Below, piece by piece: positions 1-32,575 of a stretch of 32,575 nucleotides of DNA (within the stretch, counting starts at the first letter, position 1; each line of letters opens with the position of its first letter). Source of the stretch: Nemertoderma westbladi. Lineage: Eukaryota > Animalia > Xenacoelomorpha. The stretch covers positions 1-32,575 of the forward strand of contig JAUCBJ010007684.1 in assembly GCA_032718475.1 (NCBI GenBank), given 5' to 3'. Position numbers and translations under genes: made by a program. A model generated the notes under the pieces. The model made no database searches. It was not told the origin of the DNA and saw only the letters and a list, made by a program, of their open reading frames with translations.

Positions 1-238
1 TAGAATACCAGACTTTCTGATGTTATATTTCACTTTGCAGTTACCCCCTTGTGAAGAATACCAAGTTTTCACCAAAAGCACAGGTTATAGAAGGGCTGAA
101 TCTAACCAAAACAATAAACAGATTAGTATATGTACAGGTTATAAGACAGAAATAATATATATATATATAAAACGCTATAGAACACTTAATAAATAATAAA
201 TTTAAATGATAAATTACTAAAAATAAAAGTCTTCATAT

Positions 239-458
239 ATAAAATTTCAATAAAAAGCCTCCACGCACACCAACATAATTAATAAATGCAAATTAATGAA
301 TGCAACGATAACAACTAACCGTAAACTACCTCAAGTAGAGCGTCTCCAATCTTGCGGAAATGTTCAATTCAAATGAAGAACTACTATGAAGTACTACTAC
401 TAAGGAATGAAATCCTACTACACCGCAGTTTGTAGCCTACAGTCACACAGTTAGTACA
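239..458. repeat. 220-bp dispersed direct repeat, copy 1 (copy 2 at 5135-5354)
   Basis: ATAAAATTTCAATAA...CACAGTTAGTACA recurs almost identically at 5135-5354. Confidence 0.95.
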
Positions 459-1122
459 TATCCTTAATATGGCCAGAAGCTACAGAAGGCCAAAAAACCT
501 CTGGAGAAAATTAGCTTGGTAAACCTTTTTTTTTTTAATTTTGAAAAATGTAAAATAATATAGTCAATTTCAACTTGCCAGTAGGAGTCCACACATAACG
601 GGTTATTTATTGTCAGCGCCTACATCTGGTTACTCGTGAATGTGATGGAATGAGACTTTCTTATTACCGTTTATGTAGTTTTTACAAGAACGAATCTGTG
701 AATATGGAGACATTTTGTCTGAAACCATGTGGAGCATGTTATTTACGCCACATGATTTCTCTGTTTTTTTTTAATTTTATTGAAGTCTAAATTTCTTTTA
801 AGTTTTTCCACTATTATGGTGGGAGGTTTTGTTTCTAAATGTTCTACATTCTACAGTGATTTAATTTAATCACATTTCAAAAACTGAAAAAATGATCTTC
901 ACCCCCCACACACACCTACATACTTACCATATTCCGCATAATCATACCATATTAATCCACACCAATCCCCCCCCCCCCCCTTCCCCCCCACCACCACGCA
1001 TACCAACGTTGGATTCGCCTGTACTGTACACACCCCAACATTTCGCATAGTCACACATACTTGTCGCACCATAACTTACAGTACTTTTCTTTATTGTTTG
1101 GCTCTTATAAGGGCCGTTTTGG

Positions 1123-1790
1123 TTAGAACATGCACACTCTAACTGAATGTGAAATCACAAAAAGCAGAGCATACCGGATTGTGACGTACAACTTCCCTTG
1201 CCCATGGTCTTTATTGAGATGCATGCTGCCTGAATCAAGGATATTACTGACCCACCCTCAATTAGGTGGCATAGGGGACCTCTCGTGGCAATGGCACAGC
1301 CATAGTTTGTATGATTGAGCCATTTGACTATTTGCTCGTTTGTTGCTACCCACCTCATATTAAAATTGGGATAAAGGTCGATATGTCGACGGTGCATCAA
1401 GCGAGGAAAGATCTGTGACCATAATACCAGTGAGGAGCCATTGGCAGAGTAATCTTGTTTTATTCTCCTCAAATTCGACACAACGAAATCCACGCTGCTA
1501 ACGCAGAGATCGTTGCCTCCAAAAATGAGGACAATAACACACTGCTTCCTTTCCCAATGGCTCATGATCTCACCGGGGTTGTGGTCAGCAAAGATCAATC
1601 CCGATATCGGCTGTAAAGTAACCCTTGCTACTGTTGGTTGTAGGCCAAAGTTACTATCACAGTCTGTATCGTGCTTAATATACTGGTGGATGTAATCAAC
1701 ATGAGAAGATCCGATAATCTTAATATTATGGACTTGGGGCCGCTTACAAACGAAAGGGATTGTACTGGTTAGGGGTTTAGAGTGTGGCAT
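1123..1790 (-). pseudogene. SGNH/GDSL-type hydrolase (retroelement-associated esterase type), frameshifted near the 3' end
   Basis: Block I-like KIIGSSHV, block III IVLIFGGNDL and LWSQIFPR in ORF 1155..1937. After a frame change at ~1255 the other frame reads ILDSGSMHLNKDHGQGKLYVTIRYAL, resembling the block V DxxHLN..G..LY motif, with a stop at 1125-1123. Likely start ATG at 1790. Confidence 0.75.
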
Positions 1791-2369
1791 ACTCAAGGAT
1801 ATTATAGAAATAATAATAGTAATCATTCGCGGTGGAATGGTTGTGACACTGGATAGGGTTAATAAACTCATACTCAGTTTTATACTACGTATGTTCCCAC
1901 AATTTGTCAGTGCTCTTGCTTGTAAACCATTTTGCAAATAAATACAATCGATCAGTGTTGATTTGGTGACAGAAAGTCTGTATCAACATACCCTTCTCAG
2001 CATAGCTTTAGGCTAACTTTCATCTTGTTTGACTAGTAGGCCTACTATTCTCAGACTCCATTAACTGCTACTTAGTCTGTGTGTCTTTTTTTTGAAAAAT
2101 CGTAGGCCTACCGGTTGTTTAATTCCGTTCATGCCAAGTGAAATTAATCGCTTTTATTTAATTTTTATTTATTAAATTTTATCTTATAAAAAGTCAGCCA
2201 CCTTCTACTCTGCTATATGGTTATTCTCTGAAGTTTATTACGAAGCCCTTAGCTTCTTTCCTGTCTCAATTTTTCTGCAGATTTTTGGACATGAAGAAGA
2301 TAAAAAAAAATGGCATTTATTGTATATGTGTTAAATATAAAATGGCATTTAGCTCCCTGATTGGCTAGA

Positions 2370-3168
2370 GCTGGATTGGCTATTGGTGATTTATTGGGGA
2401 TTATTATGGGTTTCGGTGGGATAACTAAGCTGTTGTTGTTCACCACCCTGGAATTCATCACCAGAATCCGATCTTCATTTAACTGCTGGGACAACATGTT
2501 GAGTTCGCTGTCTCGACGAAGATGTTGTTGCTTGCTGATTCTGTCCACTTCGTCGGCGTACCCATTTCCCTGCTCATATTGTATTACGGCTTTAGCCGCT
2601 TCTTCCAGGTCGATGGTTGGCTCCTTGCCAACTCCCCTGAGGAAATCCCCGCTACCATACTCTACCACAATACGCTACCAACTTCTGAGTCTTGTACCAG
2701 CTGGAGCTGTAAACTGAGCAACCTATCCGTTGGAAAATCGCATGGTTCTTCTGATTTTGGAGGCACTTCCTTGATCTCCCTCAACAACTGGCTGTATATC
2801 TCTTCCCCTTCTGAATCCTCCCCCTCCTCTTCTGCTACTACTTCCTCTAAGCCTGGGTCCACCTTCTTCATTGGTGGCCAGGCCGATCTATCGCTAAGGA
2901 AGTGTGGCCCGTGCTGCCACAACTCTTCCTTCTTTGAGAAAGTGCGGCGTACAACGCCCCTCGATAACAGATCTGCTGGGTTGTCGTCGGTAGGGGAGTA
3001 ATGCCACCTTTCTAGGTCAGTCGTTGCCCTTATCTCGTCTATCCTGTTCACGACGAATATAGGGGTATCTCGTCTTCTCGTTATGTAGCCACCCTAACAC
3101 TACCATGGAGTCCGTCCAGTAGTGCATCTCCACTATGTTGGGTATAGTTTCCATCAAGTAAGCTGTGG
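2370..3168 (-). mobile_element. BEL/Pao LTR retrotransposon pol fragment (RNase H to pre-integrase region), frameshifted
   Basis: Pao-type motifs YWTDSMVVLGW (~3090-3125), FVVNRIDEI, WHYSPTDDNPADLLSRG, LWQHGPHFL, then LNEDRILVMNSRV...PIIIP in the next frame. Confidence 0.9.
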
Positions 3169-3169
3169 G

Positions 3170-3890
3170 AAATTTTGTCTAGGGATATAAATAACTACTA
3201 TAAACGGGAACGGGATATGTACAGAGTGTGGGGTTACGAGTACAACTACTTTACGCAGTGGATACAGAGTAATATCTGGAACGGAACGCCGGGAGCTGAC
3301 TGGGAAACCTTATTCCAATACGTGTTACGAGGGTTGGCCCAAATTGGGAAAGCAGAGAAGATGGAGCGGGGTCGCATATTGGGTCGCAAGATGGAGGATA
3401 GTACGGAGTGGAGCAGAAGACAAAGGGACGAACATGAAATACCAAGGTAGGCAGTACGGGAGCGGCTGGTGTTTAGACCGTTGGTTAAACGCACAGCGCG
3501 GGGGGCCCGGAAGGGGGGGGGGGAGTCTACTAGTGGGAAAGCGGGTCTGGTAAATAACGTAGTGAACTTATCCTCTGTGGATATCACTGAGGAACAGAGG
3601 GAAATTTTAAGTTTGGGATTTGGTTACGTCCCGGTAAGGGAAAGGGGTTTAACGGATTTAATCGATGCGCACACCAGTGTATCTAAATTGGGATCCAAGT
3701 TAAGAAACGTTGTGCGTAGACGGGAGCATTTAGAAGATACGATACCGGTACAGGGAGGGGAGGCACGTATATTGACGGAACGGGGGCCAGAACAACGGGA
3801 AGTGTCCTTCGTCGCTATGCTGGAGAATGTGGGTTACGTTGTTCAACCAAGGAGGAGGGATAGAGATCGAGGGAGTGGGAGCGCATATAT
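3170..3890 (+). mobile_element. Penelope-like element N-terminal ORF fragment (upstream of RT), degraded
   Basis: VVNLSSVDITEEQREILSLGFGYVP (~3559-3633) matches the NLS..LT..E..VLSKGL.F.P pattern that precedes the RT in Penelope-like elements; no RT or GIY-YIG domain remains. Confidence 0.65.
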
Positions 3891-4159
3891 ATGCGGTACC
3901 CGAAAAGCCACTGCTCCAGAAAAGCCACTGCTCCCCTTGGGTTATATTATGTTATAAATACTTTTGAAAATATAACATGCAAAATATATCTTTTTTTCTA
4001 TTGGGTGAAATTCGATGAAACAAAAACAAATGGGTAGATAATATTGTTAATATTGGATTTTTATTGTAGTTGTTAATGTAATGTTGCGTAATTTAATGTT
4101 ATAGCATTTTCGAACATGACGCAATATTGAAGGCTCTTCAGGGACATGTTATCTATATA

Positions 4160-4262
4160 TGTAACCTGCTCCTTTCCCTAAATCGATAATTTAACGTTGA
4201 GACATTAGAGACAATAGAGACATAATACAGAGATATTAATTCGCTGAGATGGGATTTACGTT
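4160..4262. repeat. Dispersed repeat fragment (related copies at ~17455-17555 and ~27710-27855)
   Basis: GTAACCTGCTCCTTTCC shared at 4161, 17455 and 27766; similarity with the 27766 copy extends through GATATTAATTCGC..AGATG.GATTT.CG. Confidence 0.75.
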
Positions 4263-5134
4263 AACCCCCCCCCCCCCCCCCCCCCATGTTATTTTTGTCA
4301 TGCGCTGTTATTTTCATTGAAAATTTAATTTTTTTACAGTCACGGATTCAATGGTAGAACCCGTAGTTGATGTAGTCACCATCGCGGGGACGATTATCGA
4401 CGACCATGGATCGCGGGACGACCCTGGGCTAATTGATATGACCAATCTTCTCCACGAAGCATGACATGTATGGGCCGCTAATATGAGTTCCAGCCACCTA
4501 AATACAGACTGCGACACTGAAGTTATAAATGAATTTATACAATTTATAGCAACAATATATTAATTTTAGATTTCCAGAATAATTGTTGAATTTATTAAAT
4601 TTATTTAAAATTATTTCATTCATTCATTCATATTCAAATTTATTAAAAAAATATATTATTGGATTTTTTACGAAATTTATTATCGGATTATACGTTAATA
4701 ATTTGTTAGCATTTTATTATATTCGATTTTATATAATCTGAGTGCATATTTTTATTATTAGTCAACTGTCTCTATATTTAGTTTTAGTTAGTCTGTTACA
4801 AAGTCAGACCCGTTAAAGTCTGTAGATACAAGAAGAAGACCTATGTCCGCATTAACTTATTATAAGTATGATTATTATAATTTTCATGCGATTCAGTAAG
4901 AAATTTGCTGAATTATCTGTCTTACAAATACAATTTAGGTCAGAATAAATTATATAATTAAACTATTGTTACTTAATGAAACATAAAATGTTATTAATAA
5001 TAATAATTATAATTCTTTATTGCAGTCAACATTGCTCATAAAAACAATGAAATAAACATAATGATAGTGTAAAGGGACACATTTCGTAGTAGACACCCCC
5101 CCCCCCCCCCCCCCCCCCCAGTCCCACGCACCAC

Positions 5135-5354
5135 ATAAAATTTCAATAAGAAGCCTCCACGCACACCAACATAATTAATAAATGCAAATTAATGAATGCA
5201 ACGATAACAACTAACCGTAAACTACCTCAAGTAGAGCGTCTCCAATCTCGCGGAAATGTTCAATTCAAATGAAGAACTACTATGAAGTACTACTACTAAG
5301 GAATGAAATCCTACTACACAGCAGTTTGTAGCCTACAGTCACACAGTTAGTACA
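5135..5354. repeat. 220-bp dispersed direct repeat, copy 2
   Basis: Near-identical to 239-458. Confidence 0.95.
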
Positions 5355-5508
5355 CGTTCGTGGGGCCTTCGCGCAGCACGAGGCCCAGTTATGAGATACA
5401 AATTAAAACTGAGCGACTGTATCACAAAATCAGTATTTGAGAAATTTACCCACACCACCAATCAATTAAAGAAAGGGGTACAGTACGTGTTCAGCCCTTT
5501 TATATAAT

Positions 5509-5754
5509 AATATAGTCAACGCAGTACTCGTCTTCTTTATAAGCATCGTTGTGCTCGTCCTGTTTTGTATTTAAATATATTTCCTAAACGCAGACTGACG
5601 ATCTTTATAACTACCGATGCGTTCAATAGGCGCAGCCAGGTATGGTTTATAGGAATATAGTCTACGCAGTACTCGTCTTCATTATATGCCACGTTGCGCT
5701 CGTCCTGTCTTGTCATAAAATATATTTCCTAAACGCAGACTGACGACCTTTATA
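5509..5754. repeat. Diverged tandem duplication, two ~101-bp blocks with 145-bp period
   Basis: AATATAGTC.ACGCAGTACTCGTCTTC...AAATATATTTCCTAAACGCAGACTGACGA.CTTTATA at 5509-5609 and 5654-5754. Confidence 0.9.
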
Positions 5755-6244
5755 CAGTTATAACTATGCGAAGTTTCGAAACTGTGCGAGTAACTGCTGA
5801 TACATCTATGTGGAGATGTGTGATACAACGCCACCTCATCGTATGCCGATGTAGAAATATGGGTATTGAAATAATATTAAATCAATGTACACTCTTAAAG
5901 CTGCAGCGAAAAACTGTAGCTAATTTCCTTGGTTACATATAAAATAATACAATTATTTTTAAGAACATTAATTTTACTACTTTACAAAAATTCAATTAAA
6001 AAATAACCAGACAAATACATTGTGGAATAAACTATTTCAGATATACGCCTACACAACAGCCATGCCATGGATAGTACTGTATTTATGTAATTATACTGTA
6101 TCTGTCATTTACCTGAGATAGCAATACAACATTTATAGTAGAGTCAATAGGAATTGGAATACATGAAGGATGGTGGGATGTGGGATTTAAAGAATGCTGT
6201 CTGGGCTGGAGTAGCAATACTGGTTGCCTATTACAATTCCCACT

Positions 6245-6365
6245 CGGGCGCACTCGGGGAGAATAATTGTGGTTGTTTGAGTGTGCTCGGGGAGAATAAC
6301 AGCAGTTGTTAGAGTGTGCTTGGGGAGAATCAGGCTGGTTGTTAGAGCACGCTCAGGGGAAATCT
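6245..6365. repeat. 33-bp minisatellite, ~4 diverged copies
   Basis: GGGGAGAAT recurs at 6256, 6289, 6322, with a degenerate copy at ~6356. Confidence 0.8.
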
Positions 6366-6439
6366 CTGAGGAGCACGAGTCACCGAGGAGCAAGCCATTA
6401 ACAAAGCTCACGACTTACAGGACTGCTTAAAGGTGGCTC

Positions 6440-8905
6440 AACTCTATAAATTGTTTTTGGTGTTGTACTCAGTGGGTGTTATAGTGATGTTGGAACTCTA
6501 TAATTGTGTTTGGTGTGGTACTCAGTGGGCGTTATAGTGACGTTGGAACTCTATAATTGTGTTTGGGACATGGTTCTCAGAGGGTGTTACGGAGATGTTG
6601 GAACTCTATAAGTTGTGTTTTGTGTGGTGCTCAGTGGGTGTTATAGTGATGTTGGAACTCAATAATTGTGTTTGGTTTGTGATGCTGATTGGCTGTTATA
6701 GAGATGTAGAACTCGATAATTGTGTTTGGTGTTGTACTCATTGGTCGCTATAGAGATGTTGGAACTCAATAATTGTGTTTGGTGTTGTACTCAGTGGGCG
6801 TTATATTGATGTTGGAACTCTATAATTGTATTTGGGACATGGTTCTCAGAGGGTGTTATGGAGATTTGGAACTCAATAATTGTGTTTGGTGTGGTACTAA
6901 GTGGGTGTTATAGTGATGTTGGAACTCAATAATTGTGTTTGGTTTGTGATGCTGATTGGCTGTTATAGAGATGTAGAACTCGATAATTGTGTTTGGTGTT
7001 GTACTCATTGGTCGCTATAGAGATGTTGGAACTCAATAATTGTGTTTGGTGTGGTACTCAGTGTCTGTTATAGAGATGTAGAACTCTATAATTGTGTTTT
7101 GTGTTGTACTCATTGGTCGCTATAGAGATGTTGGAACTCAATAATTGTGTTTGGTGTGGTATTCAGTGTCTGTTATAGAGATGTAGAACTCTATAATTGT
7201 GTTTTGTGTGGTACTCAGTGGGTGTTATAGTGATGTTGAAACTCTATAATTGTGTTTGGTGTGGTACTCAGTGGGCGTTATAGAGATGTTGGAACTCAAT
7301 AATTGTGTTTGGTTTGTGATGCTGATTGGCTGTTATAGAGATGTAGAACTCTATAATTGTGTTTGGTGTTGTACTCAGTGGGCGTTATAGAGATGTTGGA
7401 ACTCAATAATTGTGTTTGGTGTGGTATTCAGTGTCTGTTATAGAGATGTAGAACTCTATAATTGTGTTTTGTGTGGTACTCAGTGGGTGTTATAGTGATG
7501 TTGAAACTCTATATTTGTGTTTGGTGTGGTACTCAGTGGGCGTTATAGAGATGTTGGAACTCAATAATTGTGTTTGGTTTGTGATGCTGATTGGCTGTTA
7601 AAGAGATGTAGAACTCTATAATTGTGTTTGGTGTTGTACTCAGTGGGCGTTATAGAGATGTTGAAACTGAATAATTGTGTTTGGTGTGGTACTCAGTGGG
7701 TGTTATAGTGATGTTGGAACTCTATAATTGTGTTTTGTGTGGTACTCAGTGGGTGCTTTAGAGATGTTGGAACTCAATAATTGTGGTTGGTGTGGTACTC
7801 AGTGGGCGTTATAGAGATGTTGGAACTCTATAATTGTGTTTTGTGTGGTACTCAGTGGGCGTTATAGAGATGTTGGAACTCAATAATTGTGTTTGGTGTG
7901 GTACTCAGTGGGTGTTATAAAGATGTTGGAACTCAATAATTGTGTTTGGTGTTGTACTCAGTGGGCGTTATAGAGATGTTGGAACTCTATAATTGTGTTT
8001 GATGTGGTACTCAGTGGGCGTTATAGTGATGTTGGAACTCTATAATTGTGTTTTGTGTGGTACTCAGTGGGTGTTATAGTGATGTTGTAACTCTATAATT
8101 GTGTTTGGTGTGGTACTCAGTGGGCGTTATAGAGATGTTGGAACTCAATAATTGTGTTTGAATGTGATGCTGATTGGCTGTTATAGAGATGTAGAACTCG
8201 ATAATTGTGTTTGGTGTGGTACTCAGCGGGCGTTATAGAGATGTTCGAACTCAATAATTGTGTTTTGTGTGGAACTCAGTGGGCGTTATAGAGATTTTGG
8301 AACTCAATAATTGTGTTTGGTTTGTGATGCTGATTGGCTGTTATAGAGATGTAGAACTCTATAATTGTGTTTGGTGTGGTACTCAGTGGGCGTTATATAG
8401 ATGTTGGAACTCAATAATTGTGTTTGGTGTGGTACTCAGTGGGCGTTATATAGATGTTGGAACTCAATAATTGTGGTTGGTGTGGTACTCAGTGGGCGTT
8501 ATAGAGATGTTGGAACTCTATAATTGTGTTTGGTGTGGTACTCAGTGGGCGTTATAGAGATTTTGGAACTCAATAATTGTGTTTGGTTTGTGATGCTGAT
8601 TGGCTGTTATAGAGATGTAGAACTCTATAATTGTGTTTGGTGTGGTACTCAGTGGGCGTTATAGAGATTTTGGAACTCAATAATTGTGTTTGGTTTGTGA
8701 TGCTGATTGGCTGTTATAGAGATGTAGAACTCTATAATTGTGTTTGGTGTGGTACTCAGTGGGCGTTATATAGATGTTGGAACTCAATAATTGTGTTTGG
8801 TGTGGTACTCAGTGGGCGTTATATAGATGTTGGAACTCAATAATTGTGGTTGGTGTGGTACTCAGTGGGCGTTATAGAGATGTTGGAACTCTATAATTGT
8901 GTTTT
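6440..8905. repeat. 53/54-bp tandem satellite, ~46 units with recurring variant types
   Basis: Consensus AACTCTATAATTGTGTTTGGTGTGGTACTCAGTGGGCGTTATAGAGATGTTGG (units at 8781 and 8834 are 53 bp apart); a 54-bp variant carries TTTGTGATGCTGATTGGCTG. Confidence 0.98.
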
Positions 8906-9386
8906 TATGTGTTTTTAATTGTGTTTAATTTTATTAATTAATCATTTTGTTTATTAAATTGTAAGGGCTTTTGTGGCCCATGATCAAATTTAATGAATAT
9001 TTTCAATATCCAGTCAATGTTTAGTAAAATATTTGATATCTTGTCAAATAATTGTTATAATTTAAAATATCTTGTCAAATATTTAACAATATGTTCTTAC
9101 AAATATTGTTAATATATCTTGCCAATTCTGAAAGATTGAAATTTCCACATGTCTATTTTGACAAGATAAGATATAAATCCTGACAAGATATTAATTGAAG
9201 TTTTCACCAGATATTTTTGACAAGAATATCCCTATTATTCTGACAAGATAAAGGACAAGTGTATTTAACTATAATAAATGAATTGTTGTGGGGTGAGTGA
9301 CGGTTAGTTAAATATATAATGTAGATAGGACAATATGATAATGCTCTCCATAGCGAAAAATATCAACCGACCCTGTTGGGGCTCGA

Positions 9387-9430
9387 ACCCGGTACCTAGG
9401 TTTCAAACTTACGGTTATCATCAGCCGGGT
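9387..9430 (-). ncRNA. Minimal type I hammerhead ribozyme motif (left arm)
   Basis: Exact reverse complement of the motif at 9587-9630. Confidence 0.75.
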
Positions 9431-9562
9431 GTGTGTACTGAGCTACCAGATCGGATGAAGATTTCACTATGGAGTGGGATATCATATTTAGTGATTAGAG
9501 TGATGTGATTGAGTGATTAGTTGGCCTAAATATGATATCCCACTACATAGTGAAATCTTCAT

Positions 9563-9663
9563 CCGATCTGGTAGCTCAGTACACACACCCGGCTGATGAT
9601 AACCGTAAGTTTGAAACCTAGGTACCGGGTTCGAGCCCCAACAGGGTCGGTTGATATATTTTT
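9563..9663 (+). promoter_or_regulatory. tRNA-derived Pol III unit: A box, B box and T5 terminator (mirror copy on the minus strand at ~9356-9454)
   Basis: TAGCTCAGT at 9572-9580, GGTTCGAGCCC at 9628-9638, acceptor-like pairing CCGATCTG/CAGGGTCGG, TTTTT at 9659-9663. Confidence 0.7.
9587..9630 (+). ncRNA. Minimal type I hammerhead ribozyme motif (right arm)
   Basis: ACCCGG-CTGATGA-TAAC CGTAA GTTT-GAAA-CCTAGG-TA-CCGGGT: 6-bp stem I, intact core CUGAUGA/GAAA, palindromic stem III ACCUAGGU, predicted cleavage after GUA (9624). The stem II closing pair is U-U rather than G-C. Confidence 0.75.
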
Positions 9664-9905
9664 CGCTATGGAGAGCATTATCATATTGTCCTATCTACAT
9701 TATGTATTTAACTAGATATATCTTGTCATTCTATATTTTTTTTGTCAATTTGACAGAACTTTTTTTAAGAGTGTAGTTAATTTTATTAATAAAAGTTTAA
9801 AAAATTAATAAATTACTTTACAGTTGTTTTTTTTGATCGTCGACATGAAATTTTATGGAAATGTTGACGAAAGTTAGAAAAATTGGAATGCCTGTACTAC
9901 TCCCC

Positions 9906-11188
9906 TTAACCCTATTAAACCTGGGGGGGCGGGAGTCAATATGACCCCCCCGTGGTTTTTTTATTATAATTCTAAAACAAACGCAGTTGGGAATCTGAAA
10001 TTTTATGACTTTTCCTAAAAATCTATTGTGTTCCTAGTAGTGAAAACCGTTTTCAAAAATATTGGGTAGTTTTCGAGTTATAGCACCATTTTTTAACCCT
10101 ACTTTTGGCACTTTTTTTGAGACGTTTTTGGAATATTAGATTTCATTAAATATTAATTGTAACATCTCTATTTTTGATTTATACCGGTTTTTTGGTGTTA
10201 GCAAGTGGATAGAATTCATATAAATTGATTTAGAAATTTCAAACTTGTTTTTTTCGGTGGGTGCTAAATTTTGGTGCCAGCACCAAATTTTGAAATATCT
10301 CAATTTTGTAAATTGATTGTTTAAAACTTGTTTTTTACGTAATTGGGGTTTTTTGGGGTTCTGGTTTCGATGAAATATATACGAGTTGCACCAAGCGTAT
10401 CAAACTTGTATTTTTCGGTGCTGTGTGCAAATTTTGGTGCTAGCACGAAATTTTGAAAATCCATTCAATAGATAAAATTGCTTGTGACAATTTATTTCTT
10501 GCATTTTAGAGGTTTATGGCTGTTCTAAATTCAATGGAATATATAATTATCGAAGTAGACATCTCAAACTTGTATTTTTCGGAAGTGGGTGCAAAATGTG
10601 GTGCTAGCACCAAATTTGAAAACCATCAAATATATCAATTGATTGTGTCATCTTGTTTCTTGCGTTATACGGGTTTGTTAGGGTTGTTAGAAATTTGGTG
10701 CTAGCACCAAAATTTGCCAAATTACGCCGAAAAATACAAGTAGCAATGATCTGGCATATTTGAAATGTATTCCATTAGAATCAGCGCCCTAGAAAACCTG
10801 AAAATGTGAATTTATAGCATCGTAAAGTGAATTAAAAATTTTGTATTCTAACTGAAAAGTGCTGGTTACTTGTTTTTTTCATTTTTTTCCTACGCATAGA
10901 GGACTAAACAGCCATTTATGTTAATCATATCATATTTAAATATTTTTCAATGTATTTTGCGCCCCAGAAAACCTGTATTGAAAACCAATTAGCCGAAAAA
11001 TGTAACTTTCAAATTTTGTGAAAATTGTGCACTACTTGTAATTTTGATGCTGCAATATTACCACCCCAGTACATACGAAATATTAGTAAAATATTTAATT
11101 CTGCCACTCGCCGCTAGAGGGACACAAAAAATTTTAAAATTTCAATTTTTGTTGCTCTTTGGCCTTCCCCACGTTGGCTGAACACAAC
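9906..11188. mobile_element. Non-autonomous TTAA-type (piggyBac-like) element fragment with ~163-bp internal repeats; right boundary uncertain
   Basis: Starts TTAA-CCCTATT...GGGGGGG...CCCCCCC. CAAACTTGT.TTTTTCGG...GGTGCTAGCACC units at ~10240, 10401, 10566 and inverted at ~10690-10741. Related sequence lies inverted at ~27955-28078. Confidence 0.55.
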
Positions 11189-11189
11189 T

Positions 11190-13615
11190 TAACAGTGATA
11201 TTCATGGGCACCCCACCACAACCAACTAATGACGAGAGGGGGGGGGGGGGGGGGGGCAGAGAATGCCCCAAGAGAGTCGGCAGATAATGCGCGCAGTGAG
11301 TTAAGTGAACCGTGGCACCAGATGGCGGACGAAAGGGGGAGGGGGTGGGGTGGCAGAGAATGCCCCACAAGGGTCGACAGATAATGCACGCAGTCAGTTA
11401 GTGAACCGTGGCACCCGCGACGGAGGAGGGGCAGAGAATGTCCCATGAGCATCGGCAGATAATGTGCGCAGTGAGTTAAGTGGACCGTGGAACCTGACGA
11501 CAGAGGATATTAGGAGGACTGCGAATATCCGTGGGGCCGTCCAACCAGGCAGAGACCATAAGCGGCCAAACGAGGAAACGTCGAGCCCACTTGGAAGACG
11601 GAAGAAGAACAGTGGAGTTCATCCCGGAGGTCGAAATGTGATCTCATGAGGGATGATTACACTGAAGTCAAAAGAAGCGAGGAGGGACGAGGAAGCATTG
11701 CTACTGGCAACCAGAGAGGAAGGACAGACAGTGAAGCGTCAATAGTCGAGGTGGAGAAGGAGAGCCGGTGGGGTCGTACTCTGGGAGATTGCTGTCGCCC
11801 CCGGAGAAACACAACCTGGCGAAATATACCACACACTGGGAGAGGGGTACAGAGTGTACTGATACGAGGAAGAAGATAGGAGAGGGGATCGGAGAGAAAC
11901 TTCCCGTCGGAACATAGCTGCCGATCAAGAATATGGTGGTTGCGGGTAGGACTTCTCGGAATATTCGAGAAGATTAAACTTCGATCCGGAAGGACATAGG
12001 CAGACTGCAGGATATACTGTAGGCCTTACTGGAGTGCCTTAAATATCTACAAGTCTATACAGGGGGGCCAGCATACGACATCGTGAGGCAATACCAAGGT
12101 ATTGAAGGAGGATTCACGACTGCATGGCGAGCCCTGGACAGGGAATTCTGCCATCCTGTGAAGATTATCCGACAAACCTTAAGGGGAATAACATCAGGCG
12201 GACTCGCAGACAACCCTGTTAGCATCAAAACTTTTGCTAACAAAGTAGAAAAGGCGCTAATAGTATTAAAGACTCTGTATGCACCCTACGAACTCAATGC
12301 ATCAAACAACATCACCACGATAGCACAGGCACTACCAATCTGGCTGAGAAATAAGTGGAGGAAGATTGCTTTATCCACTCGAGAAAAGAAAGGTGCGGAG
12401 CCAGGGTTGGAGGAGATGTCGAACTTCCTTAACTACGAGGCGGAGTTAACAACGGTTCCAGTCTATAGTGAGGACAGTCTCGGTAAAGTACCGAAAGCGG
12501 AATGTAGCTGACCTAAACCAGAACATAGTTTGGCGGATGCATTTCCGAAAGTGAGACAGTCGCTACCGCATGCGGCCATGCAGGGGACTTCTAGTCCACA
12601 AGGAGCTGGGAGTAGAGCCACACCGTGGCAGGGACAGAAGCAAAGCAACAACACAAACAAATACAAACCCAATACCCCCAGTAGGCTGAGTCCAAGTAAC
12701 CAAAACACTAAACTGCTAGATATGAATCTACGCGCAATACGTGAAGCGCTAAACAAAGAACGCTACAATCCCAATTACAAATGTCAATTGCATAGAAACA
12801 GAACCCATAAGACCATAAACTGCAAGCATTGGCAGGCGTTGCTTAAACAAGATCCAGTAGCTGGTAAGAATTGACTATGTCATCGATGCGCGGTAGGAGG
12901 ACACAGGTATGCCGAGTGCCAGGAACCGCCAGCAAAATATGCCCAGAGTGATGGGACTGGAGGCCAGGCGGTGGCGACAAGCACCATGGGAGCGAAGAAA
13001 AGGGGAACGGTACTACTCAGAGTGGTACCAGTGAGGATAATAGGGGAGGATGAGCTATCGGTTACGATGCTAATGCTGGTCGATAGTGGAGCAGCGTTCA
13101 CGCTAGCGGAAAGTTGGGTGGCCAAAAAGATAGGGTCACAGACAAGGCCAAGCAAGATGGTGGTAACCACTATCTCCAGTAAGGACGAGGTCATGAGAAT
13201 GAGATGCGTTGCGAGATAGCAGCGATAACACCAGGGTGCGATTATGGGGCTACCATCGAACCCATTCAGATAATAGAATCAATCAATATTAACGCCAGAT
13301 GACCCACATAGATTGAGGTCGAGCAATAACGGTACCTGGACAACATCGATTTCTCCGTGCCCGAGCTGGACATACCGATAGTATCTTTCATAGTCAGCAT
13401 GGATTGTCCGACAGCCCACGAGAGACTACAGACCGTTTTCGGCAAGGATAGGGAGCGAGTCCCGGTGGCGATTCTCACGCCATTCTGATGGACGCTCAGT
13501 GGCCCAATTAAGACCAGAATCCCGTATAGCGTGTCGGAATCCTCAGGGTGCATGTTCGCGGGGACAAAGAGGGAAATGGAGGACAAAGGAGCAGAGGAAC
13601 AAGTCAAGAGGCTAT
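11190..13615 (+). mobile_element. BEL/Pao LTR retrotransposon gag-protease region, degraded by stops and frameshifts
   Basis: DUF1759-like gag (YLQVYTGGPAYDIV...AWRALDREF...LPIWLRNKW...MSNFL), Cys/His knuckles including CHRCAVGGHRYAEC (CX2CX4HX4C, ~12878-12920), aspartic protease VLLRVVPV...LVDSGA, and PVAILTPF*WTLSGP. Confidence 0.9.
11255..11495 (+). repeat. Three ~85-100-bp repeats at the 5' end of the Pao fragment
   Basis: GCAGAGAATG.CCC...CAGATAATG..CGCAGT.AGTTA.GTG.ACCGTGG three times; copy 1 reads AENAPRESADNARSELSEPW. Confidence 0.85.
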
Positions 13616-13869
13616 AATTTACAGCCATATTTACTTTATAAATTGTATGAGCCTTGTCCTTCTGAGTTGGTTTCCGCAATTTTTAAGCAGGGTGGCACTT
13701 CATAAATCCTTCAAACCAATGGTACAGATGAGTTGTTGTTTTCAAATACCAGTTTAGAATATTTTCGTTTTTGGACAGTGGAGATATCTATGCAGCATGC
13801 ATACAACTGCACAATAGTTGGACTTAAATGGTAACCCCCCACAGCAACATAGTCAACATATGATGCCAA

Positions 13870-13904
13870 GACGTTTCGACCTTACTTGGTCTCATCAGCG
13901 TGGT
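13870..13904 (-). ncRNA. Hammerhead motif copy 1, 3' side replaced
   Basis: ACCACG-CTGATGA-GACC AAGTAA GGTC-GAAA-CG-TC followed by TTGGCA, which cannot pair with ACCACG. Confidence 0.65.
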
Positions 13905-14089
13905 GTCGGATTCGAACCTGGGACCTCGAGGAGGAAGCCGAGACTACAACCACTAGGCCACAGGTTCTTGAGATATGGAGTATTAATTTCAAAGCCAGCT
14001 GCCATTTTATTAGCCCATGATTTTTGTATGTTTTAAAATTGTAGGACTAATCCCATCACATGCGTACTTTTTAACCGGGTAGTGTACAA

Positions 14090-15633
14090 TGTGATGGGAT
14101 CAGGGGATCCCGACCAGTTAGGTTTATTTACGCGTCAGCTGCACCGTGTAGTTTGAGTTTGTTATTGTTCCAATATTCTTAATAGATGTATAAAATATAG
14201 TGTACGATGTAAGTATAATAGCAGATAGCACAGTTGACCGGTATGTGTGATATAATCGGCGACGGCAGTGACGGTCTTAAAGTGTCACCGTACTGCCCTA
14301 AGTGACTGAGTAAACTGAATTGTGATGGGCACTTGCACCATTCTTGTTTATTATTGTGGTTGACTATGTTCTACGCATGTCCTTAGATCATCATAATGAT
14401 GATGGAGTGATGATAACTCCACCTACTGGCTCCAGAAGTCGAGGAAATCCTGCCAAGTACCTAACTGATCTAGACTTTGCTGATTACTTAGGAGTACTCT
14501 CAGAATCATTAGAGGGAGCCCAACGGCTCCTCAGCTCATTAGAACATGCTGCTTCTAGTGTTGGTCTTTTTATTAACTCCAGAAAGACCAAAATTCTGAC
14601 AGTTAACTTTGAAAGTCCTCAGCAAGTCTCTGATCGGATGAGCATAAGCTCAAAGGATGGTATGCTTGAGCATGTGGACGACTTCTGTTACCTGGGATCA
14701 TGGATCCGGAAGTCAGGTGAGGACCTTCGAATACGTAAGGGAAAGGCATGGGCAGCCTTGAATAGGCTTTCCAGGATTTGGAAGTCACCGAGAATTAATC
14801 GGAAACTTAAGGTCCGATTATTTAGAGCAGCAGTAGTTCCAGAACTCCTCTACGGGAGTCCATGCTGGGCTCTAACTGCTGAGGACACCAAATCTCTGGA
14901 TGGCACATTCACAAGAATGCTACGCCGGGTTCATTGTGTCAAGTACAATGCACACATCTCCAACCAGACACTATATAACATTGGAGGTGTCTCATTGGTT
15001 CCCCCAAGCTTGACACTAGAACAAAATCGCCTCCGGTTTGCAGGACATTGCTTTCGCCGTGAGGACCAGCCAGTGCATAATCTTGTACTTTGGCAGCCTT
15101 ATGGAGTGAATAAGCATGGTGGACAGCCCATGACTTTCTTGAGACGCATCTTAAAGGACACTGGCCTTAAAGATGCGGATGATCTAGCAAATGTCATGGG
15201 TGATAGGGAGTTGTGGCGGTGCAATTTTGTTGACAAGCCGGCACAGCATTCTTAAAAATGCAGCTGCAATGCAGCATGCCGATCCTAGTAGTAGTAGTGA
15301 TGGGCACTGACCGGTAATAAATACATTGGTTAGCTACATTACTTATGGCCATTGTACCTAGCGGATGCATTTCCTGGCTCTGATTGGCCAATAACCTAAT
15401 TCTTGCCTCCACCTCTGTGGGAGTGTTTCCCCCCACCCAGCTGCTGTCACTTTCCTCTCCCGGAGGTTTAACCTCTGACCTCCCTTTGTGTGGCCCTTCG
15501 GGGTTTGTTGTTCCCATTTATCGGGTGTGTGATACGAGGTTAATTGGGGATTAACCTCGTATCCCCAATATGGCTTAAAGGCGCCACTTCCCACTTTATG
15601 GGGTTTGGTGAGGCGGAATTGAATCCGCTCACA
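14090..15633. mobile_element. Solo LTR (~570 bp after removing the nested LINE) with 5-bp TSD
   Basis: Termini TGTGA...TCACA; TACAA duplicated at 14085-14089 and 15634-15638; removal restores the array unit GTAGTGTACAAATTTTAGG; AATAAA at ~15316. Confidence 0.85.
14334..15296 (+). mobile_element. 5'-truncated RTE-clade LINE (RT C-terminal half)
   Basis: APFLFIIVVDYVLR, LTDLDFADY (FADD mutated), DDFCYLGSWI, RLRFAGHCFRR; (TAG)n tail 15286-15296; 12-bp TSD GTGATGGGCACT at 14322-14333 and 15297-15308. Confidence 0.93.
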
Positions 15634-15690
15634 TACAAATTTTAGGAATTGCATAATTTTTCTTGAAATTAATATCTCATATCTCTCTAA

Positions 15691-15733
15691 ACCACGTACG
15701 CGTTTCGACCTTACTGGGTCTCATCAGCGTGGT
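15691..15733 (-). ncRNA. Minimal type I hammerhead ribozyme, intact (copy 2)
   Basis: ACCACG-CTGATGA-GACC CAGTAA GGTC-GAAA-CGCG-TA-CGTGGT: 6-bp stem I, 4-bp stem II, palindromic stem III, predicted cleavage after GUA between 15697 and 15696. Confidence 0.9.
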
Positions 15734-16101
15734 GTCGGATTCGAACCTGGGACCTCGAGGAGGAAGACGAGACTACAACCACTAGGCCGCAGGTTCCTGA
15801 GATATGGAGTATTAATTTCAAAGCCAGCTGCCATTTTATTAGCCCCTGATTTTTGATTATTGATAGTAACAATATGTTGCCAAGCTGTATTTATCGAGGT
15901 GTTTGTTATTATACATTTATTATAGGAAGGGATCTAGGGGTCTTAACCTCGAATGATAAGTTTATTTTACCGAAAATAACTTTTCTTTTATTGGCGCAAT
16001 TGTAGGACTAATCCCATCACATGCATACTTTTTAACCAGGTAGTGTACAAATTTTAGGAATTGCGTAATTTTCTTGAAATTAATATCTCATATCTCTCCA
16101 A

Positions 16102-16144
16102 ACCACGTATGCATTTCGACCTTACTGGGTCTCATCAGCGTGGT
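16102..16144 (-). ncRNA. Minimal type I hammerhead ribozyme (copy 3)
   Basis: Same core and stems I/II; stem III is GAAA-TGCA-TA, still palindromic; cleavage triplet AUA. Confidence 0.8.
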
Positions 16145-16511
16145 GTCGGATTCGAACCTGGGACCTCGAGGAGGAAGCCGAGACTACAACCACTAGACCA
16201 CAGGTTCTTGAGATATGGAGTATTAATTTCAAAGCCAGCTGCCATTTTATTAGCCCATGATTTTTTATTATTGATAGTAACAATGTGTTGGCAAGCTGTA
16301 TTTCTCAAGGTGTTTGTTATTATACATTTATTATAGGAAGGGATCTAGGGGTCTAACTCGAATGATAAGTTTATTTTACCGAAAATAACTTATCTTTTAT
16401 TGGCACAATTGTAGGAGTAATCCCATCACATGCGTACTTTTTAACCAGGTAGAGTACAAATTTTAGGAATCGCGTAATTTTTCTTGAAATTAATATCTCA
16501 TATCTCTCCAA

Positions 16512-16554
16512 ACCACGTATGCGTTTCGACCTTACTGTGTCTCATTAGCATGGT
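16512..16554 (-). ncRNA. Degenerate hammerhead (copy 4), probably inactive
   Basis: Core reads CTAATGA instead of CTGATGA; substitutions in stems I, II and III. Confidence 0.7.
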
Positions 16555-16675
16555 GTCGGATTCGACCCTGGGACCTTGAGGGGGAAGCCGAGACTACAAC
16601 CACTAGGCCACAGGTTCTTGAGATATGGAGTATTAATTTCAAAGCCAGCTGCCATTTTATTAGCCCCTGATTTTT

Positions 16676-17137
16676 CAGATTGGATCCCACCATATCTACT
16701 GAACGATTATTCATCAACTTCAGTGCTATGATATCGTGTTTATAGAATACCTCAGTTTGACCGCGAGACATCAAATTATCACCAATAAAGTTAGGCAAAT
16801 TAACTCGATTTGTTTGAATGGTACCTAAGGAGTAGATGCCACGCTCGAATAGCGTTTGAACTAACTTTACAGAGTTGAAAAAGTTATCAAAGTATACCCA
16901 GGCATATGTGCCTTCCAGCTGTGCAGTTAGCCTGAGAATAACAGCTTCTCCCAATCCATGTTCAGAAGAATCCTTCGCACCTAAATATATCTCAATAACA
17001 TATATATACCCAGACTTGCTATCTGCCCGTATCCATAGCTTGAAGCCCCACTTGATAGGTTTCTTTTTAACGTATTGTTTCATTAGAGAACGCCCTTTGA
17101 ATTTACACATGTGTTCATCAACACATGTCCTTCTGTA
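16676..17137 (-). mobile_element. piggyBac transposase fragment (DDE_Tnp_1_7-like)
   Basis: VDEHMCKFKGRSLMKQYVKKKPIKWGFKLW...VYFDNFFNS...GIYSLGTI includes the first two catalytic Asp motifs; truncated at the hammerhead array. Confidence 0.95.
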
Positions 17138-17864
17138 CTAGGGGGGCGACTTACATGGGGATGGATGAAGCACTGTACCAATGGGACTCATATATATCTC
17201 AGGACAAGGGTAGCGAAAATACCGACAGACAATGGTAGCAAAAATACCAACAAGGACTACTCACTGCCACTTATACACCCAAACGACAGGCATGGATTTG
17301 AACCATTTTATACCAATGTATCAAGCGACAAATGCCCACTGACACTAGAATTATTATGAATTCTATGCCACTCACCTCCGACTCACAGAATAACACAAAA
17401 TTTAATAGATAACAATCCACATTACTTCTAGACAAGGTACATTCCTGTTATAAGGTAACCTGCTCCTTTCCGTTAGCTAAGTGTTAAGAAATCTAGTTTC
17501 GTTTATTGTTTTGGTTAGAAAACACCGCCACTGTAGTCTGTAACCTGTTCCTTTTGCAACAGGTACGCATATGAATGGTAATCCACAACCTTAACGTTTT
17601 ATGTTTTAATTATTCCAGTATTCTGATAGTATAAATTTACTGGTGTACTGTTTCGAGTTTATGTTTAAGACTACGCTACTCCAATTTACCATGGCAACAC
17701 AATCGTCACTGGCGATAAGAAAGAATTCCAACGTTCAAGTGCATGTGGCTCGCTTATTATCACCGGCTTATTCATGTGCATCTCTCACTTTAGTTCAGGA
17801 CACTGGTGGCATTATCTCTAAATCCCGATTAAATGCACAGATACTGCATATCACGAAACCTTAA

Positions 17865-18190
17865 TATTATCATTATAATTTCATTATTTTATTATTATGA
17901 TAGATTTCATTATCGGTGGACGAAAAACCGCTGACAACACAATCTTGGATGTTATCTGTAAGGCAATGCGGGCGCCACTCTAACTCCAACGGTGGAATAC
18001 TCCGCAACCATTCTTTACCTTTCTTTCTTTACCTTCTTTTAACCTTTCTTTACTCACCCAGTAGAAGCCAATGTTCGCTGGGTGGGCGCGGTGCACCTAT
18101 TATGTAGTGACAGCATGCTGGGCGATGACGGATCAAACCTGGGATCTCCAAGACAGATGCGGAAGGAGTAACCACTTCATTGGCACATCT
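17865..18190 (-). mobile_element. Old tRNA-derived SINE
   Basis: Minus strand has degenerate A box ...AAGTGGTTA, B-box-like CCCAGGTTTGATCC (~18130-18143), a GC-richer body and an (AAT)-rich tail at ~17865-17900. Confidence 0.5.
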
Positions 18191-18339
18191 GGTTGGCTAT
18201 TTTATGCTGCTGCTGATAAGGGAATGTACTGTACATGTCAACGTCTGTGTGGCTTAATTACAAGGGCATTATAAACAAATATACAATAATAAAGGTAACA
18301 GGCCAATACTAATACTGCCTAACTGTTCCACTGGTCTGC

Positions 18340-18640
18340 TACTGCATTTGTTCTAGCACCCAGGGCCTCCCCAAAGCGTTAGTGTGTTTGGAAAGGTAAT
18401 GTTCACCCTCAGCCACGGTTGGTAATAAACCTGCTCGAATAAATGCAGTTTTTAAATTTGGCATGCAAAATACATCCATCTCTGTTTCAAACCTTCCCAT
18501 ACTTAAGATTAGATGTATGGCAAACTTTCATCTCAAACTTCTGGATTATCTGGTTTGATGGTACCAATGCAGGGGACTGGTAATTTGAGGGGATATTTGC
18601 AGTTCTTTTAAACCAGTTTATTGTGGAGGTTATCATCTAA
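18340..18640 (-). pseudogene. Degraded coding fragment, possibly from a Helitron-like/PIF1-helicase element
   Basis: Frameshifted reading LPVPCIGTIKPDNPE / KFAIHLILSMGRFETEMDVFCMPNLKTAFIRAGLLP...WVLEQ; family guess is from recollected similarity only. Confidence 0.3.
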
Positions 18641-18644
18641 TGCA

Positions 18645-21600
18645 ATAGACAGATAGATTTATTTATACATTATGTAAAAACAATAACAAATACACCAAAC
18701 AATGTACCGGTATAAAGGTATTGTCCAACATAACATTAGGATTACCCCTAAAGCTTTGCAGCTTATTTTCAAGGGGGTCCTTTATGTTACTTGGTTACAA
18801 ATACAATATTACACTACGCTAACCTAAAACCAATATAAAACGTAATTACACTATGTACATGTACAACTTTACCGAGAGCGTGACAATGCCCGACTCAACG
18901 ATAAAGATGTAATGTACAGAACAATTTATTATAAAACGTAATTACAGTATAAATAGTAAATAATTAATAAACTAATAACTTACTGTAGGACTATTGTACC
19001 TATTTTTACATTGCACACGGAGATGAGATTTAACTGCAGATTTAAAAGAATGTTGATTATTTAGGTTTTTAATTTCATTAGGCAGAGCGTTCCAATTTTT
19101 TATGCCGTTAAAAAAGAAAGTATCAGATTCAAAGGATTTACAATTCGGGAGGTAGAAGTTTGAAGCACTAGCTCTGGTGTGTATCGCGTACTCTGTTGAA
19201 TTTTTGTTTTAGGTAATTGGGACATTTACCATTATACACTTTATGCACATGGTTAAGGCGTAGCTGCTTAACTCTACTATCTAAGTTAAGTAGTCCAGAT
19301 TCAGAAAAGTCATCTGGAGTTAGGTGGTGCCTAGGTTTGTAGTCTTTAATAAATCGTACTACTTTATTCTGAGCTACTTGTAATTTACATTTAAGCTGTT
19401 TGGTTAAGCCTTCATACCAAGAAGAGCATGCATAGTCCATGTGACACTGTATTAAAGAAGAGCAAAGTAACTTGCGGGAGTCGGTGTTCAAACTATTTTT
19501 ATTTCTGTATAGAAACCTAAGCCTACTGTTAACTTTCGAGAAAATATTTTTCACTGTACTTTCTCCTGATAAGCAGTTATCCAATGTGGCGCCTAAATAT
19601 TTAACTTCCTTTTTATTTTCAATCTTATGTCCATTACTAGTGACTTCAAACTTAGTTACCTTCTTTAACTTTCTTTTGGAACCAAACAAAATACTTTCAG
19701 TTTTACCGTAGTGAATGGATAGCTTATTATCAACCAACCACTCATTACAGGATTCTAGAACTGCACTTAACTTTTGGGAAATATGGATAGGATCTTTATG
19801 ACAGAAAATAAGAGCACTGTCGTCGGCATATAAAAATGAGTTTAAAATCGGGATCTATACTACTTATCATATCATTTACATAGCATACAAAAAGCAGAGG
19901 ACCTAATATACTACCTTGCGGTACACCACAGGTAATCTCTTGTACTGTACAGTAGACAGCGATTTGCTAATGACTACAGTTTGACCTCTGTCTGACAGGT
20001 AGGACTTGAACCAGTCTATAGAACCTACACCCATCAGGCCTAACTTACCAAGCAGAATTTCGTGATCTACAGTATCGAAAGCCTTTTGTAGGTCCAACAT
20101 TACCATACCAGTATATAAACCCTTTGCGTTATTACATCTAATTGTATCAGTTAAGTTAATAAGGCAGGTGTCTGTAGAATATGATTTACGAAAACCGGAC
20201 TGAAGTTCATAGATCAGATTTAGCCTACTAAGATGTGCCTCCAGCTGTAGAAAAACAGAACGTTCTAGAATTTTAGATACAATACTTAAGATACTAACAG
20301 GTCTGTAATTACAGGGTTCTACTTTACTCTTCTTTTTATACAGAGGAACAACCTTAGCTAATTTCAGTTCGTCTGGTACTACATTATCTACGATAGAGTA
20401 ATTAATAATAAAAGTAATAGGCACTTTAAGTACTTCAGCACCATCCTTAAGAAAACGGGCAGGTATTAGATCTAGACCGGTACTTTTTGAGGCTGATAGG
20501 CTAAGTAGATTTTTAAAAACGAAATCCTCAGAAACGGGTTTTAAAAATAACTTTTCTGAATTTTGTAACTTTTCTAAATAAAAATTATTTAGAGTTTCGG
20601 ACCCTATACTATATTTATTACTTGATAACGGTAATTTCTTAACTAAATTAGAGGCAACATTAGTAAAATAATTATTAAATAAATTACTAACTAGAGTATG
20701 ATCATGAATCAGCTCACCGTTATGTTGCAGAACAATATTCGATTTAGATTTAAGGTTTTTTTAACCTAAAGATTTTAGGGTAGACCATAGACTTTTTGGA
20801 TTATCTTTATTCTCACTTATTTTGTTGTACAAATATTCAGATTTCGCTTTTTTTATTTCCCGTTGGACAAGGTTTCTATATTTGCAGTAATTATTATAAT
20901 CAGCTAAAACACGGTATTTCCTAAATTTATACAAATAGTTATCTCTTTCTCTGATATTACTAAGAATACCCGAGGTCATCCAGGGCTCAGTGCGTTGTTT
21001 AAGACTAATTTCTTTAATTGGTGCTACAGTATTAAGTGCCTTGTAAAATATATCTTTAAAAACAGTGTACGCAAGGTTAATGTCAGCGGCCTTAAAACAG
21101 GGTTCCCAGTCAGAATTAACTAACAAACTTAAAAAGCGTTCCTTGCTGTAATTTTTCATAGACCTAACTGTTACTGTTTTATGATCCCCGAAAAAAGATT
21201 TGTGTGTCTTTCTTGTGCAAAAAACTATAAAATGATCGCTTAGACCTATAGGTAAAACCCCAGATTGAGAAATAATATCGGTATTATTACAAAGGATGTG
21301 ATCTAGTAAAGTAGAAGTTTTACTGGTAATTCTGGTAGAATCTCGAATAATTTGTTTTAAACCAAACAAATTTAAAATACTTTGGTACTGTTTACAGATG
21401 GGGGATGCTTTGTGATGGTAACAGATATTAAAATCACCTAAGAAATATATTTCACAGTCTGACCTAAGATTACATAAAATTGTATTTTCAAAATTTTGCA
21501 AAAAATCTGATTGTTTAGGGGGCCGATATAAAGTACCGATTAAAATAGGTTTAGTTTTAGGAAGTAAAAGTTCCACCAGTAAAACTTCGTCACAAGTCTC

Positions 21601-22490
21601 TAAATCTTCCCTACGATTAAAAGCTAAATCACATCGAATGTAAGTACACACACCACCACCGTGTCTGTCCCTATCCTTACGTAAAACTACGTAATTATCA
21701 ATATAAATTTCTCCATCAGAAACACTATCATCGAGCCAAGTTTCAGAGATTGTTAAAACTGCTGGGTTGGATTTATTGATTAAAATACGAATTTCGGAAA
21801 GTTTTGGAAGCAGAGATCGTGCGTTTAAGTGCAAAAAATGCAGACCTTTTTTCTTAAAAAAATTAAAAGTTTCACTCTCAGCATCACTTGGAGTTTGCAG
21901 AGGCGATGTGAGAAATGAATCGTCGGTTTCTGATTCTAAAATTGTATCATGAAAGGGAAGTTCGGTAAAAATACAGCTATTGCAGAGAAAACTTGGTTCA
22001 AGATTGTTTCTGGTGGAGAATAAATTACTGCGTTTCCTACGGTAACATTTTAAATGTACAAATGTGTCACAACTCTCGCATTGGACGATCTTACTCCGAG
22101 AGTTTGTTCCTCGTTGACAGACGGGACAGTTGATCTTCGGGGCCCGCGTCCTGCTGGGTCCTGGGTTGGTCTCAATATCCCCAGCCAGAGACAGTAGACA
22201 GAGTTTAGCGATTAGGCCTCTAGATCGTGGAGAGGAGACCCAAGATCTTCTTCCCCGACGAGAGCAGTAGAGGCTAAATCCACTCGTCGACCACATCTCC
22301 GTCGATTCGGCGCGTAGTTCGAAACGGTAGCGACAGGGTGTTCCGCAAACCAGTCCAATACGGGTATTGGGTGGGTTGCAGGGTTACCCCGCGGATCGGA
22401 TGGTTCTGCCACAACGAAAAGACCCAGAACGATGAAAACTGTGGAGATTAAGAGCGGGGACATTGTGCTGTCTGGCTGTAGTCTGACTCA
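18645..22490 (-). mobile_element. Near full-length CR1/L2-group (Crack-like) LINE: leader, 2A-like peptide, PHD finger, AP endonuclease, RT; inactivated
   Basis: PHD CPVC...QCESCDTFVHLKC...CNSC; APE HLNARSL, ISETWL, GTLYRPP, LGDFN, LLDHI, SDH; [42 protein letters not shown] (~19820-19831). Stop at 20761-20763 and frameshifts at ~19950, ~19835, ~19175; AATAAA plus TCTA-like tail at ~18645-18665. Confidence 0.95.
22156..22179 (-). other. 2A-like ribosomal StopGo motif DIETNPGP
   Basis: LLSLAGDIETNPGP fits D(V/I)ExNPGP, in frame directly before the PHD-APE domains. Confidence 0.9.
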
Positions 22491-22726
22491 GGGATAAAAA
22501 CTGTATAGGCCTAGTACCGGTATCTTTCTTGGTCTTATTGTCGGCAGGCCTACAGCTTATGTGATACCTGTGATGTTTTTAATTATGAAAAAAAAAATCA
22601 AATTTTAAATAATCGAAAATTGTAGTAGTATTTGTATATACAGTATATCGGATTTGTATTGTGTGTTATTTATATTTGTATTGTGTATTGAGGTAATTAT
22701 TTTCAATTTACTTTAAAATTTTGAAA

Positions 22727-23176
22727 ATGGATATTTTAAACGAAAAATGTCCAGTTTGCTATTCTAAGTTATTGCAACATCGAGATTATTATAAATGTGA
22801 AAATAAACATGCAAATTGCGTACGATGTATTGTACAATATTCCGAAATGAATAATTATTGTTCTAAAATTTGTCCTATTTGTCGCGCACCCATATCTAAG
22901 TTAAATATAAAGTGGGTGAGATACCAACCCTATTATTGGAAAGAGCTACGCAATATAACTTATATTTCTGCGGAAAGTAATGATCCAGGATATTTATTTA
23001 CAATATTGGAGAATATTTTTTATAGAAATGTAGTACGACGGTGTTGCTACTATGTTCCTTATTTTTTCAACAGCAAAGATAGAAAAATCATTGGCGCGAA
23101 ATTCCCGGGAAGTGATTTCCATGCTGCTGATGTTACCTATCATTATCTCGTGTATAAAGATGCTCACCATGCTTGA
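22727..23176 (+). CDS. Intronless RING-finger (C3HC4-like) protein, putative E3 ligase, likely Polinton cargo
   Basis: CPVC...CENKHANCVRC...CPICR; ATG at 22727; same strand as, and ~220 bp upstream of, the packaging ATPase. Confidence 0.75.
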   Translation: MDILNEKCPVCYSKLLQHRDYYKCENKHANCVRCIVQYSEMNNYCSKICPICRAPISKLNIKWVRYQPYYWKELRNITYISAESNDPGYLFTILENIFYRNVVRRCCYYVPYFFNSKDRKIIGAKFPGSDFHAADVTYHYLVYKDAHHA

Positions 23177-23393
23177 AAATACATCAGTCTATACTATAAT
23201 TGGAAATAGCACCTTTTGTTGCAGCGAGCGTCGCATACTGTAGTTGTGTCATATGTTAATTAAATATTCAGTACTCTAATATTGTAGTTGCATCAATTAT
23301 TGTTATATACATAGTAATGGTGTTGGTTCATTGATATTTATATTATATTATATTATATTATATTGTATTGTTGATATATCTTAATAATAATAA

Positions 23394-23860
23394 ATGACTG
23401 ACTTTAATTCAGGTCCATATAATTTAAACTTTCAAATGGGAACGAGTATGATAATTTCTGGCCCATCTGGTTCAGGAAAGTCAACATTTGTCAGCAATTT
23501 AATTAAACACAAGAATGGCTGCTTCAACGAACCCCCCTTGCGAGTATTGTATTGTTACGGGAGCAATCCCCCGACTATTCCCGGTTTTACTCACCTTTAC
23601 AAAGGTTTGCCAGAAAATATAGATAGTTTAGTGAATAGTCGAGATTTATTAATTATAGATGATTTATTAACAGAAACTGAGTCCAGTACAGCTTTAACTG
23701 TATTGTTTACTAAGGTAGCTCATCATTCCAATATATTTATTTGTTTTATAATGCAAAACATGTTTTACAGTGGGAAGCATAACCGCACAAGATCAATTAA
23801 TAGCCATACCTTAGTATTAATGAAAAATCCGCGAGATGTAAAGTTAATTGGGTTAATAGG
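23394..23860 (+). pseudogene. Polinton/Maverick packaging ATPase (A32/FtsK-HerA family), C-terminally truncated
   Basis: Walker A GPSGSGKS, Walker B LLIIDD, LFTKVAHHSN, MQNMF, RTRSINSHTLVLMKNPRD; similarity is lost shortly after NPRD. Confidence 0.9.
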
Positions 23861-26097
23861 GTTCATCACCCGCTGCATATAAGAATCAGGGTAGATGCCA
23901 AGGTGCCACCCATGGCCTACTTTATAAGAGGCCATGACAACGCACGGGCAAATAGCTGACTTGGAGGCCACTTTGTTTATGGGTGTAAGTCGGAATATAT
24001 GGTAGATACAAACTTCTAACCTTTACCTACCCCCACTAAGTCGATGCTGAGGATCTCAAATATCATATTTAAAATTGTTTATCTCGAGACCGTGTTGCTA
24101 TGGCAACATCTAATCAGTGGATACCGGTTGACCGGTATTTGTCTGTCTGTATAGCATCCCTGCTAACCAGACACGCTACACGCTATTATACCAAACGTTT
24201 GTTTATATGCTTGAATCATGTTGACATGTTTTTTTTCTAAACTTGTTTTAATCAACATGTTATTTTAACATCTAAATAACATAATATCCAATCATGTTAT
24301 AATCAAACATTTGTTGATCACGTTGTTATGATACCTAAATGTAACATGTTTTATCATGTAATTATTTAACATTTGTTTTACACGTTATTGTGTAACATAA
24401 ATCATACATGTTTATTCCAGCTGTTTGTTAAATGCTACTTTGTCGTGTTGAACAAACGTCCGGCACATCATTGCCAATATGTCTTAAGGCTGTTTGAATA
24501 AACCGCCTAAAATTTACCGCCAAATTCGTTTATAGGCCTATAAATCATGCAGCAGTGCATGCAGTACTGCAGTACATCAGTCAGTCAGTAGACACTCCAC
24601 TGCCTGCCCCAGCCTACCAGCACCCACTCAGCCCTGCAGCCACATTCTGAGAGCTTGACAGTAGTGCTGCAGGTAGGCAGTGTGTAGGCCAGCTGTTTAC
24701 TGGTTTAAGTGCTGCAATAGGGTTGACCATACTCTGATACTGCCATATGTTTGTTTACTGCCGTATGCCTATATCTGTATATTAACTGTTTAAGTTATTT
24801 TTAATTAAGCTTCATACTGCCTGACTGTCATATAAACTGATAAATCTTTTTATATTATACATTATATGTTATATAGGCCTACATAACATATATAATATAT
24901 AATACATAATACTGTAATATATGTCATATACATTATATATTATTTATGTACATTATATAGGCCTAGCAGCCTAGCCTAATTGTATTGTAATACCAGAATA
25001 CAGTAATATGTCTGTATGTAATGCAGTCAGGCAGTGCAGTGCCAGTAATTCGATGACGACGACAGTTTAGATTGGGCTCTGTCTTCCTGGCGCTGGTTGG
25101 TCGAAACAACAGGCAAGCGGCAAGGGCTGCACTGGCAGACTGGCTGACTGGAAAAATATTATGGCCTCCTCGAAATGCCGGCCTACTACCGGTACAGCAG
25201 TACGTTGGAAAGAATTTTCGAATCCAGATCTTCTGTCAACTGTCAAGTTGGCCCACATTTAATGCGAAGGTTCTTCACTTAACAGGTTTGTATTGAACTT
25301 GAATAGGCTGCTTACACATCGTTATTTCAGTGATTCAAGTGATTAAAATCCTAATCCTGTAATCTATTTGGATCAAATAGAGGGAAAAAGCGCCGGCGGT
25401 CGGAAGTAAATTACACATGCCAGCATGCGGTCCCAGGCAGCCAGCTAAAGATAAGATACGCATCAGATTCTGGCGATGAGGTTATTATTTTACTTACTAC
25501 TACTGTACTAGGCCTTGCTGTTAGGTTAGGCCAACTTTGGGCCGTTTATAAATCGTCAGATCGTGCATATGCTTAAACTGTAATTTAAAATAAAACATGC
25601 CTTACTCTGGCTATCTATGGTAGGTAAGTAAATGTTTGCTTTATTTTTTACTCATTTCCTCTTTATAAACCAGTCCCCAGTGCAGTGGTAATGTGAAACA
25701 GTCTGTGATGGGTTGTGGTGACTTGTGCACGTTGATCTAATTGCTCCAATGCTATATGTATATATATTATTATCATTTTAGGTGGAATATATGAGCGACA
25801 ATGAATCCAATCATGTTTCCAATACGATACTCACACTGATTACCCAGACAACTAACAATACGTTGATCATTGATACTCAGAGGTGAGTTGTGATACCGCC
25901 TCTCCCTCTATCTACAACCTAACCCTATTCTAAGACAACACTAAACTCTAGACTTACCTAACCAAACCCTTTCACCAAGCTACCACTATATATCCCATGG
26001 CGATATTTTCTCGAAATATTTTCCAGTCTCGATGTTTTATATATCAAGACGCTTTTTTATACTTTTGGAAGCAGAGACAGAAGTTGGGCGAGACAGA

Positions 26098-26645
26098 AGT
26101 CACAGCCACTCAAAGCTATGTTACAACCACTCAATGCTATGTCACAGCCAATCAACGCTATGTCACAGCCACTCAATGATATGTCACAGCCGCTCAATGC
26201 TTTGTCACAGCCACTCAAAGCTATGTCACAGCCACTCAAAGCTATGTCACAGAGCCACTCAACGCTATGTCACAGCCAATCAACGCTATGTCACAGCCAC
26301 TCAATGCTATGCCACAGCCACCCAACGCTATGTCACAGCCGCTCAATGCTATGTCACAGCCGCTCAATGCGTCACAGCCGCTCAATGCTTTGTCACAACC
26401 ACTCAAAGCTATGTCACAGCCACTCAACGCTACGTCACAGTTACTCAACGCTATGTCACAGCCACTCAACGCTATGTCTCAGCCAATCAACGCTAGCCAC
26501 CCAACGCTATGTCACAGCTAATCAACGCTATGCCACAGCCACTCAATGCTATGCCACAGCCACCCAACGCTATGTCACAGTCACCCAACGCTGGCCACCC
26601 ATCGCTGGCCACCCAACGCTGTGTCACAGCGACAGCCACTCAACA
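26098..26645. repeat. 21-bp minisatellite, ~26 copies
   Basis: Unit GTCACAGCCACTCAACGCTAT with point variants and small indels. Confidence 0.97.
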
Positions 26646-26815
26646 ATTCCCCATTTATTTTTATTTAGGTTTACATCTAGTATATAGATAATTTATTGTA
26701 GATGATGAAGTCTTAGTCTAATATAATCGTAGTCCGAGCCTTATATTTTTTTAACACATAAATAAATTAATTTTCCAGATCCAAGATACGGGAAAGTTAT
26801 TCCACTTTGCTAGCG

Positions 26816-27476
26816 ACGGATATCCTTGGTGGATCGGACTCCGGATTCAGTGATATCGACGGATCCTTGGTGGAACGGACTCCGGATTCAGTGATATCGA
26901 CGGATCCTTGACGGAACGGACTCCGGATTCAGTGATATCGACAGATCCTTGGCGGAACGGACTCCGGATTCAGTGATATCGACGGATCCTTGGCGGAACG
27001 GACTCCGGATTCAGTGATATCGACGGATCCTTGGTGGAACGGACTCCGGATTCAGTGATATCGACGGATCCTTGGCGGAACGGACTCCGGATTCAGTGAT
27101 ATCGACGGATCCTTGGCGGAACGGACTCCGGATTCAGTGATATCGACGGATATTTGGTGGAACGGACTCCGGATTCAGTGATATCGACAGATCCTTGGCG
27201 GAACGGACTCCGGATTCAGTGATATCGACGGATCCTTGGCGGAACGGACTCCGGATTCAGTGATATCGACGGATCCTTGGCGGAACGGACCTCCGGATTC
27301 AGTGATATCGACGGATCCTTGACGGAACGGACTCCGGATTCAGTGATATCGACGGATCCTTGGCGGAACGGACTCCGGATTCAGTGATATCGACGGATCC
27401 TTGGCGGAACGGACTCCGGATTCAGTGATATCGACAGATCCTTGGTGGAACGGACTCCGGATTCAGTGATTTCGAT
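26816..27476. repeat. 41-bp minisatellite, ~16 homogeneous copies
   Basis: Unit GACGGATCCTTGGCGGAACGGACTCCGGATTCAGTGATATC (GACTCCGG at 26837 and 26878). Confidence 0.98.
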
Positions 27477-29079
27477 GCGGCTGAAACTGAATGATCAATG
27501 TAACTGAAAACTCCCCGTGACGTCCCAACATTGTTGTTTTAATTGTAATTTGTTTTATCGTAAATGTTAATTGTTGTCTATTTTACAATGTATTGCCCCG
27601 GGGTGGGTGGGTGGGTGGGGGGGGGGGGGGGAACTGGACGCAATAAAAATTCATCCCTCTCCAGGGGAAATTCGACGCAAATAACAGATGATTTCTCTCA
27701 AAAATAAAACTGTAACCTAATCTATTGTGCTTAGTTTATTGTTTTGGTTAAAATAATGTGCCACTGTAACCTGCTCCTTTCCCTAAATTGAGAATTTAAC
27801 ATTGAGGCGGGATATTAATTCGCCAAGATGAGATTTGCGTCCAGTTACCCCCCTTGTCTCCAATTTTGGAACATTGAAGTGAACAGGGAAATTTTTGCAA
27901 CTATTTATTATATTTCAATATTGGATAATAATTTCCTTTGTGCTCTGATGGATAGCCCATAAAATTTTAGGAAAAGTCACAGAATCTCGGTTTTCACAAC
28001 ATATCTGTTTCAAAGATACAGATTAATTTCAAAAAAATTTAAATGACCCTCACCCACCCACCACGCCAAATAGCGTTAAAGAAGGCTGCGGTTGGTCTAT
28101 ATTATTACAGTTCAAATGGAATTTTGTTTCATTTTTGTATATACAGTACAATTTTACTTAAAGTTTGTGCAATGCAGTTCATTTGTTTAATAGGTGTTGT
28201 TGTTATTGTGAACATTAACACTAGTTTTTAGGTGGTTAAGTTGTGCTGTACTGGCTACTACTACCTTGTGCTTAATAATATTCATGTTTTACACATAAAT
28301 TATCTTCTTAATTCGAACAATTGCATACCATGGGAACAATCCGGTGGTCGAATCAATGTATGACCAAATTAGTGTAGAGAATAACGATTTACAACGTTTA
28401 AAACAAACGTTTTCTTTGCATTAAAAAAACGTATATTTCCAAGCAATTTCGAAAGAACCGACGCATGATTCACGTTAGTTACATATGCTAGACACACGTT
28501 TAATTCAAACGTCATAAAGAACCGGCGATTGGGTAACGTTTGTTTCATGCTATTTACACGTTTACTTCTAAACGTTTATTACATGCCACCCGCTTGGACA
28601 AAATAACATGAAAATTACCTATTTCTGGACGTGTCGCAAACGTTTTTTCAAACGTTTGCCATGTTCAATAAAAATGTGATATAAACGTTAAAATAACATG
28701 CAATTGTTATCAGGGATGTAGCCTATATCTGTATATGCCTAGTTTCTAGTGGGGCGGCCTACTTCATGTGTACTTCTGTATTCTGTTTTCTTCCAAATGT
28801 ATAGCACATAGTACTTATCCTTTATCGGTGCCTGTGACCACTTATGGCTTAATACTCCTTGCTTAATACATAGGGCCTATTGTTGTTTGTGATACCGGTA
28901 CCTCGTTTTATTATGTTTGACAGTTGATGTGGTAGGCCTAGCCTATTAATTCGGTAATTACCGTCTGAGATCTGACCGTGACCGACAGATTGAACAGTTG
29001 AAGCAGTAATCATCGCCTCGGAGTCCTTACTTACCTGCATTCAGTATTTACATGCGGTTTTCTAGTTGCATTGCATGCG

Positions 29080-30375
29080 ATGCCTAGAAAGTGCTGCATT
29101 CCACTTTGTCGCTCCAACTATGCAAATGAATCACCGGTAACCGTTTATCGAGTTCCTAGTGACGAGCCGTATCATTCTCAATGAATGAGCGTTCTATTGA
29201 AAGTTCGCCAAAATTTAATTGTCTCCAAGCACACAGTTGTGTGTGAACTGCATTGGTCGGAGGGGTTTTCCCAACGTAGGGCTTTTCGCTCACAGAAATT
29301 AATTCCTGTCGAACCCCCCTCGATATGGCCTCAGATTTCTCCAAGTTGCTGTCCCATATCTCAGCCAAAACTGCGCGATGTATCTAAAGCCTTGGTTAAC
29401 CACTCAGGGAACATTTCTTTTGTTTGATTTTGTTCACTTGATGAAATCAATTCGCAATAATTGGATCACTGAAAAGAACCAGGCAATAAACCTCGATGGC
29501 AAGATAGCCAATTGGTCGAGTATTAGAAGTTTATACGAGTCTGAGAAGTCCAATGTTGTTAAAATTGGTCATCGACTTATTCACAAAGCTGTATACCCGA
29601 AACCTATTGAGAGACAAGACGTTTGTTTAATGCTTCGAGTATTTTGTGACGAAACTGTAACAGCTTTACGTACGGTACTCATACGAAATCAAACAAAACT
29701 GACAAAGACACGGCAGATTTCATAGAAGTTTTTGTGAAGGCATTCAAGATATTAAATGTGAAGTCCAAGAATGAGGCTATACATTTAAATGATGAATGGC
29801 GGAGTCCCATATCAGATCCTGGTGATAAACAGTTGGATATACTGCTCGATATAGCTTCTAATGTTGAGAAAATGAGGTGTGTAAATGGTAAAACTCGCTA
29901 TCAGACATTTACAACAGATACAGCTAGCGCCATTGTTCATACGTTTCGTGGTTTTGTAGATTTGGTGAAATCGTTACTTCAACGCAATTTCGATTATGTT
30001 TTGTGTGGTAATTTTACCACTGATCCACTGGAAAAAGCTTTCGGTCGGATTCGCCAGTCAGCGGGAGGAACATACTTCATTGCAGCAGTGCAAGCCCTTC
30101 AGTATTACCAAATACAAAAAACAAAACTGTTAGCCTCAATTAATTTCGAGTTTCTCCGACATGAGCAGTCAACAACGCAGAGCGATTACGACTCACATAA
30201 ATGCTCTAAATGTAATGTCATATTGACTGAATTTATTGTAGATCTCGTCGAGACACTACCTATGTGTGAAGATGAGATAAATGTTGACACTAAACAAGCG
30301 TTGTACTTTATTGCCGGTTATCTTCAGCGATCTTTACCGGAGAATACTAACATAGACCCTTCTACAGTTGTCTGA
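29080..30375 (+). pseudogene. THAP-domain P-element transposase (THAP9-like) with stop, frameshifts and internal deletion
   Basis: MPRKCCIPLC...Q*(W)...VVCELHW...PPSIW THAP domain (TGA at 29182-29184) jumps at ~29390 to FDFVHLMKSIRNNW, PKPIERQDV, TTDPLEKAFGRIRQSAGG, LYFIAGY. Confidence 0.93.
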
Positions 30376-30723
30376 TTATCTGTACTATCCACTGATTAGA
30401 TGTTGCCATAGCAACAGGGCCTCGAGATAAACAATTTTAAATATGATATTTGAGATCCTCAGCATCGACTTAGTGGGGGTAGGTAAAGGTTAGAAGTTTG
30501 TATCTGCAGCCGTTTAGAAGTTAGATGTTGCCATAGCAACAGGGTCTCGAGATAAACAATTTTAAATATGATATTTGAGATCCTCAGCATCGACTTAGTG
30601 GGGGTAGGTAAAGGTTAGAAGTTTGTATCTACCATATATTCCGACTTACACCCATAAACAAAGTGGCCTCCAAGTCAGCTATTTGCCCGTGCGTTGTCAT
30701 GGCCTCTTATAAAGTAGGCCATG

Positions 30724-31335
30724 GTGCCACCCAAGCGCCCAGTGGTTACAGGTTAGAGTGCTGGTTGGTGGCCCACCGTGACATGGATGCGTAGAGCCGA
30801 CCGTTAATTCTGAGGTTTCTTCAAACAGCTGACTTAAGACGCGCATGTGAGCTGCACCACGGGGATTAGGTACTGCAAAGTAGTCCAACTTGTAGTTCCT
30901 TTCTATTATGCCCAAAGCTATTGGAACCAAACATGGGTCCAAAGAGCCTTTCTGACAGCTCTCTCTTAATGACTTCGCTAAACATTCTAGGTCAATAGAC
31001 GGGTTTTTATCCAAGCGGGAGGAGCGTTGGAAGCTCGGTCGAAAAGTTCCCTAGATACTTACCCAAGAAGTTGTGCACTGAGTTATACTCCCAATAGTCT
31101 CCCTTTTCAATTCCGTATGTTTTAGGTATGGAATCGTTGGTTCCCAGAGCTCTTTCAAAGAGGCTATTTGCCATTGCTGCTAAACAAATCGAAATGAATT
31201 TGAGCTTTCGATGACTTTCCAGTATTTCCTGCCAATTACTTGTCTTATTTTCTTTGATCCACTCTCTTGCGTAGTCCTGAATTACAAGTTCTGATTTGAT
31301 AATAGATACAAAGTCGTCACTACTTTGAATTTTAC
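30724..31335 (-). pseudogene. Unidentified coding fragment (~200 aa, one frameshift at ~31015) continuing at 23902 across the P element
   Basis: Open reading KIQSSDDF...LPTLL then LDKNPSIDLECL...NHWALGWH; after excising the P element it continues in frame LGIYPDSYMQRVMNP. Confidence 0.55.
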
Positions 31336-31900
31336 TTAAGGGGAGATGGAACCCTTAAAATTTTCAAAAAAATAAATTTTTTGAGGTTTTTTTTTAAGTT
31401 GTTTAAGATCACAATTTTCCGTAGATTATGGATATTGACACTTTAAAACCATATCATGAGCCCAAACCGCTTGAAACTCTGTCTGTTTGTCGGTTAGTTT
31501 GTTTTTTGTCTGCTTGTGAAAATACAGTGTAAAAAATTTCACTACATTTAGCTAAAACTTTTGGCTATGGGGTTTTCCTGGTCTGAGATTTCATTTAAGG
31601 TATCAGTTTCTAAAATTTATTGAGTCTAGTCCTATCTGTCCGTTTGTCTGTCTTTTTATTCTGTCTGTCAAAATATAAAAAAATACACCAGACCTAACTA
31701 AAGATATTGCTATGGGGTTTTTCTGGTCTGTGATATCGATTCTGGTATCAGTTTCTACAATTTATGGAGTCTAGTCCTATCTGCCCGTCTGTCGGTCTTT
31801 TTAGTCTGTCTGTCAAAATATAAAAAATACACCAGACCTAACTAAAAATTTTGCTATGGGGTTTTTCTGGTCTGTTAATTCGTTTCTGGTATCAGTTTCT
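31336..31900. mobile_element. Start of a TTAA-flanked (Kolobok-like) non-autonomous element with ~145-bp subterminal tandem repeats
   Basis: TTAA then GGGGAGATGGAACC at the point where the upstream ORF breaks off; GCTATGGGGTTTT recurs at 31564, 31709, 31853; the other end was not found in the window. Confidence 0.5.
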
Positions 31901-32575
31901 AGGATTCCTATTGGTACCATATCTGACCATTATAGTTTGTTTATTAAAGTAGAACTACCAGTTGTTTAAAACGCCATTGATACAAACCAATAACAAACAA
32001 CCTAACAGATAACTGAATACATAAATAGGCCTGCTATTATTAAGCTAATTCCTGGTTTATTTGTTTATTTTTATGTAACATTTACCGGAACCAAACTGCA
32101 CCTAAAACTATCTGACTACATGACTATGTTGTAATACCTTCTGATTTTCAGTGGTCTATATTCTGATTTCCAGCGGTCTATATTCCGATATTAGACTAAT
32201 TTTAATTTCGTTCCCATGGTACCCAATATTGGCAGGAGGCAGTGAAGGGCAATATTCAGTTAATCGGCATCATATCGGTAAGTAGATTATTAAATAAATT
32301 ATATTGATTTAGAGAATAATAAAATAATTAATGTAATTAATTAATTTAAGTGTTAGGTATAATGATTATTACTTTCTATGGTACATGGTACGGTACTGAA
32401 TTAGACTATAGGCCTAATTAATTAATTTAAAGTATTGTAATAAATGAGGTCTATTAAATTATTTCCTGTAATAATATGCCGGTTATCTTTACAGAAATCC
32501 ACAGCCCGGATGTAGCTCCCAGTTCCTTCAATCCGGTTGATAACATCCCCAGTTCCAGAATTTATAATATAAATC

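Follow-up and report, generated by a model that had tools for sequence, protein, structure and literature searches.

The locus at 9563-9663 of the window, by which we mean the whole 32,575-nt stretch of Nemertoderma westbladi DNA analysed here, raises the question of what a hammerhead ribozyme motif is doing inside a tRNA-like unit. A sequence-only reading had described such a nested motif there and had taken it for a small Pol III gene. The sequence elements named in that reading are all present where it placed them (Table 1). A complete minimal type I hammerhead motif lies at 9587-9630 on the plus strand, and a check of the sequence confirmed its position between an A-box match and a B-box match. 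A script recovered all type I core positions (C3 U4 G5 A6 N7 G8 A9 ... G12 A13 A14, the A15.1-U16.1 pair, and an H17 that is not G). Helix II position 10.1/11.1 is U.U, compared to the usual G10.1-C11.1, and a minority variant makes it A-U. A hammerhead pattern search gave 2 matches in the window and 0 in 100 shuffles, the full minimal-hammerhead descriptor found 4 window sites against zero in 500 dinucleotide shuffles, and CTGATGA-N10-24-GAAA was found at 5 loci (shuffle mean 0.37). An Rfam search of 9250-9760 (E<=10) matched neither a hammerhead nor a tRNA, and the gathering threshold of RF00163 and its clan was not reached.

Stem III has only two possible forms, a 2-bp helix closed by a tetraloop or an 8-bp helix that spans two copies. 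Helix III is very short and palindromic, and there are no loop-loop contacts, as in hammerheads of the Penelope-like element (PLE) type. The earlier suggestion that the palindrome points to dimeric action fits the PLE minimal hammerheads, described as dimer-dependent by Cervera and de la Pena 2014 (PMC4209133), and it fits the predicted cofold of two copies. Cleavage after GUA is predicted to require the pairing of two copies by way of their palindromic stem III. The cofold contains an 8-bp intermolecular stem III plus swapped stems I; the true double-hammerhead has a predicted energy of -28.4 kcal/mol and lies 3-6 kcal/mol above the MFE, which has a competing hairpin in place of stem II.

Table 1. 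Positions of features at the hammerhead locus and in the second hammerhead family (window coordinates).
Feature	Position	Strand	Details
Left target-site duplication, 12 nt, TGTATTTAACTA	9260-9271	.	Identical 12-mer at 9703-9714
33-nt extension (tail), 3' end of left arm only	9272-9304	-	Outside the palindrome
Left arm, inverted element copy	9305-9491	-	I1 136 nt 99%, I2 59 nt 98%
Mirror hammerhead copy, identical	9387-9430	-	Predicted cleavage between 9393 and 9392
34-nt centre joining the two 5' ends	9492-9525	.	Inverted-repeat search
Right arm, copy holding the hammerhead	9526-9702	+	Stops at internal site, 11/12 identity to target
Imperfect stem, 5' arm	9529-9555	+	Inverted-repeat search
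Acceptor-like 5' strand	9564-9571	+	Pairs with 9642-9649, 7/8; ARAGORN 80% drawing
A-box match, TAGCTCAGT plus AC	9572-9582	+	9/11 to consensus; no variant at >=2%
TAGCTCAGT	9572-9580	+	Sequence read
Hammerhead motif, minimal type I	9587-9630	+	Sequence read, script check, descriptor, variants
Stem I	9587-9592/9625-9630	+	ACCCGG with CCGGGT, 6/6 pairs
Variant C>T, stem I	9589		Keeps G.U pair
Core CTGATGA	9593-9599	+	Sequence read
Variant T>A, core	9597		Free position N7
Stem II, UAAC/GUUU	9600-9603/9609-9612	+	Three pairs plus U.U (9600/9612)
Variant T>A, stem II	9600		U.U becomes A-U
Loop II	9604-9608	+	Fold model
Variants, loop II	9605, 9606, 9608		Tolerated
GAAA	9613-9616	+	Sequence read
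Palindromic stem III, ACCTAGGT	9616-9623	+	Equals its own reverse complement
Predicted cut, GUA/C	9624/9625	+	After A9624, from motif position
Weak T-stem GGG/CCC	9627-9629/9637-9639	+	ARAGORN drawing
T-arm/acceptor 3' part, GGGTTCGAGCCCCAACAGGGTCGG	9627-9650	+	Sequence read
B-box match, GGTTCGAGCCC	9628-9638	+	11/11 to consensus
T5 run, Pol III terminator-like	9659-9663	+	20 nt after B box
Imperfect stem, 3' arm	9661-9687	+	Inverted-repeat search; 9662-9700 without variant at >=2%
Right target-site duplication, 12 nt	9703-9714	.	Identical to 9260-9271
411-nt tandem array, tRNA-like head then hammerhead	15634-16675		Hammerheads on minus strand
Second-family hammerheads	15691-15733 and 16102-16144	-	Same build as at 9587-9630

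The tRNA likeness of the unit is confined to the two boxes plus an acceptor-like helix. The A-box consensus is TRGCNNAGTGG, and the A-box match was scored against it. The A box and the B box are 45 nt apart, which is a tRNA-like spacing. The B box GGTTCGANNCC occurred 5 times in the window (shuffle mean 0.06), and these places are the same five loci that carry CTGATGA-N10-24-GAAA. In other subfamilies TAGCTCAGTTG is followed by 9 further bases (loose contig ends at 9581).

The sequence-only reading missed that we are dealing with one copy of a mobile element, inserted head to head with a second copy, and not with a stand-alone gene. The hammerhead lies in the right arm of this 443-nt insertion (9272-9714), and the whole module is duplicated in inverted orientation inside a palindrome of ~410 nt (9305-9714). 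The two arms differ at 3 places only, and their 3' ends face outward. At its right end the insertion reads the target 12-mer, whereas the element's own version, with A where the target has G (9704/9315), survives in the left arm. Two DNA runs contain contigs in which 9259 is followed directly by 9703; exactly 443 nt are missing from them, and 12 letters fit both sides. We read these contigs as the empty site in paralogous copies of the flanking repeat. The 33-nt tail is itself high-copy, and the family leaves at 9271 into unrelated AT-rich DNA in 26 (X1) and 17 (X3) contigs. The sequence from 9509 recurs in other family copies joined to right-arm sequence, and four of the listed contigs have joints ending at 9509-9511. 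Craig et al. 2021 (PMC8557442) give three hallmarks of PLE insertions that are not seen with non-LTR elements: a neighbouring inverted copy truncated at its 5' end, a tail of 30-40 bp on one side only, and target duplications that vary in length. The inverted arms, the one-sided 33-nt tail and the 12-nt target duplication at 9272-9714 agree with this description. The locus itself has probably no activity; a transcript spanning it would fold into a hairpin of ~190 bp with only one sense ribozyme.

The unit is a very high-copy repeat. In three DNA runs from one organism, 1588, 874, and 108 contigs matched 9200-9800 at >=80% identity, and 1055, 570, and 74 contigs matched a single arm; contig depth does not equal copy number in these counts, and linkage between variant sites is not visible in contigs. 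Contig depth rises 5' to 3' along the element. Depth profiles dip at variable sites because the contigs are short, and they were not used to place element ends. Copies reach about 60 nt upstream of the A box (to about 9509-9526) and run 40-85 nt past the T-run.

We consider it probable, though well short of certain, that 9526-9702 is one arm of a young head-to-head insertion of an abundant short non-coding retroelement with a hammerhead between its A and B boxes, likely mobilised by PLEs, with an internal Pol III promoter and a cut at 9624/9625 made only by dimers. A PLE reverse transcriptase/endonuclease would mobilise this non-autonomous element, and the A and B boxes would act as its internal Pol III promoter. 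In the mechanism that we propose for the double insertion, a 12-nt staggered break would supply two primers, one at each end, for the reverse transcription of two RNA copies. Synthesis of the left arm would begin at the true 3' end and that of the right arm at an internal site with 11/12 identity to the target, and the cDNAs would be linked to each other through their 5' ends. T5 would stop Pol III ahead of the 3' part, which all copies carry, and copies extend upstream of any start directed by the A box, so that single-unit Pol III transcripts cannot be the template. A Pfam search found no PLE gene (RT plus GIY-YIG) in the window, and the hammerhead does not lie in the pseudo-LTR of a PLE-coding element there.

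The A and B boxes, the high copy number, the 5' truncation and the depth rising 5' to 3' are shared with tRNA-derived SINEs, and the window contains non-LTR elements that carry endonuclease and RT. On these grounds the locus could be an ordinary LINE-mobilised SINE whose hammerhead-like stretch, a decayed relic or a by-product, no longer acts as a ribozyme, and whose inverted pair is a one-off rearrangement; we consider this unlikely. In other respects the anatomy is not that of a tRNA-derived SINE: copies begin well upstream of the tRNA-like part and not at tRNA +1 near the A box, the element ends in ...CATTTATTA without an A-run, A-tail or other A-rich, repeat or LINE-type tail, and its 3' part has no similarity to the window's LINE. 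The unit has an internal T5, and the ribozyme motif replaces the anticodon and variable region. The combination of a one-sided 33-nt tail and an inverted arm is, as far as PMC8557442 describes it, a PLE signature.

A decayed ribozyme would be consistent with the weak stem II, the lack of an Rfam match and the unfavourable predicted folds, and PLE clades without hammerheads are described as proliferating well (Craig et al., PMC8557442). Variation within the family, however, follows the hammerhead fold. Seventeen positions in 9526-9720 vary at >=2%, and six of these are inside the 44-nt hammerhead motif. All six frequent motif variants are tolerated by the fold (Table 1), and the fixed core positions are without any family variant at >=2%, so that core variation occurs only at N7. 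Only 38 of 132 possible substitutions would be tolerated, giving a probability of about 6e-4 to 3e-3 for six out of six, in a test that rests on six sites.

The second hammerhead family in the window further argues against a relic. Its scores in Rfam were 26.0 bits for Hammerhead_1 and 24.2 bits for HH9, both sub-threshold. Between the two families both partners have changed in stem I pairs 2.2 and 2.3 and in stem II pair 10.3, as compared by script over the four window hammerheads; a MAFFT alignment was out of register after GAAA. Stem III is palindromic in three spellings: ACCTAGGT, ATGCAT, and ACGCGT.

In the second family the hammerhead stem I borrows the acceptor 3' strand, and at 9587-9630 it borrows the T-stem/B box. 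The borrowing of a strand from a tRNA-like helix in two unrelated families could mean that tRNA-like unit and hammerhead are linked by design and not by accident, a view that we hold to be improbable. The RNA would toggle between two states. The tRNA-like state would serve as a Pol III promoter in DNA, and as RNA would possibly recruit tRNA-processing or RtcB-type ligase factors. The ribozyme state would be reached only by two RNAs pairing through the palindromic stem III, and Penelope-type enzymes would use this dimer as their pair of templates, copying from both break ends. If true, the coupled arrangement would account for the head-to-head double insertions of Penelope-like elements, for which an explanation has long been lacking, and the family would be the first SINE-like class dependent on them.

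The sequence-only reading itself had proposed a Pol III transcript of ~100 nt with mutually exclusive tRNA-like and ribozyme folds. That the unit is chiefly a Pol III gene of this length, starting near 9563 and stopping at T5, whose RNA switches between the two folds and has a role of its own, we find quite unlikely. A regular-expression script found the complete tRNA-gene-like layout of A box, B box and T5 in this family only, among all loci in the window. The thousands of dispersed copies, the target duplication and the truncations nevertheless mark a mobile element, and the copied unit extends beyond the 100-nt RNA at either end. Since genomic copies extend upstream of the A box and past the T-run, the ~100-nt A-box-to-T5 RNA cannot be the copied form, which speaks against it as the mobile form. 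The T5 at 9659 is there as described, but it is T3 in 21 contigs in each of runs X1 and X3. In the acceptor-like helix, the double change 9566 A>G with 9647 T>C (A-T to G-C) speaks for such a gene; 9567 T>C and 9642 C>T likewise preserve or strengthen pairs, and variant 9647 T>G (about 20%) breaks the helix.

The proposed switch received mixed support. The overlap of the stem I 3' strand with the T-arm/B box was verified, and because stem I shares bases with the T-stem and the B box the two helices are mutually exclusive. The MFE of the 87-nt RNA is, however, neither fold (-23.0 kcal/mol, compared to -4.1 for the tRNA-like fold and -9.7 for the hammerhead). It pairs 5' acceptor/A-box bases with the cleavage site and sequesters the latter, and the fold-stability z-score is ordinary (0.49-0.54). 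The imperfect stem reported around the module is real: its 27-nt arms are 78% complementary, it is present in the MFE of 9526-9690, and the family majority pairs better than the present copy. The majority has C at 9545 (all depth in X1 and X3) and at 9551 (about 80-85%), and with both there are 12/13 pairs with 9661-9673. A C at 9548 is less uniform (about 45% in X1, 74% in X3).

A fold-back or MITE-type DNA transposon, with the inverted arms as terminal inverted repeats and the 12-nt repeat as target duplication, is very unlikely. The near-perfect arm pair of ~190 nt and the direct 12-nt repeat flanking it have the right outline, but the arms are unequal by the 33-nt extension on one side, single arms occur alone with heterogeneous flanks at 9271 and at 9689-9702, and the right end is the target sequence itself, differing at 1 of 12 positions from the element. 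Each arm is moreover directional, with promoter boxes and a sense ribozyme pointing outward. That CUGAUGA is by chance an anticodon-loop remnant (GAT) of a tRNA with a long variable arm is extremely improbable and was rejected, although ARAGORN (no tRNA here at default settings) drew an 87-nt tRNA-Ile(GAT)-like pseudo-cloverleaf over 9564-9650 at the 80% threshold by reading part of the hammerhead core as the anticodon loop: the CCGG at 9589-9592 that could pair with CCGG at 9603-9606 in the family majority is disrupted as a stem by the two most frequent variants (9605 G>A, at about half the depth, and the T at 9606 of the present copy), which are loop positions in the hammerhead model, the full descriptor had no match in the 500 shuffles, and the same build recurs with both-sided pair changes in the second family.

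Minimal hammerheads in the pseudo-LTRs of Penelope-like elements were reportedly described by Lunse et al. in 2017. Compared to PLE pseudo-LTR hammerheads as presented in PMC4209133, the retroelement that we favour shares the type I topology, the lack of loop-loop contacts, the very short palindromic helix III, and massive copy numbers in invertebrate genomes. It differs by having no attached PLE coding sequence, by the nesting of the motif in a tRNA-like unit, and by a helix II of three pairs plus U.U, where the hammerheads of Schistosoma and Drosophila PLEs have 6-8 bp. A U.U at the base of helix II is also found in axolotl HHR_Amex2, which still cleaves, and does so better as a dimer (PMC7229834). 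Compared to the PLE insertions described in PMC8557442, the unit is shorter (about 230 nt) and non-coding, its present copy is without a partial tandem (pLTR), and its target is AT-rich and not a (TA)n microsatellite.

Sm-alpha and Sj-alpha of Schistosoma (Ferbeyre et al. 1998; Laha et al. 2000, via PMC6765202 and PMC2770079) are likewise presented as SINE-like, high-copy short non-coding retroposons with a tRNA-type Pol III promoter and a type I hammerhead. According to the review passages on Sm-alpha (PMC6765202), the Pol III promoter comes first and then the hammerhead, and the second family in the window has this layout in tandem units. The family at 9587-9630 departs from it. Its ribozyme lies between the A and B boxes and overlaps the B box and T-stem, so that a cut would divide the promoter in two. 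A canonical, fast and loop-loop stabilised ribozyme is described for Schistosoma, and Sm-alpha is arranged in tandem arrays. The present motif is of the minimal type, its stem III being palindromic and its stem II containing a U.U, and the family occurs as dispersed copies that include inverted pairs. PMC8490949 contains nothing on the Sm-alpha promoter layout. Metazoan non-LTR retrozymes (Cervera and de la Pena 2020, PMC7229834; a 2026 preprint, 10.64898/2026.07.22.740005) are also short non-coding hammerhead repeats proposed to ride on PLEs, and the second family with its 411-nt tandem units fits that class well. Retrozymes form tandem arrays and seem to be without promoters (2020 review, PMC7761336), in contrast to the dispersed family studied here with its Pol III-type boxes and terminator-like T-run.

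The family represents a new layout of a known kind of element, with tRNA promoter boxes and a ribozyme between them. A literature search combining tRNA, SINE or Pol III with hammerhead or Penelope found no tRNA-type promoter in a Penelope-dependent short element and no hammerhead between A and B boxes; this result is provisional, with the original Sm-alpha work outside the search. Animal retrozymes and Penelope-like elements are abundant, and their transcription and odd tandem or inverted insertions are poorly understood. By combining a tRNA-gene-like Pol III layout, a dimer-type hammerhead within it, and a Penelope-type insertion signature, the family provides a testable system for who transcribes such elements, when the ribozyme cuts, and how two copies insert back to back. 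If the ribozyme is dead, the family is merely another SINE-like repeat.

Viral contigs and genome contigs scanned for related copies gave 0 matches each. In public metagenomes a loose pattern matched at least 120 loci, which were unrelated, and 0 of them had the hammerhead-plus-T-arm string. Some contigs have breakpoints near the predicted cut. In each of two runs a single contig has 9392 fused to 9625, giving two inverted arms that both begin exactly at the predicted cut, and an inverted joint at 9624 was seen in three contigs; these joints are the only hints of self-cleavage and are anecdotal, and those at the predicted cleavage site amount to 2 among dozens of joints. A low-depth contig (3.15) from a presumed RNA run of a second organism, on which we base no conclusion, covers 9621-9708 and diverges 4 nt before the predicted cut.

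The sequence elements named by the sequence-only reading for the plus-strand hammerhead motif (9587-9630) were all found in place when 9300-9960 was read directly. Checked by script, all six positions of stem I pair, stem II has three pairs and a U.U, and stem III is complementary to itself. In the window, the B-box pattern matched five times (shuffle mean 0.06), and CTGATGA-N10-24-GAAA matched at the same five loci (0.37 in shuffles). A full hammerhead descriptor, which required stem I, core, stem II, GAAA, palindromic stem III and H17, matched four sites in the window and none in 500 dinucleotide shuffles. Rfam at gathering thresholds yielded no match anywhere in the window, and at E<=10 no hammerhead-like or tRNA-like match on 9250-9760. 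ARAGORN reported no tRNA at its default setting; at the 80% threshold it drew an 87-nt pseudo-cloverleaf at 9564-9650, taking part of the hammerhead core as a GAT anticodon loop.

Features of the two hammerhead families; rows from A-box match to T-run are from direct reading of 9300-9960
Feature	Position	Strand	Detail
A-box match	9572-9580	+	TAGCTCAGT
Stem I, 5' strand	9587-9592	+	ACCCGG
Core	9593-9599	+	CTGATGA
Stem II and loop	9600-9612	+	TAAC-CGTAA-GTTT
GAAA	9613-9616	+	
Palindromic stem III	9616-9623	+	ACCTAGGT
A preceding predicted cut	9624	+	
Stem I, 3' strand	9625-9630	+	CCGGGT
B box	9628-9638	+	GGTTCGAGCCC
T-run	9659-9663	+	TTTTT
Variant C>T	9589		stem I; G.U pair retained
Variant T>A	9597		N7, sole free core position
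Variant T>A	9600		10.1/11.1: U.U to A-U
Variants	9605, 9606, 9608		loop II
Palindrome arms	9356-9491 / 9526-9661	inverted	99% complementary
Palindrome arms	9305-9363 / 9656-9714	inverted	98% complementary
411-nt tandem array	15634-16675	-	2.5 units; includes two of the three second-family loci
Intact second-family hammerheads	16102-16144, 15691-15733	-	
Decayed third hammerhead copy in array	~16513-16556	-	core CTAATGA, B box GGGTCGA
Solo copy, 411-nt family	13872-14089	-	inserted in BEL/Pao-like retrotransposon remains

The module was very abundant in three DNA runs from one organism, with 1588, 874 and 108 contigs on 9200-9800, and 1055, 570 and 74 on the single arm 9526-9720. Seventeen of the 195 nt compared were variable at a 2% threshold, six of them within the 44-nt motif. 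In the family contigs no variant was listed at this threshold in core bases other than N7, stem III, the cleavage site or the stem I 3' strand, and 9589 C>T still pairs. The fold tolerates all six variants but only 38 of the 132 possible substitutions in the motif, and the probability that all six would be tolerated is ~6e-4 to 3e-3, by transition weighting, in a test of six sites only that counts contig depth, not copy number, and in which linkage between sites is not visible.

With 45 nt between the A and B boxes and the T5 20 nt past the B box, the three form, as read from the sequence, a complete tRNA-gene-like layout. Family contigs carry no A-box variant at or above 2%, and rare B-box variants only. 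An acceptor-like helix (9564-9571/9642-9649, 7/8 pairs) is mostly preserved by the family variants 9566 A>G with 9647 T>C, 9567 T>C and 9642 C>T; 9647 T>G (~20%) does not preserve its pair. In other subfamilies, seen as loose ends at 9581, nine extra bases follow TAGCTCAGT and restore a D-arm-like hairpin. An anticodon stem pairing CCGG at 9589-9592 with 9603-9606 was rejected, being broken by the two commonest variants. The family could be taken for a simple SINE; against this, its copies reach to about 9509-9526, ~60 nt before the A box, and extend 40-85 nt past the T-run; at the T-run itself, 21 contigs from each of two runs read T3. The 100-nt Pol III RNA proposed in the sequence-only reading may well be made, but it cannot be the template copied into the genome.

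The motif lies in a near-perfect palindrome, in its right arm, which a 34-nt centre separates from the left. The second module copy is on the minus strand at 9387-9430, and the arms show 3 differences in all. Outside 9272-9714, the flanks have coverage only from a contig joining 9259 to 9703, in which 443 nt are skipped and 12 letters fit either side; the 12-mer TGTATTTAACTA is present at both 9260-9271 and 9703-9714. We read this contig as an empty site, present in paralogous copies of the host repeat; 9272-9714 would therefore be an insertion of 443 nt flanked by a target duplication of 12 nt. The left arm is 33 nt longer than the right through an extension (9272-9304) that is itself high-copy, and at 9271 many contigs part from the family and continue in AT-rich DNA unrelated to it. 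Because the right arm terminates in the target 12-mer, 1 base different from the element's own sequence as retained by the left arm, the right copy seems to have started from an internal priming site with 11/12 identity. Both 3' ends point outward, the 5' ends meet in the centre, and there is no A-tail. As a set, these features agree with the account of Penelope-like elements (PLEs) by Craig et al. 2021 (PMC8557442), in which the hallmarks of an insertion are a neighbouring inverted copy that is 5'-truncated, a tail of 30-40 bp on one end only, and target duplications that vary in length. That account describes the tail and inverted structures as not seen with non-LTR elements. The host repeat (9016-9259 and 9715-9741), whose other copies provide the empty site, has ~10x the depth of single contigs and many direct and inverted TTGACAAGATA motifs.

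BLAST of this unit against the window reached a second family at three minus-strand loci. Its tRNA-like head (A box TGGCCTAGTGG, B box GGTTCGAATCC) is followed immediately by a hammerhead, ACCACG-CTGATGA-GACC-N6-GGTC-GAAA, a palindromic stem III, then A|CGTGGT, with sub-threshold Rfam scores of 26.0 bits (Hammerhead_1) and 24.2 bits (HH9). The 411-nt array resembles retrozymes and Sm-alpha; a piggyBac-type transposase fragment adjoins it (16535-17137, minus strand). Between the first and second families, both sides of the pair are changed at 2.2 (G-C vs C-G) and 2.3 (C-G vs A-T) in stem I and at 10.3 (A-T vs C-G) in stem II, the U.U stands in place of G10.1-C11.1, and stem III is spelled in three ways, each palindromic (ACCTAGGT, ATGCAT and ACGCGT). 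ARAGORN's acceptor 3' strand in the second family, ACCACGC, is the stem I 5' strand plus C3; in both families, therefore, one strand of stem I is also part of a tRNA-like helix.

The sequence-only observation was confirmed and its interpretation partly supported. The interpretation held as to the hammerhead between the A and B boxes; the predicted fold of the 87-nt monomer RNA, in contrast, buries the cleavage site by pairing 9565-9573 with 9623-9631 (MFE -23.0; acceptor plus hammerhead -9.7, acceptor plus T-stem -4.1). For two copies of the second family's motif, the double hammerhead is the cofold MFE. In the cofold of two copies of the first, the stems I are swapped and the 8-bp stem III forms, with a competing hairpin in place of stem II (double hammerhead -28.4 kcal/mol vs MFE -31.4; family-majority variants -33.2 to -34.6). 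Folding z-scores were ordinary. These predicted folds fit the low in vitro activity and dimer dependence described for minimal PLE hammerheads in PMC4209133, and also the axolotl motif, which has a U.U in helix II (PMC7229834). Two runs have one contig each that connects 9392 with 9625, its two inverted arms both starting exactly at the predicted 5' product end, and an inverted joint at 9624 occurs in three contigs. The solo second-family copy starts at the array's unit start position and ends ~4 nt before its predicted cut. These are anecdotal hints of cleavage in vivo.

The closest known systems, as far as the sources describe them, are Schistosoma Sm-alpha, with a Pol III promoter then a canonical hammerhead, in tandem (PMC6765202), minimal PLE hammerheads (PMC4209133) and metazoan retrozymes. 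Retrozymes seem promoterless according to a 2020 review (PMC7761336) and are now proposed as non-autonomous PLE partners (preprint 10.64898/2026.07.22.740005). Literature searches on tRNA, SINE or Pol III with hammerhead or Penelope turned up no account of a PLE-type short element with a tRNA-type promoter, nor of a hammerhead lying between A and B boxes. By its sequence the unit is an element of a known kind whose parts are arranged in a new way; its transcription, cleavage and partner element are putative.

The window is rich in transposable elements; we take the DNA to be from an animal, probably an invertebrate. Tandem arrays at 26099-26592 (21-nt unit, 24 copies) and 26822-27475 (41-nt unit, 16 copies, 96% match) overlap long open frames that matched no family. 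A large satellite array at 6440-8904, made of 46 copies of a 53-nt unit or, by another reading, with a 160-nt period, has strong GC skew. BEL/Pao-like pieces (DUF1759, aspartyl protease, RT) occupy 12023-15252 on the plus strand, and a non-LTR retrotransposon at 19171-22383 on the minus strand, split over three frames, has a PHD finger ahead of its endonuclease domain and then the RT.

Follow-up and report, generated by a model that had tools for sequence, protein, structure and literature searches.

The window, by which we mean the whole 32,575-nucleotide stretch of Nemertoderma westbladi DNA analyzed here (contig JAUCBJ010007684.1), is animal-like and repeat-rich and contains fragments of BEL, piggyBac-like, LINE, and other transposons. 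A preliminary description had reported four head-to-tail motifs near its middle, each consisting of an A box, a B box, and a hammerhead ribozyme. Four minus-strand modules are indeed present, with the three elements found in that order in every one of them (Table 1), but only 2.5 units now adjoin, copy 4 lying beyond a 1,544-bp insertion. The modules are bracketed by the imperfect inverted repeats of about 23 bp that the same description had noted, which we recovered at the copy 3 positions given in Table 1.

Table 1. Positions of the 411-bp array, its neighbors, and the second hammerhead family in the window
Feature	Position	Strand	Basis
Tandem array, 2.5 units of 411 bp (copies 1 to 3)	15634..16675	-	TRF (period 411, 94% matches); blastn
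Copy 1 module: arm, A box 16600-16610, altered B box 16558-16568, hammerhead with core G5>A, arm	16484..16642	-	
Copy 2 module: arms 16210-16232 and 16074-16096, A box 16190-16200, B box 16148-16158, hammerhead 16102-16144	16074..16232	-	
Copy 3 module: arms 15799-15821 and 15663-15685, A box 15779-15789, B box 15737-15747, hammerhead 15691-15733	15663..15821	-	Includes Rfam RF00163, 26 bits
Copy 4: 53 bp of spacer (14037-14089), 11 unrelated bases, then 13872-14025; holds 5' arm, A box 13950-13960, B box 13908-13918, hammerhead ending at GAAACG	13872..14089	-	
411-nt monomer predicted from the cut sites of copies 2 and 3	15697..16107	-	Circular and linear folds
T4 run, the sole possible Pol III terminator in the unit	15973..15976	-	Equivalent at 16385 in the previous unit
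Insertion splitting the array, 1,544 bp, solo-LTR-like; ends TGTGA...TCACA on the minus strand, TTGTA on both sides	14090..15633	.	
RTE-like LINE 3' fragment nested in the insertion; (TAG)n tail, 12-bp target duplication	14322..15308	+	RVT_1 and DUF6451 matches
piggyBac-like transposase fragment adjoining copy 1	16676..17137	-	PF13843, E = 6.8e-33
Second family: 27-nt arm, A box 9572-9580, type I hammerhead core 9593-9624 (ACCUAGGU palindrome, GUA), B box 9628-9638, T5, 27-nt arm	9526..9714	+	
Opposite-strand partner of the preceding copy (98-99% complementary; 34-nt spacer between them)	9305..9491	-	

Evidence at the level of the family came from contigs of public sequencing runs aligned on the window and from pattern scans. 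One contig of run X5 departs from the window at 15633, the edge of the insertion, and in other copies of the family, run contigs join 14089 directly to 15641 without it. The array was therefore once four units in a row, the last of them internally deleted. Copy 4 is missing about 140 bp of spacer and ends 4 nt short of its cut site, so that it has neither the 3' strand of stem I nor the 3' repeat arm. Copies 1 and 4 start at a common A-tract, AAAAATCA (window positions 16675 and 14025; unit position 15855/15856), and at least 8 contigs of run X1 terminate at this same start, which may mark the natural end of the element or a hot spot of recombination in the A-tract. The LINE fragment nested in the insertion, which we take to belong to the RTE clade, is marked by run contigs with loose ends at 15293-15298. 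The end of the LTR-like insertion (14089-14103) inversely matches the repeat's own spacer 27 nt away (14047-14061; 14 of 15 bases).

Self-blast revealed no link between the unit and any other part of the window, and the window yielded no Penelope partner with sequence in common with it. A frame at 3451-3957 (plus strand) has no Pfam match and no hammerhead beside it; a stretch of it recalls what we take to be the N-terminal region of Penelope-like reverse transcriptase (RT) proteins. A Pox_A32/FtsK-like ATPase fragment with weak Pfam matches lies at 23394-23882 (plus strand), presumably as in Maverick-type elements. A 220-bp direct repeat (239-458 and 5135-5354; 98.6% identity, 4.9 kb apart) encloses a 275-aa frame in which SGNH-like motifs were seen by eye and which has no Pfam match. 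Minisatellite arrays with periods of 53 bp (6440-8904), 21 bp (26099-26592), and 41 bp (26822-27475) are also present, and a faint Flu_PB1 match (31007-31354, minus strand; 15.2 bits, cut-off 26.4) is probably due to chance.

A chance origin of the modules that combine promoter boxes and a hammerhead is excluded. In all four the hammerhead core starts 9 nt after the B box, and 60 simulated double-strand windows yielded neither an A + B pair nor a strict hammerhead. When the window was scanned with a profile built from 94 tRNAs, the four heads ranked at the top (13.4, 13.4, 12.5, and 7.5 bits, against at most 5.5 bits in 20 shuffled windows); this profile is biased towards the B box, since some of the tRNAs, taken from collected loci, had been gathered by B-box pattern. 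The module fold is likewise more stable than expected (z = -3.8). A crude gapped test gives the 23-nt inverted repeat (87% match, arms 113 nt apart) only moderate significance by itself (P = 0.02). The head is not a recognizable tRNA gene: ARAGORN called 0 genes in the window, Rfam returned no tRNA match there at E values up to 10, and neither recovered the cloverleaf of a functional tRNA gene. The Rfam scores obtained, 26 and 24.2 bits, fell below the gathering thresholds of 34 and 52.

The hammerhead is of type I, with a 6-bp stem I, a 4-bp stem II, and a 2-bp palindromic stem III. It had been described as intact in copies 2 and 3. The complete motif is present in both, but copy 2 has an AUA triplet instead of GUA (palindrome AUGCAU, predicted cut at 16108/16107), and copy 3 carries a change that breaks distal stem I, besides the T8>C substitution of its A box. 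The palindrome of copy 3 is the canonical ACGCGU, and its predicted cut site, 15697/15696, has the GUA triplet located there beforehand. The hammerhead of copy 1 is likely dead given its core G5>A substitution, and the B box of this copy is also changed. In all, the ribozyme is complete in two of the four copies and damaged in the other two, and every copy bears some lesion. The dimer form of stem III would be mismatched between adjacent copies (-3.5 and -3.1 kcal/mol, versus -7.5 kcal/mol for copy 3 with itself), and no adjacent pair at the locus yields a perfect one. Between copies 2 and 3, 7 of 20 substitutions are of the CpG type (16 CpG sites per unit), and this share, along with the lesions, indicates a locus that has been decaying since insertion. 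Judging from its sequence, the array at 15634-16675 is likely inactive or weak.

The family to which it belongs is abundant, with 3,157 contigs of run X1 and 1,258 of run X3 (both public DNA runs) falling on one unit. The family majority differs from copy 3 at about 10 places and restores T8 of the A box (15789) as well as the distal pair of stem I (15688). Among the rows listed, no other majority change falls in the core, the palindrome, or the boxes, the core and palindrome being as in copy 3. A wrap-around joint, 16045>15641, occurs in runs X1 and X4 and fits tandem units. In summed depth, which is no copy number, the unit reaches about one-quarter of the nested LINE's value and clearly exceeds the BEL fragment. 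In X4, guessed to be an RNA run, depths were 112.6 for the LINE, 13.8 for the unit, and 2-4 for the BEL fragment, the same rank order as in the DNA runs; X4 thus gives no evidence of expression and looks like low-level DNA. None of the runs listed as containing the family is on record as an RNA run. We considered a 441-nt X4 contig that wraps around the unit as a possible circular RNA and rejected it, since the X4 profile follows DNA abundance. Exact family patterns gave 0 matches in the genome contigs and viral contigs scanned. Generic scans for a B box plus hammerhead returned 5 and 11 viral loci and 44 metagenome loci, none of them like the unit by blastn.

RNA folding was predicted for the monomer from 15697 to 16107. 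Its linear fold had a z score of -2.7, and the fold was better than 99 of 100 shuffles in both linear and circular form. In the predicted circle, pair probabilities for stems I and II were 0.76-1.0, and those of the stems and bracket were mostly >0.9. Stem I extends through UCCGA/UUGGA, for which the end of the B box is used, and then through the two arms in runs of 8 + 2 + 12 bp separated by single bulges, while the tRNA-derived part projects as a rod made by pairing of the 5' leader to the B-box region. Together, the lengths of stems I and II and the palindromic stem III correspond to the metazoan type I form that has been called "canonical" and described as cleaving as a dimer (PMC4209133); by analogy, the 2-bp palindromic stem III of the unit would likely require cleavage as a dimer. 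The T4 run lies 131 nt beyond the cut site, where no majority variant is found among the rows listed, and may, by its sequence, stop Pol III. Selection against Pol III terminators was considered and rejected: compared with shuffles, the transcribed strand is not significantly short of T-runs (P = 0.40-0.48). By a binomial count, the unit has 1 T-run versus 8 A-runs (P = 0.04).

A descriptor scan of the window identified two further hammerheads, at +9593 and -9424, in an inverted pair of 190-bp copies that we term the second family (Table 1). Its 27-nt bracket is imperfect, and the T-stem strand running into the B box doubles as the 3' strand of stem I. In the predicted fold, stem II, with 3 bp over a U-U pair, is weak, and stem I has a probability of about 0.5; Rfam called no hammerhead in 9305-9714. 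A 12-bp direct repeat at approximately 9260 and 9703 may be a target duplication. Common sequence in the brackets of the 411-bp and second families was looked for and rejected (P = 0.41 and 0.34). A pattern with the second-family order matched 8 viral loci, all chance-like by eye. Our search of open-access papers found no description of a hammerhead between A and B boxes. If the second family is what it appears to be, a ribozyme would stand in place of the anticodon arm, cutting would separate the two promoter boxes, and a whole promoter would be regained only in circles or tandem copies. Such a split-promoter family would be more surprising than the 411-bp array, should it prove real, repeated, and cleaving.

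One of the 44 metagenome matches, L051 (contig of 1,468 bp; minus strand, ~780-920), contains a 1,341-bp wrap-around unit that combines A and B boxes with a type I hammerhead (GUA triplet, palindromic stem III) and telomere-like CCCTAA motifs. It has no T4 run on the transcribed strand (P = 0.02) and resembles a telomere-linked Penelope/Terminon-type non-autonomous element. By sequence, L051 appears to be a third promoter-hammerhead unit, with the design of Sm-alpha and the 411-bp array. Stem II had at least 4 bp in 30 of the 44 matches (36 distinct matches), versus about 5% by chance. Several matches (L001, L002, L006, L010, L016, L024, L042, L043, and others) are phage-like tRNA genes with hammerheads ~0-25 nt after them, and these hammerheads may process tRNA-cluster transcripts. 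We propose only tentatively, and with more doubt than conviction, that Pol III-driven hammerhead retrozymes are a recurrent kind of animal mobile element and no peculiarity of flukes, arising repeatedly when a hammerhead is grafted onto a tRNA gene within an inverted-repeat bracket; the window would hold two unrelated builds.

We consider it likely that the locus preserves a degenerating member of a highly abundant tandem family, its unit 411 bp long, that acts as a non-LTR retrozyme and is built like Sm-alpha. The unit size and the arrangement of 2.5 units plus a split-off fourth are consistent with this class, as is the type I motif in each unit, intact in the family majority. The unit appears noncoding, with one 92-aa stop-to-stop frame on the plus strand; its GC content is 39%, it has no LTR or PPT, and no TG...CA ends or PBS were seen by eye. 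The order of A box, B box, and then type I hammerhead is that of Sm-alpha. A conventional tRNA-SINE has a different build from what was found, since the head is internal, there is no tail, and no duplication flanks the array. TRIM and MITE readings of the unit were rejected on anatomy, the former for want of TG...CA ends and a PBS. The earlier reading of the array as a tandem retrozyme with type I hammerheads and a promoter derived from a tRNA holds. The novelty it implied does not, for a tandem promoter-then-hammerhead repeat transcribed by Pol III is the published description of Sm-alpha (PMC6765202). The family appears to be new, and the design was already known.

We envisage the following life cycle. 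TFIIIC would probably bind the boxes, with Pol III starting just ahead of the A box. The resulting RNA would not be tRNA shaped; its 5' leader and B-box region would form a rod, and the last B-box bases would serve as the distal part of hammerhead stem I. Through the 2-bp palindromic stem III, two hammerheads would pair as a dimer and cut after GUA, and transcripts that pass T4, or that arise by Pol II read-through from outside, would be reduced to 411-nt monomers by successive cuts. The 23-nt arms could then zip the monomer ends together for ligation, probably by RtcB, a step to which we give even chances; RtcB circularizes axolotl and mussel monomers in vitro (PMC7229834). Cutting would leave the promoter at the 3' end of the monomer, so that only tandem copies could be expressed and arrays would be favored. 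Reinsertion of multimers by a borrowed RT, most likely of the Penelope type, is a step we lean slightly towards; a borrowed and probably Penelope-type RT has been suggested for retrozymes (bioRxiv 10.64898/2026.07.22.740005). The end of copy 4, 4 nt from the cut site, would fit copying begun at a self-cleaved 3' end. Counted against the cleavage model, only 1 of 9 predicted retrozyme dimers of Xenopus was cleaved in vitro (bioRxiv 10.64898/2026.07.22.740005). On these models, cutting into ~410-nt monomers and circles is plausible for the family; the case is weak at this locus, given that no adjacent pair forms a perfect dimer stem III, that each spacer has a T4 run, and that X4 resembles DNA.

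The same features could be read in other ways. The unit might be a satellite derived from a retrozyme or a Penelope pLTR, with the tRNA-like piece as a passenger, any transcription coming from Pol II read-through, and growth mainly by unequal crossing-over. Such an origin would account for the lost cloverleaf and the T4 run in each unit and would agree with a 2020 review in which retrozymes seem promoterless and dependent on read-through (PMC7761336); a route from pLTR to satellite has also been proposed (bioRxiv 10.64898/2026.07.22.740005). However, the family majority keeps both boxes at consensus despite rearranged tRNA stems, and the same boxes stand beside hammerheads in the second family and in L051, and we consider a passenger promoter unlikely. 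Less probable still is an RNA of ~230 nt that is ended by Pol III at T4 (15973-15976 and 16385), is cut only in trans, gives neither monomer nor circle, and moves like a SINE. The palindromic stem III would permit the necessary trans-dimers, and trans cleavage has been reported for Sm-alpha (PMC6765202), yet the array ends without a poly(A) or simple-repeat tail, and unit-length RNA is the better fit to the tandem layout and to arm pairing across the cleaved monomer.

A DNA element of the MITE or Helitron type, in which the 23-nt repeats are transposon ends and a SINE head and hammerhead have been captured, would explain the imperfect inverted repeats around the module and could draw on the piggyBac-like fragment that adjoins the array. 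We regard it as very improbable: the arms are internal to the unit, the spacer flanking them is common to all copies, no pile of loose ends occurs at the arm tips among the run-contig rows listed, and in the predicted RNA the arms form 22 bp interrupted by two single bulges, in continuation of stem I.

The joining of a tRNA-like promoter to a hammerhead was reportedly described by Ferbeyre in 1998 for Sm-alpha of schistosomes (blood flukes). Sm-alpha has a promoter followed by a hammerhead, is transcribed by Pol III, and is left with its promoter at the 3' end once cut, hence its tandem arrangement (PMC6765202); its A and B boxes have been marked (PMC2576457), and it is of tRNA-Gln origin (PMC2770079). 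The 411-bp unit shares with the SINE-like hammerhead retroposons Sm-alpha and Sj-alpha (see also PMC8490949) the tRNA-derived A and B boxes before a type I hammerhead, an often tandem arrangement, and a very high copy number and, by prediction, the promoter at the 3' end of the cleaved unit. It differs from Sm-alpha in its majority loop, CT-TCC-A, which appears Gly-like, in contrast to derivation from tRNA-Gln(TTG), and in its length of 411 bp, compared with 335 bp for the Sm-alpha-like W36.2. Its hammerhead scores only 26 bits on RF00163 (threshold, 34), the comparison with Sm-alpha being one of descriptions, and it has an inverted-repeat bracket, which the available parts of the cited literature do not mention for Sm-alpha. 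Further comparison literature is found in PMC3531059 and PMC3088659.

Tandem units of 150-450 bp with a type I hammerhead and GC of <50% are also typical of metazoan non-LTR retrozymes (PMC7229834; bioRxiv 10.64898/2026.07.22.740005), which, like the unit, are described as lacking an LTR, PBS, and PPT and as having a strongly self-paired predicted circle. The unit, known here as DNA, departs from them in its Pol III boxes, whereas retrozymes seem promoterless according to PMC7761336. Penelope pLTR hammerheads likewise are of type I, with a short palindromic stem III that needs a dimer, in tandem or inverted arrangements (PMC4209133). Unlike Penelope elements, the unit has no RT or GIY-YIG open reading frame, and its helices are canonical (6 and 4 bp), not those of minimal PLE. 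The TRIMs Cassandra, Helenus, and Ajax are comparable in being non-autonomous, sometimes tandem, and equipped with a Pol III promoter derived from a small RNA, but they are LTR elements with a PBS and PPT and no hammerhead (PMC10886601). In the open-access papers searched, no Pol III retrozyme outside schistosomes was described, although the supplementary figures of PMC7229834 may hold unannotated units. To the view that retrozymes seem promoterless (PMC7761336), Sm-alpha is the old exception. A high-copy family with consensus boxes outside Sm-alpha sequence offers a direct test of Pol III-driven circular RNA and of tandem persistence. Promoter-boxed retrozymes outside flukes are thus of some value, and the array extends a known design.
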